This document shows positions 1-64,000 of a stretch of 64,000 nt of DNA, piece by piece. The stretch comes from Escherichia coli 042 (GTDB lineage: Bacteria; Pseudomonadota; Gammaproteobacteria; Enterobacterales; Enterobacteriaceae). Where the stretch lies: assembly GCF_000027125.1 (NCBI RefSeq), contig NC_017626.1; one strand, given 5' to 3'. The translations under genes and the position numbers were made by a program. Below the pieces are notes generated by a model, which saw only the letters and a program-made list of their open reading frames with translations, did no database searches and was not told where the DNA came from. How positions within the stretch are numbered: the first letter of the stretch is position 1; every line of letters begins with the position of its first letter.

Positions 1-257
1 ACGGGAGAAGCAGCTGTATTTTCCTGAGGCGTCGTTGTCTGGTAATCATGCGCAATCAGATAATTTTGTGCGGCTACACTATTCCCTGTCCTTTCTAAAA
101 ATCGACCAATTTTCTGATCAATTTCCGATTGCGACATTCCTGGCTGGATTACCGTTAATTCTGTCGTTGCCGCCTCAACAGTATCACCCGCAAACGCAGA
201 TGGACTTACCGCGGTAGCAACAACGACAGCCAGTAAAGACAGCTTTACAGTTTTCAT
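1..257 (-). CDS. exported protein of unknown function (partial; C-terminus beyond window start)
   Basis: ATG at 257-255 with an AAGAG-like SD upstream. My translation MKTVKLSLLAVVVATAVSPSAFAGDTVEAATTELTV... has a classic signal peptide (AFA|GD) and no stop before position 1. Absent from the ORF track because it is open-ended. Confidence 0.4.
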   Translation of the reverse strand, partial: MKTVKLSLLAVVVATAVSPSAFAGDTVEAATTELTVIQPGMSQSEIDQKIGRFLERTGNSVAAQNYLIAHDYQTTTPQENTAASP

Positions 258-623
258 GCATTTTTTCTCTTTCAAAGTAAGTCACATATTTGTTTCTATA
301 AGCAACGTAAAACGTTGTTATAAGAATTAATCTGCGTTGCAATTTAATCGAAATCTACGCCGCCATTTGTGTGATGTAAAGCGCATTTTTGTCTGGTGTA
401 AGCGTAAACACCACCAATAAGAAACAAAAAATGTTTCTTATATAAATAAAATCGAAAATCATTTTGTGCTCTTTCAATGTAAAAAAGAGTAAAGACTTGT
501 TTTGATAAGCGAAATAAATTCTGTTTCTGGACTAAACGTGAAGCGGTTCCTGATGTGTGCTAAAATGCGTTTCTTTGATAAATCTCAATTTTTAAGAGGT
601 TTACGCCAGGCAGGAAAATTTAA

Positions 624-986
624 ATGAATGAATTTGAGAAGATTTTTAATGAAATGAATCTGGACCGGGCATTGCTACCGATCCTTTTTCGTTCGAACCG
701 GTCAACAGTGTGGAAATATTTAAGTGGCGATAGTACGGCTCCTGCCTCAGCTATGTCACTGATTATGCTGTTGCAGTTAATCCAGAAACGAAACCCCGAT
801 CTGTTAGCCGAATGGTTAACGCTTTCTGATTTTACCATTCCGCCAGAAGTTTACCTGGACCAGCCTGATTACTGGAAAGGGTGGGTGTATACCCAACACA
901 AGGTCAATAAAAACGTCCTGGAATATCTAAAAAAACACTATCCGGATGAAGACCAAAAAAACATGAATAAAGGTAGTGACGAGTAA
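624..986 (+). CDS. hypothetical 120-aa protein
   Basis: ORF-track ORF downstream of an AT-rich intergenic region (260-620). No family recognised. Sits where K-12 has cueR but is not MerR-like. Confidence 0.35.
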   Translation: MNEFEKIFNEMNLDRALLPILFRSNRSTVWKYLSGDSTAPASAMSLIMLLQLIQKRNPDLLAEWLTLSDFTIPPEVYLDQPDYWKGWVYTQHKVNKNVLEYLKKHYPDEDQKNMNKGSDE

Positions 987-1009
987 TTTGCCAATGCCAG
1001 TTAATATAG

Positions 1010-1170
<161 letters not shown>

Positions 1171-1171
1171 A

Positions 1172-1630
1172 TCAGGCGATGACCGCACGGATAATCAGCG
1201 TTATCCCTTCTATCGCAATCACCTCAACATGCGTACCTGCACCGAGATCCTCGCTGGCGCTGACAGGCCATGAACTGTCGCCGACGCGCATATGACCTCG
1301 CCCATTGACCAGCGGTGATTCCAGTACAAACCGTCTGCCGATCAATTGTTGACCGCGCTGATTAAGATGACTGTCGCTGTGCTTTTGTTCGCGCACCCGC
1401 CGCGACAACCATTTCCACCACAGCCAGGCGGCGAGCAGCGTCAGAATGGCAAACATCACCCCTTGCCACTCCCAACCCAGCGGTAGCAACCAGACCACCA
1501 GGCCAGTAATCACCGCTGCGACACCGCTCCAAAGCAGATAACCATTGCTGCCCAGCATCTCGGCAGCCAGCAATAAACCGCCGAGACTGAGCCAAAAAAT
1601 ATGCGGATGGATAGCTATCATCTCGATCAT
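1172..1630 (-). CDS. ybbJ: NfeD-family inner membrane protein YbbJ
   Basis: 152 aa, hydrophobic N-terminal half; 4-bp overlap with downstream qmcA, as in the K-12 ybbJ-qmcA pair. Confidence 0.85.
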
Positions 1631-2544
1631 GATTTATTTCGCTCGTTCGCGCTGTCTTTCACCAGTTCAGCAATCCCGGCAATCGACCCCATCAGGCTGC
1701 TGGCCTCTAATGGCATCATCACCACTTTGCTGTTACTGGAGGAACCAATCTGTTGTAACGCTTCGGTGTATTTCTGTGCGACGAAGTAGTTCACCGCCTG
1801 AATATCACCAGAAGCAATGGCTTCCGACACCATTTGGGTCGCGCGGGCTTCCGCTTCGGCAGAACGTTCACGAGCTTCAGCCTGTAAAAACGCCGACTGA
1901 CGTTCGCCTTCCGCTTTCAGGATTTGCGACTGTTTTTCACCTTCAGCTTTGAGGATTTCCGCCTGACGGATCCCTTCCGCTTCAAGGATGTAAGCGCGTT
2001 TGGTACGTTCCGCTTTCATCTGCGCGTTCATTGAAGAGATAAGCTCTGCCGGTGGGCGCACGTCGCGAATTTCAATACGGGTGACTTTAATCCCCCACGG
2101 GTTGGTGGCCTCATCGACAATACGCAGCAGGCGTGAGTTGATGCTGTCGCGCTGAGAGAGCATTTCATCAAGTTCCATTGAACCCAGCACGGTACGGATG
2201 TTAGTCATGGTCAGGTTGATGATCGCCAGCTCCAGATTGCTGACTTCATAAGCCGCGCGCGGGGCATCAATCACCTGAATAAAGCACACGGCATCGATGG
2301 TAACGTTGGCGTTATCTTTCGAGATAACTTCCTGGGAAGGGATGTCGAGCACTTGCTCCATCATATTGATCTTGCGACCAATGCGATCCATAAACGGCAC
2401 CACCAGACTTAGCCCAGGCTGTAACGTTTTGGTATAGCGACCAAAACGTTCTACTGTCCACTGATAGCCCTGCGGCACGATTTTGACGCACGCGCCGACA
2501 ATGACCAGCGCGACAAAAATGAGAATCGGGATAAAGATAAGCAT
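1627..2544 (-). CDS. qmcA: SPFH/stomatin-family protease modulator QmcA
   Basis: 305 aa with N-terminal TM anchor and SPFH-like body; length and context match K-12 qmcA (ybbK). Confidence 0.9.
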
Positions 2545-2689
2545 CGGAAAAACCTCCTGTTGTACCGTCCATAATCAGCAAAATTGCTGCTTGATTAAAC
2601 AAATTATACCTGATTACTGAAAGAGAGTTCCCCCTTATTCCTGCGAAGGATAAACTGTTTTTAGTAAAAATCAGAAAAAGGGAACAGCG

Positions 2690-3367
2690 ATGCAGGAAAA
2701 TAGTCCTTTGCTTCAGCTACAAAACGTAGGATATCTGGTGGGTGATGCGAAGATTCTTAATAACATCAATTTTTCGCTGCGTGCTGGCGAATTTAAGTTA
2801 ATTACCGGTCCTTCTGGTTGTGGCAAAAGTACGCTGCTAAAAATAGTTGCTTCATTGATCAGCCCAACCAGCGGAACGTTACTGTTTGAAGGTGAGGATG
2901 TCAGCACACTAAAGCCAGAAAGCTACCGCCAGCAAGTCTCTTATTGCGCCCAGACGCCGACGCTGTTTGGCGACACGGTATACGATAATCTGATCTTTCC
3001 CTGGCAGATCCGTAACCAACAGCCTGACCCAGCCATTTTTCTCGATTTTCTCGAACGCTTCGCCTTACCGGACACCATTTTGACGAAGAATATCGCCGAG
3101 CTATCTGGTGGTGAAAAACAACGCATCTCATTGATTCGTAACCTGCAATTTATGCCGAAGGTTTTATTGCTGGATGAAATCACCAGTGCGCTGGACGAAA
3201 GTAATAAACATAACGTTAATGAGATGATCCACCGTTATGTGCGCGAGCAAAATATTGCCGTGCTGTGGGTGACACACGATAAAGACGAAATTAATCATGC
3301 GGATAAGGTGATTACACTGCAACCGCATGCCGGAGAAATGCAGGAAGCACGCTATGAACTCGCATAA
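2690..3367 (+). CDS. fetA: ABC transporter ATP-binding protein FetA
   Basis: 225 aa with Walker A GPSGCGKST, ABC signature LSGGEKQR and Walker B LLLDE. Confidence 0.9.
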   Translation: MQENSPLLQLQNVGYLVGDAKILNNINFSLRAGEFKLITGPSGCGKSTLLKIVASLISPTSGTLLFEGEDVSTLKPESYRQQVSYCAQTPTLFGDTVYDNLIFPWQIRNQQPDPAIFLDFLERFALPDTILTKNIAELSGGEKQRISLIRNLQFMPKVLLLDEITSALDESNKHNVNEMIHRYVREQNIAVLWVTHDKDEINHADKVITLQPHAGEMQEARYELA

Positions 3368-4133
3368 TATTACTAACGAATCATTAGCACTGGCATTAAT
3401 GCTGGTGGTGGTGGCAATCTTAATTAGCCATAAAGAAAAACTGGCGCTGGAGAAAGATATTCTCTGGAGCGTCGGGCGCGCGATAATTCAGCTGATTATT
3501 GTCGGCTATGTGCTGAAGTATATTTTCAGCGTGGATGATGCCAGCCTGACATTATTGATGGTGTTATTTATCTGCTTTAATGCGGCGTGGAACGCGCAAA
3601 AACGCAGTAAATATATTGCTAAAGCTTTTATCTCATCGTTTATTGCCATTACGGTCGGGGCGGGAATTACCCTGGCGGTGCTGATTCTCTCAGGGTCGAT
3701 TGAATTTATCCCGATGCAGGTGATCCCTATCGCCGGGATGATAGCCGGTAACGCCATGGTAGCGGTGGGGTTGTGTTACAACAATTTAGGGCAACGGGTT
3801 ATTAGCGAACAGCAACAGATTCAGGAGAAATTGAGTCTTGGCGCGACGCCGAAGCAGGCTTCAGCGATATTGATTCGCGACAGTATTCGCGCGGCTTTAA
3901 TTCCGACGGTCGATTCAGCAAAAACGGTTGGCTTAGTGAGTTTACCGGGAATGATGTCCGGGCTGATATTTGCCGGGATTGATCCGGTGAAGGCGATTAA
4001 ATATCAGATTATGGTGACCTTTATGCTGCTCTCAACCGCCAGCCTGTCGACCATTATTGCCTGCTATTTAACCTATCGTAAGTTTTACAATTCGCGCCAC
4101 CAGTTGGTGGTGACGCAATTGAAGAAGAAATGA
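3354..4133 (+). CDS. fetB: ABC transporter permease FetB
   Basis: Polytopic membrane protein. ATG at 3354 gives 259 aa (the ORF track's 3327 start is 9 codons longer); overlaps the fetA end. Confidence 0.85.
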   Translation: MNSHNITNESLALALMLVVVAILISHKEKLALEKDILWSVGRAIIQLIIVGYVLKYIFSVDDASLTLLMVLFICFNAAWNAQKRSKYIAKAFISSFIAITVGAGITLAVLILSGSIEFIPMQVIPIAGMIAGNAMVAVGLCYNNLGQRVISEQQQIQEKLSLGATPKQASAILIRDSIRAALIPTVDSAKTVGLVSLPGMMSGLIFAGIDPVKAIKYQIMVTFMLLSTASLSTIIACYLTYRKFYNSRHQLVVTQLKKK

Positions 4134-4195
4134 TGCAATGCCGGATGCGCAGCATCGCATCCGGCGTTGTGGTTCATGTGCCGATCAACGGAAAC

Positions 4196-5092
<897 letters not shown>

Positions 5093-5110
5093 TTAAGCGC
5101 GCGCTTCAAC

Positions 5111-5920
5111 TCACCTCTGCAATATTTTGTCCATCACGCGCCCCGGCAGCAGGCGCTTGAGCACCATTACTGCCCAGGTCACCAGCGTTACCGGATAGCG
5201 CATCTTCGGCTTCTCGCTAATAAAAGCATGGCGCACTTTGTCGACCACCGCTTCCGGCCCCAACGTAAAGCGGGCGGCGATGCCGGGATTTTCGACAGGT
5301 TTATCACTTTGTGTCTGGTTGACGTTGTCGGTAAAACGAGTACGAATAGGACCGGGTTCAATCAGGCTGACTTTAATTCCGCTGTGGCGCAGCTCCATGC
5401 GCAGCGCGTCTGACCACGCCTCCAGCGCATATTTACTGGCTGCGTAAGCTCCTCGACCCGGCGTGGAGATTAATCCCATCACCGATGAGGTCATCACAAT
5501 ACGCCCTTCACCGTGCGGTAACATCGCGGGTAACAGGCGCATGGTGAGCTGGTGCGCGCCGAAAAAGTTGGCAGAAAACTGCTGTTCCATCTGCGCACGG
5601 CTGATGGTGGAAAGGGGGCCATACATGCCGAATCCGGCATTGTTAAAGATCCCATACAGACAATTATCGGTCAGGGCGATCACTTCGTCGGCTGCGCGAT
5701 CAACACTTTCTGGCGAATCCAGATCGATCAACACGCCGGTAAATCCCATGCTGTTCATGCGCTCAACATCATCCGCTTTCCGGCAACCTGCCAGCACATG
5801 AAAACCCTGGCGTTTTAATTCGAGCGCACTTTCCAGGCCAATTCCACTGGAACATCCGGTAATTAAGACCGATTTTTGCATAACTTTACCTGTCAGGATC
5901 TCCGTTGCTTTATGAGTCAT
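5111..5920 (-). CDS. ybbO: short-chain dehydrogenase/reductase YbbO
   Basis: 269 aa with SDR motifs (TGCSSGIG cofactor site, YAASK active site). Confidence 0.9.
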   Translation of the reverse strand: MTHKATEILTGKVMQKSVLITGCSSGIGLESALELKRQGFHVLAGCRKADDVERMNSMGFTGVLIDLDSPESVDRAADEVIALTDNCLYGIFNNAGFGMYGPLSTISRAQMEQQFSANFFGAHQLTMRLLPAMLPHGEGRIVMTSSVMGLISTPGRGAYAASKYALEAWSDALRMELRHSGIKVSLIEPGPIRTRFTDNVNQTQSDKPVENPGIAARFTLGPEAVVDKVRHAFISEKPKMRYPVTLVTWAVMVLKRLLPGRVMDKILQR

Positions 5921-6536
5921 GATTTACTAAAGGCTGCAACTGCTTCGCCATCCAGTCGGCAATAAACGGCTGGGCGTCGCGGTTGGGATGAATACCGTCA
6001 TCCTGCATCCATTGTGGTTTGAGGTAGACCTCTTCCATAAAAAAGGGCAGCAGCGGAACATCAAACTCTTTGGCGAGTTTGGGGTAAATGGCACTAAAGG
6101 CTTCATTATAACGGCGACCATAGTTTGCAGGCAGACGTATTTGCATTAACAATGGTTCAGCGTTGGCGGCTTTGACATCCTGCAAAATCTGGCGCAGCGT
6201 TTGCTCGGTTTGCTGTGGCTGAAAACCACGCAAACCGTCATTGCCGCCCAGTTCAACCAGCACCCAGCGCGGCTGATGCTGTTTCAGCAGAGCCGGAAGG
6301 CGCGCCAGCCCTTGTTGCGAGGTGTCGCCGCTGATGCTGGCATTGACTACCGACGTTTTACTCTGCCACTTATCATTCAACAAGGCAGGCCAGGCCGCGC
6401 TGGCAGACATTCGATACCCGGCGCTCAGGCTATCACCCAGAATCAATAACGTGTCCGCTGCGGCGGCACGGAAGGTTAACAGGACCAGGAACAGGAAGGG
6501 CAAATGCCAGCGGAAAACATTGTTGAAGTTCATCAT
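5910..6536 (-). CDS. tesA: acyl-CoA thioesterase I / lysophospholipase L1 TesA
   Basis: Start at MMNFNNVFRW gives 208 aa; signal peptide then GDSL motif (LILGDSLSAGY). Confidence 0.9.
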   Translation of the reverse strand: MMNFNNVFRWHLPFLFLVLLTFRAAAADTLLILGDSLSAGYRMSASAAWPALLNDKWQSKTSVVNASISGDTSQQGLARLPALLKQHQPRWVLVELGGNDGLRGFQPQQTEQTLRQILQDVKAANAEPLLMQIRLPANYGRRYNEAFSAIYPKLAKEFDVPLLPFFMEEVYLKPQWMQDDGIHPNRDAQPFIADWMAKQLQPLVNHDS

Positions 6537-7190
6537 CTTAAGAAGTCCGTCGGTCAGGGGGAGCATGAACTCTCCATCCTCACCGGAGTTGAGCTGGTTG
6601 TCAAACGTGGCGAGACCATCGCACTGGTGGGCGAGTCGGGATCGGGTAAGTCAACCTTGCTGGCGATCCTCGCCGGGCTGGATGACGGCAGCAGTGGCGA
6701 AGTGAGTCTGGTGGGACAACCTCTACATAATATGGACGAAGAAGCGCGGGCAAAGTTGCGCGCGAAGCACGTAGGCTTTGTTTTTCAGTCATTTATGTTA
6801 ATTCCTACCCTTAACGCGCTGGAAAACGTCGAGCTTCCGGCGCTGCTGCGCGGTGAGAGTAGCGCAGAAAGTCGTAACGGGGCGAAAGCGTTGCTCGAAC
6901 AGTTAGGGCTGGGTAAACGTCTGGATCATCTTCCGGCACAGCTTTCTGGCGGTGAACAGCAACGAGTGGCACTGGCACGAGCCTTTAACGGTCGACCTGA
7001 TGTGCTGTTTGCCGACGAACCCACCGGCAACCTTGACCGCCAGACCGGCGATAAAATTGCCGACCTGCTGTTTTCCCTCAACCGTGAACATGGCACCACG
7101 TTGATTATGGTGACCCACGACCTGCAACTGGCGGCACGCTGCGACCGCTGCTTACGGCTGGTGAACGGGCAGTTGCAGGAGGAAGCATGA
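6504..7190 (+). CDS. ybbA: ABC transporter ATP-binding protein YbbA
   Basis: 228 aa with Walker A GESGSGKST and LSGGEQQR signature; divergent from tesA, cotranscribed with ybbP. Confidence 0.9.
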   Translation: MPAENIVEVHHLKKSVGQGEHELSILTGVELVVKRGETIALVGESGSGKSTLLAILAGLDDGSSGEVSLVGQPLHNMDEEARAKLRAKHVGFVFQSFMLIPTLNALENVELPALLRGESSAESRNGAKALLEQLGLGKRLDHLPAQLSGGEQQRVALARAFNGRPDVLFADEPTGNLDRQTGDKIADLLFSLNREHGTTLIMVTHDLQLAARCDRCLRLVNGQLQEEA

Positions 7191-9601
7191 TTGCACGTTG
7201 GTTCTGGCGCGAATGGCGTTCGCCGTCGCTATTAATTGTCTGGCTGGCGCTAAGCCTGGCGGTGGCCTGCGTGCTGGCGCTGGGCAATATCAGCGATCGC
7301 ATGGAGAAGGGCTTAAGCCAGCAAAGCCGTGAGTTTATGGCGGGCGATCGGGCGTTGCGCAGTTCGCGCGAAGTGCCGCAAGCGTGGCTGGAGGAAGCGC
7401 AAAAGCGCGGCCTGAAAGTCGGCAAGCAGCTGACTTTCGCCACCATGACATTTGCAGGCGACACACCGCAGCTGGCGAACGTCAAAGCGGTGGATGATAT
7501 CTACCCGATGTATGGCGATCTGCAAACTAATCCCCCTGGCCTGAAACCGCAGGCGGGCAGCGTATTGCTGGCCCCACGCCTGATGGCACTGCTTAACCTG
7601 AAAACGGGCGACACCATTGACGTGGGCGATGCCACCTTGCGGATTGCCGGAGAAGTGATTCAGGAACCGGATTCCGGTTTTAACCCCTTCCAGATGGCTC
7701 CGCGTCTGATGATGAATCTGGCGGATGTTGATAAAACCGGAGCCGTGCAGCCGGGGAGTCGGGTCACCTGGCGTTATAAATTCGGCGGCAGCGAGAATCA
7801 GCTCGACGGCTATGAGAAATGGTTGTTACCCCAGCTTAAACCCGAACAACGCTGGTACGGTCTGGAACAGGACGAAGGCGCGCTGGGGCGCTCGATGGAA
7901 CGCTCGCAACAGTTCCTGCTGCTTTCGGCGCTTCTGACCTTGCTGCTGGCAGTGGCAGCGGTGGCGGTGGCGATGAATCATTACTGTCGCAGTCGATACG
8001 ATCTTGTGGCGATCCTCAAAACGCTGGGGGCAGGGCGAGCGCAACTGCGTAAGCTAATCGTCGGTCAGTGGTTGATGGTGCTGGCGCTTTCAGCCGTTAC
8101 CGGCGGGGCGATAGGCCTGTTGTTCGAAAACGTGTTGATGGTGCTGCTCAAGCCCGTTCTGCCTGCTGCACTACCGCCTGCCAGCCTCTGGCCGTGGCTG
8201 TGGGCGCTGGGCACCATGACGGTCATCTCGCTGCTGGTGGGGCTACGACCGTACCGCCTGTTGTTGGCAACGCAGCCTTTACGCGTATTGCGTAATGATG
8301 TGGTCGCGAACGTCTGGCCGCTCAAGTTTTATCTGCCGATTGTCAGTGTGGTGGTTGTGCTGCTGCTCGCCGGATTAATGGGCGGCAGTATGCTGCTCTG
8401 GGCGGTGCTGGCGGGCGCGGTAGTGCTGGCTTTGCTGTGCGGTGTGCTGGGCTGGATGCTGCTGAATGTACTTCGCCGCATGACGCTGAAATCGCTACCT
8501 CTGCGCCTGGCGGTTAGCCGCCTGTTACGTCAGCCGTGGTCAACGTTAAGCCAGCTTTCGGCATTTTCGCTCTCCTTTATGCTACTGGCACTGCTGCTGG
8601 TGTTGCGTGGCGATCTGCTCGACCGCTGGCAGCAGCAGCTACCGCCAGAAAGCCCGAACTACTTTTTAATCAACATCGCCACAGAACAGGTTACACCGCT
8701 AAAAGCGTTCCTCGCGGAACATCAGATAGTCCCGGAATCATTTTATCCGGTGGTGCGGGCGCGGCTGACGGCGATTAACGACAAGCCGACAGAAGGCAAT
8801 GAAGATGAGGCGCTTAACCGCGAACTCAATCTTACCTGGCAAAATACGCGGCCCGATCATAATCCGATTGTTGCCGGTAACTGGCCGCCAAAAGCCGATG
8901 AAGTGTCGATGGAAGAGGGGCTGGCGAAACGCTTAAACGTTGCCCTCGGAGATACCGTGACTTTTATGGGCGATACCCAGGAGTTCCGCGCTAAAGTGAC
9001 CAGCCTGCGCAAAGTGGACTGGGAAAGTCTGCGGCCTAATTTCTATTTTATTTTCCCGGAAGGGGCATTAGACGGGCAGCCGCAGAGCTGGCTTACCAGT
9101 TTCCGCTGGGAGAATGGCAACGGCATGTTGACGCAACTCAACCGCCAGTTCCCGACCATTAGCCTGTTAGACATTGGCGCGATTTTAAAACAGGTCGGCC
9201 AGGTGCTGGAGCAGGTAAGTCGGGCGCTGGAAGTGATGGTGGTGCTGGTCACCGCCTGCGGTATGTTGCTGTTGCTGGCACAGGTGCAGGTGGGAATGCG
9301 TCAGCGTCATCAGGAGCTGGTGGTGTGGCGCACACTCGGTGCGGGGAAAAAACTACTACGCACGACATTGTGGTGTGAGTTCGCCATGCTCGGGTTTGTT
9401 TCTGGCCTGGTGGCCGCAATTGGTGCGGAAACGGCGCTGGCAGTGTTGCAGGCGAAAGTGTTTGATTTCCCGTGGGAGCCAGACTGGCGATTGTGGGTTG
9501 TGCTGCCGTGCAGCGGTGCGCTGCTGCTGTCGCTTTTCGGCGGCTGGCTGGGTGCGCGACTGGTTAAGGGTAAGGCGCTGTTCAGGCAGTTTGCGGGGTG
9601 A
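7187..9601 (+). CDS. ybbP: ABC transporter permease YbbP (FtsX-like, two permease domains)
   Basis: 804 aa polytopic membrane protein, 4-bp overlap with ybbA. Confidence 0.9.
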   Translation: MIARWFWREWRSPSLLIVWLALSLAVACVLALGNISDRMEKGLSQQSREFMAGDRALRSSREVPQAWLEEAQKRGLKVGKQLTFATMTFAGDTPQLANVKAVDDIYPMYGDLQTNPPGLKPQAGSVLLAPRLMALLNLKTGDTIDVGDATLRIAGEVIQEPDSGFNPFQMAPRLMMNLADVDKTGAVQPGSRVTWRYKFGGSENQLDGYEKWLLPQLKPEQRWYGLEQDEGALGRSMERSQQFLLLSALLTLLLAVAAVAVAMNHYCRSRYDLVAILKTLGAGRAQLRKLIVGQWLMVLALSAVTGGAIGLLFENVLMVLLKPVLPAALPPASLWPWLWALGTMTVISLLVGLRPYRLLLATQPLRVLRNDVVANVWPLKFYLPIVSVVVVLLLAGLMGGSMLLWAVLAGAVVLALLCGVLGWMLLNVLRRMTLKSLPLRLAVSRLLRQPWSTLSQLSAFSLSFMLLALLLVLRGDLLDRWQQQLPPESPNYFLINIATEQVTPLKAFLAEHQIVPESFYPVVRARLTAINDKPTEGNEDEALNRELNLTWQNTRPDHNPIVAGNWPPKADEVSMEEGLAKRLNVALGDTVTFMGDTQEFRAKVTSLRKVDWESLRPNFYFIFPEGALDGQPQSWLTSFRWENGNGMLTQLNRQFPTISLLDIGAILKQVGQVLEQVSRALEVMVVLVTACGMLLLLAQVQVGMRQRHQELVVWRTLGAGKKLLRTTLWCEFAMLGFVSGLVAAIGAETALAVLQAKVFDFPWEPDWRLWVVLPCSGALLLSLFGGWLGARLVKGKALFRQFAG

Positions 9602-9609
9602 TGACAGGC

Positions 9610-9725
9610 GTTAGATTGCCTGATGCGCTACGCTTAACAGGCCCACGAGGATCGTGCAATATATTGATTTTGCAAGATTGTGTAGGCCGGATAAGGCGTT
9701 TACGCCGCATCTGGCATGAACAGTG
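9610..9725. repeat. REP-type palindromic units
   Basis: Motifs gcctgatgcgctacgc... and tgtaggccggataaggcgtttacgccgcatctggc directly after the ybbP stop. Confidence 0.6.
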
Positions 9726-9818
9726 TGCATTTTGGCAATAAATATGAAACCAACTGTCATGTCGGTTTTTTTAAAGGCCGAAGGTGGTAAACCTTCGGCC
9801 TTAGCTACGTTTCCTCAG

Positions 9819-9902
9819 TTATTCAATAAACTGACGGATCAGTTCCAGCAGCGCGATTAGCGCCTTAAGAACGATGAGAACTTTATCGAGAAAAGTTTTC
9901 AT
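9819..9902 (-). CDS. candidate type I toxin peptide (27 aa, DinQ/TisB/ZorO-like amphipathic helix)
   Basis: My translation of the minus strand: GGGAG SD, 6 nt, then ATG AAA ACT TTT ... GAA TAA = MKTFLDKVLIVLKALIALLELIRQFIE. Too short for the ORF track. Leu/Ile-rich single helix typical of small membrane-active toxins. Confidence 0.5.
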   Translation of the reverse strand: MKTFLDKVLIVLKALIALLELIRQFIE

Positions 9903-9975
9903 CCGTTGCTCCCTTAAGGGAGAAAGACAATCACAGCTTACCCTTACGTTGCCTGTAACTATGATTTTCTTCATG

Positions 9976-9991
9976 TGCTAGATGAGGACTG
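9976..9991. promoter_or_regulatory. 16-nt element tgctagatgaggactg, identical to the 5' end of the downstream sRNA candidate; predicted antisense target in the toxin 5' UTR
   Basis: Exact 16-nt direct repeat of 10162-10177, ~75-90 nt upstream of the toxin ATG on the toxin-coding strand. Confidence 0.4.
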
Positions 9992-10127
9992 CCTCTCTCC
10001 AAATTAGAGCACCAGAATCAGCACCACCTGTATCCTGACCAGGACTTAAAAGTACTTTTCCGCACTGCGGTAATCCCTTGAGGCAGTATCACTACTAGCG
10101 TCGGGATTGTATCGCCAACATAGCTGT

Positions 10128-10156
10128 TTGAATATGTAGGCATCCTGACTTATAAT
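10128..10156 (+). promoter_or_regulatory. sigma70-type promoter (TTGAAT, 17-bp spacer, TATAAT)
   Basis: -35 TTGAAT at 10128-10133 and -10 TATAAT at 10151-10156 with a 17-bp spacer; near-consensus in an intergenic region. Confidence 0.55.
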
Positions 10157-10162
10157 TCACTT

Positions 10163-10250
10163 GCTAGATGAGGACTGTTTCATTTCTACCCGGAACCACC
10201 AAGTCTTGGGCGGAAAAAATAAAAAAACCGACTGTCATGTCGGTTTTTTT
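10163..10250 (+). ncRNA. candidate small RNA (~88 nt), putative antitoxin of the type I toxin
   Basis: Predicted start ~7 nt after the -10; ends in an intrinsic terminator (accgac-tgtcat-gtcggt stem then T7 at 10244-10250). The first ~16 nt repeat the 9976-9991 element. Confidence 0.5.
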
Positions 10251-10313
10251 ATATCTGTATTCTGGTGCAACCATTCTGTTCTCACGACAATCGCCGTTTC
10301 AGAATACCGTCCA

Positions 10314-11423
<1,110 letters not shown>

Positions 11424-11476
11424 TCAAATCAGCTTGCGCGCTATTTTACGCGCCAACGCGCAAGGAAACTTGATTT

Positions 11477-12403
11477 TTAACTGCGTGGGGTGCCGAAAAT
11501 TTCTAAAAATCCGCTGATTTCCGGCCTGCGCTGGGTAAACAAGGTCACAATATCTTCTACCGCTTTGCCGCTGCCAAATTTGCGCCATGCCAGACTCAAT
11601 GGCGAAGGAGGGCGCATCGTTGGGATTACCCGGCTGACCAGTTGTTGATTATCGATCATTGACTGGCAAAGTGATTTTGGCAAAAAACCAATGCCAACGC
11701 CCGCCAGATGGGCGGCGATTTTCGTTTCCATATCAGGAACAATAATCTCTTTTTGCCCTGGCAATCGCCAGGCGACGCGTTTGGTTAAGGTGCGGGCGCT
11801 GTCTTCAATATTGACCGCCGGAAAGCGACGCAACTGCGCTTCTGTTAGCGGCTCTTCAACGTTCGCCAGCGGATGATCCGCCGCCATGACAAAGCGCCAT
11901 TGCACCGATCCTAAGGGATCAAGACTAAAGGTATTTGCCAGCGCCTCGGTTCCCGTGACGCCGATAGCCAGTGAAAAACCTTCGTACAATAGCGAGTCCC
12001 AGACGCCCATATAGATTTGCCGGGAGATGTGGAACTGGGTAAAGGGGTAACGTTCATTCAGCCACGCCAGCAGCTGGGCGACGGCCTGGGGATTGTAGAG
12101 CAGGTTGTTGATGACAATATTCACCTGGCGTTCCACGCCATCATTCACCTGTTGCAGCTCGCTGGGCATACTTTCCAGCCAGCTCAGCCAGTCTCTGGCC
12201 TGAGAAAGTAGATGCTCGCCAGCCGCTGTCAACGTCACGCTGCGAGTCGTGCGGAAAAACAGCGCCACTCCGGTATTCTCTTCCAGAAGTTTAATGCGAT
12301 AACTGATCGTCGCCGTGGTTTTACATAATCGTTCTGCCGCTTTTGAAAAACTTCCTGTTTCAGCAACCGCAATGAAAGTCCGCAAGGTTTCTGGATCGAA
12401 CAT
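11477..12403 (-). CDS. allS: LysR-family activator of allD, AllS
   Basis: 308 aa; LysR HTH at the N-terminus; divergent from allA. Confidence 0.9.
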
Positions 12404-12510
12404 CTTCAGGTATCCCCTTTTAAATCCGCAAGTTGCGTGATTTTCTTATCCTCTGATTTATCAGTATTTTTACATGATAACCCTGTTCAATTTGTGGACT
12501 AAATCTAGTT

Positions 12511-12527
12511 TTGGAAAAATATTCCAA
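12511..12527. promoter_or_regulatory. AllR-type operator palindrome TTGGAAAAATATTCCAA in the allS-allA intergenic region
   Basis: Near-perfect inverted repeat TTGGAAAA/TTCCAA; same half-sites as the site upstream of gcl. Confidence 0.6.
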
Positions 12528-12632
12528 CTTTTGTGTTGATGTTGTTCTCTTAAGGTTTTAGATTGCCTGTTATTGAAACCAAGCTGACCGGTCGGCGCTG
12601 GTTGAACGGAATTATGTTACAAGGACAAAAAG

Positions 12633-13115
12633 ATGAAACTTCAGGTATTACCGTTAAGTCAGGAAGCCTTTAGTGCTTATGGCGATGTAATCGAAACGCA
12701 GCAACGGGATTTTTTCCATATTAACAATGGACTGGTAGAGCGTTACCACGATTTGGCGCTGGTTGAGATTCTTGATCAAGACCGTACGCTCATCAGCATT
12801 AACCGCGCGCAACCGGCGAATCTGCCGCTGATCATTCACGAACTCGAACGTCATCCGCTGGGCACTCAGGCCTTTATCCCGATGAAAGGTGAAGTGTTTG
12901 TGGTGGTCGTGGCGTTAGGTGACGACAAACCAGACCTGTCAACGCTGCGGGCGTTTATCACCAACGGTGAACAGGGGGTGAATTACCATCGTAACGTCTG
13001 GCATCACCCACTTTTCGCCTGGCAGCGCGTCACCGATTTTCTGACCATCGATCGCGGCGGCAGTGACAACTGTGATGTTGAAAGTATTCCTGAACAGGAA
13101 CTCTGTTTTGCGTGA
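12633..13115 (+). CDS. allA: ureidoglycolate lyase AllA
   Basis: 160 aa; position between allS and allR. Confidence 0.9.
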
Positions 13116-13192
13116 CGCCTGCAACCGACTTGCATAAGATAAACTAATTGTTCATTGTTTATGCTCACTTGTAGGTCGGAGTTAACGTAGGT

Positions 13193-14008
13193 ATGACGGA
13201 AGTTAGACGGCGCGGCAGGCCAGGACAGGCGGAGCCTGTGGCACAGAAGGGCGCACAGGCGTTAGAGCGGGGAATTGCGATTCTGCAATATCTGGAAAAA
13301 AGTGGGGGGAGTTCGTCGGTTAGCGATATTTCTCTCAATCTGGATTTGCCGCTCTCCACGACCTTTCGCTTGCTGAAGGTTTTACAGGCAGCGGATTTTG
13401 TCTACCAGGACAGTCAGTTAGGCTGGTGGCATATAGGATTAGGTGTTTTTAACGTCGGTGCGGCGTACATCCATAACCGCGATGTCCTCTCCGTCGCCGG
13501 GCCGTTTATGCGCCGCCTGATGTTACTTTCCGGCGAAACGGTCAATGTCGCGATTCGTAACGGCAATGAAGCAGTATTAATTGGTCAGTTAGAGTGTAAA
13601 TCGATGGTCAGGATGTGTGCGCCGCTGGGCAGTCGTCTGCCGCTGCATGCTTCCGGCGCGGGCAAGGCGCTGCTTTATCCGCTGGCGGAAGAGGAGTTGA
13701 TGAGCATCATTCTGCAAACCGGTTTGCAGCAGTTTACGCCAACGACGCTTGTGGATATGCCCACCTTGCTGAAGGACCTGGAACAAGCGAGTGAACTGGG
13801 CTATACCGTAGATAAAGAAGAGCATGTTGTAGGCCTGAATTGCATAGCTTCAGCAATTTACGATGATGTAGGTAGTGTTGTTGCCGCTATCTCCATCTCC
13901 GGGCCTTCATCAAGACTGACAGAAGATCGTTTTGTCAGTCAGGGTGAGCTGGTCAGAGACACCGCCCGCGATATCAGCACGGCGTTGGGACTGAAAGCAC
14001 ATCCATAG
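13193..14008 (+). CDS. allR: IclR-family repressor of the allantoin regulon, AllR
   Basis: 271 aa; IclR-type HTH at the N-terminus and effector domain. Confidence 0.9.
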
Positions 14009-14020
14009 TGTCTGTCGCAT

Positions 14021-14046
14021 CCCGCTCTGCGGAGCGGGTTTTTTTG
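14021..14046 (+). terminator. intrinsic terminator after allR
   Basis: GC stem cccgctc-tgcg-gagcggg followed by a T-run. Confidence 0.7.
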
Positions 14047-14060
14047 ACAAAATTTGAAAG

Positions 14061-14077
14061 TTGGAAAATTTTTCCAA
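14061..14077. promoter_or_regulatory. AllR-type operator palindrome TTGGAAAATTTTTCCAA upstream of gcl
   Basis: Perfect inverted repeat ~20 bp upstream of the gcl ATG. Confidence 0.65.
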
Positions 14078-14097
14078 TTAATAGAGGTAGGAATAAA

Positions 14098-15879
14098 ATG
14101 GCAAAAATGAGAGCCGTTGACGCGGCAATGTATGTGCTGGAGAAAGAAGGTATCACCACCGCCTTCGGCGTTCCGGGAGCTGCAATCAATCCGTTCTACT
14201 CAGCGATGCGTAAGCACGGCGGTATTCGTCACATTCTGGCGCGTCATGTGGAAGGTGCTTCGCACATGGCGGAAGGTTATACCCGCGCAACGGCAGGGAA
14301 TATCGGCGTATGTCTGGGGACTTCCGGTCCTGCGGGCACGGACATGATCACCGCGCTCTATTCCGCTTCTGCTGATTCCATTCCTATTCTGTGTATTACC
14401 GGCCAGGCTCCGCGCGCCCGTCTGCATAAAGAAGATTTCCAGGCCGTTGATATTGAAGCAATTGCTAAACCGGTCAGCAAAATGGCGGTTACAGTTCGTG
14501 AAGCGGCGCTGGTGCCTCGTGTGCTGCAACAGGCATTTCACCTGATGCGTTCTGGTCGTCCGGGTCCGGTACTGGTGGATTTACCGTTCGACGTACAGGT
14601 TGCGGAAATCGAGTTTGATCCTGACATGTACGAACCGCTGCCGGTCTACAAACCTGCTGCCAGCCGTATGCAGATCGAAAAAGCTGTAGAAATGTTAATT
14701 CAGGCCGAACGTCCGGTGATTGTTGCCGGGGGCGGGGTAATCAATGCTGACGCAGCTGCACTGCTACAACAGTTTGCTGAACTGACCAGCGTTCCGGTGA
14801 TCCCAACGCTGATGGGCTGGGGCTGTATCCCGGATGACCACGAACTGATGGCCGGGATGGTGGGTCTGCAAACCGCGCATCGTTACGGTAACGCAACGCT
14901 ACTGGCGTCCGACATGGTGTTTGGTATCGGTAACCGTTTTGCGAACCGTCATACCGGTTCGGTAGAGAAATACACCGAAGGGCGCAAAATCGTTCATATC
15001 GATATTGAGCCGACGCAAATTGGCCGCGTGCTGTGTCCGGATCTCGGCATTGTCTCTGATGCTAAAGCGGCGCTGACACTGCTGGTTGAAGTGGCGCAGG
15101 AGATGCAAAAAGCAGGTCGTCTGCCGTGTCGTAAAGAGTGGGTCGCCGACTGCCAGCAGCGCAAACGCACTTTGCTGCGTAAAACTCACTTCGACAATGT
15201 GCCGGTGAAACCGCAGCGCGTGTATGAAGAGATGAACAAAGCCTTTGGTCGCGATGTTTGTTATGTCACCACCATTGGTCTGTCACAAATCGCTGCGGCA
15301 CAAATGCTGCATGTCTTTAAAGACCGCCACTGGATCAACTGTGGGCAGGCTGGTCCGTTAGGCTGGACGATTCCGGCGGCGCTGGGCGTGTGTGCCGCTG
15401 ATCCAGAGCGCAATGTGGTGGCGATTTCCGGTGACTTCGACTTCCAGTTCCTGATTGAAGAATTAGCCGTTGGCGCACAGTTCAACATTCCGTACATCCA
15501 TGTACTGGTCAATAACGCCTATCTGGGGCTGATTCGCCAGTCGCAGCGCGCGTTTGATATGGATTACTGCGTACAGCTCGCGTTCGAAAATATTAACTCC
15601 AGTGAAGTGAACGGTTACGGCGTCGACCACGTAAAAGTAGCGGAAGGTTTAGGTTGTAAAGCGATTCGCGTTTTCAAACCGGAAGATATAGCACCAGCCT
15701 TTGAACAGGCGAAAGCCTTAATGGCGCAATATCGGGTACCGGTAGTCGTGGAAGTTATTCTCGAGCGTGTGACCAATATTTCGATGGGCAGCGAACTGGA
15801 TAACGTCATGGAATTTGAAGATATCGCCGATAACGCAGTGGATGCACCGACTGAAACCTGCTTCATGCACTATGAATAA
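14098..15879 (+). CDS. gcl: glyoxylate carboligase (TPP-dependent)
   Basis: Start at [13 protein letters not shown] gives 593 aa; the ORF track's 14008 start would run through the allR terminator and AllR operator. Confidence 0.9.
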
Positions 15880-15891
15880 GGGAGATAAATA

Positions 15892-16668
15892 ATGTTACGT
15901 TTCTCTGCTAATTTATCGATGTTATTTGGTGAATATGATTTTCTCGCTCGTTTTGAGAAAGCTGCGCAGTGTGGTTTTCGCGGCGTTGAATTTATGTTTC
16001 CTTATGACTACGACATTGAAGAATTAAAACAGGTGCTGGCGAGTAATAAACTCGAACATACGCTGCACAATTTACCGGCAGGTGACTGGGCGGCGGGCGA
16101 GCGGGGTATTGCTTGTATTCCTGGCCGTGAAGAAGAGTTTCGGGATGGCGTAGCAGCAGCGATTCGTTATGCTCGTGCGCTGGGTAATAAAAAAATTAAC
16201 TGTCTGGTCGGTAAAACGCCGGCTGGTTTCAGCAGTGAACAGATTCACGCAACGCTTGTAGAAAACCTGCGTTATGCCGCGAATATGCTGATGAAAGAAG
16301 ATATTTTATTACTGATTGAACCTATCAACCATTTTGATATTCCTGGTTTCCATCTCACCGGAACTCGGCAGGCGCTGAAATTGATTGATGATGTTGGTTG
16401 CTGCAATTTGAAAATTCAGTATGACATTTATCATATGCAGCGGATGGAAGGTGAATTAACCAACACTATGACTCAATGGGCCGATAAAATTGGTCACCTG
16501 CAAATTGCCGATAATCCGCATCGCGGCGAACCGGGAACCGGAGAAATTAATTACGAATATCTCTTTACGGTAATTGAAAATTCTGACTACAACGGTTGGG
16601 TTGGGTGTGAATATAAACCCCAAACCACCACGGAAGCCGGTTTACGCTGGATGGATCCGTACCGTTAA
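15892..16668 (+). CDS. hyi: hydroxypyruvate isomerase
   Basis: 258 aa, TIM-barrel xylose-isomerase-like; 12 bp after gcl. Confidence 0.9.
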   Translation: MLRFSANLSMLFGEYDFLARFEKAAQCGFRGVEFMFPYDYDIEELKQVLASNKLEHTLHNLPAGDWAAGERGIACIPGREEEFRDGVAAAIRYARALGNKKINCLVGKTPAGFSSEQIHATLVENLRYAANMLMKEDILLLIEPINHFDIPGFHLTGTRQALKLIDDVGCCNLKIQYDIYHMQRMEGELTNTMTQWADKIGHLQIADNPHRGEPGTGEINYEYLFTVIENSDYNGWVGCEYKPQTTTEAGLRWMDPYR

Positions 16669-16767
16669 AACGTAACGCTATTCAGACAATGCTTTTTTAG
16701 GTCGCTAAGTCGGCAGGGGATCGTGTTGTCTGAATTCAGGAAAAGCGAAATTTAAAAGAGGTTAATT

Positions 16768-17646
16768 ATGAAACTGGGATTTATTGGCTTAGGCATTATG
16801 GGTACTCCGATGGCCATTAATCTGGCGCGTGCCGGTCATCAACTGCATGTCACAACCATTGGTCCGGTTGCTGATGAATTACTGTCACTGGGTGCCGTCA
16901 GTGTTGAAACTGCGCGCCAGGTAACGGAAGCATCGGACATCATTTTTATTATGGTGCCGGATACGCCACAGGTTGAAGAAGTTCTGTTTGGTGAAAATGG
17001 TTGTACCAAAGCCTCGCTGAAGGGCAAAACCATTGTTGATATGAGCTCCATTTCCCCGATCGAAACTAAACGTTTCGCTCGTCAGGTGAATGAACTGGGC
17101 GGTGATTATCTCGATGCGCCCGTCTCCGGCGGTGAAATCGGCGCGCGTGAAGGGACGTTGTCGATTATGGTTGGCGGCGACGAAGCGGTATTTGAACGTG
17201 TTAAACCGCTGTTTGAACTGCTCGGTAAAAATATCACCCTCGTGGGCGGTAACGGTGACGGTCAAACCTGCAAAGTGGCAAATCAGATTATCGTGGCGCT
17301 CAATATTGAAGCGGTTTCTGAAGCCCTGCTATTTGCTTCAAAAGCCGGAGCGGATCCGGTACGTGTGCGCCAGGCGCTGATGGGCGGCTTTGCTTCCTCA
17401 CGTATTCTGGAAGTTCACGGTGAGCGCATGATTAAACGCACCTTTAATCCAGGTTTTAAAATTGCGCTGCACCAGAAAGATCTCAACCTGGCACTGCAAA
17501 GTGCGAAAGCACTGGCGCTGAATCTGCCAAACACCGCGACCTGCCAGGAATTGTTTAATACCTGTGCGGCAAACGGTGGCAGCCAGTTGGATCACTCTGC
17601 GTTAGTGCAGGCGCTGGAATTAATGGCTAACCATAAACTGGCCTGA
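16768..17646 (+). CDS. glxR: tartronate semialdehyde reductase
   Basis: 292 aa; N-terminal Rossmann motif GFIGLGIMG. Confidence 0.9.
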   Translation: MKLGFIGLGIMGTPMAINLARAGHQLHVTTIGPVADELLSLGAVSVETARQVTEASDIIFIMVPDTPQVEEVLFGENGCTKASLKGKTIVDMSSISPIETKRFARQVNELGGDYLDAPVSGGEIGAREGTLSIMVGGDEAVFERVKPLFELLGKNITLVGGNGDGQTCKVANQIIVALNIEAVSEALLFASKAGADPVRVRQALMGGFASSRILEVHGERMIKRTFNPGFKIALHQKDLNLALQSAKALALNLPNTATCQELFNTCAANGGSQLDHSALVQALELMANHKLA

Positions 17647-17814
17647 TACCCGCAATAAAAATGGCCGATATCAGAAAATGAATCGGCCAGCAATATTAAA
17701 AAAGAAAGCAGCCAAAGATGTTGCTTCAGTATTAAAAATAATATTTTTATTTTATTTGTTCCTCATAGCTAGATTAAAAAGACGTTATTCGATACGTGAA
17801 ATTAAGAGGGATTT

Positions 17815-19269
17815 ATGGAACATCAGAGAAAACTATTCCAGCAACGCGGCTATAGCGAAGATCTATTGCCGAAAACGCAAAGCCAGCGGACCTGGAAAAC
17901 ATTTAACTATTTTACCTTATGGATGGGTTCGGTTCATAACGTTCCCAATTATGTGATGGTCGGCGGCTTTTTTATTCTCGGCTTGTCTACCTTTAGTATT
18001 ATGCTGGCAATTATCCTCAGTGCCTTTTTCATTGCCGCGGTAATGGTATTAAACGGTGCTGCGGGCAGTAAATACGGCGTACCGTTTGCCATGATCCTGC
18101 GTGCTTCTTACGGCGTACGTGGCGCACTGTTTCCCGGATTATTAAGAGGCGGTATTGCTGCCATTATGTGGTTTGGCCTGCAATGTTACGCGGGGTCACT
18201 GGCCTGCTTGATTCTGATTGGCAAAATCTGGCCGGGATTTTTAACTCTCGGTGGTGATTTTACCCTGTTAGGGCTTTCTCTACCGGGCTTAATCACTTTC
18301 TTACTCTTCTGGCTGGTGAACGTCGGAATCGGTTTCGGTGGTGGCAAAGTTTTAAATAAATTCACCGCCATTCTTAACCCGTGCATCTATGTTGTCTTCG
18401 GCGGTATGGCGATTTGGGCGATTTCGCTGGTCGGGATCGGTCCAATCTTTGACTACATTCCGAGCGGTATTCAGAAAGCAGAAAACAGTGGCTTCCTGTT
18501 CCTGGTGGTGATTAACGCGGTGGTTGCGGTCTGGGCGGCACCGGCGGTGAGCGCATCCGACTTTACGCAAAACGCCCACTCGTTTCGTGAGCAAGCGCTG
18601 GGGCAAACGCTCGGTTTAGTTGTGGCCTATATTCTGTTTGCGGTCGCCGGGGTATGTATTATTGCCGGAGCCAGTATTCATTACGGCGCTGACACCTGGA
18701 ACGTGCTGGATATTGTCCAGCGTTGGGATAGCCTGTTTGCCTCGTTCTTTGCGGTACTGGTTATTCTGATGACGACTATCTCCACTAACGCCACCGGTAA
18801 TATTATTCCGGCCGGTTATCAGATTGCCGCTATTGCACCGACGAAACTGACCTATAAAAACGGCGTACTGATTGCCAGTATTATCAGCCTGCTGATCTGC
18901 CCGTGGAAATTAATGGAAAATCAGGACAGCATTTATCTGTTCCTCGATATTATCGGCGGAATGCTGGGGCCGGTAATTGGTGTCATGATGGCGCATTATT
19001 TTGTGGTGATGCGTGGGCAAATTAATCTTGATGAACTTTATACCGCAGCAGGTGATTTCAAATATTACGATAACGGCTTTAACCTTACCGCGTTTTCAGT
19101 AACTCTGGTCGCCGTTATTTTATCTCTCGGTGGTAAATTTATTCCGTTCATGGAGCCTTTATCACGCGTTTCATGGTTTGTCGGCGTTATTGTCGCCTTT
19201 GCGGCCTACGCCTTATTAAAGAAACGTACTGCAGCAGAAAAAACAGGAGAACAAAAAGTCACAGGTTAA
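17815..19269 (+). CDS. ybbW: allantoin permease (NCS1 family)
   Basis: 484 aa polytopic membrane protein in the allantoin cluster. Confidence 0.85.
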   Translation: MEHQRKLFQQRGYSEDLLPKTQSQRTWKTFNYFTLWMGSVHNVPNYVMVGGFFILGLSTFSIMLAIILSAFFIAAVMVLNGAAGSKYGVPFAMILRASYGVRGALFPGLLRGGIAAIMWFGLQCYAGSLACLILIGKIWPGFLTLGGDFTLLGLSLPGLITFLLFWLVNVGIGFGGGKVLNKFTAILNPCIYVVFGGMAIWAISLVGIGPIFDYIPSGIQKAENSGFLFLVVINAVVAVWAAPAVSASDFTQNAHSFREQALGQTLGLVVAYILFAVAGVCIIAGASIHYGADTWNVLDIVQRWDSLFASFFAVLVILMTTISTNATGNIIPAGYQIAAIAPTKLTYKNGVLIASIISLLICPWKLMENQDSIYLFLDIIGGMLGPVIGVMMAHYFVVMRGQINLDELYTAAGDFKYYDNGFNLTAFSVTLVAVILSLGGKFIPFMEPLSRVSWFVGVIVAFAAYALLKKRTAAEKTGEQKVTG

Positions 19270-19329
19270 TTAATCCCGATATTGAACATTGAGTTAAAAA
19301 ACCAATCTGTATTTTACAAGGAGTTTGTT

Positions 19330-20691
19330 ATGTCTTTTGATTTAATCATTAAAAACGGCACCGTTATTTTAGAAAACGAAGCTCGCGTTGTAGATATCGC
19401 CGTTAAAGGCGGAAAAATTGCTGCTATCGGTCAGGAGCTGGGCGATGCAAAAGAAGTTATGGATGCGTCTGGTCTGGTGGTTTCGCCAGGCATGGTTGAT
19501 GCGCACACCCATATTTCTGAACCGGGTCGTAGCCACTGGGAAGGTTATGAAACTGGCACTCGCGCAGCGGCAAAAGGCGGTATCACCACCATGATCGAAA
19601 TGCCGCTCAACCAGCTGCCTGCAACGGTTGACCGCGCTTCAATTGAACTGAAGTTTGATGCCGCCAAAGGCAAGCTGACTATCGATGCGGCGCAACTCGG
19701 TGGCCTGGTGTCTTACAACATCGACCGTCTGCATGAGCTGGATGAAGTGGGCGTTGTCGGCTTCAAATGCTTCGTCGCAACCTGTGGCGATCGCGGTATC
19801 GACAACGACTTCCGTGACGTCAATGACTGGCAGTTCTTCAAAGGTGCGCAGAAGCTGGGCGAACTGGGACAGCCGGTGCTGGTGCACTGCGAAAACGCGC
19901 TGATCTGTGACGAACTGGGCGAAGAAGCGAAACGTGAAGGTCGCGTAACCGCACATGACTATGTGGCTTCGCGTCCGGTATTTACCGAAGTGGAAGCGAT
20001 TCGCCGCGTGCTGTATCTGGCGAAAGTTGCTGGTTGCCGTCTGCACGTTTGCCATATCAGCAGCCCGGAAGGCGTTGAGGAAGTGACTCGTGCACGTCAG
20101 GAAGGCCAGGATGTTACCTGTGAATCCTGCCCGCATTACTTTGTGCTGGATACCGATCAGTTCGAAGAAATTGGCACCCTGGCGAAGTGTTCACCGCCGA
20201 TCCGCGATCTGGAAAACCAGAAAGGCATGTGGGAAAAACTGTTTAACGGTGAAATCGACTGCCTGGTTTCCGACCACTCTCCATGCCCGCCGGAAATGAA
20301 AGCCGGTAACATTATGAAAGCATGGGGCGGTATCGCCGGTCTGCAAAGCTGCATGGACGTGATGTTCGATGAAGCGGTACAGAAACGCGGTATGTCTCTG
20401 CCGATGTTCGGCAAATTAATGGCGACTAACGCAGCAGATATTTTCGGTCTGCAGCAAAAAGGCCGTATCGCCCCAGGAAAAGATGCCGACTTCGTCTTCA
20501 TTCAGCCGAATAGCAGCTATGTTCTTACCAATGACGATCTGGAATATCGCCACAAAGTCAGCCCGTATGTTGGCCGTACCATTGGCGCGCGTATCACGAA
20601 AACCATCTTACGTGGAGATGTGATTTACGACATCGAACAGGGCTTCCCTGTTGCGCCGAAAGGTCAATTTATTCTTAAACATCAGCAGTAA
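19330..20691 (+). CDS. allB: allantoinase (cyclic amidohydrolase)
   Basis: Start at [10 protein letters not shown] gives 453 aa; metal-binding HxH motif ([10 protein letters not shown]). Confidence 0.9.
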
Positions 20692-20747
20692 TCTGGCCCC
20701 TGCAATGCCCGTCCTTGCGGCGGGCATTCTCCGGTTAAGGTGTGTTT

Positions 20748-22049
20748 ATGTTCAATTTTGCAGTCAGCCGCGAAAGCCTGTTATCAGGATTTCAGTGGTT
20801 TTTCTTTATTTTTTGCAACACTGTTGTGGTTCCTCCTACGCTACTTTCTGCTTTTCAGTTGCCGCAAAGTAGCCTGCTTACGCTCACCCAATATGCTTTT
20901 CTTGCTACCGCACTGGCCTGCTTCGCTCAGGCGTTCTGCGGTCATCGTCGCGCTATTATGGAAGGACCGGGTGGCCTGTGGTGGGGAACCATCCTTACTA
21001 TCACCCTTGGCGAAGCATCGCGCGGGACACCGATCAACGATATCGCTACCAGCCTGGCGGTGGGAATTGCGCTCTCTGGCGTGCTGACGATGTTGATTGG
21101 TTTTAGCGGATTAGGTCATCGTCTGGCGCGGTTATTTACGCCGTCGGTGATGGTCTTGTTTATGTTGATGCTGGGCGCGCAGCTGACCACTATCTTTTTC
21201 AAAGGTATGCTCGGGCTGCCGTTTGGCATAGCCGACCCGAATTTTAAAATTCAGTTACCGCCGTTCGCGCTCTCGGTGGCGGTGATGTGCCTGGTACTGG
21301 CGATGATTATCTTTCTGCCGCAACGTTTTGCCCGTTATGGCCTGCTGGTCGGTACCATAACCGGCTGGTTGTTGTGGTACTTTTGCTTTCCTTCTTCGCA
21401 TTCGCTCTCCGGTGAGTTGCACTGGCAGTGGTTCCCGCTCGGCAGTGGCGGTGCTTTGTCGCCGGGGATTATTCTGACGGCGGTGATTACAGGTCTGGTA
21501 AATATCAGCAATACCTACGGTGCGATTCGTGGCACGGATGTTTTTTATCCGCAGCAGGGCGCGGGGAATACACGTTATCGTCGCAGCTTTGTGGCGACCG
21601 GATTTATGACGCTGATAACCGTGCCGCTGGCGGTAATTCCATTTTCACCGTTTGTTTCATCCATTGGTTTATTAACCCAGACTGGCGATTACACGCGGCG
21701 TTCGTTTATTTATGGCAGCGTTATTTGCCTGCTGGTGGCGCTGGTTCCGGCACTCACACGACTGTTTTGCAGTATCCCTTTACCCGTGAGTAGCGCGGTC
21801 ATGCTGGTTTCTTATCTGCCTTTACTCTTTTCCGCGCTGGTGTTTAGCCAGCAAATCACGTTTACCGCTCGCAATATTTATCGACGCGCATTGCCGTTAT
21901 TTGTCGGCATATTTTTAATGGCATTACCGCCTGTGTATCTGCAAGACCTTCCATTAACGCTTCGTCCTCTGCTCAGTAACGGCTTACTGGTCGGAATTTT
22001 ACTGGCTGTTCTTATGGATAATCTTATTCCGTGGGAACGCATCGAATAA
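20748..22049 (+). CDS. ybbY: putative purine/uracil permease YbbY
   Basis: Polytopic membrane protein; ATG at 20748 gives 433 aa (track ORF starts two codons earlier). Confidence 0.8.
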   Translation: MFNFAVSRESLLSGFQWFFFIFCNTVVVPPTLLSAFQLPQSSLLTLTQYAFLATALACFAQAFCGHRRAIMEGPGGLWWGTILTITLGEASRGTPINDIATSLAVGIALSGVLTMLIGFSGLGHRLARLFTPSVMVLFMLMLGAQLTTIFFKGMLGLPFGIADPNFKIQLPPFALSVAVMCLVLAMIIFLPQRFARYGLLVGTITGWLLWYFCFPSSHSLSGELHWQWFPLGSGGALSPGIILTAVITGLVNISNTYGAIRGTDVFYPQQGAGNTRYRRSFVATGFMTLITVPLAVIPFSPFVSSIGLLTQTGDYTRRSFIYGSVICLLVALVPALTRLFCSIPLPVSSAVMLVSYLPLLFSALVFSQQITFTARNIYRRALPLFVGIFLMALPPVYLQDLPLTLRPLLSNGLLVGILLAVLMDNLIPWERIE

Positions 22050-22070
22050 TTTGTTGAAAAAGGATTGATA

Positions 22071-23216
22071 ATGAAGATTGTCATTGCGCCAGACTCTTTT
22101 AAAGAGAGCTTAAGTGCAGAAAAATGTTGTCAGGCAATTAAAGCCGGGTTTTCGACCCTCTTTCCCGATGCGCACTATATCTGTTTGCCGATAGCGGATG
22201 GCGGCGAAGGGACGGTGGATGCGATGGTCGCCGCGACGGGCGGCAACATCGTGACGCTTGAAGTCTGCGGGCCGATGGACGAAACAGTGAATGCTTTTTA
22301 TGGCCTTACCGGCGACGGGAAAACGGCGGTGATTGAGATGGCTGCGGCAAGCGGCCTGATGCTGGTCGCGCCTGAAAAGCGTAATCCGTTGCTGGCCTCG
22401 AGTTTTGGTACGGGGGAGTTAATTCGTCATGCGCTGGATAACGGCATTCGCCATATTATTCTCGGCATTGGCGGCAGTGCGACGGTCGACGGCGGTATGG
22501 GCATGGCGCAGGCGCTTGGTGTGCGTTTCCTTGATGCCGACGGTCAGGTGCTGGCGGCTAACGGCGGCAATTTAGCACGCGTGGCAAGTATTGAGATGGA
22601 TGAATGCGATCCGCGTCTGGCAAATTGTCATATCGAAGTGGCGTGTGATGTTGATAACCCGCTGGTGGGGCCACGCGGTGCGGCGGCGGTGTTTGGTCCG
22701 CAAAAAGGGGCAACGCCGGAAATGGTCGAAGAGCTGGAGCAGGGGCTGCAAAATTACGCCCGTGTTTTACAACAGCAAACTGAAATCAACGTCTGCCAGA
22801 TGGCGGGCGGCGGCGCGGCGGGCGGGATGGGCATTGCGGCGGCGGTATTCCTCAATGCGGATATTAAACCGGGTATTGAGATTGTACTGCGGGCGGTCAA
22901 CCTGGAGCAGGCGGTGCAGGGTGCAGCGCTGGTGATCACCGGGGAAGGGCGCATCGATTCGCAAACGGCAGGTGGTAAAGCACCGCTGGGCGTGGCGTCG
23001 GTGGCGAAGCAGTTTAATGTCCCGGTGATTGGGATTGCTGGCGTATTGGGTGATGGCGTGGAAGTGGTGCACCAGTACGGCATTGACGCGGTGTTCAGCA
23101 TTTTGCCACGTCTGGCACCTTTAGCCGAAGTGCTCGCCAGCGGTGAAACCAATCTCTTCAACAGCGCACGAAATATTGCCTGCGCCATTAAAATAGGTCA
23201 GGGAATTAAAAACTGA
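22071..23216 (+). CDS. glxK: glycerate kinase II
   Basis: Start at [14 protein letters not shown] gives 381 aa; glycerate kinase family. Confidence 0.85.
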
Positions 23217-23230
23217 CTCTTGCCATTAGA

Positions 23231-23261
23231 GCGGATGCATTTTATCCCGCATCCGTTTTTT
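23231..23261 (+). terminator. intrinsic terminator after glxK
   Basis: Stem cggatgc ... gcatccg followed by a T-run. Confidence 0.65.
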
Positions 23262-23345
23262 ACCTGAATTTACCGCAAAAAAAGCCACGGTATAAACCGT
23301 GGCAAAATCCAACATAGCTAAAAATAATCAGGCGAGTGGTATGAC

Positions 23346-24131
23346 TTAAATCTCAACGTCGCGGTTGCAATCTTTTGAGTAAATATAACTAAACGCTTCA
23401 CCACGCCCTACGCCATAACCGGCCTGTAAGGAATAAGCGCCCATAAAGATGTAATCGCCTTTTTTCACCGGGATCCAGTTATTGTCGAGGTTATAAACCC
23501 CCTGACCGGAAAGAATATAGGCACCGTGTTCCTGGACGTGAGTTTCGATATAACCGTGGCTGGCACCTGGCGCAAAAGAGAGGATATGCATGTTCATATC
23601 AAAACCTAACTCTTTGGGCAGAAAATCCAGCAGAATAACATCGTCCATGCCTTCATAATGAATGCGTTCGAGTTCGCTGGCATTGCCAGAAACCAGCCAC
23701 GGCGCATGACCTTCTACCGGAACATAGCGACGCTTATATAAAAAGATTTGGCTGTCTTCGGCCTGGGCGTTAACAAACGTCATTAAGGAGCCTGGTGGGC
23801 AATAAAGATAGCCACCTTCGCTTAAGGCAAATGTTTTACCTTCGGCTTTGGCAGTGATATTTCCAGAGATCACATACAGGAACGTTTCAATGCCTTCGCC
23901 CCCGAAGCCCTGTTGGTTGCCACCGTTTTGATGCAGTGTGACCAGATAATCAACAAAAGAGGCACCCAGCTTTGGCGTGGAGAGGATTGTCGCGTCACAA
24001 TTTTCAAAGCCCGGAATAATATTTTTTACCAGACCGTCCGGGGTTAGCAGCGCGAAATTACCGTGTTTCACAATCGCACGGTTAGCCAGTAAATCATCGC
24101 GGTAACCGGTGACGTTATTTAAATATCCCAT
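23346..24131 (-). CDS. allE: (S)-ureidoglycine aminohydrolase (bicupin)
   Basis: 261 aa; cotranscribed position with allC and allD. Confidence 0.85.
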   Translation of the reverse strand: MGYLNNVTGYRDDLLANRAIVKHGNFALLTPDGLVKNIIPGFENCDATILSTPKLGASFVDYLVTLHQNGGNQQGFGGEGIETFLYVISGNITAKAEGKTFALSEGGYLYCPPGSLMTFVNAQAEDSQIFLYKRRYVPVEGHAPWLVSGNASELERIHYEGMDDVILLDFLPKELGFDMNMHILSFAPGASHGYIETHVQEHGAYILSGQGVYNLDNNWIPVKKGDYIFMGAYSLQAGYGVGRGEAFSYIYSKDCNRDVEI

Positions 24132-24141
24132 TTATAACTCC

Positions 24142-25377
24142 TTATTTCTGCCAGGCAAGTTGATAAAGCATGAGTGCCAACGTTTTGACCCCTTCGGCAA
24201 GGTCGGTAATATTGGTGCGTTCTGCCGGGTTATGGCTGATCCCGTTGATGCTGGGGATAAAAATCATGCAGGTCGGCACGCGCGGCGCGAAAATTTGTGC
24301 GTCGTGCCCGGCACCACTGTGCATCACCCGGTAATTCAGTTTTTCGCGTTCACACAATTCTGTCAGGGTGGCGACCAGTTCCTTGTTCATCGGCACGGGT
24401 TCTTCGTCCATCCATAAATCGATATCAATACCAATGTCCATTTCATCGCAAATCGCCCGCATGTCGTTTTCTAACTGTTGGGTGAAATCGCGCAGCACGG
24501 CAGCATCGGTATGGCGACAATCAATGGTGAACGTGGTTTTACCCGGCACCACATTCACCGTATTCGGGCGCGGCTCTACTTTGCCAAAGGTCAGAACCAG
24601 CGGATCGCCCATCTTTTTCGCTTTTTCGACAGACTGATGGCAAATGCGACTGAAAGCGTAAACCGTATCACGACGATAACCCATCGGCGTGGTGCCTGCA
24701 TGGTTTGATTCGCCGTTCAGCGTCACCGTATAGCGACGCTGCCCGACAATTGCATTCACCACGCCAATTGACTGCCCATTGCTTTCCAGCACACAGCCCT
24801 GTTCAATATGCAGTTCAACAAAGGCTTTAATATCCTGACGCGGAGTTAGTGGGGCGTTCGGCAGAGTAAATCCGCAAGCCTTCATCGCATCGACAAAACT
24901 ATTTCCTTTGGCATCACAGATATTCCGCACGTCGTCAGGATTCGCCAGCCCAAAGATATTTTTACTGCCCCAGAAGACATACGGGAAGCGGCTGCCTTCT
25001 TCTTCTGCCATCGCCACCACTTCGACCGTACGTAACGGCGCGCCGTATTGCGTTTTCAGCCAGTCAATTGCCAGCCACGCCGCCAGCGCGCCGAATTGCC
25101 CGTCGAGGTTACCGCCGTTAACCACGGTATCGATATGCGAACCGCTCAGAACCACTTCTTGTGGATATTCGGTGCCACTCAGGCGACCATATAAATTCCC
25201 CACTTCATCGAAACGTGTTTCCAGCCCGCTTGCTGCCATTCTTTTTTTAAATTGCTGCTGAGTTTCCAGCCATTCCGGCGAATAAAGTAAACGGGTCATC
25301 CCACCCGTTGGGTCAGCGCCAAAAGAGGAAAGCCAGGGCAGCGTTTCTTCTATGGCTTGACGGAAATGTGTAATCAT
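24142..25377 (-). CDS. allC: allantoate amidohydrolase (M20 peptidase family)
   Basis: Start at MITHFRQAIEET gives 411 aa. Confidence 0.9.
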   Translation of the reverse strand: MITHFRQAIEETLPWLSSFGADPTGGMTRLLYSPEWLETQQQFKKRMAASGLETRFDEVGNLYGRLSGTEYPQEVVLSGSHIDTVVNGGNLDGQFGALAAWLAIDWLKTQYGAPLRTVEVVAMAEEEGSRFPYVFWGSKNIFGLANPDDVRNICDAKGNSFVDAMKACGFTLPNAPLTPRQDIKAFVELHIEQGCVLESNGQSIGVVNAIVGQRRYTVTLNGESNHAGTTPMGYRRDTVYAFSRICHQSVEKAKKMGDPLVLTFGKVEPRPNTVNVVPGKTTFTIDCRHTDAAVLRDFTQQLENDMRAICDEMDIGIDIDLWMDEEPVPMNKELVATLTELCEREKLNYRVMHSGAGHDAQIFAPRVPTCMIFIPSINGISHNPAERTNITDLAEGVKTLALMLYQLAWQK

Positions 25378-25398
25378 AAGAAAGTCCTGTCTCAATAA

Positions 25399-26448
25399 TT
25401 ATTGCGCAAAGGGATTTTTCGTTTCGTATGACGTGTTATAAAGCGCGTCAGAAATTAAATACTGGTAAATATCATCAACAATTTCGATGCCTTCGACGGC
25501 GGCTTTGCGTTGTTTAATATCCTGATCCTGTCCGGGATAATAAACCTGGTTAAAACCGGGCGCGGGGGTTATGGCATTTAATTCGCGCATGGTCTGGCTA
25601 AGATGTTGACGGAATAGTTCGCTGGAGGAGAAAAAGTTCGGGTTAATAACGATATGTAATTGCCCCAAATTACGCCCGGCGTGTAAATCGTCATACATCG
25701 AACTAACCTGTCGCCCGAACGGTAAACCGAGTAAGACGCCTGAGAGGACGTCAATCATCATCATCAGGCCATACCCTTTCGGTCCGGCGGCAGGGAGCAG
25801 GGCGTTAACTGCAAATGGATCGGTTGTTGGTGCTCCGTTTTTATCGACCGCCCAGGTATCCGGGATAGACATATTACGCGAGCGGGCGTCGAGCACTTTT
25901 CCCCATGCCTGTACGGTAGTCGCCATATCAAAGGTAAGGATCTCGTCGCCTTCTCCCGGCGCGGCAAAGGCCAGTGGGTTAGTACCGTAGTAAATTTCCG
26001 CGCCGCCAAACGGCACCACCATTGGATCGGACTGGCACATCGAAATGCCAATTAACCCGGCGCGAGCTGCCTGCTGTACAAAATAAGAGATTGCGCCGCT
26101 GTGACCCATCCGGCTGATACCGACCACCGCAACGCCTTTTTGCTGGGCGGTTTTGATGGCATGTTCCATACCCATTTTCGCCGCGACCTGTCCGGCAGCA
26201 TTGTCGGCATGTAAAATTGCCGAACACGGCCCGGTTTCCTCAAGACGAAACTCCGGTTCGCGGTTGGTGCCGCCTTTTGAAATGCGTTCCGCGTAGTATT
26301 CCACGCGCACCGCGCCATGAGAGTGGATCCCTCTGGCATCGGCGTAAACCAATACTTCAGCCACGGTTGCAGCGTGCTCACGTTTTAACCCAGCCTGGCA
26401 GAGTTTATTCTCGATTAGCTGGTGGAGTGTTTCCCGACTGATTTTCAT
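25399..26448 (-). CDS. allD: ureidoglycolate dehydrogenase
   Basis: 349 aa; Ldh-2-type oxidoreductase. Confidence 0.9.
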   Translation of the reverse strand: MKISRETLHQLIENKLCQAGLKREHAATVAEVLVYADARGIHSHGAVRVEYYAERISKGGTNREPEFRLEETGPCSAILHADNAAGQVAAKMGMEHAIKTAQQKGVAVVGISRMGHSGAISYFVQQAARAGLIGISMCQSDPMVVPFGGAEIYYGTNPLAFAAPGEGDEILTFDMATTVQAWGKVLDARSRNMSIPDTWAVDKNGAPTTDPFAVNALLPAAGPKGYGLMMMIDVLSGVLLGLPFGRQVSSMYDDLHAGRNLGQLHIVINPNFFSSSELFRQHLSQTMRELNAITPAPGFNQVYYPGQDQDIKQRKAAVEGIEIVDDIYQYLISDALYNTSYETKNPFAQ

Positions 26449-26764
26449 CTGTCTTCCTTTTTAACGACGGTGTGAAGCATGACTGCAATTAACATACAGG
26501 GAAAATATCTGGATTATGTGATCCAGACAGGCAAAAAAATATAGTTAGAATTTATTTGATAATCCGCTCGCTTTTAACCTGGTTTTTAAAACAACCACGC
26601 TTATTAAAAAATAACACGTAATAGCCTGGCGGTTATTTGAATTCTTTTGTTAATAATCCCTATGTGATATTCATCACCTTATTTACTCGTTGTCATCGAT
26701 ACCGTAATCGCCACATTAACACTGCTCGTGCAATTGCCATGGGTGCAATTTTTAAGGAGTTGTT

Positions 26765-28432
26765 ATGATCCACGCCTTTATTAAAAAAGGGTGTTTTCAG
26801 GATTCGGTCAGTTTAATGATTATTTCACGAAAACTCAGCGAATCAGAAAATGTTGATGATGTTTCCGTAATGATGGGTACGCCCGCCAATAAAGCGTTAT
26901 TAGATACCACAGGTTTCTGGCATGACGATTTTAATAACGCCACGCCGAACGATATTTGCGTGGCAATTCGTAGCGAAGCGGCGGATGCGGGGATCGCGCA
27001 GGCGATTATGCAACAGCTTGAAGAGGCGCTAAAACAACTGGCGCAGGGTTCAGGCAGCAGCCAGGCGTTGACGCAGGTGCGTCGCTGGGACAGTGCCTGT
27101 CAGAAATTACCCGACGCCAGTCTGGCGCTGATTTCAGTGGCTGGCGAGTATGCGGCGGAGCTGGCGAATCAGGCGCTGGATCGCAACCTCAACGTGATGA
27201 TGTTCTCTGATAACGTCACGCTGGAAGATGAAATCCAACTTAAAACCCGCGCGCGGGAAAAAGGCTTGCTGGTGATGGGGCCGGACTGCGGTACGTCGAT
27301 GATTGCCGGCACGCCGCTGGCTTTTGCTAACGTGATGCCGGAAGGCAACATTGGCGTCATTGGCGCTTCCGGTACCGGGATTCAGGAGCTGTGCTCACAG
27401 ATTGCGCTGGCAGGGGAGGGAATTACCCACGCGATTGGTCTTGGCGGGCGCGACCTCAGCCGTGAAGTGGGCGGCATCAGTGCGCTAACGGCGCTGGAAA
27501 TGCTCAGCGCAGACGAGAAAAGCGAAGTGCTGGCATTTGTTTCAAAACCACCTGCCGAAGCTGTGCGTCTGAAAATTGTTAATGCCATGAAAGCAACTGG
27601 CAAACCGACGGTGGCGCTGTTTTTAGGTTATACCCCGGCGGTGGCCCGCGACGAGAATGTCTGGTTTGCCTCCTCGCTTGATGAGGCCGCACGCCTGGCT
27701 TGCCTGCTTTCACGCGTCACGGCGCGACGTAACGCAATAGCACCTGTCAGCAGCGGATTTATTTGCGGTTTGTATACCGGCGGTACGCTGGCTGCTGAAG
27801 CGGCGGGATTACTTGCCGGACACCTTGGCGTGGAAGCCGACGATACCCATCAACATGGCATGATGCTCGACGCCGACGGACATCAGATCCTCGACCTGGG
27901 CGATGATTTTTACACCGTCGGGCGTCCCCATCCGATGATCGACCCGACCTTACGCAACCTGTTAATTGCCGATCTCGGCGCTAAACCGCAAGTGCGCGTG
28001 TTGCTGCTTGATGTCGTGATTGGCTTCGGTGCGACTGCCGATCCTGCCGCCTCGCTGGTGAGCGCCTGGCAAAAAGCCTGTGCCGCGCGTCCAGACAATC
28101 AACCACTGTATGCCATTGCCACGGTGACAGGCACCGAACGTGACCCGCAATGCCGCTCGCAACAAATCGCCACGCTGGAAGATGCGGGGATCGCGGTCGT
28201 GAGTTCGCTGCCGGAAGCCACCTTGCTGGCGGCAGCGTTAATTCATCCGCTCTCGCCTGCCACACAGCAACACACACCGTCATTACTGGAAAACGTCGCC
28301 GTGATTAACATCGGATTACGCAGCTTTGCGCTGGCGCTACAAAGCGCCAGCAAACCGGTTGTGCATTACCAATGGTCGCCAGTCGCCGGCGGCAATAAAA
28401 AACTGGCTCGTTTATTAGAACGTTTGCAATAA
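26765..28432 (+). CDS. fdrA: FdrA (succinyl-CoA synthetase alpha-like CoA-binding protein)
   Basis: 555 aa; preceded by an AT-rich promoter region. Confidence 0.85.
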   Translation: MIHAFIKKGCFQDSVSLMIISRKLSESENVDDVSVMMGTPANKALLDTTGFWHDDFNNATPNDICVAIRSEAADAGIAQAIMQQLEEALKQLAQGSGSSQALTQVRRWDSACQKLPDASLALISVAGEYAAELANQALDRNLNVMMFSDNVTLEDEIQLKTRAREKGLLVMGPDCGTSMIAGTPLAFANVMPEGNIGVIGASGTGIQELCSQIALAGEGITHAIGLGGRDLSREVGGISALTALEMLSADEKSEVLAFVSKPPAEAVRLKIVNAMKATGKPTVALFLGYTPAVARDENVWFASSLDEAARLACLLSRVTARRNAIAPVSSGFICGLYTGGTLAAEAAGLLAGHLGVEADDTHQHGMMLDADGHQILDLGDDFYTVGRPHPMIDPTLRNLLIADLGAKPQVRVLLLDVVIGFGATADPAASLVSAWQKACAARPDNQPLYAIATVTGTERDPQCRSQQIATLEDAGIAVVSSLPEATLLAAALIHPLSPATQQHTPSLLENVAVINIGLRSFALALQSASKPVVHYQWSPVAGGNKKLARLLERLQ

Positions 28433-28441
28433 GGGGTTCCC

Positions 28442-29701
28442 ATGTTTACATCAGTGGCGCAAGCCAATGCTGCGGTTATCGAACAAATTCGTCGTGCTCG
28501 TCCACACTGGCTGGATGTGCAACCGGCTTCTTCACTTATCAGCGAACTAAACGAGGGCAAAACACTGCTTCACGCCGGGCCGCCAATGTGCTGGCAGGAG
28601 ATGACCGGACCCATGAAAGGGGCATGTGTGGGCGCATGTCTGTTTGAAGGCTGGGCGAAAGATGAAGCGCAGGCGCTGGCAATGCTGGATCAGGGGGAAG
28701 TGAACTTCATTCCTTGTCACCATGTGAATGCCGTCGGGCCAATGGGCGGCATTACTTCTGCCAGTATGCCGATGCTGGTGGTCGAGAACGTGACCGACGG
28801 CAACCGGGCGTACTGCAACCTCAACGAAGGTATCGGCAAAGTGATGCGTTTTGGCGCTTACGGCGAAGATGTCCTGACTCGCCATCGCTGGATGCGCGAT
28901 GTGTTAATGCCAGTATTAAGCGCGGCGCTGGGGCGCATGGAGCGCGGTATCGATCTCACCGCGATGATGGCGCAGGGCATTACCATGGGCGATGAGTTCC
29001 ATCAACGCAATATTGCTTCCTCAGCACTGTTAATGCGTACGCTGGCCCCACAAATTGCTCGCCTCGATCATGATAAACAGCACATTGCGGAAGTGATGGA
29101 TTTCCTCAGCGTGACCGATCAGTTCTTCCTCAACCTCGCGATGGCCTACTGCAAGGCGGCGATGGATGCTGGCGCGATGATCCGCTCAGGCAGCATCGTC
29201 ACGGCTATGACCCGCAACGGCAATATGTTCGGGATTCGGGTCAGCGGGCTGGGCGAACGCTGGTTTACTGCGCCTGTAAACACTCCCCAAGGTCTGTTTT
29301 TCACCGGTTTCTCGCAGGAGCAGGCGAACCCGGATATGGGCGATAGCGCAATTACCGAAACCTTTGGTATTGGCGGAGCGGCGATGATCGCAGCGCCTGG
29401 CGTAACGCGCTTTGTCGGTGCGGGTGGCATGGAAGCGGCCAGAGCGGTATCTGAAGAGATGGCGGAAATCTTCCTTGAACGCAATATGCAGTTGCAGATC
29501 CCCGGCTGGGATTTTCAGGGCGCGTGCCTGGGGCTGGATATTCGTCGCGTGGTAGAAACCGGCATTACGCCACTCATCAATACCGGTATCGCCCATAAAG
29601 AGGCGGGGATCGGGCAGATTGGCGCAGGCACTGTGCGGGCACCGCTGGCGTGCTTTGAACAGGCGCTGGAAGCACTGGCTGAAAGCATGGGGATTGGTTG
29701 A
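28442..29701 (+). CDS. ylbE: DUF1116 protein YlbE (intact)
   Basis: 419-aa uninterrupted ORF, 10 bp after fdrA. Confidence 0.8.
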
Positions 29702-29711
29702 GGAACGCACA

Positions 29712-30527
29712 ATGACGATCATCCATCCTCTGCTTGCCAGCCGTAGTGCACCGAATTATCGCCAGTCCTGGCGGTTAGCGGGCGTGTGGCGGCGGGCGAT
29801 TAACCTGATGACGGAAAGCGGTGAATTGTTAACACTGCATCGTCAGGGTAGTGGTTTCGGCCCCGGAGGATGGGTGCTTCGCCGCGCGCAATTCGATGCG
29901 TTATGCGGTGGATTATGCGGCAATGAACAACCGCAGGTTGTGGCACAAGGGATTCGCCTCGGACGTTTCACGGTTAAACAGCCACAGCGTTATTGTTTGC
30001 TGCGTATTACGCCGCCTGCGCATCCTCAACCGCTTGCAGCTGCATGGATGCAACGCGCGGAGGAAACCGGGCTTTTCGGGCCACTGGCGTTGGCGGCAGG
30101 CGATCCGCTTCCTGCTGAATTACGCCAGTTTCGCCACTGTTTTCAGGCCGCGCTCAATGGCGTGAAGACCGACTGGCGGCACTGGCTGGGCAAAGGTCCG
30201 GGATTAACGCCGAGTCATGATGACACGCTGAGCGGAATGCTGCTGGCGGCCTGGTATTATGGCGCTTTAGATACGCGCTCCGGTCGCCAGTTTTTTGCCT
30301 GTTCCGACAATCTTCAACTCGTTACCACAGCGGTGAGCGTCAGTTATTTACGTTATGCCGCGCAAGGATATTTCGCCTCGCCACTCCTGCACTTTGTCCA
30401 TGCTCTGAGTTGCCCGAAACGTACCGCTGTTGCGATTGATTCGCTGCTGGCGCTGGGGCATACGTCAGGGGCAGATACGCTGCTGGGGTTCTGGCTTGGT
30501 CAACAATTATTACAAGGAAAACCATGA
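29712..30527 (+). CDS. ylbF: YlbF (DUF2877)
   Basis: Start at [10 protein letters not shown] gives 271 aa; 4-bp overlap with the next gene. Confidence 0.8.
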
Positions 30528-31417
30528 AAACACTGGTTGTGGCTCTTGGGGGCAACGCCTTACTCCAGCGCGGCGAAGCGCTGACGGCAGAAAATCAATA
30601 TCGCAATATTGCCAGTGCTGTACCCGCGTTGACGCGCCTGGCCCGTTCTTATCGGCTGGCGATTGTTCACGGCAACGGGCCGCAGGTGGGGCTGCTGGCG
30701 TTACAGAATCTGGCGTGGAAAGAGGTAGAACCGTATCCGCTGGATGTGCTGGTAGCGGAAAGCCAGGGGATGATTGGCTATATGCTGGCGCAGAGCTTGA
30801 GCGCACAGCCGCAGATGCCGCCTGTCACGACGGTGCTGACGCGCATTGAGGTTTCGCCTGATGATCCGGCGTTTTTGCAGCCAGAGAAGTTTATCGGTCC
30901 GGTTTATCAGCCAGAAGAACAAGAGGCACTGGAAGCGGCTTATGGCTGGCAGATGAAACGTGATGGTAAATATTTGCGCCGGGTGGTGGCGTCTCCGCAA
31001 CCGCGTAAAATTCTCGACAGCGAAGCCATTGAGTTGTTGCTCAAAGAGGGGCATGTGGTGATTTGCAGTGGCGGCGGCGGTGTGCCTGTGACGAAAGACG
31101 GGGCAGGGAGTGAAGCAGTGATTGATAAAGATCTCGCCGCTGCGTTGCTCGCTGCGCAGATTAACGCCGATGGGCTGGTGATCCTCACCGATGCTGACGC
31201 GGTTTATGAAAACTGGGGAACGCCGCAGCAACGCGCCATTCGCCGTGCCACACCGGATGAGTTAGCGCCATTTGCCAAAGCCGATGGTTCGATGGGGCCG
31301 AAGGTAACGGCGGTGAGTGGCTATGTCAGAAGCCGTGGCAAACCTGCGTGGATTGGGGCGTTATCGCGGATTGAAGAGACGCTGGCGGGCGAAGCGGGGA
31401 CCTGTATTTCGCTGTAG
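30524..31417 (+). CDS. ybcF: carbamate kinase-like protein
   Basis: 297 aa; amino-acid kinase fold ([15 protein letters not shown]-terminus). Confidence 0.85.
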
Positions 31418-31535
31418 TCGTAGGCATTAGACATTTGTGCCTGATGCGACGCTTGACGCGTCTTATCAGGCCTACAATGGGTACCGGAGCGTTAAGCCGG
31501 ATAAGGCGTTCACGCCGAATCCGGTAAGAATATGT
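31418..31535. repeat. REP/BIME palindromic units
   Basis: tgcctgatgcgacgcttgacgcgtcttatcaggcctac and gccggataaggcgttcacgccgaatccgg between convergent ybcF and purK. Confidence 0.65.
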
Positions 31536-31543
31536 GCACCAGG

Positions 31544-32611
31544 TTAACTGAACTTACTCTGCGCCCAAATCACGCCACTGGCATACTCCGGCGGCAGCAG
31601 CGGGATTAAGGCTTCCAGCGTCGCGGTCAGACGCGATGTGTCGCTGTCGGTCAAATTCAGATGCCCCACTTTACGCCCCGGACGGACTTCTTTGTCGTAC
31701 CAGTGCAGATGCACTAGCGGCAGTTTCAGCCAGTCATAATTCACATCGCTACCAATCAGGTTGATCATCACCGACGGGCTATTCACTACCGGTTGCGGTA
31801 ACGGCAGATCGGTAATCGCCCGCAGATGCAGCTCAAACTGGCTGATGCTGGCACCGTTTTGTGTCCAGTGACCGCTGTTATGCACACGCGGAGCCAGTTC
31901 GTTGATCAGCAGACCTTGCGGGGTGACAAAACACTCCATCGCCATCACGCCCACATAGCCCAGCTCCTGCATAATCGCCGACAACATCTCTTCAGCTTGT
32001 GCCTGTTGCTGCGCGTTGGCCTGCGGGAAAGCGACGCTGGTGCGTAAAATACCGTCCTGATGCAGGTTATGCGTCAGCGGATAAAATACGGTGCTGCCAT
32101 CAAAGCCGCGCGCACCAACCAGCGACACTTCACCAGAGAAGTTTATGCCCTGCTCGACAATACATTCGCCGTAGGATTCAGCCGGTAACTGTTCGGTTTC
32201 ATCGGCGCGTAAACGCCATTGACCGCGTCCGTCATAGCCACCAGTGCGACGCTTAACAATCGCCAGCTCACCTAAACGATCAAACACCGCAGGCCACTCG
32301 CTGCGATCGGCAAGTAACTGCCACGGTGCGGTCGGTAGGTGAAGCTTGTCGAAAAGCTGCTTCTGAGTCAGACGGTCAGCAATAATCGGGAATACATCGC
32401 GGTTCACAAAGGCCGGATGGCGCGCCAGCTCGCGGGTTAATGCGGTTTCCGGCCAGCGTTCGATCTCAGCGGTAATCACGCTTTGTTGAAAAGGCACCGC
32501 CGCCGGTTCAGCGTCCAGCCCGACTGGCCAGACAGCAATGCCTAACGGTTCGCCTGCCTGGCGCAGCATACGGCCTAACTGCCCGTTACCGAGGACGCAA
32601 ACCTGTTTCAT
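31544..32611 (-). CDS. purK: N5-carboxyaminoimidazole ribonucleotide synthase
   Basis: 355 aa; ATP-grasp; 4-bp overlap with purE. Confidence 0.95.
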
Positions 32612-33117
32612 GCCGCACCTCGCGGGTCTGGGTTTTCCAGCACTTCGTCAGTCTGGGCTTTGCGCCAGTCATTCAGACGCTGGTGTAGCTCTTTATCATG
32701 AGTTGCAAGAATTTGTGCTGCCAGTAACGCCGCGTTTGCCGCGCCAGCTTTACCAATCGCCAGTGTACCCACCGGAATGCCGCGCGGCATTTGTACGATG
32801 GAGTAGAGGCTATCGACACCGCTCAGTGCGGCGCTCTGTACTGGCACGCCCAGCACTGGCACCAGCGTTTTGGCGGCAATCATGCCAGGCAGGTGCGCTG
32901 CGCCGCCTGCGCCCGCAATAATCACCTGATAACCGTTCTCTTCGGCACTTTCGGCGAAGCTGAACAGTTTATCGGGGGTGCGGTGAGCAGAAACCACTTC
33001 AACGTGGTGTGGGACATTCAGGATTTCGAAGATTTCGGCGGCGAACTGCATGGTAGCCCAGTCGCTTTTGGACCCCATCACGATGGCGACACGCGCCGGA
33101 TTATTGCGGGAAGACAT
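32608..33117 (-). CDS. purE: N5-CAIR mutase
   Basis: Start at [16 protein letters not shown] gives 169 aa. Confidence 0.95.
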
Positions 33118-33234
33118 GCGTCTTAAAACTCCTGTGGTGCACAACTCTCGGCTTTAGAGGGCACAGAGAATAGCACGGAAAGAGAGCAAGGAAAACGGTT
33201 GCGTGGCTGTGAAATCAGCAAAGTTGCGGGTTTT

Positions 33235-33957
33235 TTAAAACGGGAAATGAATTAGCTCAACGTCATCCGCCGTGACTTTCACCATTGAACCTTCCGTATG
33301 CCAGGCACCCAGCACGACGCGGAAAGCAGGTTGCTGATTGGCGATAAGTTCATGTACTGCCGGGCGATGGGTATGCCCGTGAATCAGCCATTGCACCTGA
33401 TGTTTTTCCATCGCACTGACCACCGCGTTTTGGTTTACGTCCATGATCGCCAGCGATTTACTGCTGTTGGCTTCTTTGCTGTTCGCTCGCATTCGCGCGG
33501 CAATGCGTTTGCGCACAAACAACGGCAGGGCGAGGAATAGCGTCTGCAGCCACGGCTTGTGGACTTTGGCGCGAAAAGCCTGATAACCCGCGTCATCGGT
33601 GCACAGCGTGTCGCCATGCATAATCAACACCCGACGACCATACAGTTCGAGCACCTTTTCTTCCGGCAATAACGTCATGCCGCTTTCACGGGCAAAGCGT
33701 TTGCCGAGCAGAAAATCACGGTTGCCATGAATGAAATAACAGGGAACGCCGGAATCGGACACCGCTTTGATCGCTGCCGCCATCTGGCGATGGAGTGGGT
33801 TGGGATCGTCGTCGCCAATCCATGCTTCAAACAGATCGCCAAGAATATACAGCGCGTCGGCCTTGCGGGCTTCCCCCGCTAAAAAACGCAGAAAACCGGC
33901 GGTGATCGCCGGTTCTTCCGCGCAGAGATGAAGATCTGCAATAAAGAGTGTCGCCAC
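33235..33957 (-). CDS. lpxH: UDP-2,3-diacylglucosamine hydrolase
   Basis: 240 aa; calcineurin-like metallophosphoesterase motifs (DLHL, GNRD, GHTH). Confidence 0.95.
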
Positions 33958-33959
33958 GA

Positions 33960-34454
33960 TTACTCGCTAACGGTCACGCTTTCAATGATAACGTCTTCTT
34001 TTGGCACGTCCTGGTGCATACCGCTACGACCGGTTGCAACACCTTTGATTTTGTCTACCACGTCCATGCCTTCAACCACTTCAGCAAACACGCAGTAACC
34101 CCAACCTTGCAGGCTTTCGCCAGAGAAGTTCAGGAAGTCGTTATCAACCACGTTGATGAAGAACTGTGCAGTTGCAGAGTGCGGTGCCTGAGTACGGGCC
34201 ATTGCCAGCGTACCACGGGTATTTTTCAGACCGTTGTTGGCTTCGTTTTTGATCGGTTCTTTGGTGGCTTTTTGTTTCATACCCGGTTCAAAACCGCCGC
34301 CCTGAATCATAAAGCCGTTGATAACACGGTGGAAAATGGTGTTGTTGTAAAAACCTTCGCGGCAGTAGTCCAGGAAGTTTTTAACTGTTTCAGGTGCTTT
34401 ATCGTCAAAAGTTTTGATGACAATATCGCCGTGATTGGTGTGGAAAGTAACCAT
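33960..34454 (-). CDS. ppiB: peptidyl-prolyl cis-trans isomerase B (cyclophilin)
   Basis: 164 aa; cyclophilin fold. Confidence 0.95.
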
Positions 34455-34627
34455 TTTTGCATCCTGTTCCGTTTGATTGGTGCTTCAACCCGGTTCGGGT
34501 CATATATAGGGTGGTGTTATAGCATAACCGCACGATCGGATCATCACGCAATGTATGCTGATTCGCGCGGGAAATATGGGTATTATACGCAACTCAATTA
34601 CCCACACATGTCTAAACGGAATCTTCG

Positions 34628-36013
34628 ATGCTAAAAATCTTCAATACTCTGACACGCCAAAAAGAGGAATTTAAGCCTATTCACGCCGGGGAAGTCGGCA
34701 TGTACGTGTGTGGAATCACCGTTTACGATCTCTGTCATATCGGTCACGGGCGTACCTTTGTTGCCTTTGACGTGGTTGCGCGCTATCTGCGTTTCCTCGG
34801 CTATAAGCTGAAGTATGTGCGCAACATTACTGATATCGACGACAAAATCATCAAACGCGCCAATGAAAATGGCGAAAGCTTTGTGGCGCTGGTGGATCGC
34901 ATGATTGCCGAAATGCACAAAGATTTTGATGCTTTGAACATTCTGCGCCCGGATATGGAGCCGCGCGCGACGCACCATATCGCAGAAATTATTGAACTCA
35001 CTGAACAACTGATCGCCAAAGGTCACGCTTATGTGGCGGACAACGGCGACGTGATGTTTGACGTACCGACCGATCCGACATATGGCGTGCTGTCGCGTCA
35101 GGATCTCGACCAGCTGCAGGCCGGCGCGCGCGTTGACGTGGTCGACGACAAACGCAACCCGATGGACTTCGTTCTGTGGAAGATGTCGAAAGAGGGCGAA
35201 CCGAGCTGGCCGTCGCCGTGGGGCGCGGGCCGTCCAGGCTGGCACATTGAATGTTCGGCAATGAACTGCAAGCAGCTGGGTAACCACTTTGATATCCACG
35301 GCGGCGGTTCTGACCTGATGTTCCCACACCACGAAAACGAAATCGCTCAGTCCACCTGTGCTCATGATGGCCAGTATGTGAACTACTGGATGCACTCGGG
35401 GATGGTGATGGTTGACCGCGAGAAGATGTCCAAATCGCTGGGTAACTTCTTTACCGTGCGCGATGTGCTGAAATACTACGACGCGGAAACCGTGCGTTAC
35501 TTCCTGATGTCGGGCCACTATCGCAGCCAGCTTAACTATAGCGAAGAGAACCTGAAGCAGGCGCGTGCGGCGCTGGAGCGTCTCTACACTGCGCTGCGCG
35601 GCACAGATAAAACCGTTGCGCCTGCCGGTGGCGAAGCGTTTGAAGCGCGCTTTATTGAAGCGATGGACGACGATTTCAACACCCCGGAAGCCTATTCCGT
35701 GCTGTTTGATATGGCGCGTGAAGTGAACCGTCTGAAAGCAGAAGATATGGCAGCGGCGAATGCAATGGCATCTCACCTGCGTAAACTTTCCGCTGTATTG
35801 GGCCTGCTGGAGCAAGAACCGGAAGCGTTCCTGCAAAGCGGCGCGCAGGCAGACGACAGCGAAGTGGCTGAGATTGAAGCGTTAATTCAACAGCGTCTGG
35901 ATGCCCGTAAAGCGAAAGACTGGGCGGCGGCAGATGCGGCGCGTGACCGTCTTAACGAGATGGGGATCGTGCTGGAAGATGGCCCGCAAGGGACCACCTG
36001 GCGTCGTAAGTAA
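34628..36013 (+). CDS. cysS: cysteinyl-tRNA synthetase
   Basis: 461 aa; class I HIGH motif (CHIGHGRT) and KMSKS. Confidence 0.95.
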
Positions 36014-36024
36014 TTGCGCTATTG

Positions 36025-36048
36025 CCGGATGCGAGTTTTCGCATCCGG
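36025..36048. terminator. bidirectional hairpin between convergent cysS and ybcI
   Basis: Palindrome ccggatgcga-gttt-tcgcatccgg; the T-run is weak, so it may be a REP-like structure rather than a strong terminator. Confidence 0.45.
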
Positions 36049-36570
36049 TTATCGTCTGCGCCACCACAACATTCCCATCAGTAGCATCCCCGGCAACCAC
36101 ACCCACATCAATTCAGAAATAATCACCTGATGCCCGTACGGCGTGGTGTAACGAGACAATGCAAACGGCGCGACTTTAATCACCTGCCAGGGAGCGAAAA
36201 AGCGTTCATCTGACCACGGCCACAGCCAGCCAACGCCCTTACCACCAGTGGTTACCGCATCCAGCAAGCTGTGCGATAACAACGAGACGGTTAAAAACAG
36301 CCAGCAGCGAATCAGCCCAGCCCTGAACCATCGACGTCCAATCAGCACACATAACAGCGGGACAACAAACGCAAACACCAGCGAATGGGTAAACCCGCGA
36401 TGACCAAAAACATTGCCGTAAGCAACGCCAAATTTAAACGACAATACGTCGGCATCGGGCAGCATCGCCAGGATGATTCCGGCAAATAACAGGCGCGGAG
36501 GGATGACTTTCGAACCCAACCCTAAAGCAATGCAAAGGGGAACGGCTGCGTGCGTAATAACGGTTGGCAT
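36049..36570 (-). CDS. ybcI: inner membrane protein YbcI
   Basis: 173 aa, hydrophobic. Confidence 0.85.
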   Translation of the reverse strand: MPTVITHAAVPLCIALGLGSKVIPPRLLFAGIILAMLPDADVLSFKFGVAYGNVFGHRGFTHSLVFAFVVPLLCVLIGRRWFRAGLIRCWLFLTVSLLSHSLLDAVTTGGKGVGWLWPWSDERFFAPWQVIKVAPFALSRYTTPYGHQVIISELMWVWLPGMLLMGMLWWRRR

Positions 36571-36677
36571 GATGGTCGCTTCGGCAAAATGTCGATGCTA
36601 TCAGCATGGATGAACGGGGCGTAGAGGGCAAAAGTCTGAAAAGAGAACCGGCCTGTTGTTACAGGCCGGGAAAGGGA

Positions 36678-36890
36678 TCAGGCAACAACCTGTACGCTGT
36701 GACCGGCAAAACTCACTGTCTGCCCGGCAACGATTTTGCAGCGTTTGCGCGTTTCAACCGCACCGTCGACTTTCACCTGGCCTTCGGCAATCGCGATTTT
36801 CGCCTGCGCGCCGCTTTCGCTCCAGCCTTCCAGTTTCAGCAAGTCGCACAGCTCAACGTGCGGATGTTTACCTAAAGAAAATGTCGCCAT
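36678..36890 (-). CDS. ybcJ: S4-like RNA-binding protein YbcJ
   Basis: Internal start MATFSLGKHPHVE gives 70 aa immediately downstream of folD; the track's longer ORF would overlap folD. Confidence 0.75.
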   Translation of the reverse strand: MATFSLGKHPHVELCDLLKLEGWSESGAQAKIAIAEGQVKVDGAVETRKRCKIVAGQTVSFAGHSVQVVA

Positions 36891-36891
36891 G

Positions 36892-37758
36892 TTACTCACC
36901 CTGTGGATCATGATATTCAACGCACGCCTGTAGCGTGTTTTCAATTAGCGTGGCAACCGTCATCGGGCCAACGCCGCCGGGAACAGGCGTAATGTATGAG
37001 GCGCGTTTAGCCGCGTCTTCAAACACGACGTCGCCCACAACTTTGCCATTTTCCAGACGGTTGATGCCGACATCAATCACAATTGCGCCTTCTTTGATCC
37101 AGTCACCGGGAATAAAGCCTGGCTTACCGACGGCAACGATCAATAGATCGGCATTTTCTACGTGGTGACGCAGATTTTTAGTGAAACGGTGAGTCACGGT
37201 GGTGGTGCAACCTGCCAGTAGCAGTTCCATGCTCATCGGGCGGCCAACGATATTCGATGCGCCAATCACCACGGCGTTGAGGCCGAAGGTATCAATGTTG
37301 TAACGCTCAAGCAGCGTGACAATACCGCGCGGGGTGCAGGGACGCAGACGCGGCGCGCGCTGGCACAGGCGACCGACGTTATAAGGATGGAAACCGTCTA
37401 CGTCTTTGTCCGGGTGAATTCGTTCCAGCACTTTGACGTTATCAATACCCGCCGGTAACGGCAGTTGAACCAGAATGCCATCGATGGTGTTGTCGGCATT
37501 CAGCGTATCGATAAGCTCCAGCAGCTCCGCTTCGCTGGTGGTTTCCGGGAGGTCGTAAGAGCGGGAGACGAACCCGACTTCTTCACAAGCCTTGCGTTTG
37601 CTTGCGACATAAATTTGCGATGCAGGGTTACTACCCACCAGCACAACGGCCAGTCCTGGTGCCCGCAGTCCGGCTGCAATACGCGCCTGAACTTTTTGAG
37701 CAACTTCAGAGCGCACCTGCTGCGCAATCGTTTTACCGTCAATAATCTTTGCTGCCAT
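36892..37758 (-). CDS. folD: bifunctional methylene-THF dehydrogenase/cyclohydrolase
   Basis: 288 aa. Confidence 0.95.
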
Positions 37759-38228
37759 CAGAGAGAGGATTCCATCTGTTACGTAGGTCGAAGGGGATGC
37801 GCCTATTTTGTCAGAAGCGGGGCGCGCTGTCAGGTTTCGTTTCAGATTTATCGCGTGAAGCGACCTCGTGCGAAGGTGAGGCGCACTGTCGCTGAGATTG
37901 AAAGCTTCATTTTTCGTCCATGATGGCGTTGTAAATCTGGAACTGACTTATTTCCTTGTCAAAGGATTAAGATAATTTAAGAAATACCTGACAATATAAA
38001 AAGAATTTTCAGCCTGGTAATTTACCGCTTCAGGTCTATATTTGTGTTGAATATATTTTGCGCGGAAGTATTCATCTAACGGGGCTCTCTATTTTTTAGA
38101 ATAGAGTGCATATTTTCAATTAAGACATTCTTAGAGGATAAAAAGGAATTTACTACTATCAGTGTCTTAAATAAAGTAATCGGTTATATACGGATGTGGA
38201 GTCGATAAATGAGATTGAAGGAATATAT

Positions 38229-38771
38229 ATGAAATTAAGATTTATTTCGTCTGCGCTGGCCGCCGCACTATTCGCCGCTACGGGTAGTTATGCTGCCGTT
38301 GTAGATGGCGGTACAATTCACTTTGAAGGCGAACTGGTGAATGCTGCCTGTTCAGTGAATACTGACTCGGCAGACCAGGTTGTCACACTCGGTCAATATC
38401 GTACCGATATTTTCAATGCTGTTGGTAATACCTCTGCATTAATTCCATTCACTATACAGTTGAACGACTGCGATCCTGTCGTTGCCGCTAATGCTGCCGT
38501 TGCATTTTCTGGTCAGGCGGATGCAATCAATGATAATTTATTGGCCATTGCATCCAGTACTAATACAACAACAGCAACGGGTGTCGGTATTGAAATACTT
38601 GATAATACATCCGCAATTCTCAAACCTGATGGGAATAGCTTCTCAACCAACCAGAACTTGATCCCCGGGACCAACGTTCTTCATTTTTCTGCACGTTATA
38701 AAGGCACCGGTACAAGTGCATCAGCAGGGCAAGCAAATGCTGACGCGACTTTTATTATGAGATACGAATAA
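38229..38771 (+). CDS. sfmA: type 1-like fimbrial major subunit
   Basis: Start at [22 protein letters not shown] gives 180 aa with signal peptide; AT-rich upstream region. Confidence 0.9.
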
Positions 38772-38990
38772 TCAAAACCACGTTGTTTTGAATTATATAT
38801 CACGTCTTATAACAAAGTAATGTACCGGTTGTCTGAAGCGGTATGGTGGCAATGTAAATCGAAATCATATTCACTTTGTATCATGCCGCTTTATTAAATG
38901 AAAAGGGAATGATGTGTTGTAAGAAACCAAAGCAATCATTTCTTTATACTCCTTATTTTTGCCGTCAGGAATACACAAGGCGTATTAACT

Positions 38991-39683
38991 ATGATGACTA
39001 AAATAAAGTTATTGATGCTCATTATATTTTATTTAATCATTTCGGCCAGCGCCCATGCTGCCGGAGGGATCGCATTAGGTGCCACGCGTATTATTTATCC
39101 CGCTGATGCTAAACAGACTGCGGTATGGATTAGAAATAGCCATACCAATGAGCGCTTTCTGGTCAATTCGTGGATTGAAAACAGCAGCGGTGTAAAAGAA
39201 AAGTCATTCATCATTACACCGCCACTGTTTGTTAGTGAACCCAAAAGCGAAAATACTTTGCGTATTATTTACACCGGTCCACCGCTGGCGGCAGATCGTG
39301 AGTCTCTGTTCTGGATGAATGTTAAGACGATCCCTTCGGTAGATAAAAATGCATTGAACGGCAGGAATGTTTTGCAACTGGCGATTTTATCGCGCATGAA
39401 ATTATTTCTCCGTCCAATTCAATTACAAGAATTACCCGCAGAAGCGCCGGACACACTCAAGTTTTCGCGATCCGGTAACTATATCAATGTTCATAATCCA
39501 TCACCTTTTTATGTCACCCTGGTTAACTTGCAAGTGGGCAGCCAAAAACTGGGGAATGCTATGGCTGCACCCAGAGTTAATTCACAAATTCCCTTACCCT
39601 CAGGAGTGCAGGGAAAGCTGAAATTTCAGACCGTTAATGATTATGGTTCAGTAACCCCGGTCAGAGAAGTGAACTTAAACTAA
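38991..39683 (+). CDS. sfmC: periplasmic fimbrial chaperone
   Basis: 230 aa with signal peptide; PapD-like. Confidence 0.9.
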
Positions 39684-39713
39684 CCGAATCATCTGACAAT
39701 ATCAGAGCTAATT

Positions 39714-42323
39714 ATGAAAATACCCACTACTACGGATATTCCGCAGAGGTATACCTGGTGTCTGGCCGGAATTTGTTATTCATCTCTTGCCATTTTACCC
39801 TCCTTTTTAAGCTATGCGGAAAGTTATTTCAACCCGGCATTTTTATTAGAGAATGGCACATCCGTTGCTGATTTATCGCGCTTTGAGAGAGGTAATCATC
39901 AACCTGCGGGCGTGTATCGGGTGGATCTCTGGCGTAATGATGAGTTCATTGGTTCACAGGATATCGTATTTGAATCGACGACAGTAAATACAGGTGATAA
40001 ATCAGGTGGGTTAATGCCTTGTTTTAATCAGGCACTCCTTGAACGAATTGGCCTTAATAGCAGTGCATTCCCCGAGTTAGCCCAGCAGCAAAATAATAAA
40101 TGCATTAATTTACTGAAAGCTGTACCTGATGCCACAATTAACTTTGATTTTGCAGCGATGCGCCTGAACATCACTATTCCTCAGATAGCGTTGTTGAGTA
40201 GCGCTCACGGTTACATTCCGCCTGAAGAGTGGGATGAAGGTATTCCTGCTTTACTCCTGAATTATAATTTCACCGGTAACAGAGGTAATGGTAACGATAG
40301 CTATTTTTTTAGTGAACTCAGCGGGATTAATATTGGCCCGTGGCGTTTACGCAACAATGGTTCCTGGAACTATTTTCGCGGAAATGGATATCATTCAGAA
40401 CAGTGGAATAATATTGGCACCTGGGTACAGCGCGCCATTATTCCGCTGAAAAGTGAACTGGTAATGGGAGACGGTAATACAGGGAGTGATATTTTCGATG
40501 GCGTCGGATTTCGAGGTGTACGGCTTTATTCTTCCGATAATATGTATCCTGATAGCCAGCAAGGGTTTGCCCCAACGGTACGTGGGATTGCCCGTACGGC
40601 GGCCCAGCTAACGATTCGGCAAAATGGTTTTATTATCTATCAAAGCTATGTTTCCCCCGGCGCTTTTGAAATTACAGATTTACACCCGACATCTTCAAAT
40701 GGCGATCTGGACGTCACCATCGACGAGCGCGATGGTAATCAGCAGAATTACACTATTCCGTATTCGACAGTGCCAATTTTACAACGCGAAGGGCGTTTCA
40801 AATTTGACCTGACGGCGGGTGATTTTCGTAGCGGTAATAGTCAGCAATCGTCGCCTTTCTTTTTTCAGGGCACGGCACTCGGCGGTTTACCACAGGAATT
40901 TACTGCCTACGGCGGGACGCAATTATCTGCAAATTACACCGCCTTTTTGTTAGGGTTGGGGCGCAACCTCGGGAACTGGGGCGCAGTGTCGCTGGATGTA
41001 ACGCATGCGCGCAGTCAGTTAGCCGACGACAGTCGTCATGAGGGGGATTCCATTCGCTTCCTCTATGCGAAATCAATGAACACTTTCGGCACCAATTTTC
41101 AGTTAATGGGTTACCGCTATTCGACACAAGGTTTTTATACCCTTGATGATGTTGCGTATCGTCGAATGGAGGGGTACGAATATGATTACGATTATGACGG
41201 TGAGCATCGCGATGAACCGATAATCGTGAATTACCACAATTTACGCTTTAGCCGTAAAGACCGTTTGCAGTTAAATATTTCACAATCACTTAATGACTTT
41301 GGCTCGCTTTATATCTCTGGTACCCATCAAAAATACTGGAATACTTCGGATTCAGATACCTGGTATCAGGTGGGGTATACCAGCAGCTGGGTTGGCATCA
41401 GTTATTCACTCTCATTTTCGTGGAATGAATCTGTAGGGATCCCCGATAACGAACGTATTGTCGGACTTAATGTTTCAGTGCCTTTCAATGTTCTGACCAA
41501 ACGTCGCTACACCCGGGAAAATGCGCTCGACCGCGCTTATGCCTCCTTTAACGCCAACCGTAACAGCAACGGGCAAAATAGCTGGCTGGCAGGCGTTGGT
41601 GGGACCTTACTGGAAGGCCACAACCTGAGTTATCACGTAAGCCAAGGCGATACCTCGAATAATGGGTATACGGGCAGCGCCACGGCAAACTGGCAGGCCG
41701 CTTACGGTACGCTGGGGGTCGGGTATAACTACGACCGCGATCAACATGACGTTAACTGGCAGCTGTCTGGCGGTGTGGTCGGGCATGAAAATGGTATAAC
41801 GCTGAGCCAGCCTTTAGGGGATACCAATGTTTTGATTAAAGCGCCAGGCGCAGGCGGTGTACGCATTGAAAATCAAACTGGAATTTTAACCGACTGGCGC
41901 GGCTATGCGGTGATGCCGTATGCCACGGTTTATCGGTATAACCGTATCGCGCTTGATACCAATACGATGGGGAATTCCATCGATGTTGAAAAAAATATTA
42001 GCAGCGTTGTGCCGACGCAAGGCGCGTTGGTTCGTGCCAATTTTGATACCCGCATAGGCGTGCGGGCGCTCATTACCGTTACCCAGGGCGGAAAACCGGT
42101 GCCGTTTGGATCACTGGTACGGGAAAACAGTACCGGAATAACCAGTATGGTGGGTGATGACGGGCAAGTTTATTTAAGCGGTGCGCCATTGTCTGGTGAA
42201 TTACTGGTTCAGTGGGGAGACGGCGCGAACTCACGCTGCATTGCGCACTATGTATTGCCGAAGCAAAGATTACAGCAAGCCGTCACTGTTATTTCGGCAG
42301 TTTGCACACATCCTGGCTCATAA
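39714..42323 (+). CDS. sfmD: outer membrane fimbrial usher
   Basis: 869-aa ORF in the chaperone-usher order. Confidence 0.9.
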
Positions 42324-42335
42324 AGGAAATTATCA

Positions 42336-43343
42336 ATGAAGATAATCTGCAGATTATTATTGGCAATGGCATGTTTGTGTCTGGCAAACATATCCTGGGC
42401 TACTGTTTGTGCAAATAGTACTGGCGTAGCAGAAGATGAACACTATGATCTCTCAAATGTCTTTAATAGCACCAATAACCAGCCAGGGCAGATTGTTGTT
42501 TTACCGGAAAAATCCGGCTGGGTAGGTGTATCAGCAATTTGTCCACCCGGCACGCTGGTGAATTATACATACCGTAGTTATGTCACCAACTTTATTGTTC
42601 AGGAAACTATCGATAATTATAAATATATGCAATTAAATGATTATCTATTAGGTGCGATGAGTCTGGTTGATAGCGTGATGGATATTCAATTCCCTCCGCA
42701 AAATTATATTCGTATGGGAACAGATCCTAACGTTTCGCAAAACCTTCCGTTCGGGGTGATGGATTCTCGTTTGATATTTCGTTTAAAGGTTATTCGTCCC
42801 TTTATTAACATGGTGGAGATCCCCAGACAGGTGATGTTTACCGTGTATGTGACATCAACGCCTAACGATCCGTTGGTTACACCTGTTTATACCATTAGTT
42901 TTGGTGGCCGGGTTGAAGTACCGCAAAACTGCGAATTAAATGCCGGGCAAATTGTTGAATTTGATTTTGGTGATATCGGCGCATCGTTATTTAGTGCGGC
43001 AGGGCCGGGGAATCGACCAGCTGGTGTCATGCCGCAAACCAAGAGCATTGCGATCAAATGTACGAATGTTGCTGCGCAGGCTTATTTAATAATGCGTCTG
43101 GAAGCCAGTGCCGTTTCTGGTCAGGCGATGGTGTCGGACAATCAGGATTTAGGTTTTATTGTGGCCGATCAGAACGATACGCCGATCACGCCTAACGATC
43201 TCAATAGCGTTATTCCTTTCCGTCTGGATGCAGCTGCGGCAGCCAATGTCACACTTCGCGCCTGGCCTATCAGTATTACCGGTCAAAAACCGACCGAAGG
43301 GCCGTTTAGCGCGCTGGGGTATTTACGCGTCGATTATCAATGA
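42336..43343 (+). CDS. sfmH: fimbrial adhesin-like subunit
   Basis: 335-aa ORF with signal peptide (an internal Met 10 codons in gives 325 aa). Confidence 0.85.
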   Translation: MKIICRLLLAMACLCLANISWATVCANSTGVAEDEHYDLSNVFNSTNNQPGQIVVLPEKSGWVGVSAICPPGTLVNYTYRSYVTNFIVQETIDNYKYMQLNDYLLGAMSLVDSVMDIQFPPQNYIRMGTDPNVSQNLPFGVMDSRLIFRLKVIRPFINMVEIPRQVMFTVYVTSTPNDPLVTPVYTISFGGRVEVPQNCELNAGQIVEFDFGDIGASLFSAAGPGNRPAGVMPQTKSIAIKCTNVAAQAYLIMRLEASAVSGQAMVSDNQDLGFIVADQNDTPITPNDLNSVIPFRLDAAAAANVTLRAWPISITGQKPTEGPFSALGYLRVDYQ

Positions 43344-43353
43344 GGTACGGAGA

Positions 43354-43869
43354 ATGAGAAGAGTACTTTTTAGCTGTTTCTGCGGGCTACTGTGGAGTTC
43401 CAGTGGATGGGCAGTTGACCCTTTAGGAACGATTAATATCAATTTGCACGGTAACGTTGTTGATTTCTCCTGTACCGTAAACACAGCGGATAAGGATAAG
43501 ACGGTAGATTTAGGCAGATGGCCTACGACACAATTACTGAGCGCTGGCGATACCACGGCACTCGTCCCTTTTAGCCTGCGGCTGGAGGGATGTCCTCCGG
43601 GTTCAGTTGCGATTTTATTTACGGGAACGCCGGCATCTGATGCCAACCTGCTGGCTTTGGATGATCCCGCAATGGCACAAACCGTCGCCATCGAATTACG
43701 TAATAGCGATCGCTCCCGGCTCGCACTGGGGGAGGCGAGCCCGACTGAGGAAGTAGATGCAAATGGCAATGTCACACTAAACTTTTTTGCCAATTATCGA
43801 GCGTTAGCCAGCGGTGTTCAGCCAGGTGTGGCGAAAGCGGATGCGATATTTATGATCAATTATAATTAA
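43354..43869 (+). CDS. sfmF: minor fimbrial subunit
   Basis: Start at MRRVLFSCFCGLLWSSSGWA gives 171 aa with signal peptide. Confidence 0.85.
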   Translation: MRRVLFSCFCGLLWSSSGWAVDPLGTININLHGNVVDFSCTVNTADKDKTVDLGRWPTTQLLSAGDTTALVPFSLRLEGCPPGSVAILFTGTPASDANLLALDDPAMAQTVAIELRNSDRSRLALGEASPTEEVDANGNVTLNFFANYRALASGVQPGVAKADAIFMINYN

Positions 43870-43871
43870 TA

Positions 43872-44504
43872 TTATATTAATTCATATAATTTGGCATAGT
43901 CGATAAGCTCTACAATTGAATGCAAACCTAGCTTGCCATAAATATTAGATTTATGCGCACTAACTGTTTTATTGCTAAGTAATAACTTATCGGCAATTTC
44001 TTTATTGGATAATCCGCTAACCAGATAACGTAATATGGTCACTTCACGATTAGATAGCACCGTGACCGTTGAACTATTCGTACTGCATTTATTGCTTTTT
44101 ATATAGTTGAGCGTTTCGCTGGGGAAAAAAGTGTATCCGGAGAGGATCATCTGAACGGCGTGAAAAATATCATTTTGATCATTGCATTTACTGACAAAAC
44201 CGTTAGCACCAGCTTGTATCGCTCTGCCAGCATAAAAGCATTCTGATTTCGATGATAAAAATAATACTTTCACTGTGCTCTGGATTTGTTTGATCCTTTT
44301 CAGGAAGGTAAAACCGTCTGTTCCGGGCAAGTCTATATCCATAATGATTAAATCAACAGGACGGGTTCGGAGATAATCGATGGTTATGCGATAATCATCC
44401 GTTTTCAGGACAATTTGCAATTCATTGTTTTTTTGCAACAGAACTTCAATAGACATTCTGATGATAGGATGAGTATCCATAATGATCACCGACGTTGGTT
44501 TCAT
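43872..44504 (-). CDS. fimZ: LuxR/NarL-family response regulator FimZ
   Basis: Start at MKPTSVIIMDTHPI gives 210 aa; receiver domain plus C-terminal LuxR HTH. Confidence 0.9.
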   Translation of the reverse strand: MKPTSVIIMDTHPIIRMSIEVLLQKNNELQIVLKTDDYRITIDYLRTRPVDLIIMDIDLPGTDGFTFLKRIKQIQSTVKVLFLSSKSECFYAGRAIQAGANGFVSKCNDQNDIFHAVQMILSGYTFFPSETLNYIKSNKCSTNSSTVTVLSNREVTILRYLVSGLSNKEIADKLLLSNKTVSAHKSNIYGKLGLHSIVELIDYAKLYELI

Positions 44505-44687
44505 AGTTACCAGTCTCATTGGATCGGACAATTTTCCGTTAGGGCGGGAAATTGTACTTTGATACATGAAAATACGGGTTTTCTTGATTCAGACGCGCAG
44601 CGATGTGCGTTTGTTTGCCGCTATAGCGAAATAAATCAGAAAATCAGACGCGGTCGTTCACTTGTTCAGCAACCAGATCAAAAGCCA

Positions 44688-44715
44688 TTGACTCAGCAAG
44701 GGTTGACCGTATAAT
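44688..44715 (+). promoter_or_regulatory. candidate argU promoter (TTGACT, 16-bp spacer, TATAAT)
   Basis: -35 TTGACT at 44688-44693 and -10 TATAAT at 44710-44715, ~30 bp upstream of the tRNA. Confidence 0.6.
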
Positions 44716-44746
44716 TCACGCGATTACACCGCATTGCGGTATCAAC

Positions 44747-44823
44747 GCGCCCTTAGCTCAGTTGGATAGAGCAACGACCTTCTAAGTCGTGGGCCGCAGG
44801 TTCGAATCCTGCAGGGCGCGCCA
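44747..44823 (+). tRNA. argU: tRNA-Arg (anticodon UCU)
   Basis: 77-nt cloverleaf: acceptor gcgccct.../...agggcgc-CCA, D-arm agctcagttggatagagc, anticodon loop cTTCTAa, T-arm ggttcgaatcc. Confidence 0.95.
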
Positions 44824-44868
44824 TTTCTTCTTCATTTATCCCCGTCTTATCCGTTTCCGCTTTGCCCT

Positions 44869-45630
44869 TCACCACATCACTTTTTGTCGCTGTTTGGCGA
44901 GATAATTCAACGGTGTCAGGCCGTAAAACGCCTTAAAAACAGAGATAAAGTACGACGTGCTGCTATAGCCACATAATTGCGCTACCTGAGTGATATTTTT
45001 GTTATCCATCAATAACATCTGTACGGCGTAACGCATACGACACTCTGTGACAATCTGGCTATAGCTGGTATTTTCGTTTTTTAATTTCTTTTTGAGCAGG
45101 CTGGGGCTTAAACATAGCGAACTGGCGACAATTCGCAGATTCCAGTAATGCTGAATATCGCTTTGAATAATGCGGCAGACGCTGTCGCGGACGCTGCTGC
45201 GTAAGATATACATCAGTAGGGCAATAAACCGCGATTGCTCAAGAAAGTTAGACAATACGGTAAAAAGCAATGCGCGCGTCAACTCCGCTTCGCAGGGTTT
45301 GCTGGGTTGCTGCTTGCTGTGGTTGGCGGCTAGCCGGAACACTTCCGGTGTACGGCTATGACAAGCGATAACCGGGGTTGCCAGCCGCGACCAGGGCTTT
45401 ACACAGGTTAAGTTCTTATTTAAAAACAACAGATAATCGTTGATGATGTTGCGGTTGATGTGGGTGATTAATACGTGATTTAACGTTGAGAGTTCAATGA
45501 CGTTATTGTTGCACGCGAAGGCGGCCAGGTAATTTTTCGGAAGGGTAAACGTGGCATGGTTATTGACGCTTACCTCTACCTCTTTTTCGGTCAGGATCAC
45601 CACGCAAGGTTCACTGCTGCTCAATTGCAT
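44869..45630 (-). CDS. envY: AraC-family transcriptional regulator
   Basis: 253 aa; C-terminal AraC-type double HTH; sits next to ybcH as envY does in K-12. Confidence 0.75.
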   Translation of the reverse strand: MQLSSSEPCVVILTEKEVEVSVNNHATFTLPKNYLAAFACNNNVIELSTLNHVLITHINRNIINDYLLFLNKNLTCVKPWSRLATPVIACHSRTPEVFRLAANHSKQQPSKPCEAELTRALLFTVLSNFLEQSRFIALLMYILRSSVRDSVCRIIQSDIQHYWNLRIVASSLCLSPSLLKKKLKNENTSYSQIVTECRMRYAVQMLLMDNKNITQVAQLCGYSSTSYFISVFKAFYGLTPLNYLAKQRQKVMW

Positions 45631-45812
45631 TTCGCACTCCTCAGATATCAGAAACTCCGCTCAAAGGATCTATGCTTCCTGCATGAGTGATCGGCCCGTT
45701 CGCCGATAACGATCTTCTTTCTTTAGCACGCTTTTTAGCAATTAATCTTGATGGAATTCTGACGAGAGCGAAAGAGGTAAGCCAGGTCGTACCCGACTTA
45801 CCTGGAGGAGAT

Positions 45813-46703
45813 TTAATACTCGAGAATGCCGTGCGCAACGGGCAAATAGCGCAGAGAGAAATAGAGCGTGTCTTTACCGCAAGAGGAACGTTTCGCTAAC
45901 AGCGAGGCGATCTCTGCATCCGGTTTCGGTTTCGCTGTAAAGGTTTTACCTTTGCCGGCGACAAACAGTTCATAAACAATGCCGCTGGCAGGGGCGGAAC
46001 TTTGGCAATCGGCGCTGGCCTGTAGATAACGTTCACGCTGTTCAGCGGTAAGTTTATTCACGCCGCTGCCATCCTGTACCCAGACATTAACGCCGGTTGT
46101 TTTAACTTGTTCCAGCAGTTGGCGATAGCCATCGGGCGACATGTTTCCGGCGAAAAAACTACTGATATAAACCGGTTTTGCTGAAACATCGCTAATCAAC
46201 CGCTGCGCGTTGTTTAACCATGTCAGCAACGGTTGACGGGCGGCTTCGCTGCGCCAGTTCAGGTCGTCAATTTCCGCGCTGATGTACCAGCCATCCGGCG
46301 TTACGCCAGGCGCGGCGCTCCATAATCTGGCTTGCTGGAGATCGGCAGCCAGCAGGCGATTAAGATAGCTTTCCAGCGCCGCGGATGACTGTTTCTGGTG
46401 CATAAAAAATTCCGGATCGGCATTCAGCCCGACAATCAGCTTCAGGCCAGCCTGTTGCGCAGCTGCTGCACGCTTAAACAATAACGCGCGCTGTTCTGGC
46501 TGGGTGAATGCATCGCCGTAACGGGTCCATTGCAAAACCAGGGTATCGAAGCCTTGCAAACGTAACTGACTCATCAGCCCCTGCCACTGGGTATCGGTAA
46601 CCTGACTATCACGGTTTTGTGGTTGCCAGATAATACCTTTCATCGCAAAGGAAAAAGGGCTGACCAAAAGCAGTGTCAGCAATACGAAAATGAACTTACG
46701 CAT
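45813..46703 (-). CDS. ybcH: periplasmic protein YbcH (third gene of the nfrBA operon)
   Basis: 296 aa with signal peptide; immediately downstream of nfrA. Confidence 0.85.
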   Translation of the reverse strand: MRKFIFVLLTLLLVSPFSFAMKGIIWQPQNRDSQVTDTQWQGLMSQLRLQGFDTLVLQWTRYGDAFTQPEQRALLFKRAAAAQQAGLKLIVGLNADPEFFMHQKQSSAALESYLNRLLAADLQQARLWSAAPGVTPDGWYISAEIDDLNWRSEAARQPLLTWLNNAQRLISDVSAKPVYISSFFAGNMSPDGYRQLLEQVKTTGVNVWVQDGSGVNKLTAEQRERYLQASADCQSSAPASGIVYELFVAGKGKTFTAKPKPDAEIASLLAKRSSCGKDTLYFSLRYLPVAHGILEY

Positions 46704-49676
46704 TTACCAGTGCACTCCAATGGTGAGAAACGCGTTGTTGCGCTCTCCGTTACGTTGATTAATTGCCTTAAAGGTATGTTGATACTCGACGCCGAGACTG
46801 ACTTTGTGCGGCCAGGCGTCGTAGTGCGTCTCGCCGGTCCAGATATTCCAGCGGACCCCGACACCGCCAAGCTGCGCGCCCTGAGTGCCTTTATCACGAT
46901 AACCGTTGTCCTGAACGTGAGCGTAAGGCTCAATAGTCTGTCCGTTCGCCACCTTCTGATGCCAGCTGACGCGATAATCTGCCGTCCACGCCTGAATATC
47001 CTGGCGGACATATTGCGCCGCATCGAGGTACAGGTTTTGGGCAAACCAGCCTGAACCGTTCGGGTGCCATTCATCGCTGTATTTGCCGCCATTAAAGAAT
47101 GAGGCGCTGGCGCGCAGCATGGTATCGGATGCGCCATTTTGCCCGTTCAGCGGCAACTGCTGTTCGACGGCGAGGAAAAAGATCTGATCGCGCAGCGGCT
47201 TCCAGCGCAGACCGGTGCCGGACATCGGATTTTTCACCGGCATCATCACCCCGTTTTCTCCGGTATCGGCAAATACACGGCTGTAAACCGAGAGCAGGTC
47301 GCCTTCCAGCAGCATATTGCGTCCGATGCGGTACTCGGCTTCCAGTTGCCCGTAGCTACGATAGCTTTTCCCTGGCGCTGCGCCGCCGACATTATTGTTA
47401 GCGGTACTCATCGCGCCGGAACGCAAGCCGATGGAAGAATCGAAACTGAACGTCCAGCGGCGACCGACCTCCTCATGCAGACGGCGGAAATTGAAGCGTT
47501 GCTGATTTTGCTCTGGGGTCAGTGGGGTTATCAGCGCCTGATTATCAATGTCATCAATCACCAGCCGGGCGTAGTGCTGCGTCGCAGGCATGTCATCCAG
47601 ACGCTGGTTCACGTAGGCCAGTTGTCGGATAAGTGCCGGATCGTCCGGTAGCCCTTTATGCGCCTGTTCGAGCATTTCCCGCGACTGTGCGATATCACCG
47701 CTATCCCACAAGGCGTAACCGAGCGCTGCCTGGGTGTTGCTATTATTCGGCTCCAGTTCCAGCGCGGCGCGCAAATCACTCACTGCCGCTGGGACATTAT
47801 GACGTTGGCGATAAATTGTCGCCCGCGCAACGTAAGCGTTGGCAGAAGGCGCAATATTGATTGAGCGCGTGAGATCGTTCAGTGCGAGTTCCGGCTGACC
47901 AGGAATGTAACGTTGCGCATGCAGCCACCAGTAGAGGGCATTGTTTCCCAGCCCACGTTGTTCTGCCTGCTGAAGCCAGCGATCGCGAGCCGCACCATTT
48001 CCTGCCGCCTGGGCGGTATTGGCAGCAGCAAGCAGATCCTCATTGCTCATGTCGTGAAGACTGATTTTCTGCCAGGCCGCCAGTGCGGTGGCGTAGTCCT
48101 CAACCTGATACGCTTGATAGGCTACCGCACGATGTTGCCAGGCGTTCGGTTGTCGTTGTTCGGCCTGAAGCCATGCATACAACGCCACACCGGGTAGCGT
48201 GTCCCGATAACACTTTGCCAGACGGTTCCAGGCGGCGGCATCGTAGGAAGGCGACATATCGCCCAGCAAGCGAACTATTGCCGGGCAATTATCTGCAATA
48301 CCCGGCAACTGACTTTGCCACTGACGTTGCTCCGCCAGCGGTAAGGGTTTCGATAAAATCGCCACCTTCGCCGGCGTTGCCAGGTAAGGATGACTTTCCA
48401 GCAGAGACGCCAGTCGCGCCATTAAAGTCTGGCTGACACGCGCATCGCCCTGGAAAGGATAGCGTTGCAGCAATAAATCGGCAGCTTCGCGTGACTGCTC
48501 GTTCTGCATCAGTTGCCAGGTCAGTTGATCCAGGCGGGTAAGATTTGCCGGTTCTTGCTGATACAGCAATCGTGCCAGACGCAGAGCTTCAGCCTTGTTA
48601 TGGGTCGCTACGCTAACGGTATAACGCTCCTCAAGCATTTCATTGGCGGGGAGGGTGGCGAGCAGTTTTTGCGCTGCGTCGTACTGACCTTCTTTTAACA
48701 GCACCGGTAGCGTCGCGCCAACAACATACTGGCGGTTGTCGGCAAACTGTACCGTATAATTCGCCAACGCCTGAACGGGGTTGCCGCTGTATTTAGATAA
48801 CAGATAGAGCCAACTTTTCTCTTGTGCGTCCGTGGTAAATAGCGGAGTATTTTCAATGAGATAACGCTGGAGGCGTGCTTTTTCGTCACGATAAGCCAGC
48901 GCGGTCGCGTAAGTAATATATGACTGCGGATCGGTGAAGATCCCCTGTGATTGCAGCGCCAGGATCCGATCGTCCAGCTGCCCGGCAAGAAGCACATCAA
49001 ACCACTGGCGGCGTTCTGCCGCGCTTAATGTGTTCTGCTGGCGTGCTTCATTGTATAGCGTATCTGCCTGGGACCATTGCTTCAGGTAGATTGCCCGTTG
49101 CAGCAGATCGGTTCGCAGCGTTTTTCCTTCCGGCGATGCAGCAAACGTCGCATCGTTCAGTTGCGCTCTGGCGACAGGTAATTGTGCCAGCCGCAGGGCA
49201 TTCTGCCCAACTTCACTGCGACAACGCAGGGTCGGCGCAGCATCGCACGCTTTTTGCTGGGCAAGCAGTTCTTCAACTGTCGTAACGCTTTTCACTTCAA
49301 CTGGAATAGCCGCCAGACTGCGCTCAAGTCGGGCATCTCCTGGGTGACGTTTCAGTTGATCCTCAAGCAACAGCCGCGCCCGGTCATCATGACCAAAATA
49401 GCGATAGGCTTCCGCAAGGTATAAAGCCAGCGGAATATTATCCGGCACCTGCTGGTGTATATATTCAAATTCGCGGATGGCGGTTGCTTCGTCGTTATTT
49501 TTCTGTGCCTTCAGCGCCTTATCGAGACGGGGATAAATAACAAAATGGCGATAATCGCTCAGCCCCAGCTCTTCTGCGCTGGTGCCGATATTGTCTGCGA
49601 GTGCGCTGGTACTCAATAAAGACGTCAGCAGTAAACCAGACCATCCGATGACGCGATTAAGGTTATTCTCCTTCAT
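46704..49676 (-). CDS. nfrA: outer membrane protein NfrA (TPR-rich periplasmic part plus C-terminal beta-barrel-like region)
   Basis: Start at MKENNLNRVIGWSGLLL gives 990 aa with signal peptide; the start overlaps the end of nfrB. Confidence 0.9.
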   Translation of the reverse strand: MKENNLNRVIGWSGLLLTSLLSTSALADNIGTSAEELGLSDYRHFVIYPRLDKALKAQKNNDEATAIREFEYIHQQVPDNIPLALYLAEAYRYFGHDDRARLLLEDQLKRHPGDARLERSLAAIPVEVKSVTTVEELLAQQKACDAAPTLRCRSEVGQNALRLAQLPVARAQLNDATFAASPEGKTLRTDLLQRAIYLKQWSQADTLYNEARQQNTLSAAERRQWFDVLLAGQLDDRILALQSQGIFTDPQSYITYATALAYRDEKARLQRYLIENTPLFTTDAQEKSWLYLLSKYSGNPVQALANYTVQFADNRQYVVGATLPVLLKEGQYDAAQKLLATLPANEMLEERYTVSVATHNKAEALRLARLLYQQEPANLTRLDQLTWQLMQNEQSREAADLLLQRYPFQGDARVSQTLMARLASLLESHPYLATPAKVAILSKPLPLAEQRQWQSQLPGIADNCPAIVRLLGDMSPSYDAAAWNRLAKCYRDTLPGVALYAWLQAEQRQPNAWQHRAVAYQAYQVEDYATALAAWQKISLHDMSNEDLLAAANTAQAAGNGAARDRWLQQAEQRGLGNNALYWWLHAQRYIPGQPELALNDLTRSINIAPSANAYVARATIYRQRHNVPAAVSDLRAALELEPNNSNTQAALGYALWDSGDIAQSREMLEQAHKGLPDDPALIRQLAYVNQRLDDMPATQHYARLVIDDIDNQALITPLTPEQNQQRFNFRRLHEEVGRRWTFSFDSSIGLRSGAMSTANNNVGGAAPGKSYRSYGQLEAEYRIGRNMLLEGDLLSVYSRVFADTGENGVMMPVKNPMSGTGLRWKPLRDQIFFLAVEQQLPLNGQNGASDTMLRASASFFNGGKYSDEWHPNGSGWFAQNLYLDAAQYVRQDIQAWTADYRVSWHQKVANGQTIEPYAHVQDNGYRDKGTQGAQLGGVGVRWNIWTGETHYDAWPHKVSLGVEYQHTFKAINQRNGERNNAFLTIGVHW

Positions 49677-51900
49677 TTTCGGACTCCAGTTGCGCAACCT
49701 GTTCTGTGTTTAAACCTGCTTTGAGTAATAGTGATTGCATCGAAACTTGTAATTCGCGTTGAATTGTCAGGACGCGATCCAACGTTTCCTGGCTGATAAC
49801 GCCTTCGGTGACCAAAAACTTGCCGAGCGGCAGAGAACTGCGTTCATGGCGCAATAACAACACGTTAATTGCTGAACGATTAATATGACCGAGCGTGGTC
49901 AGTATTTCGGCGAACAGGAACTGATGCGGCACATATTGCCGCCAGATTTCACCGGCCTGCTGTTCCGTGAGCCACTGATGCTGAACCGCATTGTACAACA
50001 TTGCCCGCGGATCGTGACCGCGTCGGCGCGCATACCAGTGGCGTAACCCCGTGACAATTTGTCCCCGCAGAACAATGACGTAACGCACTTTGCGTCCGAC
50101 TTTACGCGTCAGGGCCGCCAGCGAAACCGGGTCAATACCATCTTCACTGCCGACAATTAACTCATCATTTTCCAGACGCAGCGGCAGCACTGCATAATGC
50201 AGCGCCACGGAGGCCGGCATTTCGGCAATCAGTGATGAAGGGATCTGCCAGGCGTCGATCGACTCCCACGCCACGCCGTTTTGCTCTGCCAGCGCCTGTG
50301 CCAGCTGTTCGGCGCTAATCAGCCCCTGCATCAGCATTGAACCGCCCAGGCGTAGACCTTCGACGCGATTACGCAGTGCTGTATCGAGTTGTTCTTCAGT
50401 GATGACCTGATTTTCCAGCAGGATTTGACCTAACGGACGCAACGAGCGGGTATCGCCAGTCACGCTGGGGAAGTCATGCGTTGTTTTATCCCACGCGACA
50501 CGACGTGGATCGCCGTGTTGAAGTACCTGTTTTAACGCGCGCCAGTTGGCCATGAAGTTAATCAGGTTGCCCCAGAAAAGACGCAGGACAGATAGCAGCC
50601 CCTGCGTCAGGCCGTAGTAGCCAGTAACGAAAATCACCCGCTGCACGATGCGGTTAATCATCAAGCCAAAGTTTAGCCACAGCAGAGTCATTAACCATGC
50701 GCTGCCGCTGAAAATAGAAAGGAAATGCCAGGCATCGGGCCACAAACTTTCATACGCCAGCAACAGCAAAAGCTGGATCATCACCAGCATCGCGAGGAAG
50801 CTGACAAAGTTACTGATTGCCCCTTTGCGGTCGCGCCAGAGAAAGTAGTTCAGCGTCAGACTGGAGGTCCATTTGTGGGTTTTAAAGCCCTGGAAAACAA
50901 TGCCGATGATCCAGCGAGATTTTTGTCGAACCGCAGTCGAAAAGGTATCGGGGAAATATTCGCGCACGCAGATCATGTTTGACGTCCGCGCGTGCTGTAA
51001 AAATTTACGCTGCTCGCGTTCTTTGGCTTCGTCCACCACCGGAAAACGGACAAAAATTTCCGTCATACCTTTTTCTTTCAGGCGGAAACCAATGTCGTAA
51101 TCTTCAGTAAGACTCTGCACGTCGAAAGCAATACCATCACCGTCAGCTAACAGTGCGGTCACGGCGCGGCGGCTGAAACAAGTACCGACGCCTGCGCTGG
51201 GCACCTGTCCGGCGAGGGCTTCACGCACCGGAACATCTTTGCCATGCAGTTCTGAAAACTCATCAATGTAAGTCATGCTGGTGAAGTGCGTCCATTCGCG
51301 TTCGAATGGGTATACCGGGATCTGAATCAGATCTTTACGCTCGACCAGATAGTTGAACAGACGCAATTCCATCGGTGAAATTACGTCTTCGGCGTCATGC
51401 AGAATAAAACCAGCAAAAGCGAAATTGGCGCTACGCTCAAACTGGGTGATGGCGTCCAGCACGTTGTTCAGGCAGTCGGCTTTGCTGGTGGGGCCAGGAC
51501 GCGCGCAGACTACCTTATGCACGTTTGGGAAGCGAGCGCACACTTCGTCAACATCACGCTGAGTATCGGGGTCGTTGGGGTAGGTGCCAACAAAGATATG
51601 ATAGTTTTCATAGTCGAGCGTGGTCGCCGCCAGCTCGGCCATATTGCCGATGACGCCCGTTTCATTCCACGCCGGAACCATAATCGCTAACGGTTTTTCA
51701 TCTGGTTTATACAGTTCGCGGTAACTCATTCGCGGGTAGCGGCGATAAACACTCAACTTGCGTTTAATGCGGCGTACCCAGTAGACGACATCAATAAAAA
51801 AATCGTCCAGCCCGCTGATGAACATGATGACCGCTAACGTTATCGCGATTACTTTTAAGCCGTAGAGCCAGGTAGCAAAAACATCAAGAAGCCAGTCCAC
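49663..51900 (-). CDS. nfrB: inner membrane family-2 glycosyltransferase NfrB with C-terminal cyclic-di-GMP-binding region
   Basis: 745 aa; N-terminal TM, GT-2 catalytic region, additional TMs and a cytoplasmic C-terminal domain. Confidence 0.9.
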   Translation of the reverse strand: MDWLLDVFATWLYGLKVIAITLAVIMFISGLDDFFIDVVYWVRRIKRKLSVYRRYPRMSYRELYKPDEKPLAIMVPAWNETGVIGNMAELAATTLDYENYHIFVGTYPNDPDTQRDVDEVCARFPNVHKVVCARPGPTSKADCLNNVLDAITQFERSANFAFAGFILHDAEDVISPMELRLFNYLVERKDLIQIPVYPFEREWTHFTSMTYIDEFSELHGKDVPVREALAGQVPSAGVGTCFSRRAVTALLADGDGIAFDVQSLTEDYDIGFRLKEKGMTEIFVRFPVVDEAKEREQRKFLQHARTSNMICVREYFPDTFSTAVRQKSRWIIGIVFQGFKTHKWTSSLTLNYFLWRDRKGAISNFVSFLAMLVMIQLLLLLAYESLWPDAWHFLSIFSGSAWLMTLLWLNFGLMINRIVQRVIFVTGYYGLTQGLLSVLRLFWGNLINFMANWRALKQVLQHGDPRRVAWDKTTHDFPSVTGDTRSLRPLGQILLENQVITEEQLDTALRNRVEGLRLGGSMLMQGLISAEQLAQALAEQNGVAWESIDAWQIPSSLIAEMPASVALHYAVLPLRLENDELIVGSEDGIDPVSLAALTRKVGRKVRYVIVLRGQIVTGLRHWYARRRGHDPRAMLYNAVQHQWLTEQQAGEIWRQYVPHQFLFAEILTTLGHINRSAINVLLLRHERSSLPLGKFLVTEGVISQETLDRVLTIQRELQVSMQSLLLKAGLNTEQVAQLESENEGE

Positions 51901-52236
51901 ACAAAAACCTTACATTAACGCTGGTTATGTTTAGGGTGGCGTATATTAAGGTTTTTTATGAATTGTGACAGCTTTTTACCATTAATAGGTATGACTATTG
52001 CGGCACGTTATTTTTACACTGGTTATAAAAGTTGCCGTTTGCGTAGAATGTAGACAAAAGCGTGGTGTCAAGGAGGGGCGGTAAACGTCATAGTGAAGAG
52101 GAGTGGTGGCACCGATCAGGTCATCATGTAGTGTAAGCGTCTGGAGGAGGTGAGCAGGGGAGATCATTTTCCCCGTGCTGAACAAAAAGACGGCGTTGCT
52201 GTGGGTACAGGAAGGCTAACTTCATTTCTCTTTAGA

Positions 52237-52773
52237 TTATTTAAGTTTAATATTCAACCAGGAAATAAAGAACGTTAAAATAACAAAGGAAAAAACAATC
52301 AAAGAGACATTCCTGAAAAATACGTGCTCATAAAAAAGATAAAAAACGTACAAAATTGGGCACGCAACTTTCAGGACGTTTATATGTTTAGAATTCTCTT
52401 TATCTTTAAAGTTAAAATTACATAAAAATATAAAGAAATATGAAAGCATGGCTGAAAACATCATTGATAAGGCGCGATATGGCAGTCCTGAATTAAAGGT
52501 TTCGACTCCTAATAATATTGTCGATAGCGTTGCAATTATAATTGCCACTTTTTTACTAGAGGTGAAAGTAACGACAAAAAATATCAATGATATAAATAAG
52601 AAAGAAAAAAATATGTAAATATTTGTTGATATATGTACTTTATGAGGAACTGTAAAATAGGTATAACTGATTGTAATTATGATGGTAATTATTCTGTATA
52701 GCATGCATGCTAACAGGCCAATCAGTAGTTTGTTCGCAAATTTATAAGGGGATTCGCTATTGGTTGATTGCAT
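52237..52773 (-). CDS. hypothetical polytopic membrane protein (178 aa), AT-rich, island gene
   Basis: Four to six hydrophobic segments; Ile/Phe/Lys-rich composition typical of horizontally acquired genes. Confidence 0.5.
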   Translation of the reverse strand: MQSTNSESPYKFANKLLIGLLACMLYRIITIIITISYTYFTVPHKVHISTNIYIFFSFLFISLIFFVVTFTSSKKVAIIIATLSTILLGVETFNSGLPYRALSMMFSAMLSYFFIFLCNFNFKDKENSKHINVLKVACPILYVFYLFYEHVFFRNVSLIVFSFVILTFFISWLNIKLK

Positions 52774-52837
52774 GGTTATTATGCTCTTGAATTGTGTATT
52801 TTATTGGAATGTTTCTTGGTTAACTAAAACAATGCAT

Positions 52838-53266
52838 TTAATAGGTGGTGGTGTAAATATCAATGTCATACTCATTATCACAGACTACTATTACTCTACG
52901 AGTTATGTCAAAAAATAACGTTAAATCATAGGTTCCCTGTTCTCTGAAAATACTCTGCGCAAATGACGTGAAATTATTCCCATTTATAACTATTTTTACT
53001 TTACCTTCATAGATAAGCCAGCAACGAAAACATTCAGCTGTACCAGATAATGTCACTATCTGACTGATTAGAAGATTTATATTTACCGGATGAGGTAAAA
53101 AAAGTCTGTCGTTGAGGCAATCAATATTATGTGTTTGATGAAACTCTTTTCTCATTAATGAAGAGTTATCATATAGCAGGGTTATACTAAACGAGTCAAT
53201 TCCGTCAAGCTTTTGCATAAATTTGTTTGCTTTATAAATAAGCAACTTTGCTTGTGTTTTTGTCAT
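52838..53266 (-). CDS. hypothetical protein (142 aa), island gene
   Basis: ORF-track ORF, AT-rich, same orientation and tight spacing with neighbours. Confidence 0.45.
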   Translation of the reverse strand: MTKTQAKLLIYKANKFMQKLDGIDSFSITLLYDNSSLMRKEFHQTHNIDCLNDRLFLPHPVNINLLISQIVTLSGTAECFRCWLIYEGKVKIVINGNNFTSFAQSIFREQGTYDLTLFFDITRRVIVVCDNEYDIDIYTTTY

Positions 53267-53293
53267 GATGGTGATCTTTTATGCAAGGGGGAA

Positions 53294-53740
53294 TTATTGG
53301 AATTCAAATGTTTTATATTCCTCTGTAATCATCTTTAAACTTAACATAGCCATGTCTCGGGTATCTTCATCATCAGATTGTAGAGAAATATTTAATCCTT
53401 TAATTAAGGTGTTATCGGGAAAAGCCATTGCCAATAATGTATACCAACATCGGACACTTTTTATTGTCAGAGGATTTTCCAGTATGTTGGCGATATTTGA
53501 AGCTATAATGTTTTTATCACACTTGTACAAAAAATCTTCGACCAACTGATATACACCGAAGCCATCACCTTCCCCAAACGATTGTAAAAATAACGGTATG
53601 GCTTCTTCAGCAGGATTTGCAGAAAAATAAAGCCTTACATTGTTATATTTATTGATAAGTTCCTGAGTGATGTCATAATCATTTGGCATAGGTTGGTTTA
53701 GAGCAAGGAATGCTAATGCTTCTTTTTTAGTCATATTCAT
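53294..53740 (-). CDS. hypothetical protein (148 aa); possible orphan immunity protein
   Basis: ORF-track ORF, acidic and largely helical by eye; AT-rich and next to IS/Rhs remnants. Confidence 0.4.
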   Translation of the reverse strand: MNMTKKEALAFLALNQPMPNDYDITQELINKYNNVRLYFSANPAEEAIPLFLQSFGEGDGFGVYQLVEDFLYKCDKNIIASNIANILENPLTIKSVRCWYTLLAMAFPDNTLIKGLNISLQSDDEDTRDMAMLSLKMITEEYKTFEFQ

Positions 53741-53760
53741 AATGGTTAATATTGCTTGCT

Positions 53761-54313
53761 GGAAGAATTAAGGTAAAAATGGTTCATAGACAGAATTAAA
53801 TAGGAAGTCTTGTTTCCAGATAACTTTATCATGAAAAAGAGATTTGGCTTGATGCGTATAAAGATTATGAGGATAAATAGTTTCTCCACCATAAATGATG
53901 TTCTTTCCCGTTACACCGGAGAATTCATTGGCTATAATCTGTCGTTTAAGCCAGTGAATGACTTTACATAAGCATATTAATTTATCCTTAGAATCAGTTG
54001 TGTTAATTTCAGTAAGTTGTAAAATCTTTTCCCCATTATACTCAACTAAATGCCCCGGCTTTATTTCAATTCAACCACAATAACGATCAATGCTACTAAA
54101 CTTTATTCTTCTATTGTTAGGTTTAATGCTGGGCATAAGATAAATTCGATGTGCTACGGCAGGGATCTTTTCTGTTAAGACATTTAATTGCTTAGAGTAT
54201 TCATCTTGTAGTGTAAACCAAATTGAATGTAATTTGTATTTTGAGGCTACAATCGCGAGCCAATTAGACAGTTCCTCGTTCGTGCAAAAAACATTTATCC
54301 TGGCAGTTGCCAT
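53761..54313 (-). pseudogene. frameshifted hypothetical gene (~180 codons in two frames)
   Basis: The 80-aa ORF 54071-54313 stops at 54071, but an open frame continues in another frame to ~53761 (IEIKPGHLVEYNGEKILQLTEINTTDSKDKLICLCK...). Confidence 0.4.
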
Positions 54314-54346
54314 TCGTAATCCTTTTTATATAAGATTGTGTGAATG

Positions 54347-54549
54347 TCACCGAAACAACTTGATATGAATAAAATAGCTAAAGCGAAATGGATGACGTGT
54401 TACTAAAAAACCATTCTGAAAAGGAAGCCTGAATAAACGCGATGACGAAACTTCCACTCTCCATGTTTCATCAGAAAAATAACTAAATTCGATGTGGTTT
54501 TCATATAATCTCATTTCACGTAAGGTTCCGCTACCATAAGGGACCGCAA
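54347..54549 (-). pseudogene. orphan 3' gene fragment abutting the H-repeat end
   Basis: The track ORF 54347-54583 starts inside the element's terminal repeat; only the part outside the element can be native. Confidence 0.3.
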
Positions 54550-54550
54550 T

Positions 54551-55841
54551 CAGGGAAAGATTACGAAAGCCCGCTCCCAGCAAGGACTGACGCCAGATAG
54601 TTTCTGTCCATGGCTGCTTTTCGCATCTTACGTCTTAACCCTGCCTTGAATACCTTATCATTCGTCAAAATATTAATAGCGATGTGCCGTATCCCTGAAA
54701 ATAATTCTGCGGCGTTTCCTCTTCTTATTTTGCAGTCGTCTTCATTCATTACCACGTCCAGACGCCAGTGCAGCTTATTCTCCACGTGCCAGCGGTTTCG
54801 GATTGCTGTGGCGAACTTCTCTGCGGTTAAATCAGCACAACTGATATAATATCTGACCGTCATTTCTGGCTCTTTCTTTTGTTCTGCTATTATTGACCGA
54901 AAGGAGACTGCCACGCATAATTTCTTCAGACCTTTCCATTCAAACGTGAAATCAATAAGTTCATCAGGGACATCGCAAACAATGTGAAGACGGATTTCTT
55001 CTCTGCCGTGACTCTTTTCACTAATTGCGTAACTGTCATGCTCTGGATTATTTAATTCTTTCAGTGGGAATTTTTCCTCAAAGGCTTTATTAAGCCGCCC
55101 CTGATTTCCTTTTACAGCGAATAAATAATCACCGCCCTGTTTTTGTATCTTCTCTGCAATATCTTTCTGGCAACCCATCGCATCAGTTGTGATGATTTTT
55201 CCTTTAATATCCAGCATGTTAAGAAGTTCAGGGATAGCTGTAATCTCATTTGATTTCTCATCCGTCCTGATCTGTCCGATGACCAGACTGTGCATTGTTG
55301 AGAACGCACTAATGACATGAATCGCTCCCTTGCGGCGACTCTTGTCATAAGAATGCCGGAGTGTTTTTCCATCAATTGCGATGACGTCTTTATCATCTGA
55401 AGAATGGCAGTCACGCATCCAGTTAATAAAGCACTCGTGAAATTTTGCAGGACTGATACAGGATACAACTCTGGCAATAGTATCGTGAACAGGAATACCA
55501 TTATCAAAATCACCATATTGCTTCAAAAAATCGAGATGTGTTTCCCCAAAATCCTCTATATCTTCCCAGCCTTCTGCACCCGAAATAACGGCACAAATAG
55601 TCAACAGTAGAATATCCGATAATTTATGTTCCACTTTCCAGGCTTGTCTGTAATCGGGGATAATAGAAATATGTTCCATCAATTTTTTAAGTTCCATTTT
55701 GTTCTCCTTAATTATGTAAGGAGTATTTGATCATGTATAAGCAATAAAAAACAGCTTTAGGTAATGAGGAATATCTCAATTTGTAAACATAAAATGCGAA
55801 TTATTTAGTACAAAAAGTGTACTTCTGATGATCTTTCCCTG
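54551..55841 (-). mobile_element. H-repeat / ISAs1-family insertion sequence, copy 1 (apparently intact)
   Basis: ~1.29 kb bounded by inverted repeats cagggaaagat (54551-54561) and atctttccctg (55831-55841); contains one long transposase ORF. Confidence 0.8.
54561..55697 (-). CDS. H-repeat-associated (ISAs1-family) transposase, 378 aa
   Basis: 378-aa ORF of the size and character of E. coli Rhs-associated H-repeat proteins; a second disrupted copy lies at 56.7-58.6 kb. Confidence 0.8.
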
Positions 55842-56045
55842 GGAGGTGATACTGACCGTCTGCCCGAATTCGTCATAGAGGAAAAACGTCGCGCCGCCCT
55901 CCGGGTCAATTTCACACACCGGAAGCCGGTCTTCACTGAAGCGGATAATGGTGGTATGCCCCAGCGAATCAGTCATCTCCAGCTCATGGCAGAAATCATT
56001 CCATACAAAGTGGTAGTCGTAGTACCCGCCGTCGCCCAACAGCAA
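55842..56045 (-). pseudogene. YD-repeat (Rhs-like) gene fragment truncated by the H-repeat
   Basis: YD-type repeat signature (...CEIDPEGGATFFLYDEFGQTVSITSQ) runs into the element end; no upstream Rhs core. Confidence 0.45.
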
Positions 56046-56062
56046 TCAATCATCGAATCAAA

Positions 56063-56524
56063 TTAACTTGACAAGGTTTTTATTTTTTCGTGTTCGAAAA
56101 ATAAATGTAGCATAGCGTCATTAATATTACCGCCTATAATACAAAAATAGTTATCAAAACCACCATAAAGAGCACCATCATCTGAAATAAAATATGTCAT
56201 ATGCTCAGAAAAACCAACACCAACAGGACATAAACGCTTATTGACCAATGGTTCATAGACTTCAGTTATCCATTTAGAGTCTATCCAACCAGCAGCTTTT
56301 ATTGGATCAAAATCGGATTTATCATACTCATTAGGATCTGAATAAGATTCATGCCGTACTATCAACCCTCCAAACTCTGATAAAAAATCACAAATAATTT
56401 CATTAACAAAATATTTCTTAATGGATAAACACTTTATATATTTATCTATGTTTTCTTTTCTGCCATAGTGCCATCCATTTTGCAACAGGACACTCATCAC
56501 TTGTTTATTCGTTATATGATTCAT
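56063..56524 (-). CDS. candidate immunity protein for the upstream deaminase-like toxin tip (153 aa)
   Basis: Starts 2 nt after the toxin-fragment stop (TAATTATG), the usual toxin-immunity coupling; family not assigned from sequence alone. Confidence 0.45.
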   Translation of the reverse strand: MNHITNKQVMSVLLQNGWHYGRKENIDKYIKCLSIKKYFVNEIICDFLSEFGGLIVRHESYSDPNEYDKSDFDPIKAAGWIDSKWITEVYEPLVNKRLCPVGVGFSEHMTYFISDDGALYGGFDNYFCIIGGNINDAMLHLFFEHEKIKTLSS

Positions 56525-56526
56525 AA

Positions 56527-56704
56527 TTACCCCGTTAATACATCAATTCCTAAATATTTGAAAATTTCCTGACAGTTTCTACAGTTCGGAAAAGCACTTC
56601 CATCACCAGTATGAACTGTAGCCATTTCCAAATCATGCAACGATGAATTATCTTTGAGAGCTTTATTCACCGCATCTATTTCAGCACAATTATTAACAGC
56701 CCAA
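56527..56704 (-). pseudogene. truncated C-terminal toxin domain with nucleotide deaminase-like motifs
   Basis: Native ~59 codons after the IS boundary: ...NNCAEIDAVNKAL...(33 aa)...AFPNCRNCQEIF..., i.e. a [C/H]AE helix plus CxxC pair with deaminase-fold spacing; the 5' part is replaced by the H-repeat. Confidence 0.5.
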
Positions 56705-57218
56705 GGCAAGATTACGAAAGCCCGCACCCCGCAAGGACTGCCGCCAGGTAGTTTCTGTCCATGGCTGCTTTTCGCATCTTACGTCTTAACCCTGCCTTGA
56801 ATACCTTATCATTCGTTAAAATATTAATAGCGATGTGCCGTATCCCTGAAAATAATTCTGCGGCGTTTCCTCTTCTTATTTTGCAGTCGTCTTCATTCAT
56901 TACCACGTCCAGACGCCAGTGCAGCTTATTCTCCACGTGCCAGTGGTTTCGGATTGCTGTGGCGAACTTCTCTGCGGTTAAATCAGCAGAACTGATATAA
57001 TATCTGACCGTCATTTCTGGCTCTTTCTTTTGTTCTGCTATTATTGACCGAAAGGAGACTGCCACGCATAATTTCTTCAGACCTTTCCATTCAAACGTGA
57101 AATCAATAAGTTCATCAGGGACATCGCAAACAATGTGAAGACGGATTTCTTCTCTGCCGTGACTCTTTTCACTCATTGCGTAACTGTTATGCTCTGGATT
57201 ATTGGTAATGACTCCAAC

Positions 57219-64000: not shown

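Follow-up and report, generated by a model that had tools for sequence, protein, structure and literature searches.

The window, by which we mean the whole 64,000-nucleotide stretch of Escherichia coli 042 that was analyzed, contains the genes ybbP and mnmH separated by a spacer of 712 bp (9602-10313), with the mnmH stop codon beginning at 10314. The main features of this interval are the following:

7187-9601, plus strand: ybbP, the left flanking gene, 804 aa (open reading frame list; RefSeq annotation of the collinear genome Ecol_316)
9617-9716: a BIME of two REPs in inverted orientation, with units at about 9617-9643 and 9682-9716 (repeat and Rfam searches)
9730-10299: a dql/agr type I toxin-antitoxin module, 570 bp, delimited against short-spacer alleles
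9734-9773, plus strand: a second, partial version of the Agr 3′ end with its terminator hairpin (stem 9747-9768, then T7), a terminator-like site
10314-11408, minus strand: mnmH (selU/ybbB), the right flanking gene, 364 aa (open reading frame list; annotation)

The spacer between ybbP and mnmH

Using K-12 MG1655 as a reference, where the gene order is ybbP-rhsD-ybbC-ylbH-ybbD-ylbI-ylbG-selU (mnmH), we observe that 7,301 bp lie between ybbP and mnmH in that strain, against 712 bp here. This confirmed the K-12 gene order given in the initial annotation, in that the two genes are not adjacent there, and also its observation that RhsD and the associated genes are missing from the present interval. 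The BLAST match between the window and K-12 breaks off at 9607, up to which the ybbP side is 97.0% identical, and picks up at 10312, from where the mnmH side is 96.2% identical; the 704 bp in between (9608-10311) correspond to 7,293 bp in K-12, with zero sequence in common. In this BLAST comparison (word size 11, E 1e-3) the spacer has no similarity to the RhsD region of K-12 (522837-530129), and neither the open reading frame list nor the comparison with K-12 revealed an Rhs remnant in the spacer, whether a core open reading frame, a core extension, an immunity gene or a ylbG-side remnant. The longest open reading frame within the spacer has 51 aa, and a large rhs core with YD/RHS repeats is absent.

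In published work this interval is listed as rhs “position 3” (ybbA..ybbB), filled in only some strains (PMC2935791, Table 3). The present site thus has the position, the flanking genes and the strain-variable presence or absence of the RhsD element described by Hill and co-workers (Jackson et al. 2009, PMC2935791), but nothing of the element itself. The term “unoccupied Rhs site” in the initial annotation is accurate as far as the lack of RhsD and of any Rhs remnant is concerned, but not in implying vacancy, since the spacer is filled by the dql module. Because K-12 shares none of this spacer, the alignment identifies it as an allele replacement relative to K-12 and not an empty attachment site.

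It had also been suggested that the absence of RhsD helps explain why Rhs debris near cusS lacks a core. This is not supported: Ecol_316, a genome that is 99.65% identical to positions 1-50000 of the window and has the same dql spacer, still carries vgrG and an intact 1,620-aa PAAR-RHS-Tox-MPTase4 gene at cusS; both loci therefore vary independently. In the published scheme nfrB-cusS counts as position 4 (clade IV), distinct from ybbP-mnmH and with a history of its own (PMC2935791), and it is to this other Rhs locus that the debris belongs.

The REP units reported in the spacer were found as described, and form a BIME. REPs are imperfect palindromes of about 35 nt that recur throughout the genome in inverted pairs, and the present pair fits this description: the second REP has a near-identical copy at 1092-1121 of the window, versus 0 expected by chance, and it is this segment that drives the median of 16 places at which the query matches an E. 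coli genome. Rfam gave only partial, sub-threshold matches of these REPs to REP-derived families (naRNA4, ES036). The two similar hairpins noted earlier are likewise real, with their coordinates shifted to stems at 9747-9768 and 10219-10252, and they go with a 40-nt direct repeat, D1 (9734-9773 and 10212-10251), that is 83% identical overall and 96% identical over a 27-nt core. Of the two, the right-hand one is symmetric, and either strand of it scores as a terminator; the left-hand hairpin is a weaker copy with a stem mismatch, and probably serves as the ybbP terminator.

A dinQ-like toxin gene and its antisense RNA

The toxin/sRNA candidate placed in the spacer by the initial annotation is borne out by both a DinQ-family open reading frame and an Rfam AgrB match above the gathering score. 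Its elements are as follows:

9774-9802, minus strand: terminator hairpin of the dql mRNA, 12-bp arms (inverted repeat I3; aligns with the K-12 dinQ terminator)
9819-9902, minus strand: dql open reading frame, 27-aa peptide MKTFLDKVLIVLKALIALLELIRQFIE plus stop (translation)
9909-9922, minus strand: Shine-Dalgarno (SD)-sequestering hairpin CUCCC-UUAA-GGGAG (read from the sequence)
9977-10000, minus strand: Agr target in the dql 5′UTR, about +100 to +123 (direct repeat D2, shared with the 5′ end of the sRNA; duplex prediction)
10080-10099, minus strand: predicted dql mRNA 5′ end (“sequence 1”), GCUAGUAGUGAUACUGCCUC (MFE structure of a 328-nt RNA)
10106-10132, minus strand: candidate dql promoter, -10 TACAAT at 10111-10106 and -35 TTCAAA at 10132-10127 (picked by eye)
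10128-10156, plus strand: promoter for the Agr-like sRNA, TTGAAT-17 nt-TATAAT, agreeing with the consensus at 10 of 12 positions
10163-10256, plus strand: Agr-like antisense sRNA, about 90 nt, with a 5′ antisense segment, an internal hairpin and a terminator (10219-10252 plus T run)

NCBIfam and peptide alignment place the dql product among the peptides with the DinQ signature, which are hydrophobic, about 27 aa long and form a single helix; it scores 40.9 bits against NCBIfam NF041472 toxin_DinQ (cutoff 30), where K-12 DinQ scores 54.0. A Pfam profile search with the peptide returned no match, although precomputed tables do list PF28061 DinQ. RefSeq calls this open reading frame dinQ (WP_001308457.1, 51 aa; WP_349808740.1, 27 aa), with older PGAP runs annotating it as 51 aa at 9819-9974. 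The SD GGGAG (9913-9909) is located 6 nt ahead of the ATG, and the hairpin that contains it is the counterpart of the dinQ 3:4 hairpin, CUCCAU...AUGGAG (PMC5066626). We infer a transcription start site near 10099. Our scan reported no consensus sigma-70 promoter on the toxin strand; the candidate promoter went unreported because its spacer is 15 nt. The -35 of this candidate is overlapped on the opposite strand by the -35 of the sRNA promoter.

Searching the module with a PSSM based on literature LexA sites identified no LexA box, the best score being 5.5, where the two dinQ operators of K-12 reach 25.0 and 13.4. The LexA operator over the toxin promoter that characterizes dinQ proper is thus not found in dql, and since there is no such operator the module is probably not SOS-induced, on the basis of its sequence. 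For the same reason, the RefSeq product name “damage-inducible” is unsupported for this copy. The sole strong-looking LexA-like site in the window (42401, score 15.7) lies in a fimbrial gene, lacks a CAG half-site and is probably a chance match.

The sRNA matches the full-length Rfam model RF02891 AgrB at 10164-10252 with 48.1 bits (gathering score 40). Its gene lies upstream of the toxin gene, divergent from it and without overlap, and is served by a promoter and an intrinsic terminator of its own. The 5′ end of the sRNA is antisense to the toxin 5′UTR, far upstream of the SD: positions 9977-9991 equal 10163-10177 exactly, and pairing can extend to 8 of the 9 positions that follow, 4 of them as G-U. 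The location of this target agrees with that in dinQ (G88-A119; PMC5066626), and the target contains GGAGAGAGG, which is able alternatively to pair with the anti-SD CUUUCUCC. We considered 9977-9991 as a second, agrA-like sRNA gene, but the K-12 alignment and the lack of a downstream terminator rule this out; by sequence, it is an antisense target within the toxin mRNA. The predicted cognate sRNA-target duplex (-54.6 kcal/mol) is more stable than either duplex obtained by crossing dql with the K-12 partners (-43.7 and -38.9 kcal/mol). It spans about 24 bp, including 4 G-U pairs and 1 mismatch, whereas agrB and dinQ form a duplex of 34 bp, and superficially it resembles that of the non-functional AgrA.

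The four elements that would form the mutually exclusive pairings 1:2, 2:3 and 3:4, by which the SD would open or close, can be located in dql both by eye and in the thermodynamically predicted MFE fold, and in the fold of the full-length 328-nt RNA GCUAGUAGUGAUACUGCCUC pairs with the Agr target. With the start site assumed as above, the SD has a predicted probability of being unpaired of 0.21 in the full-length RNA, about 0.35 in the 5′-truncated RNA, and 0.20 in the truncated RNA with its target blocked; the dinQ control is predicted to move in the same direction (0.04, 0.21 and 0.02), and the predicted opening of the dql SD is modest.

The transcription start, processing, toxicity and regulation of dql can be modeled on dinQ/agrB. 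By this homology, a minus-strand mRNA of about 325 nt would encode a 27-aa membrane peptide. The full-length mRNA would be closed, with its 5′ end pairing with the internal segment and the SD staying locked in the CUCCC/GGGAG hairpin. In a 5′-shortened mRNA, the freed internal segment could pair with the anti-SD and open the SD; the divergent, approximately 90-nt Agr-like sRNA would then bind this same segment through 15 perfect pairs plus 8 more, re-closing the SD and probably creating an RNase III substrate. With one sRNA gene and no LexA operator, unlike dinQ proper, this circuit would probably operate without SOS induction.

The nearest relative system is dinQ-agrAB, located in the gor-arsR intergenic region of K-12 (Weel-Sneve 2013; Kristiansen 2016), and both the dql family and the dinQ mechanism are already published (PMC5066626, PMC3567139). 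The two systems share their order and orientation (terminator, 27-aa open reading frame, long 5′UTR, divergent sRNA), the peptide core DK-(I/L)IVL-ALIALLELIR, an SD hairpin, and an sRNA with a 5′ end complementary to a UTR segment some 100 nt from the start; the dql module is collinear with the K-12 dinQ-agrA region at a mean column identity of 68%. They differ in that dql has one sRNA gene where dinQ has two (agrA, agrB), lacks the LexA operators of dinQ, starts with ATG and not GTG, uses a shorter, partly G-U duplex, and lies at a different chromosomal site. The present gene fits the definition of dql given by Kristiansen et al. (2016; PMC5066626), i.e., a chromosomal dinQ homologue with a similar 5′UTR and signature residues, present beside dinQ in one strain; 14 dql sequences of Enterobacteriaceae were published in that study. 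Plasmid dqlB loci are more distant, with only 66-78% identity to parts of the present module, so no recent plasmid source is evident, and the peptide falls below the NCBIfam DqlB cutoff (24.5 versus 35) while exceeding that for DinQ. The 18-mer GATCAGTTCCAGCAGCGC was also tried as a probe for a wider search, and was too generic, with unrelated GC-rich genomes among the matches listed.

States of the site across E. coli

The initial annotation had proposed a survey of occupied and empty sites. Our survey of 5,426 complete E. coli genomes demonstrated at least four main forms, of which RhsD is only one:

RhsD state (K-12-type ybbP-rhsD junction): 2,859 genomes, 53%
dql module state: 1,325 genomes, 24%, with ybbP and mnmH adjacent in all
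Hcp-Tle1/DUF2931 cassette state: 574 genomes, 11%
Short-spacer state: about 528 genomes, 10%, with sampled lengths of 58-240 bp
Other states: about 140 genomes

The ends of ybbP and mnmH are no more than 800 bp apart in 1,853 of the 5,426 genomes. Across this set, the dql module never co-occurs with a large cassette at the site, and its context is identical in every occurrence. While dql is present in only 24% of genomes, dinQ is nearly universal, with the canonical locus also found in 5,422 of 5,426. The Hcp cassette occupies the same ybbP-mnmH interval as an alternative to RhsD and dql; it is 4.2 kb long, encodes an Hcp fused to a Tle1-like lipase domain together with three DUF2931 genes, and is a protein-toxin/immunity system that has neither sequence nor mechanism in common with the 27-aa toxin, which is controlled by RNA.

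Alignment with the alleles L004, L005 and L013 showed a gap exactly at 9730-10299, i.e., the spacer in the window has a 570-bp insertion relative to the short spacers. The 140-bp spacer of L004 keeps the BIME, which is missing from the 58-bp spacer of L005. The latter looks like a recombinant or deletion product when compared with the other alleles, since it retains only the left arm of a hairpin seen beside the Hcp cassette.

Interpretation of the dql-bearing allele

The anatomy of the spacer, its family matches, the sRNA-target complementarity and the distribution across genomes make it very probable that this variable spot, itself already known, is present in the window as an Rhs-free allele with a BIME and a 570-bp dql type I toxin-antitoxin module.

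We think it unlikely that dql/agr is instead a decaying, non-functional paralogue, carried at a recombination hot spot after toxin-antitoxin expression was lost. Such decay would be in keeping with the missing dinQ LexA operators, the failure of the scan to find a consensus toxin promoter and the shortened antisense complementarity. Also consistent with it are 201 of the 1,325 carriers (about 15%), where less than 80% of a 436-bp core query (9790-10225) was matched; in L012, the one sampled variant that was inspected, a 108-bp deletion has removed the SD together with the start codon and cuts into the target. In the window, however, the open reading frame, SD hairpin and target are intact, as are the promoter and terminator of the sRNA; 1,259 genomes carry the module with at least 99% identity, and the only two substitutions seen in the open reading frame (9834 and 9837) are both silent. 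Module divergence is 0.2-1.6% between strains whose flanks diverge by 3-5%, and module diversity is 4-10 times below that of the adjacent BIME and coding flanks, whereas variation at the canonical dinQ locus reaches 10%.

This low diversity, together with the sharp module boundaries and the strict alternation with RhsD and Hcp cassettes, also suggests a further reading, namely that dql/agr is a discrete cassette that has recently spread among E. coli lineages, settling in this one hot spot, and stabilises the Rhs-free allele; we regard this as quite improbable. If true, a type I toxin-antitoxin system would act as an allele-retention device at a site where interbacterial-toxin cassettes are exchanged.

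It is very doubtful that the spacer is an empty attachment site, with K-12 representing the present sequence plus an inserted RhsD and the spacer being the intact target without content of its own. The absence of RhsD and of any Rhs scar agrees with this proposal, and position 3 is inferred to have arisen late (PMC2935791), so Rhs-free lineages may never have been occupied; but K-12 keeps none of 9608-10311, spacers of 58 and 140 bp exist without 9730-10299, and the extra 570 bp are a recognisable gene module. That RhsD was formerly present in this lineage and later deleted is highly improbable, for although Rhs loci are known to decay and be lost (PMC2935791) and the 58-bp allele may itself be a recombinant or deletion product, the spacer has no similarity to the K-12 RhsD region (word size 11, E 1e-3), occurs with identical boundaries in 1,325 genomes, and holds an organised module homologous to dinQ-agr and not fragments.

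Under the favored interpretation, an Rhs-free allele bearing the dql module, all the components are already known and annotated, the absence of RhsD is correct but ordinary, and current understanding is not overturned by these findings. For annotation, the label “empty Rhs site” is best avoided, since the spacer holds a second dinQ paralogue without a LexA box, and the four-state picture of a single E. coli hot spot could serve the study of toxin-cassette replacement.

The ybbP-mnmH interval and its alternative contents

In the window, the ORF list and the sequence place ybbP and mnmH (selU/ybbB) 712 bp apart (9602-10313), agreeing with the roughly 700 bp of the initial annotation; both gene names are identical in the RefSeq annotation of Ecol_316, a near-identical relative collinear with window positions 1-50000 at 99.65% identity. 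The REP units reported in this spacer are two inverted REPs that form one BIME.

7187-9601, + strand, ybbP
10314-11408, - strand, mnmH
about 9617-9643, REP 1 of the BIME, inverted relative to REP 2
about 9682-9716, REP 2 of the BIME, inverted relative to REP 1

The second REP has a further copy at 1092-1121 (chance expectation, none), and it is this segment that brings the matches of the spacer query to a median of 16 per E. coli genome. In Rfam, these REPs give only partial, sub-threshold matches to REP-derived families. Elsewhere in the window, the REP-derived family naRNA4 (1045-1122, 66.2 bits) and STnc480 (23273-23339, between glxK and allE, 84.9 bits) score above gathering.

The gene order given for K-12 was right: in MG1655, ybbP and mnmH are not adjacent but 7,301 bp apart, with rhsD, ybbC, ylbH, ybbD, ylbI and ylbG between them. 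BLAST of window positions 9000-11500 against this region (word size 11, E 1e-3) gave a left segment of 9000-9607 (97.0% identity, K-12 end at 522836) and a right segment of 10312-11500 (96.2% identity, K-12 start at 530130), with no K-12 match between 9607 and 10312 at these settings; at the right end of the spacer, a faint K-12 likeness can be followed by eye down to about 10303. K-12 is therefore not the window sequence plus an insertion, and, judged by alignment, one interval is filled alternatively by 704 bp in the window or by 7,293 bp in K-12. The description "unoccupied Rhs site" is thus correct in that RhsD is absent, but oversimplified, since the spacer holds a 570-bp dinQ-like (dql) module of which the K-12 interval shares none.

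Our survey of 5,426 complete E. coli genomes distinguished four main states of the site.

States of the ybbP-mnmH site in 5,426 genomes
K-12-type ybbP-rhsD junction: 2,859 genomes (53%)
dql module: 1,325 genomes (24%)
Hcp/Tle1-like lipase fusion with three DUF2931 genes: 574 genomes (11%)
Short spacers: about 528 genomes (10%)
Unclassified: about 140 genomes

The ybbP end, spacer and mnmH end were contiguous in exactly 1,325 genomes at 80% query coverage, a threshold that requires part of the module, so that the contiguous set is the dql set and the module never occurs alongside a large cassette. Subtracting these from the 1,853 genomes with ybbP and mnmH ends within 800 bp gives the short-spacer count. 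The mnmH-dql-ybbP context was also present in 10/10 independent assemblies carrying the dql ORF. In the literature the site appears as rhs position 3 (ybbA..ybbB), for which Jackson et al. infer an origin after the split from the "pathogenic" lineages (PMC2935791); its presence/absence polymorphism was therefore already known.

The Hcp cassette, whose junction occurs in 574/5,426 genomes, is a further alternative cassette at this hot spot; in E. coli LS4 (L144, 12301-16522) the interval holds the gene for a 667-aa fusion of Hcp with a Tle1-like phospholipase domain, together with three DUF2931 genes. The hairpin AAAGCCGTTTAT...ATAAACGGCTTT is complete beside this cassette, whereas the 58-bp spacer of the short-spacer allele L005 (2001-2058, compared with L144 12301-12345) retains just its left arm, joined onto the right end of a BIME-type spacer. 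This allele, the shortest, therefore resembles the outcome of a deletion or of recombination, not the ancestral state. Comparison of MnmH ends (window 10314-10319 and homologous positions in comparison loci L001, L004, L005 and L144) showed a final W in the window, R in K-12 and Q in short-spacer alleles, and a tail four residues longer (...KTYACGY) beside the Hcp cassette; since the last residue varies with spacer state, cassette exchange extends into the final mnmH codon.

The nfrB-cusS island and the tRNA-Arg region

It had been proposed that the missing RhsD helps explain the coreless Rhs debris near cusS. This is unsupported: Ecol_316 has the same dql spacer, yet its nfrB-cusS site encodes an intact 1,620-aa PAAR-RHS-Tox-MPTase4 protein alongside vgrG and a DcrB-like gene. 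The state of ybbP-mnmH neither predicts nor explains that of nfrB-cusS; in the published scheme the latter is position 4, whose rhs locus belongs to clade IV and is known for displaced tips (PMC2935791). The island in the window (about 52160-63560) is a decayed clade IV rhs/T6SS effector locus, and contains the following.

54561-55697, ISAs1, with fragments at 56702-57203 and 57971-58769
56063-56524, SUKH-3 immunity ORF
57219-57722, IS1
60311-60625, PAAR-like toxin fragment
three ORFs of ~340 aa each, including beta-propeller ORFs; two are annotated in relatives as WD40/YVTN/BNR-like repeat proteins (RefSeq)

An HNH/EndoVII toxin fragment is present at this island in relatives. Separately, envY, ybcH and nfrA come directly after a tRNA-Arg gene (44747-45629), and the annotation contains no DLP12 prophage genes, appY or ompT after it in this region; in K-12, these follow the corresponding tRNA gene, argU.

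A dinQ-like toxin-antitoxin module

The block at 9730-10299 (570 bp) is absent from the short-spacer alleles L004 (140 bp, BIME alone), L013 (240 bp, BIME and one extra REP) and L005 (58 bp, without BIME), and is collinear with K-12 dinQ-agrA (mean column identity 68%).

9774-9802, terminator hairpin of the module
9819-9902, - strand, dql ORF of 27 aa, MKTFLDKVLIVLKALIALLELIRQFIE
9909-9922, SD-enclosing hairpin CUCCC-UUAA-GGGAG
10128-10156, opposite strand to the ORF, strong sRNA promoter TTGAAT-17-TATAAT
10163-10256, opposite strand to the ORF, Agr-like RNA of roughly 90 nt

The toxin/sRNA candidate suspected in the spacer is borne out by both models: the ORF, annotated dinQ in RefSeq and preceded by a long 5'UTR upstream of its SD, scores 40.9 bits against the NCBIfam DinQ model (cutoff 30), and the RNA is a full-length match to the Rfam AgrB model (48.1 bits, gathering score 40) and ends in a perfect terminator with 14-bp arms. 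Of the two similar hairpins noticed earlier, one is this terminator (10219-10252); the other belongs to a stretch of 40 nt (9734-9773) that partly duplicates the Agr 3' end, lies just downstream of ybbP and probably terminates it. A second sRNA gene at the 9970-9991/10156-10177 repeat was rejected, the 9970-9991 copy being the antisense target in the toxin mRNA; here the sRNA forms 15 consecutive perfect pairs, then 8 pairs in the next 9 positions, 4 of them G-U. The Agr -35 (TTGAAT, +) and the candidate toxin -35 (TTCAAA, -) overlap almost wholly (10127-10133), and binding of RNA polymerase at these divergent promoters could be mutually exclusive.

The module agrees with the dql (dinQ-like) class of the literature, members of which are described as co-existing with dinQ in some strains (PMC5066626), and since 5,422/5,426 genomes have the canonical dinQ-agrAB locus, the dql copy is an additional paralogue. 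It differs from dinQ in having one sRNA gene instead of two, a shorter sRNA-mRNA duplex and no LexA operator (best score within the module 5.5, against two in K-12 dinQ, 25.0 and 13.4), so that the RefSeq product name "damage-inducible" is unsupported for this copy.

The primary dinQ transcript is translationally inert, as its sequences pair 1:2 and 3:4, the latter locking the SD; once the first 43 nt are lost, sequence 2 can pair with sequence 3, opening the SD, and AgrB binding to the sequence-2 region re-closes it and creates an RNase III substrate (PMC3567139, PMC5066626). The module probably works likewise; we have modelled it on dinQ, inferring start sites, processing and toxicity. Counterparts of all four elements can be located. 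The mRNA would start near 10099, as set by a candidate -10, TACAAT (10111-10106); sequence 1 would be its first 20 nt, GCUAGUAGUGAUACUGCCUC, pairing with the Agr target when the full-length RNA is folded in silico; sequence 2 would be GGAGAGAGG within that target, complementary to the anti-SD CUUUCUCC; and sequences 3 and 4 would form the SD hairpin. Partition-function prediction gave shifts in SD accessibility as expected, with the same pattern for the dinQ control run in the same way.

Predicted probability that the SD is unpaired (dql module; dinQ control)
Full-length RNA: 0.21; 0.04
5'-truncated RNA: about 0.35; 0.21
5'-truncated RNA, target blocked: 0.20; 0.02

Predicted energies are -54.6 kcal/mol for the cognate sRNA-mRNA duplex and, for the less stable crosses with the K-12 partners, -43.7 and -38.9.

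Uniformity and deletion variants of the module

Mismatches are dense up to 9725 and from 10310, with nearly none in between.

Diversity (module; ybbP 3' part; mnmH; BIME)
Pairwise divergence, five carriers: 0.2-1.6%; 2.8-5.1%; 3.5-4.9%; 1.6-9.4%
Segregating sites, eleven sequences: 1.8%; 6.3%; 8.4%; 8.6%

The module is at least 99% identical to that of the window in 1,259/1,325 genomes, and the flanks match equally well (at least 99%) in only 20. As strains differ by up to about 10% at the canonical dinQ locus, constraint alone is an incomplete account of this uniformity, and a recent spread of the dql allele by recombination is plausible from these comparisons. Matches to the 436-bp core query covered less than 80% of it in 201 carriers. 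The one variant sampled, L012, has a 108-bp deletion (9880-9987) between the GATGAGRAC repeats GATGAGAAC and GATGAGGAC, by which the toxin gene has lost its start codon and SD, together with some of the sRNA target; the gene for the sRNA itself is intact, and PGAP nonetheless annotates a 25-aa "dinQ".

The contents of the spacer and the site are all of known, annotated kinds, namely REP/BIME, a type I toxin-antitoxin module of the dql/Agr kind and a polymorphism for the presence of Rhs. The interest of the locus is modest, and lies in a four-state hot spot at which an unusually uniform, LexA-box-less dinQ paralogue marks one allele.

Follow-up and report, generated by a model that had tools for sequence, protein, structure and literature searches.

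A DinQ/AgrB-type module in the ybbP-mnmH spacer

The 712-bp spacer between ybbP (7187-9601, plus strand) and mnmH (10314-11408, minus strand) in the 64-kb window (the whole stretch of DNA analysed in this study) houses a toxin-antitoxin module that, judged from its sequence, is a member of the DinQ/AgrB type I family (Table 1). We made this assignment because the antisense RNA scores above the gathering score of the Rfam AgrB model (RF02891, 48.1 bits against 40 over the full length 1-84, a match that persists when the entire window is scanned), the toxin peptide scores above the cutoff of the NCBIfam toxin_DinQ model (NF041472, 40.9 bits against 30, residues 5-26), and the locus can be aligned as a whole with its relatives. 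In this alignment, homology to K-12 dinQ-agrA-agrB (located in the gor-arsR spacer) runs from end to end, covering the sRNA, promoter region, leader blocks (AAGTCCTGG, CAGGTGGTGC, and GTGACAGGCA), antisense target, Shine-Dalgarno (SD) hairpin, coding sequence, and terminator hairpin, and the leader and coding DNA is approximately 67-70% identical to that of K-12 dinQ. Six other family loci besides K-12 dinQ-agrA also align over the coding sequence, SD hairpin, leader blocks, -10 element, and terminator. The module is therefore probably a chromosomal paralogue of E. coli dinQ/agrB, whose mechanism can be proposed by homology, and would be one of the 'dinQ-like' (dql) loci, which like it are dinQ homologues outside gor-arsR that coexist with dinQ (PMC5066626).

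Table 1. Features of the ybbP-mnmH toxin-antitoxin locus (positions in the window)
Feature	Position	Strand	Basis
Whole module, present/absent segment of about 571 bp	9730-10300		Comparison with two aligned E. coli genomes that have no module in this spacer
Second copy of sRNA 3' end and terminator, 40 nt, 83% identical	9734-9773	plus	Direct repeat of 10212-10251
Toxin mRNA terminator hairpin, AAGGCCGAAGGT / ACCTTCGGCCTT	9774-9802	minus	Inverted repeat
Toxin coding sequence, 27 codons plus stop, MKTFLDKVLIVLKALIALLELIRQFIE, DinQ-family peptide	9819-9902	minus	ORF reading, NCBIfam match, codon-position bias
SD AAGGGAG (9909-9915), 6 nt 5' of ATG, inside hairpin CUCCC-UUAA-GGGAG able to sequester it	9909-9922	minus	Sequence, palindrome
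sRNA target site in toxin 5' UTR, about +98 to +123 of predicted mRNA, ending 74 nt 5' of ATG	9977-10002	minus	Direct repeat, duplex calculation
Predicted toxin mRNA 5' end (+1 at about 10099), resembling the sRNA head and predicted to pair with the target site	10082-10099	minus	Alignment to K-12 dinQ +1
Predicted toxin promoter -10, TACAAT	10106-10111	minus	Position in 8-way alignment, not mapped
sRNA promoter TTGAAT-17-TATAAT, 10/12 matches	10128-10156	plus	Promoter scan
AgrB-family antisense sRNA of about 87 nt (5' pairing head, central stem-loop with CCACCAA loop, intrinsic terminator)	10164-10252	plus	Rfam, family alignment

A first-pass annotation prepared from the raw sequence had put forward a candidate type I toxin-antitoxin locus resembling zor-orz or dinQ-agr, with a divergent sRNA pairing in trans. 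The two model matches and the whole-locus alignment support this proposal in its dinQ-agr form, while the zor-orz alternative has to be given up (see below), and a locus of this kind thus proved recognisable from raw sequence by a first-stage reader. Its novelty had been overestimated, however, and is low: the family has been described and the toxin gene is already called dinQ in RefSeq, where an ORF of 51 codons (9819-9974) is labelled 'damage-inducible type I toxin DinQ' and the partner sRNA is without annotation in the record checked. The dql genes, among them dqlA and dqlB, were published in 2016 (Kristiansen, PMC5066626); 14 dql genes are shown in a figure of that paper, which notes their co-occurrence with dinQ in some strains, and antisense RNAs for those loci have been predicted by T1TAdb (PMC8594479). 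Two points of the RefSeq annotation may be flagged, namely the term 'damage-inducible' for a gene that has no LexA operator and the length of 51 codons where 27 is the conserved form; the practical value of the result is modest. A full-text search of the literature returned no paper on the E. coli copy at ybbP-mnmH and no expression or toxicity data for it.

Toxin gene and peptide

The 27-codon minus-strand ORF with a good SD that had been reported in the first pass was recovered as such (Table 1). Relatives do not preserve the reading frame of the N-terminal extension of the 51-codon form but do preserve the 27-codon part with its start and SD, and a 27-aa product has been shown experimentally for DinQ (PMC3567139). 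The 51-aa form served as query in the search for homologous proteins. DinQ and DqlB were the only NCBIfam models that matched the peptide at E <= 1. A Pfam-A scan of the 51-aa ORF gave no match; in the protein database the family carries the tag PF28061, presumably from a newer Pfam release than the one scanned.

Substitutions relative to four homologues from other genera (Serratia, Photorhabdus, and Enterobacter) fall mainly on third codon positions (5-9 third, 0-2 second), and with this bias the peptide subfamily shows coding constraint across genera. The same peptide subtype (..DKVLIVLKAL[IV]ALLELIRQFI[DE]) is also represented in database records that bear the names Salmonella, Yersiniaceae, Klebsiella aerogenes, and Enterobacter hormaechei. 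In K-12 dinQ, an equivalent CUCC...GGAG hairpin is found at the aligned position of the SD hairpin, with compensating changes in relatives, and the terminator hairpin follows a conserved GGAAACGTA..TAAGG motif at the same position in all family loci, its stems covarying.

The peptide and DinQ are both 27-aa single-helix peptides with the common core ALIALLELIR. They differ in three extra N-terminal residues of the window peptide, in a mid-helix K for G, and at the C-terminus (QFIE for FLLQLLN), and the window peptide is the more charged and amphipathic of the two (7 charged residues, GRAVY 1.23, and muH 0.43, versus 4, 1.79, and 0.20 for DinQ). In rare E. coli variants (proteins P0026 and P0019), the N-terminal part of the paralogue is fused to the C-terminus of canonical DinQ (...ELIRFLLQLLN and ...ELIRQLLNN); such chimeras suggest recombination or gene conversion between the paralogue and canonical dinQ loci.

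Antisense RNA

The near-consensus sigma-70 promoter previously noticed on the opposite strand is the sole sigma-70-like match in 9550-10400. On the basis of the spacing from its -10 and of the alignment with Rfam and K-12 agrB, the sRNA start is predicted at 10163/10164. The short transcript with an intrinsic terminator, first put at about 88 nt, was recovered as a unit of about 87 nt ending in a 14-bp stem (10219-10252) and a T run. Alignment and consensus structure reveal the features common to AgrB-type sRNAs, namely a 5' head that varies, then a central stem-loop (CCACCAA loop), and a terminator, and the divergent sRNAs of this locus and of K-12 dinQ/agrB share them; K-12 dinQ has two sRNAs, whereas a single sRNA gene is present here.

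A further difference from K-12 dinQ, apart from the other chromosomal site on an indel, is the extra terminator copy, which lies just past the toxin terminator, both copies being inside the indel of about 571 bp. A duplicated terminator 3' of the toxin was absent from the other family loci in which it was sought and is present only in the Escherichia ybbP-mnmH locus. The additional copy may be what is left of a second sRNA gene or a tandem module, and it might also serve ybbP or the toxin gene as a terminator.

Pairing between the sRNA and the toxin leader

The sRNA gene is divergent from the toxin gene and does not overlap it, and the 5' head of the sRNA has its complement in the toxin 5' UTR, ahead of the ribosome binding site. 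The 16-mer TGCTAGATGAGGACTG is present at both 9976-9991 and 10162-10177 (22 nt with 2 mismatches when extended), with about 8e-5 exact 16-mer repeats expected by chance in 851 bp. This repeat had been described before as the first 16 nt of the sRNA. The position given for its leader copy holds, the other copy lies one base away from the earlier placement (10163-10178), and, with the start placed at 10163/10164, the predicted transcript contains 14-15 of the 16 repeated bases, pairing running from the first of them. The leader copy is, as had been claimed, inside the 5' UTR of the predicted toxin mRNA rather than outside it.

The duplex comprises 24 bp over 25 positions (19 Watson-Crick pairs, 5 G·U pairs, and 1 mismatch): from the sRNA 5' end, 14-15 contiguous Watson-Crick pairs are followed by U·G, U·G, U-A, and C-G, the mismatch, and six more pairs, so that the uninterrupted helix at this end is 18 bp long. 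Its energy, calculated for the sRNA head against the target window (an RNAduplex calculation without restriction, made on the complete RNAs, yielded a looped duplex of 130 nt that has no meaning), is -43.3 kcal/mol (-43 to -48 across calculations), compared with -17.5 +/- 3.7 kcal/mol for shuffled sRNA heads. The 24-bp duplex exceeds the T1TAdb criterion of >=15 nt (PMC8594479). For the K-12 RNAs, we obtained -62.3 kcal/mol with a longest uninterrupted helix of 23 bp for AgrB and dinQ, and -46.8 kcal/mol with 9 bp for AgrA and dinQ; AgrA has been reported not to protect against DinQ (PMC3567139). Repression of the toxin by its neighbouring sRNA is thus plausible but not assured, because the predicted energy is no better than that of AgrA and dinQ while the helix is 18 bp instead of 9 bp.

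The position of the pairing is conserved. The target ends 74 nt from the start codon here (approximately 70 nt in K-12 dinQ, and 68-76 nt at the same relative position in eight homologous loci), and 261 nt separate the sRNA 5' end from the ATG, compared with 257-293 nt in relatives. Among the eight AgrB-matching loci, head sequences differ from locus to locus while the target position is fixed; the loci of Serratia, Photorhabdus, Citrobacter, and E. albertii have sRNA heads that each pair with the leader of the same locus (approximately 31-40 bp, -59 to -69 kcal/mol). Co-variation of head and target at a fixed position in relatives supports antisense control.

Toxin promoter, leader fold, and absence of LexA operators

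The predicted toxin -10 occupies a position that is conserved across the 8-way alignment, the relatives and K-12 having TATAAT, TATCAT, and TATGAT there, and the predicted -35 region overlaps that of the sRNA around 10127-10134. The promoter scan of the locus gave no minus-strand match, and definition is weak for both the toxin transcription start and its -35; the K-12 dinQ +1 used for alignment was located from the numbering of G5 and A40 in PMC5066626. In the minimum free energy fold of the predicted leader, nt 107-123 are the partner of nt 1-18, the counterpart in K-12 dinQ being the pairing of nt 1-25 with nt 97-120, and removal of the first 49 nt in silico raises the probability that the target is unpaired from 0.14 to 0.43 (from 0.17 to 0.43 in K-12 when 43 nt are removed). 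The thermodynamic predictions thus run parallel in the two leaders. The dinQ leader structure has been shown experimentally, its primary transcript being inert and binding AgrB poorly until processed (PMC5066626), and the fold predicted here matches this published processing model.

The locus differs from K-12 dinQ in the absence of LexA operators. With a position weight matrix built from LexA boxes, the best score over 9900-10165 was 7.1 bits, against 23.2 and 14.7 bits for the two published operators of K-12 dinQ and 21-23 bits for Citrobacter and Escherichia (including E. albertii) dinQ; the best scores of the relatives in Escherichia sp. E1V33, Serratia, and Photorhabdus khanii (L006-L009) were 1.4-7.1 bits. 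No match to CTGT-N8-ACAG with <=1 mismatch was found in the locus, and no LexA box overlaps the toxin -10, whereas the K-12 TATGAT aligned to it sits within LexA box 1. According to its sequence, this dinQ copy should not be SOS-induced, and the 'damage-inducible' label is unsupported for it because a LexA box is lacking.

A leader block at 10023-10042 (ACCTGTATCCTGACCAGGAC) resembles the weak 'LexA site' described at -119 of plasmid dqlB (ACCTGTTTGTTCAGCCAGGA, HI 11.64; PMC12211044). It was rejected as a LexA box on account of its CTG-N9-CAG spacing, and the dqlB site may simply be the conserved leader element. The top matrix score of the whole window (15.0 bits, TACTGTTTGTGCAAATAGTA at 42401-42420) is probably a chance match because its right half-site is ATAG, not ACAG or CCAG.

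Proposed mechanism

Toxicity of DinQ and its repression by AgrB were shown in 2013 (Weel-Sneve, PMC3567139). If transcripts, start sites, processing, toxicity, and repression are transferred to the ybbP-mnmH locus by homology, the minus strand would give a toxin mRNA of approximately 330 nt (about 10099 to about 9770), a length like that of the K-12 dinQ mRNA. Its 27-aa product would form a single amphipathic or hydrophobic helix, which would depolarise the inner membrane on insertion. Translation of the primary transcript is probably poor, since the 5' end of this RNA would pair with the downstream leader and the SD is in a hairpin; 5' processing would open the leader. The sRNA (10164-10250), which would be constitutively transcribed, may then pair through its 5' head with the opened leader and lead to cleavage or translational silencing.

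Distribution and retention of the locus

The locus is carried by 1325 of 5426 complete E. coli genomes, and the listed carriers each hold canonical dinQ at a second place. About a quarter of E. coli strains thus have a second DinQ-type toxin absent from K-12, which is relevant to work on persistence and on membrane-depolarising toxins. Two genomes with short ybbP-mnmH spacers delimit the present/absent segment, and neither a target-site duplication nor repeats were seen at the indel borders. In K-12, the entire ybbP-mnmH (selU) spacer is replaced by an RhsD element and IS-related remnants (L005, 1331-8633). Because K-12 has RhsD in place of the module, the site is a variable hotspot, for which at least three states are known: empty, occupied by the toxin-antitoxin module, and occupied by Rhs.

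REP-type repeats lie directly 3' of ybbP (9600-9725), with sub-threshold Rfam matches to naRNA4 (CssrE, 9685-9721) and ES036 (CssrF, 9639-9681), and one of the empty-site genomes (L054) has one extra REP unit there. Elsewhere in the window, Rfam gathering scores are exceeded by STnc480 sRNA (23273-23339, plus), a tRNA (44747-44820, plus), and naRNA4/REP (1045-1122, minus).

In some carriers, 108 bp (9880-9987) are missing between the microhomologies GATGAGAAC and GATGAGGAC, and with them the SD, part of the target, and the initial seven to eight codons. Such carriers are estimated at approximately 138 of 1325 (about 10%) from the identity band obtained with a junction query, and alignment verified the deletion in two genomes. 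Because the sRNA gene is intact, these genomes would hold an orphan antitoxin. The deletion raises the question of whether the whole locus might be an eroding relic, its toxin no longer effectively expressed or controlled and its sRNA orphaned or drifting. Rare variants with a lost start codon, read-through, or chimeric ends point the same way, as does the complementarity between sRNA and leader, for which no sampled family member has a lower length (14-15 bp of contiguous Watson-Crick pairs compared with 31-34 in canonical dinQ/agrB; 24 bp with wobbles against 30/31-34). We nevertheless regard erosion as unlikely: about 1187 carriers retain the deletable segment, the window copy keeps the ORF, SD, SD hairpin, -10, both terminators, and the 18-bp helix, and the peptide subfamily is under coding constraint across genera. 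Moreover, loss of the toxin with retention of the antitoxin is what would be expected of an active toxin.

Possible cross-talk with canonical dinQ

The listed carriers hold both loci, and the sRNA has a G where AgrB has an A, which allows G·U pairing with the K-12 dinQ leader at a predicted -42.8 kcal/mol, nearly the -43.3 kcal/mol for its own leader; AgrB pairs more weakly with the window leader (-32.8 kcal/mol). It could be argued from this that the main role of the sRNA is cross-regulation of canonical dinQ mRNA or other targets and not control of the neighbouring toxin. However, these energies are simple duplex values with no accessibility term, an uninterrupted Watson-Crick run is formed only with the neighbouring leader, and co-variation in relatives binds each sRNA to the adjacent toxin, which makes such a main role very improbable.

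A combination of the two is also conceivable, although we think it rather doubtful: an SOS-independent paralogue might stand in a one-way link with canonical dinQ, its sRNA wobble-pairing with both leaders and damping DinQ as well as its own toxin, while AgrB would pair poorly with the paralogue leader. If this were true, carriers would differ from K-12 in the DinQ made after DNA damage, and the paralogue toxin would answer to a non-SOS signal.

Relationship to other type I families

Among known systems other than dinQ itself, plasmid-borne DqlB is close to the chromosomal paralogue described here. DqlB and the window peptide have the C-terminus ELIRQFI(D/E) in common, and the plasmid locus also holds an AgrB-family sRNA (42.5 bits). 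DqlB/AgrB of pOXA-48 was validated in 2025 by toxicity, rescue, and compensatory mutations (PMC12365149). Unlike DqlB, the window peptide is DinQ-like in the middle of its helix and chromosomally encoded. Membership in the DqlB family was rejected (NF041473, 24.5 bits versus a cutoff of 35).

In zorO/orzO of E. coli O157:H7, a divergent sRNA likewise makes a short pairing, reported as 18 nt, with a long 5' UTR (processed in zorO), and the uninterrupted helix of the window pair is of similar length; tisB has a LexA box. That the locus belongs to zor-orz or tisB-istR instead of dinQ-agrB, as the similar layout, the similar Leu/Ile-rich helical peptides, and the 71-74% identity of part of the zor 5' UTR to plasmid dinQ-like leaders (PMC11264685) might suggest, is extremely improbable, and already refuted as far as family models go, given the scores of 24.1 (minus) and 19.5 (plus) bits against a gathering score of 60 for Rfam OrzO-P (RF02083), the lack of a TisB model among the NCBIfam matches at E <= 1, and the lack of a LexA box. 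A deeper shared ancestry of zor and dinQ leaders is possible.

DinQ-family loci were also found in species-representative genomes (47 loci in Escherichia, Serratia, Photorhabdus, Xenorhabdus, Enterobacter, Citrobacter, Pantoea, and Kosakonia), with the ybbP-mnmH site common only to Escherichia sp. E1V33 among those relatives. Photorhabdus and Xenorhabdus (L011-L037) have several DinQ-family toxin genes per genome, most of them without an AgrB match at the Rfam gathering score, and several copies adjoin tRNA, RtT, tmRNA, or phage C4 antisense RNA genes, which points to divergent antitoxin RNAs or prophage-borne copies in these two genera.

Follow-up and report, generated by a model that had tools for sequence, protein, structure and literature searches.

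Two 17-bp palindromes flanking allA and allR are very probably the AllR operators of an Escherichia coli allantoin cluster

The window, by which we mean the whole 64-kb stretch of DNA that was analyzed, derives from the E. coli chromosome. Several RefSeq E. coli genomes match its interval 11400–14200 at 100% identity, and this interval was found in 5,404 of 5,426 complete E. coli genomes. The genes allS, allA, allR and gcl lie in this part of the window, and all four (4/4) are full-length matches to their own NCBIfam equivalog models. The AllR protein matched the equivalog NF007548 over residues 1–271 of 271, with a score of 616 bits (cut-off, 406). gcl is the first gene of the gcl-hyi-glxR-allW-allB-ybbY-glxK operon. 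A spacer of 229 bp separates allS from allA and one of 89 bp separates allR from gcl, and each spacer contains one 17-bp palindrome:

11477–12403, minus strand: allS, LysR-type activator of allD/allF (NCBIfam NF007501 AllS, 643 bits; PMC12535856)
12511–12527, strand not assigned: very probable AllR operator 1 (site 1), TTGGAAAAATATTCCAA, between the divergent allS and allA
12633–13115, plus strand: allA, ureidoglycolate lyase (NCBIfam NF002948)
13193–14008, plus strand: allR, IclR-family repressor, 271 aa, intact (RefSeq annotation)
14061–14077, strand not assigned: very probable AllR operator 2 (site 2), TTGGAAAATTTTTCCAA, 20 nt before the gcl ATG
14098–15879, plus strand: gcl, glyoxylate carboligase, 593 aa, followed by hyi and glxR

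Direct reading of the sequence gives ttggaaaaatattccaa at 12511–12527 and ttggaaaatttttccaa at 14061–14077, exactly the positions that the first-pass annotation had assigned to a shared AllR-type palindrome. The form common to both sites is TTGGAAAA-N3-TTCCAA, which is equivalent to TTGGAA-N5-TTCCAA. Site 1 is a 6+5+6 palindrome, at distances of 107 and 105 nt from the allS start and the allA ATG, respectively, and site 2 is a perfect 8+1+8 palindrome. Each palindrome consists of two TTGGAA half-sites whose centers are 11 bp, or about one helical turn, apart. Thus, the geometry fits a dimer on one face of the DNA, and we infer from it that both helix-turn-helix domains of a single AllR dimer would contact each site from the same side.

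To place these matches against background, both strands of the 64-kb window were searched and compared with dinucleotide shuffles. The pattern TTGGAA-N5-TTCCAA has 2 exact matches against 0.02 expected, about 100 times the chance expectation, and none of 100 shuffles (0/100) contained two or more exact matches. No third site with two or fewer mismatches was found in the 64-kb window. We also built a weight matrix of 23 columns from 31 unique sites, all of them taken from 20 orthologous loci outside Escherichia, and this matrix supplied the scan that had been called for: site 1 scored 31.6 bits and site 2 scored 34.6 bits, with the next best match in the window at 8.0 bits. In 1000 windows simulated with a first-order Markov model, the mean maximum was 8.1 bits and the highest score was 24.4 bits, with none reaching 30 bits. 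The only weak matches outside the operators, at 55660 (8.0 bits) and 58588 (5.1 bits), fall within repeated transposase copies and were rejected as AllR sites. One copy is a DDE transposase ORF of 378 aa at 54561–55697 on the minus strand (Pfam DDE_Tnp_1_assoc and DDE_Tnp_1); a second, apparently fragmented copy lies about 2–3 kb away at ~56700–58630, and the 300-nt repeats are 97% identical. The matrix found no site upstream of allR and none in the allD-fdrA(allF) spacer (26449–26764; best score −1.4). The earlier wording that the palindrome occurs in both allantoin control regions is therefore right about the two sites and loose as a general statement, since the allR promoter and the allD-allF spacer carry none.

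An AllR protein scan, with one genome per species, yielded 20 non-Escherichia loci that share the allS / allA-allR-gcl-hyi order. These come from Superficieibacter, Klebsiella, Raoultella, Citrobacter, Buttiauxella, Izhakiella, Atlantibacter and Providencia, with AllR identity ranging from 90% down to 66% (Providencia). Every one of these syntenic loci (20/20) has one palindrome per spacer at one or fewer mismatches, the gcl-side copy lying 12–27 nt before the gcl ATG, and no additional palindrome at that threshold was found elsewhere in any of the 20 loci. When the spacers of the 20 species were aligned with MAFFT, the best-conserved 17 columns of the allS-allA spacer were exactly 12511–12527 (identity 0.965 vs a spacer mean of 0.537), and those of the allR-gcl spacer were exactly 14061–14077 (0.938 vs 0.633). 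The five central bases of the palindrome show A/T variation only, and the outer T/A of TTGGAA...TTCCAA is invariant in the 20 species. Within E. coli, 5,426 genomes were surveyed with 61-nt megablast queries, of which the A/T-rich gcl query matched 3,281; the most divergent matches were the ones checked, and these variants retain both palindromes while their flanking bases differ. The cross-species footprint is of modest added value: from Escherichia to Providencia the palindrome is invariant and is the top-conserved element of each spacer.

Both sites agree with what has been published for AllR. The E. coli AllR motif, KTTGGAAWAWTWTTCCAAC, is given by Suvorova and Gelfand 2021 in their Table 1 and attributed to Rintoul 2002 (PMC8222616). 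Site 1 fits this motif at 19/19 positions and site 2 at 18/19. Additionally, a 37-mer designated the 'AllR recognition site', AAATCTAGTTTTGGAAAAATATTCCAACTTTTGTATT, has been quoted from Rintoul 2002 (PMC13300388), and it is centered exactly on site 1:

12501–12537, strand not assigned: 37-mer AllR recognition stretch, made up of 10 nt, the palindrome and 10 nt, with one flanking SNP

AllR has been stated to bind the allS-allA control region and the gcl promoter, with glyoxylate lowering the binding (PMC12535856, PMC11323563, in statements that cite Walker 2006 and Rintoul 2002). FLAG-tagged AllR was enriched upstream of allA by ChIP-qPCR in K-12 and in one ETEC strain (PMC3459970). A K-12 Pgcl-lux fragment, corresponding to approximately 14010–14091 of the window, remained at the basal level, and the authors of that work ascribe this to repression by AllR (PMC13300388). 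For allD-allF, no AllR site was predicted and deletion of allR left allF'-lacZ unchanged (PMC12535856), and the lack of a matrix site in the allD-fdrA(allF) spacer agrees with that reported absence. The proposal that AllR represses both transcription units is thus supported by the two motif fits, by the 37-mer and by the literature. The comparison with published AllR sites that had been suggested as a check places the Rintoul 2002 37-mer on site 1, and, as far as the secondary literature shows, no footprint falls elsewhere in these regions. The position of the gcl footprint would be that of site 2, judging from the motif together with the statements in the secondary literature.

Taken with the statistics and the conservation, these data leave us with little doubt that the two 17-bp palindromes are operators of AllR, the repressor encoded between them. 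These operators of the allantoin regulon of E. coli have already been published, and the finding is a known one. Its value is limited to annotation: it anchors two AllR-controlled promoters, indicates that the repressor-operator pair is intact in this strain and fits the accepted gcl start.

The K-12 AllR operators occupy the same genes and positions and have the same palindrome arms as those of the window. Site 1 is identical to K-12 MG1655 NC_000913.3 532329–532345. Site 2 equals K-12 NC_000913.3 533879–533895 except at the central base, which is T in the window and A in K-12. With this single exchange, site 2 of the window reads exactly as the reverse complement of its K-12 counterpart, a difference that is neutral for a symmetric dimer as judged from the sequence. 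K-12 also differs at the flanking positions 12535 (G in the window, A in K-12) and 14079, and in the allR stop codon, which is TAG in the window and TAA in K-12.

Since AllR has a paralogue in IclR, a member of the same IclR family that is likewise responsive to glyoxylate, we considered whether the palindromes could also, or instead, be operators of IclR, which would put the allantoin genes under IclR or joint control. The IclR boxes of the aceBAK and iclR promoters have the TGGAA-N5-TTCCA core, the 11-bp half-site spacing and the A/T-rich center in common with the AllR sites. Against the IclR consensus TGGAAATNATTTCCA (PMC8222616, Table 1), site 1 matches at 11/14 positions and site 2 at 12/14, and AllR itself scores 244 bits with the NCBIfam IclR model, below the cut-off of that model. 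However, it is the arms that match; the mismatches sit in the central bases, which are the ones separating the two motifs, and the invariant outer T/A is an extra conserved feature of the AllR motif only. IclR targets the glyoxylate shunt whereas AllR targets the allantoin/glyoxylate carboligase pathway, and both sites lie within the allantoin cluster, not at the aceBAK or iclR promoters. In the 20 non-Escherichia loci the palindromes are always linked to allR. Finally, the literature credits AllR with binding and repression, and we found no report of IclR at these promoters. Control by IclR is accordingly very unlikely in our estimate.

Inverted repeats could also form hairpins in the leader RNAs of gcl, allA or allS and affect transcript stability or translation, instead of binding a protein as DNA. 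The 27-nt segments do fold, with −4.4 kcal/mol for the plus strand of site 1 and −7.1 kcal/mol for site 2 (z = −2.4), and site 2 is just 20 nt ahead of the gcl ATG. Yet the stems are weak and A/U-rich, z is only −1.2 for site 1, and, given the promoters proposed below, site 1 would be untranscribed and site 2 mostly upstream of the start site. Variation across the 20 species points the same way: compensatory double changes are absent, the arms are invariant in sequence, and two of the four single-arm changes (TTAGAA in Atlantibacter and ATGGAA in Providencia) break pairing without compensation. We regard a role as leader hairpins as highly improbable. The probability that the palindromes are functionless chance occurrences is smaller still and close to negligible. 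The A+T-rich intergenic DNA abounds in short palindromes (AATATT, ATTAAT and TTTAAA, for example), but the two exact matches against 0.02 expected, the 0/1000 simulations at 30 bits or more and the unchanged placement of both sites in 20 species with diverging flanks all speak against chance. AllR operators remain the reading that we follow below.

The sequence around the operators suggests how AllR could act at each promoter. The candidate promoter elements and the neighboring terminator are as follows:

12466–12474, minus strand: putative allS extended −10, TGtAAAAAT, with TG and AAAAAT conserved in 20 species and the base between them variable
12536–12564, plus strand: putative allA promoter, TTGATG (12536–12541), 17 nt, TAGATT (12559–12564)
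14021–14045, plus strand: allR intrinsic terminator, stem CCCGCTC/GAGCGGG (14021–14038) and T run, equal to the 3' end of the sRNA AllZ
14044–14072, plus strand: putative gcl core promoter, −35 TTGACA (14044–14049), 17 nt, weak −10 AATTTT (14067–14072) inside the operator

The putative gcl promoter would place the start site near 14079. Its −35-like hexamer is abutted by the T run of the allR terminator; the GACA of this hexamer is not conserved in the 20-species alignment, and the distance from the T run to the operator is fixed in all species. The operator is the sole conserved element in the stretch that runs from the allR terminator to the ribosome-binding site GAGGTA (14085–14090). Because the operator occupies the space that follows the −35-like hexamer and precedes the ribosome-binding site, RNA polymerase should be kept out when AllR is bound. 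Repression of gcl is thus likely to occur by polymerase occlusion, with the operator falling in the core promoter on both of the promoter candidates that we considered. The other candidate, TTGAAA (14054–14059) with ATTAAT (14077–14082), is less likely to be the gcl promoter, as it is without the −11 A and would yield a leader of 8–9 nt without a ribosome-binding site. A consensus promoter scan made a sole call, TTTCCA-17-TAAAAT at 14071–14099 overlapping the gcl ATG, and left the putative gcl, allA and allS promoters uncalled; the called element was rejected as a gcl promoter since it is not conserved and would initiate transcription within gcl.

On the allA side, the putative start near 12571 would put the center of operator 1 at about −52. 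The −35 TTG and the T, A, A, T and T of the −10 are conserved in this promoter, which has 8/12 consensus matches and is below the scan threshold. For allS, a start near 12459 would put the operator center at about −60. Operator 1 therefore appears to lie upstream of both putative core promoters. Divergent promoters with a single shared operator form a general class, and one palindrome serves allS and allA likewise; in that class, however, the operator overlaps the core promoter, whereas here it would be upstream of both −35 regions, an unusual position for a simple steric repressor. Repression of allS and allA might instead proceed through wider protection, over the 37-bp stretch, that reaches the allA −35, through blocked upstream contacts of the polymerase, or through a distortion of the DNA induced by an AllR tetramer. 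This mechanism is the least certain step of our account.

Because allR is intact in the window, AllR is expected to repress allS, allA and the gcl operon in this strain. Without glyoxylate, AllR would sit on both sites, keeping allS and allA off from site 1 and the gcl operon off from site 2. Glyoxylate, according to the literature, frees AllR, and derepressed AllS would then activate allD/allF, which are themselves without an AllR site.

AllR is reported to be tetrameric in the literature on the IclR family. There is one dimer-sized palindrome per control region, and the centers of the two operators are 1,550 bp apart. One AllR tetramer might in principle bridge both operators, forming a loop that encloses allA and allR and coupling repression of allS/allA to that of gcl. 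We consider such a bridge unlikely. The distance between the operators ranges from 1,541 to 1,636 bp among species with no conserved helical phase, a variability that neither favors nor disfavors a long loop.

The mechanical gcl ORF begins at a GTG at 14008 and encodes 623 aa, yet the real gcl start is the ATG at 14098. RefSeq places the start at 14098, the NCBIfam glyoxylate carboligase profiles align from residue 1–2 of the protein starting there, and the solved E. coli Gcl chains start at the methionine encoded at 14098. Additionally, all orthologues (20/20) begin MA(K/R)M(R/K)AVDAA, and 17 of the 20 have an in-frame stop 6–57 nt upstream. A 30-codon N-terminal extension would span both the operator and the allR terminator, and the in-frame stops in other genera speak against its translation. 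The first-pass annotation had invoked the operator in favor of the shorter start; the start itself stands on the RefSeq, profile, structural and orthologue data, to which the operator adds weak support. The upstream in-frame start of the long ORF is GTG in the window and ATG, in a TAATG overlap, in K-12, as a consequence of the allR stop codon being TAG here and TAA in K-12.

Several other elements are present in the two spacers. The allR terminator hairpin is retained in the 20 species, and its stem sequences differ in Buttiauxella, Atlantibacter and Providencia; thus, the structure is conserved and not the sequence. The sRNA AllZ (b4831; annotated by RefSeq in K-12 at NC_000913.3 533629–533863), which comes from the 3' part of allR, corresponds to 13811–14045 on the plus strand of the window and ends at this terminator, 16 nt before operator 2. 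AllZ has been verified by northern blot, with an independent promoter proposed and grcA listed as an interactor (PMC8175672). A RutR site has been reported upstream of the gcl operon (PMC10163214). When searched with the RutR box TTGACCANNTGGTCAA at three or fewer mismatches, no match was found near allR or gcl, and the match count was no higher than chance.

In the allS-allA spacer, a strongly conserved TGTGG-N6-TCTAG block at 12493–12508 lies immediately to the left of operator 1 and outside the 37-mer AllR site; nearly all of the 20 species have the TGTGG unchanged. The block loosely resembles a CRP site (TGTGA-N6-TCACA); its center would be near −41.5 of the putative allS start, and a further regulator of allS might bind there. 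The second-best conserved block of this spacer, TGATTTATcAGTATTTTTaCA at 12454–12476 (0.81 identity), reads on the minus strand as the putative allS extended −10, and an invariant TGATTT follows just downstream of that element.

Far from the allantoin genes, three tandem ORFs of 336–346 aa are found on the minus strand (59269–60279, 60679–61719 and 61831–62871), two of which share a length of 346 aa; two of the three were tested, and neither had a Pfam match at E ≤ 1e-5. Around the all cluster the window is identical to NZ_CP018957.1. Base-for-base collinearity with that genome is lost beyond ~30,000, with 14,420 mismatches in a direct overlay, so that the two differ in their distal genes, through either an insertion/deletion or an IS-associated difference.

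Follow-up and report, generated by a model that had tools for sequence, protein, structure and literature searches.

In Escherichia coli MG1655, fdrA, ylbE and ylbF (allF, allG and allH) together encode an oxamic transcarbamylase (OXTCase) that catalyses the reaction oxalurate + Pi <-> carbamoyl phosphate + oxamate, as established by gene deletion, complementation and kinetics of the purified enzyme (PMC11326118). Deletion of allF or allG in this strain abolishes the formation of oxamate from allantoin altogether, and deletion of allH leaves approximately 1 mM, compared with 17.7 mM in the wild type (PMC11326118). When the triple mutant is complemented, single genes yield no oxamate, allFG yields 7% and allGH 16%, and allFGH restores the wild-type level (PMC11326118). 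The fourth gene, ybcF (allK), encodes a catabolic carbamate kinase, which yields ATP, NH3 and CO2 from carbamoyl phosphate, and is co-transcribed with the other three in MG1655 (PMC9843812). Anaerobically and in the presence of allantoin, allFGHK needs both AllS and ArcA to be transcribed (PMC12535856). For ylbE, identity, intactness, K-12 history and function have all been described before, the function between 2022 and 2025 for MG1655 (Kim & Kim 2022, 2024).

Here, we compare with these systems a stretch of E. coli DNA of 64,000 nucleotides (the window), using open reading frames, profile searches, alignments to K-12 records, searches of complete E. coli genomes and structure prediction. We conclude with high confidence that positions 28442-29701 of the window are a normal, intact ylbE (allG), the second gene of the allFGHK operon in the E. 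coli allantoin cluster.

Layout of the allFGHK locus in the window

The operon and its divergent neighbours are arranged as follows.

23346-26448, minus strand: allE-allC-allD (allDCE operon), oxalurate supply to AllFGH; from the open reading frames and the annotation of strain 118UI (DNA-identical at this locus) and of MG1655
26449-26764, no strand: divergent allD/allF control region, 316 nt; from alignment to MG1655
26765-28432, plus strand: fdrA (allF), intact, 555 aa; Pfam CoA_binding and Ligase_CoA, NCBIfam NF004760 (FdrA, 1039 bits), PDB 3dmy
28442-29701, plus strand: ylbE (allG), intact, 419 codons, oxamic transcarbamylase (oxamate carbamoyltransferase) subunit
29712-30527, plus strand: ylbF (allH), intact, 271 aa; Pfam PF11392 (AllH), E 1.4e-29
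30524-31417, plus strand: ybcF (allK), intact, 297 aa, catabolic carbamate kinase (PMC9843812); Pfam AA_kinase domain, NCBIfam NF006926 (615.6 bits)

In the list of open reading frames of the window, ylbE is a single frame that runs from ATG to TGA with no internal stop, and its start lies 9 nt (TAAGGGGTTCCCATG) behind the stop of fdrA, which bears out the initial annotation in so far as it described an uninterrupted 419-codon frame directly after fdrA. Downstream, 10 nt separate the ylbE stop from the ylbF start at 29712, and ylbF and ybcF overlap by 4 nt, the ATGA at 30524-30527. At the window's G+C content of 49%, the chance of a stop-free run of 419 codons is about 1e-9 per start position. 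The product matches the Pfam profile PF06545 (AllG) over its full length (positions 1-215 of 215) with an E value of 8.8e-98 and a score of 326.5 bits (cut-off 27), and because of this match ylbE is taken as a real gene rather than a chance reading frame. A programmed frameshift or a split gene is ruled out for the window, where the frame is unbroken and collinear with its homologues over residues 2-414. Among the NCBIfam models, none matched YlbE or YlbF, and a scan of the operon for consensus promoters and terminators returned matches no more numerous than in shuffled sequence. The gene order allF-allG-allH-allK, divergent from allDCE, is identical in MG1655 and 118UI.

The current MG1655 reference (NC_000913.3) carries ylbE (b4572, YP_009029994.1) as an intact coding sequence of 1,260 bp at 548357-549616, between fdrA and ylbF. 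This agrees with the allG that was cloned from MG1655 (1,260 bp, 419 aa; PMC11326118, Table 5). The initial annotation had set the window apart from K-12, where ylbE was described as split or frameshifted, and had proposed an alignment of the two; once aligned, this contrast falls away, as the copy in NC_000913.3 is intact and of equal length, the very outcome that the annotation had given as its refutation. At the DNA level the window and MG1655 genes are 97.2% identical, with 35 differences and no indels, and the protein alignment is gap-free across all 419 columns, at 98% identity, both the window YlbE and the characterised MG1655 protein (PMC11326118) being 419 aa long. Start, stop and neighbours (fdrA on the 5' side, ylbF and ybcF on the 3' side, and divergent allDCE) are equal as well. 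The differences amount to seven residues, C50R, M81I, D83E, T200A, S249A, F344Y and G355S (window>K-12). The other three products match their MG1655 counterparts in length and align to them without gaps: FdrA is identical at 548 of 555 residues, YlbF at 266 of 271, and YbcF at 292 of 297. Synonymous codon differences outnumber non-synonymous ones in fdrA (32/7), ylbE (28/7), ylbF (23/5) and ybcF (27/5), and this excess in all four genes indicates a pattern that would fit purifying selection.

In E. coli, and K-12 is no exception, ylbE is normally intact. Of 5,426 complete E. coli genomes, 5,417 contain 80% or more of the gene, and in an evenly spaced sample taken down the ranking of matches, all 39 full-length matches are exactly 1,260 bp long and annotated as ylbE, the single short match in the sample being that of AR_0085. 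In that genome (NZ_CP029741.1, L005 2774-4439) a true deletion fuses a truncated fdrA to a truncated ylbE, with ylbF and ybcF kept, a rare case of the enzyme being lost in nature. Of the 5,422 places that match ylbE, two are on plasmids rather than chromosomes. The annotated ylbE of 118UI, a urinary isolate (WP_000495356.1), shows 100% identity to the window gene, whose allele is found at an identity of at least 99% in 184 genomes.

Further along the window, the tRNA-Arg(tct) gene argU is located at 44747-44823 and is directly followed by envY, ybcH, nfrA and nfrB, up to about 51900. The window has no prophage at argU, whereas 118UI, otherwise identical across ylbE, has a lambdoid prophage with intD there. 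Between nfrB and cusS, at about 52000-63000 of the window, there is a variable island with the following features.

54561-55697, minus strand: ISAs1-family transposase, intact
56063-56524, minus strand: SUKH-3 immunity open reading frame
56712-57176, 57219-57722 and 58155-58625: second ISAs1-type transposase, split by IS1
60679-61719 and 61831-62871, minus strand: two open reading frames of 346 aa, in length and order as the WD40-like frames of strain M7424

At the corresponding island, strain M7424 carries PAAR-like and HNH-toxin open reading frames besides the WD40-like ones. Positions 39001-64000 of the window are covered to at least 80% in only 14 of the 5,426 complete genomes, the best coverage being 93%.

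Origin of the split ylbE in K-12 records

Where does the split ylbE of K-12 come from? The W3110 record (NC_007779.1) places ylbE at 547581-548839 with a length of 1,259 bp and flags it as 'frameshifted'; its translation ends after 86 aa, which fits the old fragment name 'ylbE_1'. In a three-way DNA alignment, the W3110 record and MG1655 v3 differ within ylbE at two sites only, with A for G at nt 114 and GGGG for GGGGG at nt 252-256. The same alignment locates both sites in the window.

28553-28555, plus strand: codon 38, GAG (Glu), with the silent A/G site (547,694 of the old reference) linked to the frameshift allele as its third base; G in the window, as in MG1655 v3
28693-28697, plus strand: GGGGG run, gene nt 252-256, where the window reads GGATCAGGGGGAAG; GGGG in the W3110 record, the 'K-12 frameshift'

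The window has the locus in common with the W3110 pseudogene ('ylbE_1/ylbE_2' of the superseded MG1655 reference), but G4 and A114 are both absent from it: it carries GGGGG and G114, as does NC_000913.3.

A 170-bp W3110 segment spanning both sites was used to look for the pseudogene allele among 5,426 complete E. coli genomes, at a match of at least 99%. The G4/A114 allele occurs in 4 of the 5,412 genomes with a match, namely W3110, CIT, LIM and CAR; among the matches listed, all others carry both bases of the intact allele, including several MG1655 re-assemblies, C600, DH5alpha and J53. For CIT, LIM and CAR the coordinate of the match, 547,680/1, is that of the W3110 record. Because of this coincidence, together with the 4,639,673 bp of CIT, the data suggest that these three are assemblies guided by the old reference.

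In coordinates of the old reference, the two sites of ylbE are 547,694, a silent A>G change (E38E), and 547,831 (+G); resequencing studies have repeatedly found K-12 stocks to differ from that reference at these sites, and both changes are listed in an earlier report (PMC5460176). A547694G has been described as E38E in a W3110-derived laboratory strain (PMC5405962), and a 'ylbE_1' difference from the old MG1655 reference has been confirmed by Sanger sequencing (PMC2973815). Resequencing of K-12, ATCC 47076 included, found a ylbE+ allele (PMC4759930), and in NCM3722 the change in ylbE was described as having 'restored an intact ancestral gene' (PMC3045373). Judging from the coordinates quoted in these studies (PMC2973815, PMC5405962, PMC5460176), the old MG1655 reference had the allele of the W3110 record. 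The split ylbE belongs to first-generation K-12 records, corrected in the current MG1655 reference, and not to K-12 as it is now understood. Reportedly, the U00096.3 update took in the ylbE corrections after Freddolino et al. 2012.

Alternatively, the K-12 frameshift might be a real polymorphism, in which the run of five G residues slips and some stocks, such as the MG1655 seed and W3110, are truly ylbE-minus, so that the window would be biologically different from them. Slippage is plausible in a homopolymeric G run, the frameshifted 1,259-bp ylbE remains in the W3110 RefSeq record, and the CIT, LIM and CAR records share its allele. However, the frameshift allele is always paired with the silent A114, which slippage would not yield, and the coordinates of CIT, LIM and CAR hint at assembly guided by the old reference. 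Moreover, a W3110-derived laboratory strain has G at 547,694 (PMC5405962), the intact allele is found in MG1655 stocks of several laboratories, in NCM3722 and in ATCC 47076, and the curated NC_000913.3 is intact, with C600, DH5alpha, J53 and MG1655 re-assemblies among the matches listed reading G5. We consider a real polymorphism improbable in view of these observations. A further-reaching proposal, that the GGGGG run of allG is a true slippage hot spot that at times silences the oxamate branch of allantoin catabolism in some natural isolates or laboratory stocks, with a real off-variant, rather than a sequencing error, preserved in the old K-12 records, appears very unlikely. We retain the reading of the split gene as a feature of the first-generation records.

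The biological weight of an intact allG is small, this being the default in E. coli. Caution is nonetheless warranted, as both the literature and the W3110 record keep the label 'ylbE pseudogene'. For instance, two ylbE reference discrepancies have been reported as adaptive mutations in evolution experiments (PMC5460176), and a metabolic engineering study that words the gene as 'pseudogene ylbE' treated the W3110 'pseudogene ylbE locus' as neutral ground for integration (PMC7677707). Should ylbE of W3110 truly be intact, as the W3110-derived laboratory strain suggests (PMC5405962), insertions at this site would interrupt allG and probably also, through polarity, the expression of allH and allK.

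Expected function and regulation of the operon

The window operon probably works as it does in MG1655, given that each of its four products has full length and 98-99% identity to the MG1655 counterpart and that the junctions and control region are conserved. AllF, AllG and AllH would jointly form an oxamic transcarbamylase that acts on oxalurate, which the products of the divergent allDCE genes would supply, and AllK would convert the resulting carbamoyl phosphate into ATP, NH3 and CO2. The operon would be induced anaerobically with allantoin, via AllS and ArcA at the allD-allF intergenic region. The sequence of fdrA-ylbE-ylbF-ybcF holds nothing that argues against function. The initial annotation went further and called the module fully functional; what stands of this is that four full-length genes closely match those of MG1655, and function itself is an expectation drawn from the sequences.

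Regulation deserves separate consideration. The allD-fdrA intergenic region is 316 nt long in both the window and MG1655 and differs, in the alignment, by nine substitutions, all nine of which fall in a stretch of 93 nt (window 26570-26662, or -195 to -103 relative to the allF ATG) with identical flanks. EMSA with MG1655 sequences has shown that AllS and ArcA bind the fragments -203/-144 and -142/-83 (PMC12535856), and all nine substitutions lie within these fragments. The control-region variant of the window is present in 1,103 genomes at an identity of at least 99%. A quantitative regulatory difference from MG1655 may exist.

Could missense changes or altered regulation impair the operon in this strain, although the ylbE frame is intact? 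The seven residue differences in YlbE, the five to seven per protein in FdrA, YlbF and YbcF and the nine substitutions in that stretch of the control region which binds AllS and ArcA would be the places to look for such an effect, but the YlbE differences are all at positions that vary within the family, the preponderance of synonymous over non-synonymous changes points to purifying selection, and both ylbE (at least 99% identity in 184 genomes) and the control region (1,103 genomes) are common natural alleles. We give impairment a very slim chance. A role of YlbE other than transcarbamylation would follow from the older annotation of YlbE as a DUF1116 protein and of FdrA as an acyl-CoA synthetase that has accessory proteins. 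RefSeq still names the two products 'acyl-CoA synthetase' and 'DUF1116 domain-containing protein', respectively, the domains of FdrA resemble the alpha subunit of succinyl-CoA synthetase, and the fold of AllG offers no catalytic clue. Such a role is nevertheless extremely unlikely, as oxamate at the wild-type level needs allFGH together (allFG 7%, allGH 16%) and Pfam PF06545, formerly DUF1116, has been renamed AllG. The assignment of YlbE as a subunit of the oxamic transcarbamylase is the one we follow below.

AllG family, fold and known transcarbamylases

To place YlbE in its family, we scanned 1.84 billion representative proteins, collected 51 diverse full-length members and aligned them with the window protein (52 sequences in total). 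All seven differences between the window and MG1655 proteins are in columns that vary within this alignment, and among the 39 columns with conservation of 90% or more, the window YlbE agrees with the consensus in 38, the exception, Q294, being common to the functional MG1655 protein. The fold was taken from a model based on the 52-sequence alignment; a single-sequence AlphaFold2 model, with a pLDDT of 37, was discarded. The predicted fold matches PDB 3clq only, which would place YlbE structurally within its own family, and structure comparison of the predicted AllG fold found no solved relatives outside that family. PDB 3clq is a DUF1116 protein from another organism, Enterococcus faecalis V583, deposited without an assigned function as a 'conserved protein of unknown function'. 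The classical transcarbamylase superfamily (ATCase/OTCase fold) was also considered for YlbE and rejected, as neither the OTCace_N and OTCace domains nor the fold was found.

Many homologues of approximately 1,000 aa consist of FdrA-like CoA_binding and Ligase_CoA domains followed by a full AllG domain (for example P0003, P0010, P0011, P0013, P0015 and P0040). One of these, P0015, has an additional C-terminal ChrR cupin-like domain. In such fusions (for example P0003, P0010 and P0013) the AllG domain is 49-57% identical to the window YlbE, and a single polypeptide takes the place of the two adjacent genes of the window. Because natural FdrA-AllG fusion proteins exist, the comparison supports physical cooperation of the two proteins, with AllG acting in direct association with AllF.

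In conclusion, the closest described counterpart of the window locus is the allFGHK operon of MG1655, and the fused homologues join an FdrA-like part and an AllG domain in one chain. With the classical transcarbamylases, among them ATCase (PyrB), OTCase (ArgI/ArgF) and YgeW, OXTCase has in common the type of reaction, in which a carbamoyl group is passed to or from carbamoyl phosphate (PMC11326118).

Follow-up and report, generated by a model that had tools for sequence, protein, structure and literature searches.

The argU locus of the 64-kb stretch of Escherichia coli DNA analysed here, hereafter the window, is, to judge from its sequence, a base-precise, unoccupied attachment site (attB) of the DLP12-type lambdoid prophages. 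The cargo that such an element carries in K-12, including appY and the gene of the outer-membrane protease OmpT, is missing, and the site has most likely never been occupied. We regard this account, taken as a whole, as very probably correct. A preliminary description of the locus had proposed that the argU site is empty and that DLP12, appY and ompT are missing here, and both the tblastn and blastn searches, which were negative, and the alignment with the K-12 junction bear this out.

argU and its neighbours

The genes around argU follow one another in the order sfmD, sfmH and sfmF (plus strand), fimZ (minus), the tRNA gene, and then envY, ybcH and nfrA (all minus). The features on which the argument rests are the following.

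43872–44504, minus strand: fimZ, LuxR-family response regulator and constant neighbour of argU on the left; protein 99.5% identical to that of K-12
44688–44715, plus strand: putative argU promoter, TTGACT, 16 nt, TATAAT; 11/12 positions in a consensus scan, same as the K-12 upstream sequence
44747–44823, plus strand: argU, tRNA-Arg(UCU), intact, CCA end encoded; ARAGORN, Rfam and K-12 alignment
44779–44825, no strand assigned: 47-bp attachment core CTTCTAAGTCGTGGGCCGCAGGTTCGAATCCTGCAGGGCGCGCCATT, in single copy, read as the unoccupied attB; from the anticodon loop to 2 nt beyond the tRNA 3' end
44824–44868, no strand assigned: argU–envY spacer, exactly 45 bp; counterpart of the host sequence on the right of attR in K-12
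44869–45630, minus strand: envY, AraC-family regulator, convergent with argU; open reading frame of 253 aa, 99.6% identity to K-12 EnvY (b0566)
45813–46703, minus strand: ybcH (DUF4434); 97.6% identity to K-12 YbcH, Pfam DUF4434
46704–49697, minus strand: nfrA, downstream neighbour of ybcH

The tRNA gene is the only one in the window. ARAGORN calls a tRNA-Arg with the anticodon TCT (position 35) at 44747–44823 on the plus strand, and positions 44747–44820 match the Rfam tRNA model RF00005 with 72.1 bits (gathering score 29). All 77 of its 77 nucleotides are identical to K-12 argU (alignment A1), as are the 47 nt upstream; the gene is intact, as the preliminary description states. Position 44688 is the first base of the –35 hexamer of a near-consensus promoter recognised by the consensus scan, and from its position we infer that 44688–44715 functions as the argU promoter. 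The distance to fimZ, upstream and on the other strand, is 242 bp; the fimZ product has the Pfam domains Response_reg and GerE, and a fimZ gene is annotated at the corresponding position in the near relative JNE25-003. Salmonella, too, has a rare-codon tRNA-Arg(UCU) gene next to fimZ, namely fimU, which is grouped with the fim regulatory genes fimZ, fimY and fimW.

On the other side of argU, the final base of the envY stop codon is position 44869. The distance of about 45 bp between this stop and the tRNA 3' end, as originally estimated, thus turned out to be exactly 45 bp. This spacer differs from its K-12 counterpart by two substitutions and no indel, and no terminator-like hairpin was found within 44824–44868. 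EnvY has a C-terminal AraC-type helix-turn-helix (Pfam HTH_AraC, 3.6e-19; HTH_18, 5e-16) and qualifies as the orthologue of b0566. The constant right-hand neighbourhood continues with ybcH, nfrA and nfrB, collinear with K-12.

Attachment site anatomy and comparison with K-12

A prophage of the tRNA-targeting kind has a duplicate of the 3' segment of the tRNA in its attP; crossover by the integrase rebuilds a whole tRNA gene at attL, and a partial copy remains at attR. The anatomy of the K-12 argU/DLP12 locus fits this scheme exactly. In K-12, an exact 47-bp direct repeat, CTTCTAAGTCGTGGGCCGCAGGTTCGAATCCTGCAGGGCGCGCCATT, occurs at 564755–564801 and again at 586057–586103; it flanks DLP12 and delimits a 21,302-bp unit. 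In RefSeq, the feature "cryptic prophage DLP12" extends over 564755–586056, starting within argU and ending past ompT, 91 bp before the envY stop. Both appY and ompT are enclosed by this feature and the second core copy, and therefore a single element explains all of the genes missing from the window. The K-12 order given in the preliminary description (fimZ, argU, intD ... appY, ompT, envY, ybcH, nfrA) is correct, except that appY and ompT had been placed after DLP12; they lie inside the unit, between the 47-bp repeats.

Where K-12 has two copies of the core, the window has one. The proposed check for a duplicate of the argU 3' end accordingly returned a single core, at 44779–44825. When exactly one repeat unit is removed from K-12, the resulting sequence matches window positions 44629–44975 over 347 bp with two substitutions and no indels. 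In this reconstructed K-12 attB, the left flank of the window is the left arm of attL and its right flank the right arm of attR, with no bases gained or lost. It is the single core, together with this indel-free match, that identifies the site, at the level of sequence, as a base-precise, unoccupied attB. Apart from the 21,302-bp DLP12 unit (intD ... appY, ompT) between the two cores of K-12 MG1655, the two loci (b0535–b0568 in MG1655) agree in the order and orientation of sfmDHF, fimZ, argU ... envY, ybcH and nfrA; argU and its promoter are identical, and the flanks have 98.0–98.3% DNA identity.

The missing genes, like the anatomy, were established directly. None of the K-12 proteins IntD, AppY, OmpT, EmrE, BorD, RusA, QuuD and NohD has a counterpart in the 64 kb of the window by tblastn, the sole related match being that of AppY to EnvY, and the whole 21-kb interior of DLP12 gave nothing by blastn against the same sequence. 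Between 44823 and 44869, we found no integrase, no ompT and no second argU 3' core. The hallmarks of a DLP12 element (intD immediately 3' of argU, lambdoid genes, and appY and ompT cargo) are thus absent from the window. The re-inspection of the argU–envY interval for ompT, appY or an integrase, which the preliminary description had named as its own possible refutation, left the junction as first described, in agreement with the K-12 alignment.

Two other explanations can be set aside. One is that DLP12, appY and ompT were removed by an illegitimate, non-site-specific deletion. Such deletions do occur in other strains, as in UM146, which lacks envY and most of the prophage, although nothing specific points to one here. 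In the window the breakpoints coincide exactly with the 47-bp core, indels are absent, the tRNA gene is intact, and so are the two flanks, which are collinear with K-12. Because the junction equals K-12 minus one att-bounded unit to the base, this candidate is refuted and we assign it virtually no probability. The other explanation, that a prophage present between the 47-bp repeats was collapsed out during assembly, has nothing in its favour and is scarcely credible either. A 47-bp repeat is far below the length of a sequencing read, a collapse would have to drop 21 kb of unique sequence, and the same junction occurs in 2537 independently finished genomes.

The reading that we favour relies on established knowledge for the integration step. 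The segment is read as an unoccupied attB for DLP12-type lambdoid prophages, overlapping argU in its 3' portion. Such phages possess a copy of the final ~45 nt of this tRNA gene, and their tyrosine integrase regenerates the tRNA at attL; in K-12 the two core copies enclose the 21.3-kb element with intD, lambdoid remnants, appY and ompT. The window holds no integrated element at this site. Here argU, presumably transcribed from its own promoter, directly adjoins the host genes envY, ybcH and nfrA, and for this reason prophage cargo, including ompT, is absent from the locus. Since the core is identical to that of K-12 and other strains, the site should be usable by a phage integrase.

K-12 AppY, itself prophage cargo, matches the C-terminal third of EnvY (window 44893–45180, minus strand) with 44% identity over 96 aa. 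On the strength of this match, the two AraC-family regulators on either side of K-12 ompT can be considered paralogues.

Two further differences from K-12 were observed elsewhere in the window. Between nfrB and cusS, genes about 150 bp apart in K-12, which lacks the insertion, there is an island of ~11.5 kb (52043–63586). Its counterpart in JNE25-003 is annotated with ISAs1/ISEc1 transposases, a SUKH-3 immunity protein, a PAAR-like protein, three beta-propeller repeat proteins and an HNH/EndoVII toxin-2 domain protein, and the island looks like an array of polymorphic toxin and immunity cassettes interrupted by IS elements. The window version is ~770 bp longer than that of JNE25-003, at 57204–57970. 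In addition, the 7.3-kb rhsD-ybbC-ylbH-ybbD-ylbG block of K-12 is missing at 9605–10311, where ybbP is followed by ~700 bp and then selU; the block is a second K-12 accessory element that this strain does not have.

Frequency of the empty site and the whereabouts of ompT

The empty argU site is a well-known and very common polymorphism, the state of a non-lysogen. Of 5426 complete E. coli genomes, 2537 (47%) contain, as one contiguous match, a 250-bp query spanning the argU–envY junction, and 2446 (45%) a 2.1-kb query running from fimZ to ybcH. The K-12-like arrangement ompT-attR-envY was contiguous in 1583/5426 (29%), and ompT was present in 3095/5426 (57%). Among the genomes that share the empty junction, arranged as in the window, are W/KO11FL, O157:H7, JNE25-003 and 266917_2, with up to 99.9% identity over the 2.1-kb locus.

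Because the sum of 2537 and 3095 is 206 more than 5426, an empty argU site must coexist with an ompT gene located elsewhere in no fewer than 206 complete genomes. The wording of the preliminary description, that the strain lacks OmpT "at this locus", was therefore aptly hedged. O157:H7 illustrates the point: one genome has the contiguous empty junction, and in another, FRIK2069, ompT resides in a prophage remnant beside minCDE. An empty site alone is therefore no proof of an OmpT-negative strain. O157:H7 differs in this additional ompT from the window, whose best 60 haplotypes lack the gene.

As a proxy for the rest of the genome, we used a chimeric query consisting of window positions 43800–45900 and K-12 ompT, and counted the matching places per chromosome. 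In the best 60 chromosomes at the locus, all 99.9% identical, megablast detected no chromosomal ompT, each chromosome having one matching place, the locus itself; divergent plasmid-borne ompT variants would be missed by this proxy. By analogy with these 60 closest relatives at the locus, chromosomally encoded OmpT is most likely not produced by the strain.

The similarity of the locus to finished genomes depends on the scale of the comparison. At least 60 complete genomes match the 2.1-kb argU locus (43800–45900) with 99.9% identity. For longer stretches of the window, the best complete E. coli genome reaches 99.2% over 25 kb and 99.4% over 37 kb, and the closest genomes at this scale (20001–64000) are not the same as those for 43800–45900. 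The contrast suggests either a recombination mosaic or a lineage unrepresented among finished genomes.

The occupied genomes bear on the origin of ompT. In every one examined, namely K-12, SWHEFF_69 and UM146, the gene adjoins attR, where a lambdoid prophage or its remnant ends on the right, and because of this constant position ompT appears to be prophage cargo. A review likewise places ompT within DLP12 (PMC5723341). The right end of the SWHEFF_69 element comprises tail-fibre genes, a methyltransferase, an alpha/beta hydrolase, ompT and attR, followed by envY. UM146 has a much reduced remnant in the order folD, argU, truncated integrase, tail-fibre remnant, methyltransferase, ompT and ybcH, and lacks the sfm operon, fimZ and envY. 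The apparent lack of argU itself in UM146, where ARAGORN called no tRNA, proved to be an artefact of N bases within the gene in that assembly. The combination of ompT with a class I SAM methyltransferase and an alpha/beta hydrolase was seen at two sites, beside minCDE in O157:H7 FRIK2069 and, in SWHEFF_69, in the right-hand terminal part of the argU prophage; in K-12, appY takes the neighbouring position held elsewhere by the methyltransferase and hydrolase.

Ancestral absence or loss of the prophage

An empty attB can arise in two ways. The likeliest history would be that the site was never occupied in this lineage and shows the ancestral arrangement, which we infer from comparative evidence and consider a reasonably good, if not a safe, conclusion. 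That argU is unoccupied in nearly half of E. coli genomes favours it. So does the outgroup: the type strain of E. albertii, NBRC 107761, has nfrA, ybcH, envY (84% aa identity), a stretch of ~700 bp, argU and fimZ, with no integrase or ompT found between argU and envY in this single outgroup genome. It favours "empty" as the ancestral state, with the reservation that it is one genome and that its spacer differs by an insert of ~700 bp. The insert is AT-rich and contains a 160-aa open reading frame (5597–6079 of the retrieved locus) with no Pfam hit, which is absent from the window.

Another possibility would be secondary loss, in which an ancestral DLP12-type prophage with ompT resided at argU until Int/Xis recombination between attL and attR restored a perfect attB. 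A clean attB is exactly what such precise excision leaves behind. Elements of the DLP12 family are found widely at argU, distant lineages included, and the remnants in K-12 and UM146 have apparently the same attL junction; the element is therefore either old or mobile within the species, which makes a loss plausible. SWHEFF_69, although occupied, shares the right flank of the window, its attR flank being 100% identical over 171 bp. For the same reason, the right-flank SNPs, considered as a means of separating occupied from empty genomes, fail to do so. Excision of DLP12 in K-12 is reported to be inducible, by Hha according to one paper (PMC4632033). However, nothing in the sequence demands a loss, the element is missing in 47% of genomes and in the one E. 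albertii genome examined, and K-12 xisD is a pseudogene. Moreover, the best 60 haplotypes at the locus are all empty and without ompT, and therefore any loss would not have been recent. On balance, we consider secondary loss plausible but unlikely. The preliminary description had held that deletion and ancestral absence could not be told apart. For illegitimate deletion this no longer applies, given 0 indels and two SNPs in 347 bp, and for the choice between a site never occupied and one precisely vacated it continues to apply.

A narrower version of the loss scenario invokes selection, and has a precedent in Shigella and enteroinvasive E. coli (EIEC). A "black hole" without ompT and DLP12 was described there by Nakata et al. 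1993, as cited in PMC5723341. In those organisms, as in the window, ompT is missing together with the DLP12 region, and the review likewise holds open whether the element was never acquired or was excised (PMC5723341). The window differs in being collinear with ordinary E. coli, and nothing in it points to a Shigella or EIEC origin or to a pathoadaptive absence. That an ompT-bearing DLP12-type prophage was precisely excised here under selection, as proposed for Shigella/EIEC, thus seems to us a little less probable still than loss as such. If it were true, the lineage would be a further case of convergent ompT loss through prophage excision.

To conclude, the argU locus of this strain is best explained as the uninterrupted form of a site that K-12 has in its interrupted form, with ancestral absence as the preferred history. 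The state is common to about half of sequenced E. coli and therefore opens no new question. The likely absence of chromosomal OmpT bears on outer-membrane proteolysis, on resistance to cationic peptides and on the integrity of recombinant proteins, with small practical consequences. The argU site is free for lambdoid phages that target the argU tRNA, and the locus offers a textbook contrast between lysogen and non-lysogen at a tRNA attachment site.

Follow-up and report, generated by a model that had tools for sequence, protein, structure and literature searches.

Genes and features at the nfrB-side end of the island

The window examined here, a 64,000-nucleotide stretch of DNA from Escherichia coli 042 (NCBI RefSeq assembly GCF_000027125.1, contig NC_017626.1), includes an island with Rhs fragments, and the nfrB-side end of this island is occupied by a string of four small ORFs (Table 1). 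ORF coordinates and GC content bear out their initial description as tightly spaced, AT-rich genes on the same strand. The intergenic gaps are 64, 27 and 27 nt, the GC content of the individual genes lies within the 29–34% range, and that of the entire segment from 52159 to 54560 is 32.9%, compared with 52% in nfrB and 49% across the window. At 30% GC, the probability that a 178-codon open frame arises by chance is estimated at about 4e-7 for one frame. All four genes are read in the direction of nfrB, so the 178-aa membrane protein is encoded at the promoter-distal end of the string and not, as had been surmised from the letters alone, in a promoter-proximal position.

Table 1. Features of the gene string and its immediate surroundings (positions are those of the window).
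Feature	Coordinates	Strand	Basis
nfrB-side island junction	52159-52236		flank comparison across E. coli genomes
178-aa membrane protein gene	52237-52773	minus	ORF list; last in the string before the nfrB promoter region
142-aa gene, putative orphan immunity gene	52838-53266	minus	ORF; context of a paralog
148-aa gene, probable orphan Rhs immunity gene (rhsI-type)	53294-53740	minus	ORF; synteny of homologues
181-codon gene, pseudogene here, putative immunity gene	53768-54313	minus	one reading frame broken by a TGA
TGA nonsense codon (Trp81 to stop) in the 181-codon gene	54071-54073	minus	comparison with intact alleles
remnant of a 151-aa gene, last 67 codons and stop	54347-54550	minus	DNA alignment with orthologues
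ISEc1 transposase gene (ISAs1-family, 'H-repeat')	54561-55697	minus	ORF; RefSeq annotation of the identical region of strain 118UI

The 181-codon gene, which had been thought to be split by a frameshift, is a single frame broken by one in-frame TGA. This codon is TGG (Trp81) in the intact 181-aa alleles from E. albertii (L004), Escherichia sp. (L007 and L009), L002 and P0001, and the tryptophan is at least 90% conserved across the wider 181-aa family; the lesion is a TGG-to-TGA nonsense codon, W81*. A sequencing error at about position 54070 was considered and is rejected because the TGA is common to 151 assemblies: the 820-bp stretch with this codon occurs in 151 complete E. coli genomes at an identity of 99% or more.

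The module extends beyond the four genes first noted, to a fifth member located upstream. This is the remnant of a 151-aa gene, intact orthologues of which immediately precede the 181-aa gene in E. albertii (L004, 9451–9906) and in Escherichia sp. (L007, 9512–9967; also L009). In the DNA alignment, homology to the 151-aa gene begins at about 54550. The gene is the first of the conserved string, and its 5' side was lost to the insertion of ISEc1, which lies between the module and the remainder of the Rhs island.

No domain had been recognized by eye in the genes of the module, and searches of Pfam, NCBIfam, PHROGs and PADLOC gave the same outcome. In particular, none of the five proteins matches a curated immunity family (SUKH, CdiI_N, Imm57 and others) in Pfam or NCBIfam at E ≤ 1, the models of defence and toxin–antitoxin systems yield nothing meaningful (best E of 0.36 in PADLOC and 0.19 in PHROGs), and no enzymatic or toxin-like domain is detected by Pfam or NCBIfam in any of the genes. 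The products of the 148-aa, 142-aa and 181-codon genes have no match among PDB sequences. No RNA families were found in the module with Rfam, a repeat scan gave merely short chance repeats, and a literature search yielded no mention of the RefSeq protein accessions of the module.

The module lies at Rhs position 4

The interval between nfrB and cusS is known as Rhs position 4, a site of clade IV rhs genes with displaced tips downstream (Jackson et al. 2009, PMC2935791, Table 3). In E. coli SE11, the genes of this interval, from cusS toward nfrB, are vgrG, a DcrB-type chaperone gene, a gene for a 1619-aa Rhs protein that ends in an AHH tip, an immunity gene, an Rhs fragment bearing a zincin-like tip and, finally, ISEc1; the genes of the SE11 locus are on the same strand as the module. 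Only fragments of the Rhs locus are kept in the window: the main rhs and vgrG are missing, and the island consists of Rhs, PAAR, HNH-toxin and deaminase fragments together with SUKH-3 and WD40-like genes. The published site, the SE11 gene set and the island fragments all place the module within an Rhs and type VI secretion locus. Other Escherichia have this string as well, with genes of the CdiI_N, Imm57 and SMI1/KNR4 immunity families interspersed among its members. Neither an integrase nor a recombinase was detected in the island, ISEc1 being the only adjacent element.

Relatives of three module families in the immunity slot of rhs genes

The rhsI slot, i.e. the position that overlaps the stop of an rhs gene or follows it by a few nucleotides, is occupied by relatives of three of the module families but not by the window copies themselves. 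In the case of the 148-aa gene, the homologue from Cronobacter dublinensis (L014, 5765–6202) overlaps the 3' end of an Rhs C-terminal gene (4503–5786), and the homologue from E. coli CREC-544 (L023, 11980–12414) overlaps a second such gene (11618–11983). The two homologues are 59–65% identical to the 148-aa protein, and the toxin tips encoded next to them are homologous to each other, with the shared motifs GEDLYVGTYG, HTPHHAIQ and ITINLRKDLH. In a blastn search, with a sensitivity of about 65–70% identity, DNA of the HTPHHAIQ tip was detected in 22 of the 5426 E. coli genomes, and the paralogous immunity allele (at least 99% identity) is likewise present in 22; in the other E. coli genomes, including 158 that carry the window-type 148-aa gene, the tip has no match. 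The immunity family thus co-varies with a single tip family in both Cronobacter and E. coli. The HTPHHAIQ tip has no match in Pfam and nothing significant among PDB sequences, and none of the 13 members of the 148-aa family gave a relevant match to a curated immunity profile.

The family of the 181-codon gene is much broader, with 104 representative clusters, defined at 50% identity, recovered by an exhaustive profile search at E ≤ 1e-3, mostly of 175–190 aa. Its members were found 9 nt after the gene for a 1856-aa Rhs protein (L024), 5 nt after an Rhs C-terminal fragment (L031) and as the second gene after a 3466-aa Rhs, behind CdiI_5 (L030); of five contexts examined, those in L026/L027 and L028 lack an adjacent Rhs gene. 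The Rhs tips in L024 and L031 are clearly homologous (PHN..HTHGG..EEV..RRPD..YRENVGK), which extends the co-variation of immunity and tip families to the 181-aa family. Co-occurrence of homologues with particular toxin C-termini, a possibility raised by the sequence-only reading, is therefore found for two families, the 148-aa one (HTPHHAIQ) and the 181-aa one (PHN/HTHGG/RRPD/ENVGK).

The 181-codon gene belongs to a widespread, unannotated family encoded directly downstream of Rhs toxins and, judging by this gene context, specifies a putative immunity protein. The RRPD-type tip has no Pfam match, searches of PDB sequences with the tips and the family profiles gave nothing significant, and the curated immunity profiles have no relevant match among 65 members of the 181-aa family. 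The AlphaFold2 model of the 181-aa protein (pLDDT of 93) has no relative in the PDB. The case is evenly poised for the 181-aa family being an undescribed immunity family and the partner of an equally undescribed Rhs C-terminal toxin domain (PHN, HTHGG, RRPD, ENVGK), with an alpha/beta fold that is confidently predicted for the immunity protein and lacks a convincing solved counterpart; the toxin domain may be a PD-(D/E)xK-like nuclease.

Close relatives of the 142-aa gene are confined to E. coli and E. fergusonii. Those that were checked adjoin cusS, lying between cusS and nfrB in E. coli and after cusS in the rearranged locus of E. fergusonii. A distant paralog from E. coli 64A:C (L033, 8986–9420; 33% identity, BLASTP E-value of 9e-22) overlaps by 11 nt the stop of a gene for a 1298-aa Rhs protein, which is preceded by vgrG, a DcrB/Eag-type chaperone gene and a prePAAR gene, and the tip of which matches PF15657 (Tox-HNH-EHHH) with an E-value of 1.4e-9; this is the single tip pairing found for the family. 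A homologue in Gilliamella sits in an array with two SUKH proteins. Through this one paralog and this one array context, the 142-aa gene can be considered a putative orphan immunity gene.

When the three toxin tips are compared with the window using tblastn, nothing better than an E-value of 0.36 is obtained. No rhs tip precedes any of the window genes, which makes the window copies orphans. Overall, the module is probably a set of orphan Rhs immunity genes, partly decaying. The original suggestion of orphan immunity or accessory genes from a toxin island is supported for three of the four genes, given their Rhs-adjacent relatives and the published Rhs site; the membrane protein lacks a tie to a toxin.

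The membrane protein gene

The 178-aa product contains about five or six hydrophobic segments of transmembrane length, in agreement with its initial description as a polytopic membrane protein. The gene is carried by about 152 of the 5426 E. coli genomes and by E. albertii-like contigs, and was found nowhere else: genome contigs and plasmids contain no relative of the protein beyond Escherichia, and a metagenome scan returned solely close relatives of the Escherichia type. No toxin-adjacent relative was found in genome contigs, plasmids, metagenomes or variant contigs. Polytopic immunity proteins are the usual counterparts of membrane-acting toxins and, by this analogy, the 178-aa protein may confer immunity to such a toxin.

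A competing reading, which falls somewhat short of an even chance, places this ORF outside the immunity string, as either a separate small membrane protein of the nfrB side or a functionless, decaying ORF. It would account for the position of the gene, which is next to nfrB, regardless of the upstream genes, in all contigs that extend that far, as well as for the absence of toxin-linked relatives. It also fits the constraint on the gene, which is the weakest in the string (dN/dS is 0.39 over the full length, for the intact allele in L043, 81% identical to that of the window, and 0.57–0.71 in the N-terminal part), the frameshifts in L004, L020, L045 and L046, four of six variant contigs that were compared, and the lack of a RefSeq annotation. 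However, the gene is located inside the island, shares its strand, spacing and low GC content (29%) with the other genes of the string, and exists as two intact 178-codon alleles at 81% identity; the usual pairing of polytopic immunity proteins with membrane-acting toxins also speaks for its inclusion. The possibility that the gene is part of the conserved flank of nfrB was considered separately and is rejected: most E. coli match the region upstream of nfrB only to position 52158, where the conserved flank ends, and K-12-like genomes only to 52042.

Decay and purifying selection

Decay of the string is evident from the loss of part of the 151-aa gene to ISEc1 and from the W81* nonsense codon in the 181-codon gene. 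Further frameshifts are present in L003 and P0004. Together with the four contigs in which the membrane protein gene is broken, this repeated inactivation suggests that selection on the string is weak or episodic. The scan for promoters and terminators remained below the level of shuffled sequences, with 5 promoter signals against the 12.8 expected; with no enrichment of promoters, and with ISEc1 lying between the string and any upstream rhs promoter, expression of these genes can only be presumed.

The dN/dS ratio is 0.08–0.24 for the 148-aa gene, 0.14–0.21 for the 181-codon gene, 0.15–0.40 for the 151-aa gene and 0.29–0.45 for the 142-aa gene. The overall 0.08–0.24 range of the 148-aa and 181-codon genes, which spans E. 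coli, E. albertii and a cryptic Escherichia lineage, points to long-term purifying selection on intact copies. In the strain analyzed here, the 148-aa and 142-aa genes are intact, and they are essentially invariant across 151 genomes.

These observations bear on the less likely proposition that the genes owe their immunity character to descent alone and now represent inert relics, i.e. silenced, promoterless, AT-rich DNA that drifts to loss and affords no protection. The truncation by ISEc1, the occurrence of W81* throughout the 151 genomes of this type, the independent frameshifts in other lineages and the lack of promoter-like enrichment are what such relics would be expected to display, and so are the rarity of the cognate toxin in E. 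coli and the presence of the module in just about 3% of the complete E. coli genomes; but long-term purifying selection on intact copies, and two genes that remain whole and nearly unchanged in 151 genomes, are at odds with simple drift. It is highly improbable that the module is some other accessory system, such as a toxin–antitoxin pair or an anti-phage cassette, that merely ended up beside the Rhs island: such a system would fit the small size, high AT content and horizontal acquisition of the genes and their proximity to insertion sequences, the phage N4 adsorption genes nfrA and nfrB adjoin them, and one relative of the 181-aa protein is encoded within a region rich in PhdYeFM/PIN toxin–antitoxin genes, but the defence models and domain searches cited above are negative, three of the families have relatives in the Rhs immunity slot, and immunity genes of the CdiI_N, Imm57 and SUKH families adjoin the string in other Escherichia.

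Probable orphan Rhs immunity genes and their implications

If the genes are indeed orphan Rhs immunity genes, the module would be the downstream, promoter-distal tail of Rhs position 4, read from the cusS side toward nfrB. Some strains hold a complete type VI secretion cargo set at this locus, with rhs and an immunity gene in addition to vgrG and a chaperone gene; in the present strain, the delivery genes are gone, which would leave a stand-alone string of immunity genes, namely the 151-aa (truncated), 181-codon, 148-aa, 142-aa and 178-aa genes. Each immunity protein is predicted to bind and block one particular Rhs C-terminal toxin domain. Because the matching tips are absent from the window and, in the case of the 148-aa gene, were not found in the other E. 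coli genomes with this allele either, any benefit would consist in protection from the toxins of other strains rather than in self-protection.

Orphan toxin/immunity arrays of Rhs loci arise by displacement of C-terminal tips (PMC2935791; Poole et al. 2011, PMC3150448; Koskiniemi et al. 2014, PMC3967940). The module resembles these arrays in its site (position 4, nfrB–cusS), its orientation, the interspersed IS/H-repeat elements, the small AT-rich genes downstream of rhs material, and the relatives in the rhsI slot. It differs in that the toxin tips are gone, whereas the classical modules keep an rhs C-terminal fragment for each immunity gene, as in the Cronobacter locus, and in that this strain has lost the main rhs and vgrG of the locus.

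The presence of immunity genes without cognate toxins, at a hotspot the content of which varies by strain, is also reminiscent of poly-immunity clusters and of acquired interbacterial defence. Islands of the latter kind were reportedly described in Bacteroidales by Ross et al. in 2019. A poly-immunity cluster is presented for Stenotrophomonas in a recent preprint (bioRxiv 10.64898/2026.07.13.738213). By analogy with such clusters, the module could protect its carriers from attack by other strains. Unlike those clusters, it is associated only with ISEc1, not with a dedicated recombinase or integrative element, and the array is partly pseudogenised. In size range and neighbourhoods, the module families are similar to SUKH/SMI1-KNR4, CdiI_N and Imm57 (the classification of Zhang et al. 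2012 as implemented in Pfam), and genes of these three families lie beside module-family genes in E. albertii, Escherichia sp., E. fergusonii and Gilliamella.

Both this kind of element and the locus have already been described, so what is gained is annotation and detail rather than a new concept. A likely role is assigned to three families of 'hypothetical proteins' that lie outside the curated libraries, and the associated families of toxin tips are named. On the reading given even odds above, the 181-aa protein with the RRPD-type tip and the 148-aa protein with the HTPHHAIQ tip would be two new toxin–immunity pairs, toxin-less copies of which would have been kept under purifying selection in Escherichia since before the split of E. 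coli and E. albertii, so that a chromosomal hotspot would hold a standing 'immunity bank' for defence. The module would be a clear case, in a well-studied species, of immunity genes outlasting their toxins at a known Rhs hotspot, and bears on the part that orphan immunity may play in the resistance of gut strains to type VI secretion attack by one another.

Gene content of the nfrB–cusS island

The island that separates nfrB from cusS in this E. coli genome spans ~11 kb, and its nfrB-side 2.1 kb comprises a string of four tightly spaced AT-rich ORFs on one strand, as the sequence-only reading had described. The intergenic gaps are 64, 27 and 27 nt long, and the GC content of the four ORFs is 29–34%, below the 52% of nfrB and the 49% of the whole window. 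A fifth gene, encoding a 151-aa protein, is reduced to a remnant in the window and is intact in E. albertii and in a cryptic Escherichia lineage. All four genes are transcribed toward nfrB, so that the membrane gene, previously suggested to be promoter-proximal, is the last of the string; ISEc1 sits between the string and the genes upstream, and no signal stands out in a promoter scan. Searches with all five module proteins give no match among the Pfam, NCBIfam, PHROGs and PADLOC profiles, in agreement with the earlier failure to recognize any domain. In the RefSeq annotation of the identical region of E. coli 118UI, a plus-strand 56-aa ORF (52448–52618) is called in place of the membrane ORF, and neither the 181-codon pseudogene nor the 151-aa remnant is annotated.

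Features of the nfrB–cusS region (window coordinates)
Feature	Position	Strand	dN/dS	Remarks
nfrA		minus		with nfrB
nfrB	49663–51900	minus	0.02–0.03
178-aa membrane protein ORF	52237–52773	minus	0.39 full length; 0.57–0.71 N-terminal part
142-aa ORF	52838–53266	minus	0.29–0.45
148-aa ORF	53294–53740	minus	0.08–0.24
181-codon ORF	53768–54313	minus	0.14–0.21	TGA at 54073–54071
151-aa gene remnant	54347–54550		0.15–0.40	last 67 codons; cut by ISEc1
ISEc1 transposase gene	54561–55697			debris (first ISEc1 copy)
Rhs YD-repeat fragment	55776–56045			debris
SUKH-3 immunity gene	56063–56524			debris; E 4.9e-12
YwqJ-like deaminase tip remnant	56527–56727			debris; Pfam E 3.5e-4, below cutoff
Second ISEc1 copy	56712–58625			debris; interrupted by IS1
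InsA/InsB-like ORFs	57219–57916			within second ISEc1 copy
346-aa paralogs (tandem)	60679–61719; 61831–62871			debris; WD40/YVTN/BNR-like (RefSeq)
HNH/EndoVII toxin-2 fragment	62897–63196			debris; upstream of both 346-aa paralogs
PAAR-like fragment				debris
cusS	start near 63565

The lesion in the 181-codon gene, originally taken for a frameshift at ~54070, is a single in-frame TGA at a codon that is TGG (Trp81) in intact alleles, with Trp81 at least 90% conserved across the wider 181-aa family. The surrounding 820-bp stretch is shared, at 99% identity or more, by 151 complete E. coli genomes; the TGA (W81*) is thus a fixed nonsense mutation and not a sequencing error.

The nfrB–cusS site is the Rhs ‘position 4’ of E. 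coli (Jackson et al. 2009, PMC2935791, Table 3), the sole clade IV rhs site, with displaced C-terminal tips located downstream of the main gene (PMC2935791). In E. coli SE11, this gap is occupied, throughout on the strand of the module, by vgrG, the gene for a DcrB-type chaperone, an Rhs of 1619 aa that ends in an AHH tip (C-terminal toxin domain), an immunity gene, another Rhs fragment and ISEc1. The island in the window retains only debris of such a locus; the Rhs locus has thus decayed, and the module is its distal tail.

Within the island, a deaminase tip, a SUKH-3 gene and an Rhs fragment form an orphan module just upstream of the string (55776–56727). The ISEc1 copy that is interrupted here is unbroken in 118UI, where the island is otherwise identical. 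The tandem 346-aa paralogs are almost identical over their C-terminal ~165 aa and diverged in their N-terminal halves, which looks like a recent partial gene conversion or duplication.

Relatives of the module genes and associated toxin tips

Homologues of the 148-aa protein (45–91% identity) are found in E. fergusonii, E. albertii, Citrobacter, Cronobacter and Hafnia. The Cronobacter dublinensis homologue is part of a classical Rhs-tip/immunity array, in which it overlaps an Rhs C-terminal gene at the latter's 3' end. E. coli CREC-544 has a paralog with 65% identity that likewise overlaps an Rhs C-terminal gene at its end, here a pseudogene. The tips at these two loci are homologous, with the motifs GEDLYVGTYG...HTPHHAIQ...ITINLRKDLH, and no Pfam family matches them. 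The tip DNA is present in 22 E. coli genomes, the paralogous immunity allele (at least 99% identity) likewise in 22, and no match to the tip is found in any other E. coli genome; these others include all 158 carriers of the window-type 148-aa allele. The C. dublinensis contig (8.6 kb) holds a textbook displaced-tip array, useful as a source of cognate pairs: five Rhs C-terminal fragments lie in succession, no two with the same tip, and most are directly followed by a small candidate immunity gene. In Hafnia alvei (loci L011/L012, 7400–10432), six small unannotated genes lie in a row on one strand, the 148-aa homologue being the last, and the 20-kb stretch examined contains no called Rhs gene; this run has the look of a further immunity-only array, here outside the genus of the window.

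A word-indexed search with the 181-codon product retrieves Escherichia sequences only; an exhaustive profile search with the 181-aa family yields 104 representative clusters, mostly full-length, at 24–35% identity. One member of this family is located 9 nt downstream of a 1856-aa Rhs (locus L024), another 5 nt downstream of a C-terminal Rhs fragment (L031), and a third (L030) comes after an Rhs of 3466 aa and a CdiI_5 gene; no Rhs is present in two further contexts. The tips of L024 and L031 show clear homology (PHN..HTHGG..EEV..RRPD..YRENVGK) and have no match in Pfam or PDB; judging by its motifs, this tip may be a PD-(D/E)xK-like nuclease.

Close relatives of the 142-aa gene are limited to E. 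coli and E. fergusonii, and all those checked adjoin cusS (in E. coli, between cusS and nfrB). In E. coli 64A:C, a complete 1298-aa Rhs with a Tox-HNH-EHHH tip (E 1.4e-9) comes after vgrG, the gene for a DcrB/Eag-type chaperone and a prePAAR gene, and its stop is overlapped by a paralog of the 142-aa gene (33% identity, E 9e-22). A Gilliamella homologue belongs to an array with two SUKH proteins. The 178-aa product, with about five or six TM-length segments, has relatives in Escherichia only. Its gene adjoins nfrB in every contig that reaches nfrB, the other alleles include one intact (81% identity) and four frameshifted, and it may not be a functional part of the string.

Distribution and variant strings

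A near-identical module is present in ~151 of the 5426 complete E. coli genomes. Most of the other genomes match the upstream flank of nfrB only to position 52158, and the K-12-like ones to 52042, which puts the edge of the island a short way downstream of the membrane gene. Elsewhere in Escherichia, the cusS–nfrB gap holds different strings (proteins denoted by length in aa): SMI1/KNR4, 181, 143 and ISAs1 in E. coli R32_14_1F; 143, 110, 142 and the membrane gene in another E. coli lineage; 151, 181, 141, CdiI_N and the membrane gene in E. albertii; and 162, 151, 181 or 151, 181, Imm57 in Escherichia sp. In E. fergusonii, a rearranged region downstream of cusS carries ISAs1, SMI1/KNR4, 96 and 142, followed by htpG rather than nfrB. 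Judging from these variants, the module genes behave like interchangeable cassettes among recognized polymorphic-toxin immunity genes.

A gut-metagenome variant of the module (L038) has a group II intron reverse-transcriptase-like ORF (691–1941) upstream of the 148-aa gene, and in an E. albertii-like variant (L045), the conserved membrane gene comes just after a small membrane ORF of another kind (127 aa, 1270–1653).

Function and selection

The string is most likely an array of orphan Rhs immunity genes, in line with the earlier suggestion of orphan immunity or accessory genes; relatives of three of the families occupy the Rhs immunity slot, directly after an rhs gene. The dN/dS values show that the soluble module genes have been maintained as coding sequences across Escherichia, and the repeated, independent inactivations (W81* in the window, a frameshift in strain N96, and the variants P0004 and P0005) argue for relaxed or episodic selection on the module. 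The main rival explanation is that the immunity genes are now inert relics. A role as a defence or toxin–antitoxin system has no support.

The synonymous divergence of the module (52240–54313) is out of step with that of nfrB (49666–51900), as compared in L002, L004 (E. albertii) and L020: within E. coli, the module is the more divergent (0.16–0.36 versus 0.07–0.11), whereas against E. albertii it is the less divergent (0.25–0.48 versus 0.67). This mismatch hints that Escherichia lineages have exchanged the island, or that composition affects dS.

Under the orphan immunity interpretation, each immunity protein would bind and neutralize one toxin tip. No cognate tips are found in the window, so that the benefit, if any, would be protection against T6SS-delivered Rhs toxins of other strains. 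Elements of this kind, and the locus itself, were known before; what is new is the placement of three unannotated families in the immunity slot, along with two unclassified toxin tips next to them.

Follow-up and report, generated by a model that had tools for sequence, protein, structure and literature searches.

The H-repeats of Escherichia coli K-12 (H-rpt, or ISEc1) lie downstream of rhs toxin and immunity genes, and multiple as well as truncated copies can occur within one Rhs element. Members of the ISAs1 family, to which ISEc1 is assigned, generate target duplications of 8–10 bp. According to one genome paper, transposition of H-rpt has not been observed (PMC3032704), and in the Salmonella group D2 O-antigen cluster an H-repeat remnant marks a recombination junction (PMC3715488). 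Here we examine an intact H-repeat (copy 1) in the window, a stretch of 64 000 nucleotides from E. coli 042 (contig NC_017626.1). Copy 1 belongs to a relic island between nfrB and cusS, the interval designated Rhs locus 4 by Jackson et al. 2009 (Table 3, PMC2935791), and directly separates the truncated remains of two unrelated genes. We propose that copy 1 is probably a resident H-repeat of a decayed Rhs element, with junctions that arose by RecA-type recombination between H-repeat copies.

The features of the island are given below, from Tox-GHH2 onwards in the direction of transcription.

52043..63586, minus strand: whole relic island, Rhs locus 4, between nfrB and cusS, 11.5 kb (boundaries from comparison with the empty K-12 site)
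62897-63196, minus strand: Tox-GHH2 nuclease stump
61831-62871 and 60679-61719, minus strand: two beta-propeller paralogues
60311-60625, minus strand: Tox-PAAR-like gene
59269-60279, minus strand: third beta-propeller paralogue
58865-59176, minus strand: KAS-like C-terminal stump
56702..58769, minus strand: H-repeat copy 2, ~96% identical to copy 1, terminus mutated to CAAGG
57204-57971: IS1 inside copy 2, 768 bp, with a 9-bp duplication; inactivates copy 2 here
56527..56701, minus strand: C-terminal stump of a YwqJ-like deaminase toxin, 5' side cut by copy 2 (weak Pfam YwqJ-deaminase match including a PCxxC-type end)
56063..56524, minus strand: intact SUKH-3 immunity gene, 153 aa (Pfam SUKH-3, 5e-12)
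55842..56045, minus strand: orphan rhs stump, 68 codons of YD-shell repeats, truncated at both ends (PDB Rhs matches, Salmonella homology, GC content)
54551..55841, minus strand: intact ISEc1/H-repeat copy 1, 1291 bp (inverted repeats, transposase ORF, Pfam, K-12 identity)
54551-54561 and 55831-55841: terminal inverted repeats of copy 1
54561-55697, minus strand: transposase CDS of copy 1, 378 aa
54347..54550, minus strand: 3' stump of a 151-aa gene, 67 codons plus stop, the 5' 84 codons gone (intact relative in a cryptic-clade Escherichia)
about 53768-54313, minus strand: disrupted 181-aa gene
53294-53740, minus strand: 148-aa ORF
52838-53266, minus strand: 142-aa ORF
52237-52773, minus strand: 178-aa ORF

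Copy 1 begins with CAGGGAAAGAT and ends with ATCTTTCCCTG; CAGGGAAAGAT is present at both ends in inverted orientation (11/11 positions match), and the inverted repeats begin with CAGGG. The transposase is the sole ORF of the element and matches the Pfam families DDE_Tnp_1_assoc (1e-33) and DDE_Tnp_1 (6e-30). In near-identical genomes the equivalent element carries the RefSeq label "ISAs1-like element ISEc1 family transposase", and its length fits the 1.2–1.5 kb range of the ISAs1 family. The K-12 copies (yhhI at RhsB, ydcC at RhsE, ybfL/ybfD at RhsC) share the 1291-bp length, the CAGGG ends, the 378-aa DDE transposase and 96–97% of nucleotides with copy 1 (96.8% across all 1291 nt for H-rptB/yhhI). 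They also share its position downstream of rhs toxin and immunity genes, its agreement with those genes in orientation and the lack of a target duplication. In every structural respect, copy 1 is thus an ISEc1/ISAs1 element, the one exception being the target-site duplication, which is absent from its sister copies too. The contexts differ in that copy 1 is not at the distal edge of the island but ~2.4 kb further in, and directly truncates an orphan rhs fragment; unlike the K-12 Rhs elements, the window has neither a main rhs gene nor vgrG. A 13-mer identical to the inverted repeat also occurs at 2991–3003, within a conserved core gene, and was treated as coincidence.

In K-12 the site is empty, with nfrB and cusS 149 bp apart, whereas intact alleles of locus 4 occur in F138 (cusS-vgrG-DcrB-related-RHS (1505 aa)-...-ISAs1-nfrB) and O157:H7 FRIK2455 (cusS-vgrG-DcrB-related-RHS (1616 aa)-orphan metallopeptidase toxin-...-ISAs1-nfrB). 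The window allele has the same chromosomal site, the same 116-bp island end by nfrB (52043–52158), the same H-repeat orientation and likewise polymorphic toxin/immunity cargo. The intact alleles, however, encode vgrG, a DcrB/Eag chaperone and a 1505–1616-aa Rhs protein, and have a single H-repeat flush with the backbone, whereas the window allele has two internal H-repeats and unrelated cargo, and its island lacks the T6SS delivery genes (vgrG and the Eag/DcrB chaperone). A tblastn search of the window with four full-length E. coli Rhs proteins recovered just a small stump at 55800–55982, and the longest ORF of the window is that of NfrA (997 aa). The earlier note had set the missing Rhs core against the classical association of H-repeats with Rhs loci. 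The core is indeed absent from the window, but the Rhs link is present nonetheless; an H-repeat without a Rhs core is no paradox here because the element sits in Rhs locus 4. By its position and its variable toxin, immunity and orphan cargo, the island is a Rhs element. It is a relic rather than a functional one, with a 68-codon stump in place of a full-length rhs gene.

The outer edge of this locus is widespread. The junction between the H-repeat and the nfrB backbone was found in 2,480 of 5,426 E. coli genomes (~46%); in both F138 and O157, the transposase-3' end of the H-repeat adjoins the equivalent of window position 52158. Cargo junctions are less uniform: the F138-type junction between cargo and IS occurred in only 531 genomes, compared with 2,480 for the IS/backbone junction, and O157 has a third, different one. 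It is therefore normal for an H-repeat linked to Rhs to have flanks that do not match. The arms of the island in the window were present in about 150 of the 5,426 genomes (~3%) at ≥99% identity, and the window allele is a relic, in the minority at a locus that is very common in its H-repeat-terminated form. Four such loci were inspected directly; three had the layout of the window, and the fourth (strain CB6837) was a variant with a single ISEc1. The layout is not an assembly artefact, because the stumps on either side of copy 1 recur in 147 and 151 complete E. coli genomes.

At 52152–52176, where F138 and O157 have their IS end, CAGGGGAGATCATTTTCCCCGTG is possibly an inverted-repeat relic; no allele linking this state with the IS-end state was present in the collection.

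The left flank of copy 1 is the remaining 3' part of the 151-aa gene. An intact version turned up in Escherichia sp. MOD1-EC7003, a member of the cryptic clade (L015:781–1236), when species-representative genomes were scanned, and an exact-word protein search identified a longer but frameshifted version in a Logan contig (L005). In both, homology to the window starts at 54550, the base adjoining the IS, and the upstream continuation reads ...LLIDIKQDIQEQMT immediately before IAIPYG. The left fragment occurs in 151 complete E. coli genomes, single-copy in each and ≥99% identical, and the upstream half had no match in 5,426 complete E. coli genomes. Judging from context, the 151-aa gene is probably an orphan immunity-type gene, and its neighbours in the left array (181, 148, 142 and 178 aa) may be immunity genes on the same grounds; none of the five proteins matched a Pfam or NCBIfam family. 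In MOD1-EC7003, an Imm57 immunity gene lies between two internally deleted H-repeat derivatives, one of which truncates a homologue of the 148-aa ORF. A 791-bp metagenome contig (L006), in which the start of the 148-aa gene is joined to the end of the 151-aa gene, is permuted and was set aside as a probable assembly artefact.

The right flank is of a different origin. The YD stump has a GC content of 54%, compared with ~32% in neighbouring DNA. In the PDB it matches the Rhs protein 7q97 best (E 3e-13), and Tse5, Tre23 and further T6SS Rhs cores rank next; the best-scoring stretches all fall in the shell interior and none at the conserved end. The stump was found in 147 complete E. coli genomes, single-copy in each and ≥99% identical. 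It has no DNA-level relatives among other E. coli rhs genes, and is only ~26–33% identical to E. coli Rhs proteins, a range that also holds for those of F138 and O157. A word-indexed protein search with the stump returned E. coli fragments only, which proved a false negative: Salmonella homologues were reached via the neighbouring SUKH-3 gene, whose homologue in Salmonella enterica shares 84% amino acid identity and the same module order.

The Salmonella enterica locus (GCA_037560425.1, L017) contains, in order, a deaminase toxin tip, SUKH-3, a 258-aa orphan rhs (YD repeats plus an AHH toxin domain) and Imm11. Window positions 56706–56061 align with 9819–10464 of this locus at 83% identity, and positions 56037–55841 align with the start of the orphan rhs at 82% nucleotide identity. 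A second orphan rhs of the same locus matches 55993–55843 at 90% nucleotide identity. Homology to both orphans stops at 55841–55843, and in both the YD frame continues beyond the position at which the window sequence changes to CAGGGAAAG...; at the other end, the Salmonella deaminase reading frame runs on upstream of the window breakpoint. The two arrays are thus alike in the succession of deaminase tip, SUKH-3 and an orphan rhs opening with the same YD sequence (82–90% nucleotide identity), and differ in that the orphan rhs is complete in Salmonella, with YD repeats, AHH toxin domain and Imm11. No H-repeats were found in the 20 kb retrieved from the Salmonella locus.

The earlier note had placed copy 1 between two unrelated gene fragments and proposed a search for their complementary halves. 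All features lie within 1 nt of where it had put them, and both counterparts were located: the 151-aa gene is whole in cryptic-clade Escherichia, and the continuation of the YD stump is found in Salmonella. These continuations (L015 and L005 on one side, L017 on the other) belong to two different genes, so the flanks do not form one continuous gene, and their missing halves are absent from E. coli. With homology stopping at the IS termini on both sides, the element must have been the site of one or more deletions or recombination events. The missing parts have been lost rather than relocated, because the stumps are single-copy in every carrier and none of the 5,426 E. coli genomes has a match to the upstream half of the left gene.

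Target-site duplication proved far less informative than these breakpoints. The sequence around copy 1 reads ...GGGACCGCAAT before the IS and GGAGGTGATAC... after it, and no direct repeat of any length flanks the element, including the 8–10 bp duplication sought around 54551–55841; the earlier observation of no duplication at its ends was correct. IS1 within copy 2 served as a positive control and shows a perfect 9-bp duplication (TGGATTATT). None of nine independent full-length ISEc1 copies (9/9) had a flanking repeat: window copies 1 and 2, K-12 H-rptB and H-rptE, the RhsE-site copy L009, L010 (on a small S. flexneri replicon), L012, and the nfrB copies of F138 and O157:H7. Three of the nine came from records labelled as plasmids. 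The proposed comparison with Rhs-associated H-repeats of K-12 thus gave the same picture, H-rptB and H-rptE likewise being without a duplication, and a literature search returned no stated duplication length for ISEc1 in the papers it covered. Since all nine copies lack one, the absence at copy 1 is weak evidence and not diagnostic, and the argument that the earlier note built on it is itself weak. It speaks against a recent simple insertion only, not against membership in the ISAs1 family. That copy 1 is not a simple insertion follows from the double truncation at the IS termini rather than from the missing duplication, and on that ground the preference for a rearrangement or deletion holds.

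Plasmid-borne ISEc1 copies were considered as clean insertion controls and dropped, as four that were inspected had no usable empty site and lay in chromosomal-type or Rhs/SymE-array contexts. Any part of ISEc1 was found in just 25 of 72,556 plasmid records, many of which are chromosome-sized or chromosome-derived. We saw no sign of recent ISEc1 mobility.

Copy 2 is likewise flanked by unrelated stumps, and in relatives it lacks IS1 and carries an internal stop codon instead. The two copies are in direct orientation and bracket an 860-bp piece corresponding to an internal section of the Salmonella-type Rhs orphan array. They differ at 49 sites. A query joining the left arm to the right arm retrieved CB6837, one strain deposited twice, in which a single ISEc1 lies between left arm and right arm (span 3000+1291 bp) and the DNA between the copies is missing. 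Its ISEc1 equals copy 1 at 37/37 informative sites (positions 3–1151) and copy 2 at 12/12 sites (positions 1208–1278). The CB6837 element is a hybrid produced by one clean homologous crossover between copies 1 and 2, and homologous recombination between H-repeats has therefore taken place at this locus. Such a crossover removes, or in reverse inserts, the YD–SUKH-3–deaminase segment, and leaves unmatched flanks and no duplication. CB6837 need not be a derived deletion and could also represent the ancestral single-copy state; the island arms differed by singleton SNPs only, which gave no polarity. H-repeat copies more widely are mosaic, the right-terminal ~250 bp occurring in 3–4 types shuffled among copies.

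We therefore consider it rather likely that the junctions of copy 1 were produced by recombination between H-repeats, in events that would have been of the same type as the CB6837 crossover. Host homologous recombination would have acted between H-repeats in direct orientation within the toxin/immunity array. DNA between two H-repeat copies may have been lost in successive deletions; alternatively, a circle carrying one H-repeat and the 860-bp segment may have integrated into the resident copy of a CB6837-like ancestor. Either course would entail loss of the remaining orphan rhs, its toxin tip and immunity gene, together with the 5' half of the 151-aa gene. Deletion and integration fit equally well, and the arm SNPs did not separate them. 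No ancestor of the window allele and no second H-repeat-bearing donor with the same YD/IS junction was found, so the specific events and their order are reconstructed. The target in its uninterrupted form looks like the IS terminus at two of the junctions: CCCGG/CCGGA compared with CAGGG at the right end of copy 1, and CCTTGG at the left end of copy 2. Such terminus-like targets could also reflect illegitimate joining by way of microhomology, or a preference of the transposase for such sites.

The last of these leads to a different account, in which the transposase itself catalysed the rearrangement through one-ended adjacent deletions or intramolecular transposition, with no need of a second copy or RecA and no duplication left behind. 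Copy 1 has the requisite intact DDE transposase and good inverted repeats, the targets at two junctions look like IS termini, and the neighbour fused to the same IS end varies between alleles (position 54550 in the window; in F138 and O157, the counterpart of 52158), which looks like nested adjacent deletions. Yet ISEc1 gives no sign of recent mobility, with 0/9 copies bearing a duplication and 25/72,556 plasmid records containing any of it, H-rpt transposition is described as not observed (PMC3032704), and the sole event caught at this locus, in CB6837, was a homologous crossover inside the IS. We regard transposase-catalysed rearrangement as unlikely. Less likely still is a simple insertion, in which the two stumps were already joined by IS-independent decay of the array and ISEc1 then landed between them. 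With 0/9 copies showing a duplication, its absence does not exclude transposition, and orphan arrays do gather truncated fragments without any IS: the 5' ends of the orphan rhs differ between the window and the two Salmonella copies with no IS nearby. Such an insertion would nevertheless have had to land with nucleotide precision on a pre-existing junction, since both homologies stop at the IS termini, and the coincidence would have to be repeated at copy 2 with its own unrelated stumps. Moreover, among 5,426 E. coli genomes there was no IS-free one in which the stumps abut.

The two direct H-repeats around the 860-bp Salmonella-type section also bring to mind a composite transposon, in which copy 2, the deaminase stump, SUKH-3, the YD stump and copy 1 moved as one unit. 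The outer ends carry no duplication, however (GGACCGCAAT on one side, ACAGCAAACT on the other), and the two outer flanks do not add up to a single gene, the stump of the 151-aa gene facing the region downstream of the KAS-like stump. The middle segment is single-copy and confined to this locus, with no second genomic site found. On the missing outer duplication and the single-copy cargo, we rejected this reading as highly improbable.

Recombination between H-repeats, the origin we favour, places copy 1 in familiar company. Deletion between direct IS repeats and the D2 junction are of the same kind, with unmatched flanks, no duplication and, in CB6837, a hybrid IS. Copy 1 would be another instance of IS-mediated deletion by direct-repeat recombination, with no difference in kind. 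The components and the proposed mechanism are of established types, and this is ordinary, already understood genome decay. The locus itself is of little significance, a textbook-style case of IS erosion and reshuffling at a polymorphic-toxin locus. Its value is that of a worked case: both missing halves were identified in other species, an isolate preserves the predicted product of IS-by-IS recombination, and the absence of a target duplication was shown to be uninformative for ISEc1.

The only mildly new point left by the data concerns the role of H-repeats in Rhs elements. We tentatively raise the possibility that the H-repeat acts as a fixed distal homology arm and the rhs core as the proximal one, toxin/immunity cassettes between them being swapped, captured and lost by homologous recombination. 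When the two boundary IS copies were compared, 25 differences fell within the cargo-proximal 250 bp and 25 in the 1,040 bp elsewhere, an approximately fourfold density. This cargo-proximal divergence fits the arm model, as do the fixed IS/backbone junction (2,480 genomes), the polymorphic cargo junctions (531 of F138 type, another in O157), the mosaic copies and the CB6837 hybrid. If correct, the model would account for the persistence of H-repeats at the outer edge of Rhs elements, the absence of target duplications and the near-absence of movement. The contrast between one fixed backbone junction, shared by 46% of E. coli, and variable cargo junctions is a hint that Rhs cassettes may be exchanged with H-repeats as recombination anchors.

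The left end of H-repeat copy 2 departs from the expected terminus, and the copy carries a further insertion.

56696-56710, left terminus of copy 2 (copy on the minus strand), CAAGG instead of CAGGG
57204-57971, IS1 of 768 bp, inside copy 2

Because in Salmonella the uninterrupted deaminase target has CCTTGG where this left end lies, the junction is ambiguous by ~5 nt. At the right junction of copy 1, the intact ISEc1, the target is CCCGG/CCGGA versus CAGGG, a weaker resemblance than at copy 2. The likeness of target to terminus at these two ends could reflect either microhomology joining or target preference. A 9-bp target duplication, TGGATTATT, flanks the IS1, its two copies being identical (57195-57203 and 57972-57980). 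Among the matches listed, the closest complete genomes carry copy 2 without IS1 but with an internal stop codon.

Short sequences resembling H-repeat termini were found at two further places.

52152-52176, CAGGGGAGATCATTTTCCCCGTG, similar to two H-repeat termini fused
L005 440-485 and L015 ~725-760, short sequence 5' of the intact 151-aa gene, CTTTCCCTGATTTAATGCTTTCGTAATCT in L005

CAGGGGAGATCATTTTCCCCGTG lies where an H-repeat end meets the nfrB backbone in strains F138 and O157, and in the 2,480 genomes with that junction. It may be a scar left by a boundary H-repeat since lost or, alternatively, an IR-like target. In the Logan contig L005, CTTTCCCTGATTTAATGCTTTCGTAATCT brings together two parts of the terminal inverted repeat of the H-repeat; the short sequence upstream of the 151-aa gene is probably an old H-repeat scar. 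The Escherichia sp. MOD1-EC7003 contig (L015) additionally holds an Imm57 immunity gene between two internally deleted H-repeat derivatives (1989-2850), in which the 5' 87 bp of the IS are joined to approximately position 428; the first derivative cuts the homologue of the 148-aa ORF found in the window. This arrangement looks like H-repeat-flanked immunity cargo.

Beyond copy 2, the island contains the following features.

58865-59176, 103-aa ORF, NCBIfam PRK06147 (E 1.6e-8)
59269-60279, 60679-61719 and 61831-62871, three paralogues with beta-propeller-like products, 336-346 aa (WD40/YVTN/BNR-like in RefSeq)
62897-63196, Tox-GHH2 nuclease stump

The 103-aa ORF, in a region of 52% GC (58770-59176), is another gene stump, ~95 bp from the right end of copy 2; it matches a 3-oxoacyl-ACP-synthase-like family over the 73 C-terminal residues only. 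Such a stump is odd for a toxin/immunity island. The beta-propeller-like paralogues, two following the Tox-GHH2 nuclease stump and one a Tox-PAAR-like gene, gave no significant Pfam match and may represent an uncharacterised immunity family.

Elsewhere, SymE-type toxin genes recur in or beside Rhs orphan arrays of Salmonella and Xenorhabdus, and also on a small S. flexneri replicon carrying ISEc1 (set L010, L017 and L019). A 791-bp ENA metagenome contig (L006) joins window positions 53828-53620 to 54482-53890 via an 11-bp overlap, creating a chimeric 79-aa ORF (P0003). The contig could represent a segment of ~860 bp in tandem or circular form, or else an assembly artefact. For the YD stump, the 68-codon orphan rhs fragment, word-indexed protein search returned no Salmonella match. 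Since an NCBI assembly contains a Salmonella orphan rhs apparently highly similar to it in protein, negatives of this search are untrustworthy for short repeat-rich queries.

At Rhs locus 3 (ybbP to selU/ybbB), the RhsD site is vacant: ~700 bp devoid of long ORFs (9608-10311) stand in place of the 7.3-kb K-12 RhsD element. Two classical Rhs loci thus fall within the window, this empty site and the relic at nfrB-cusS.
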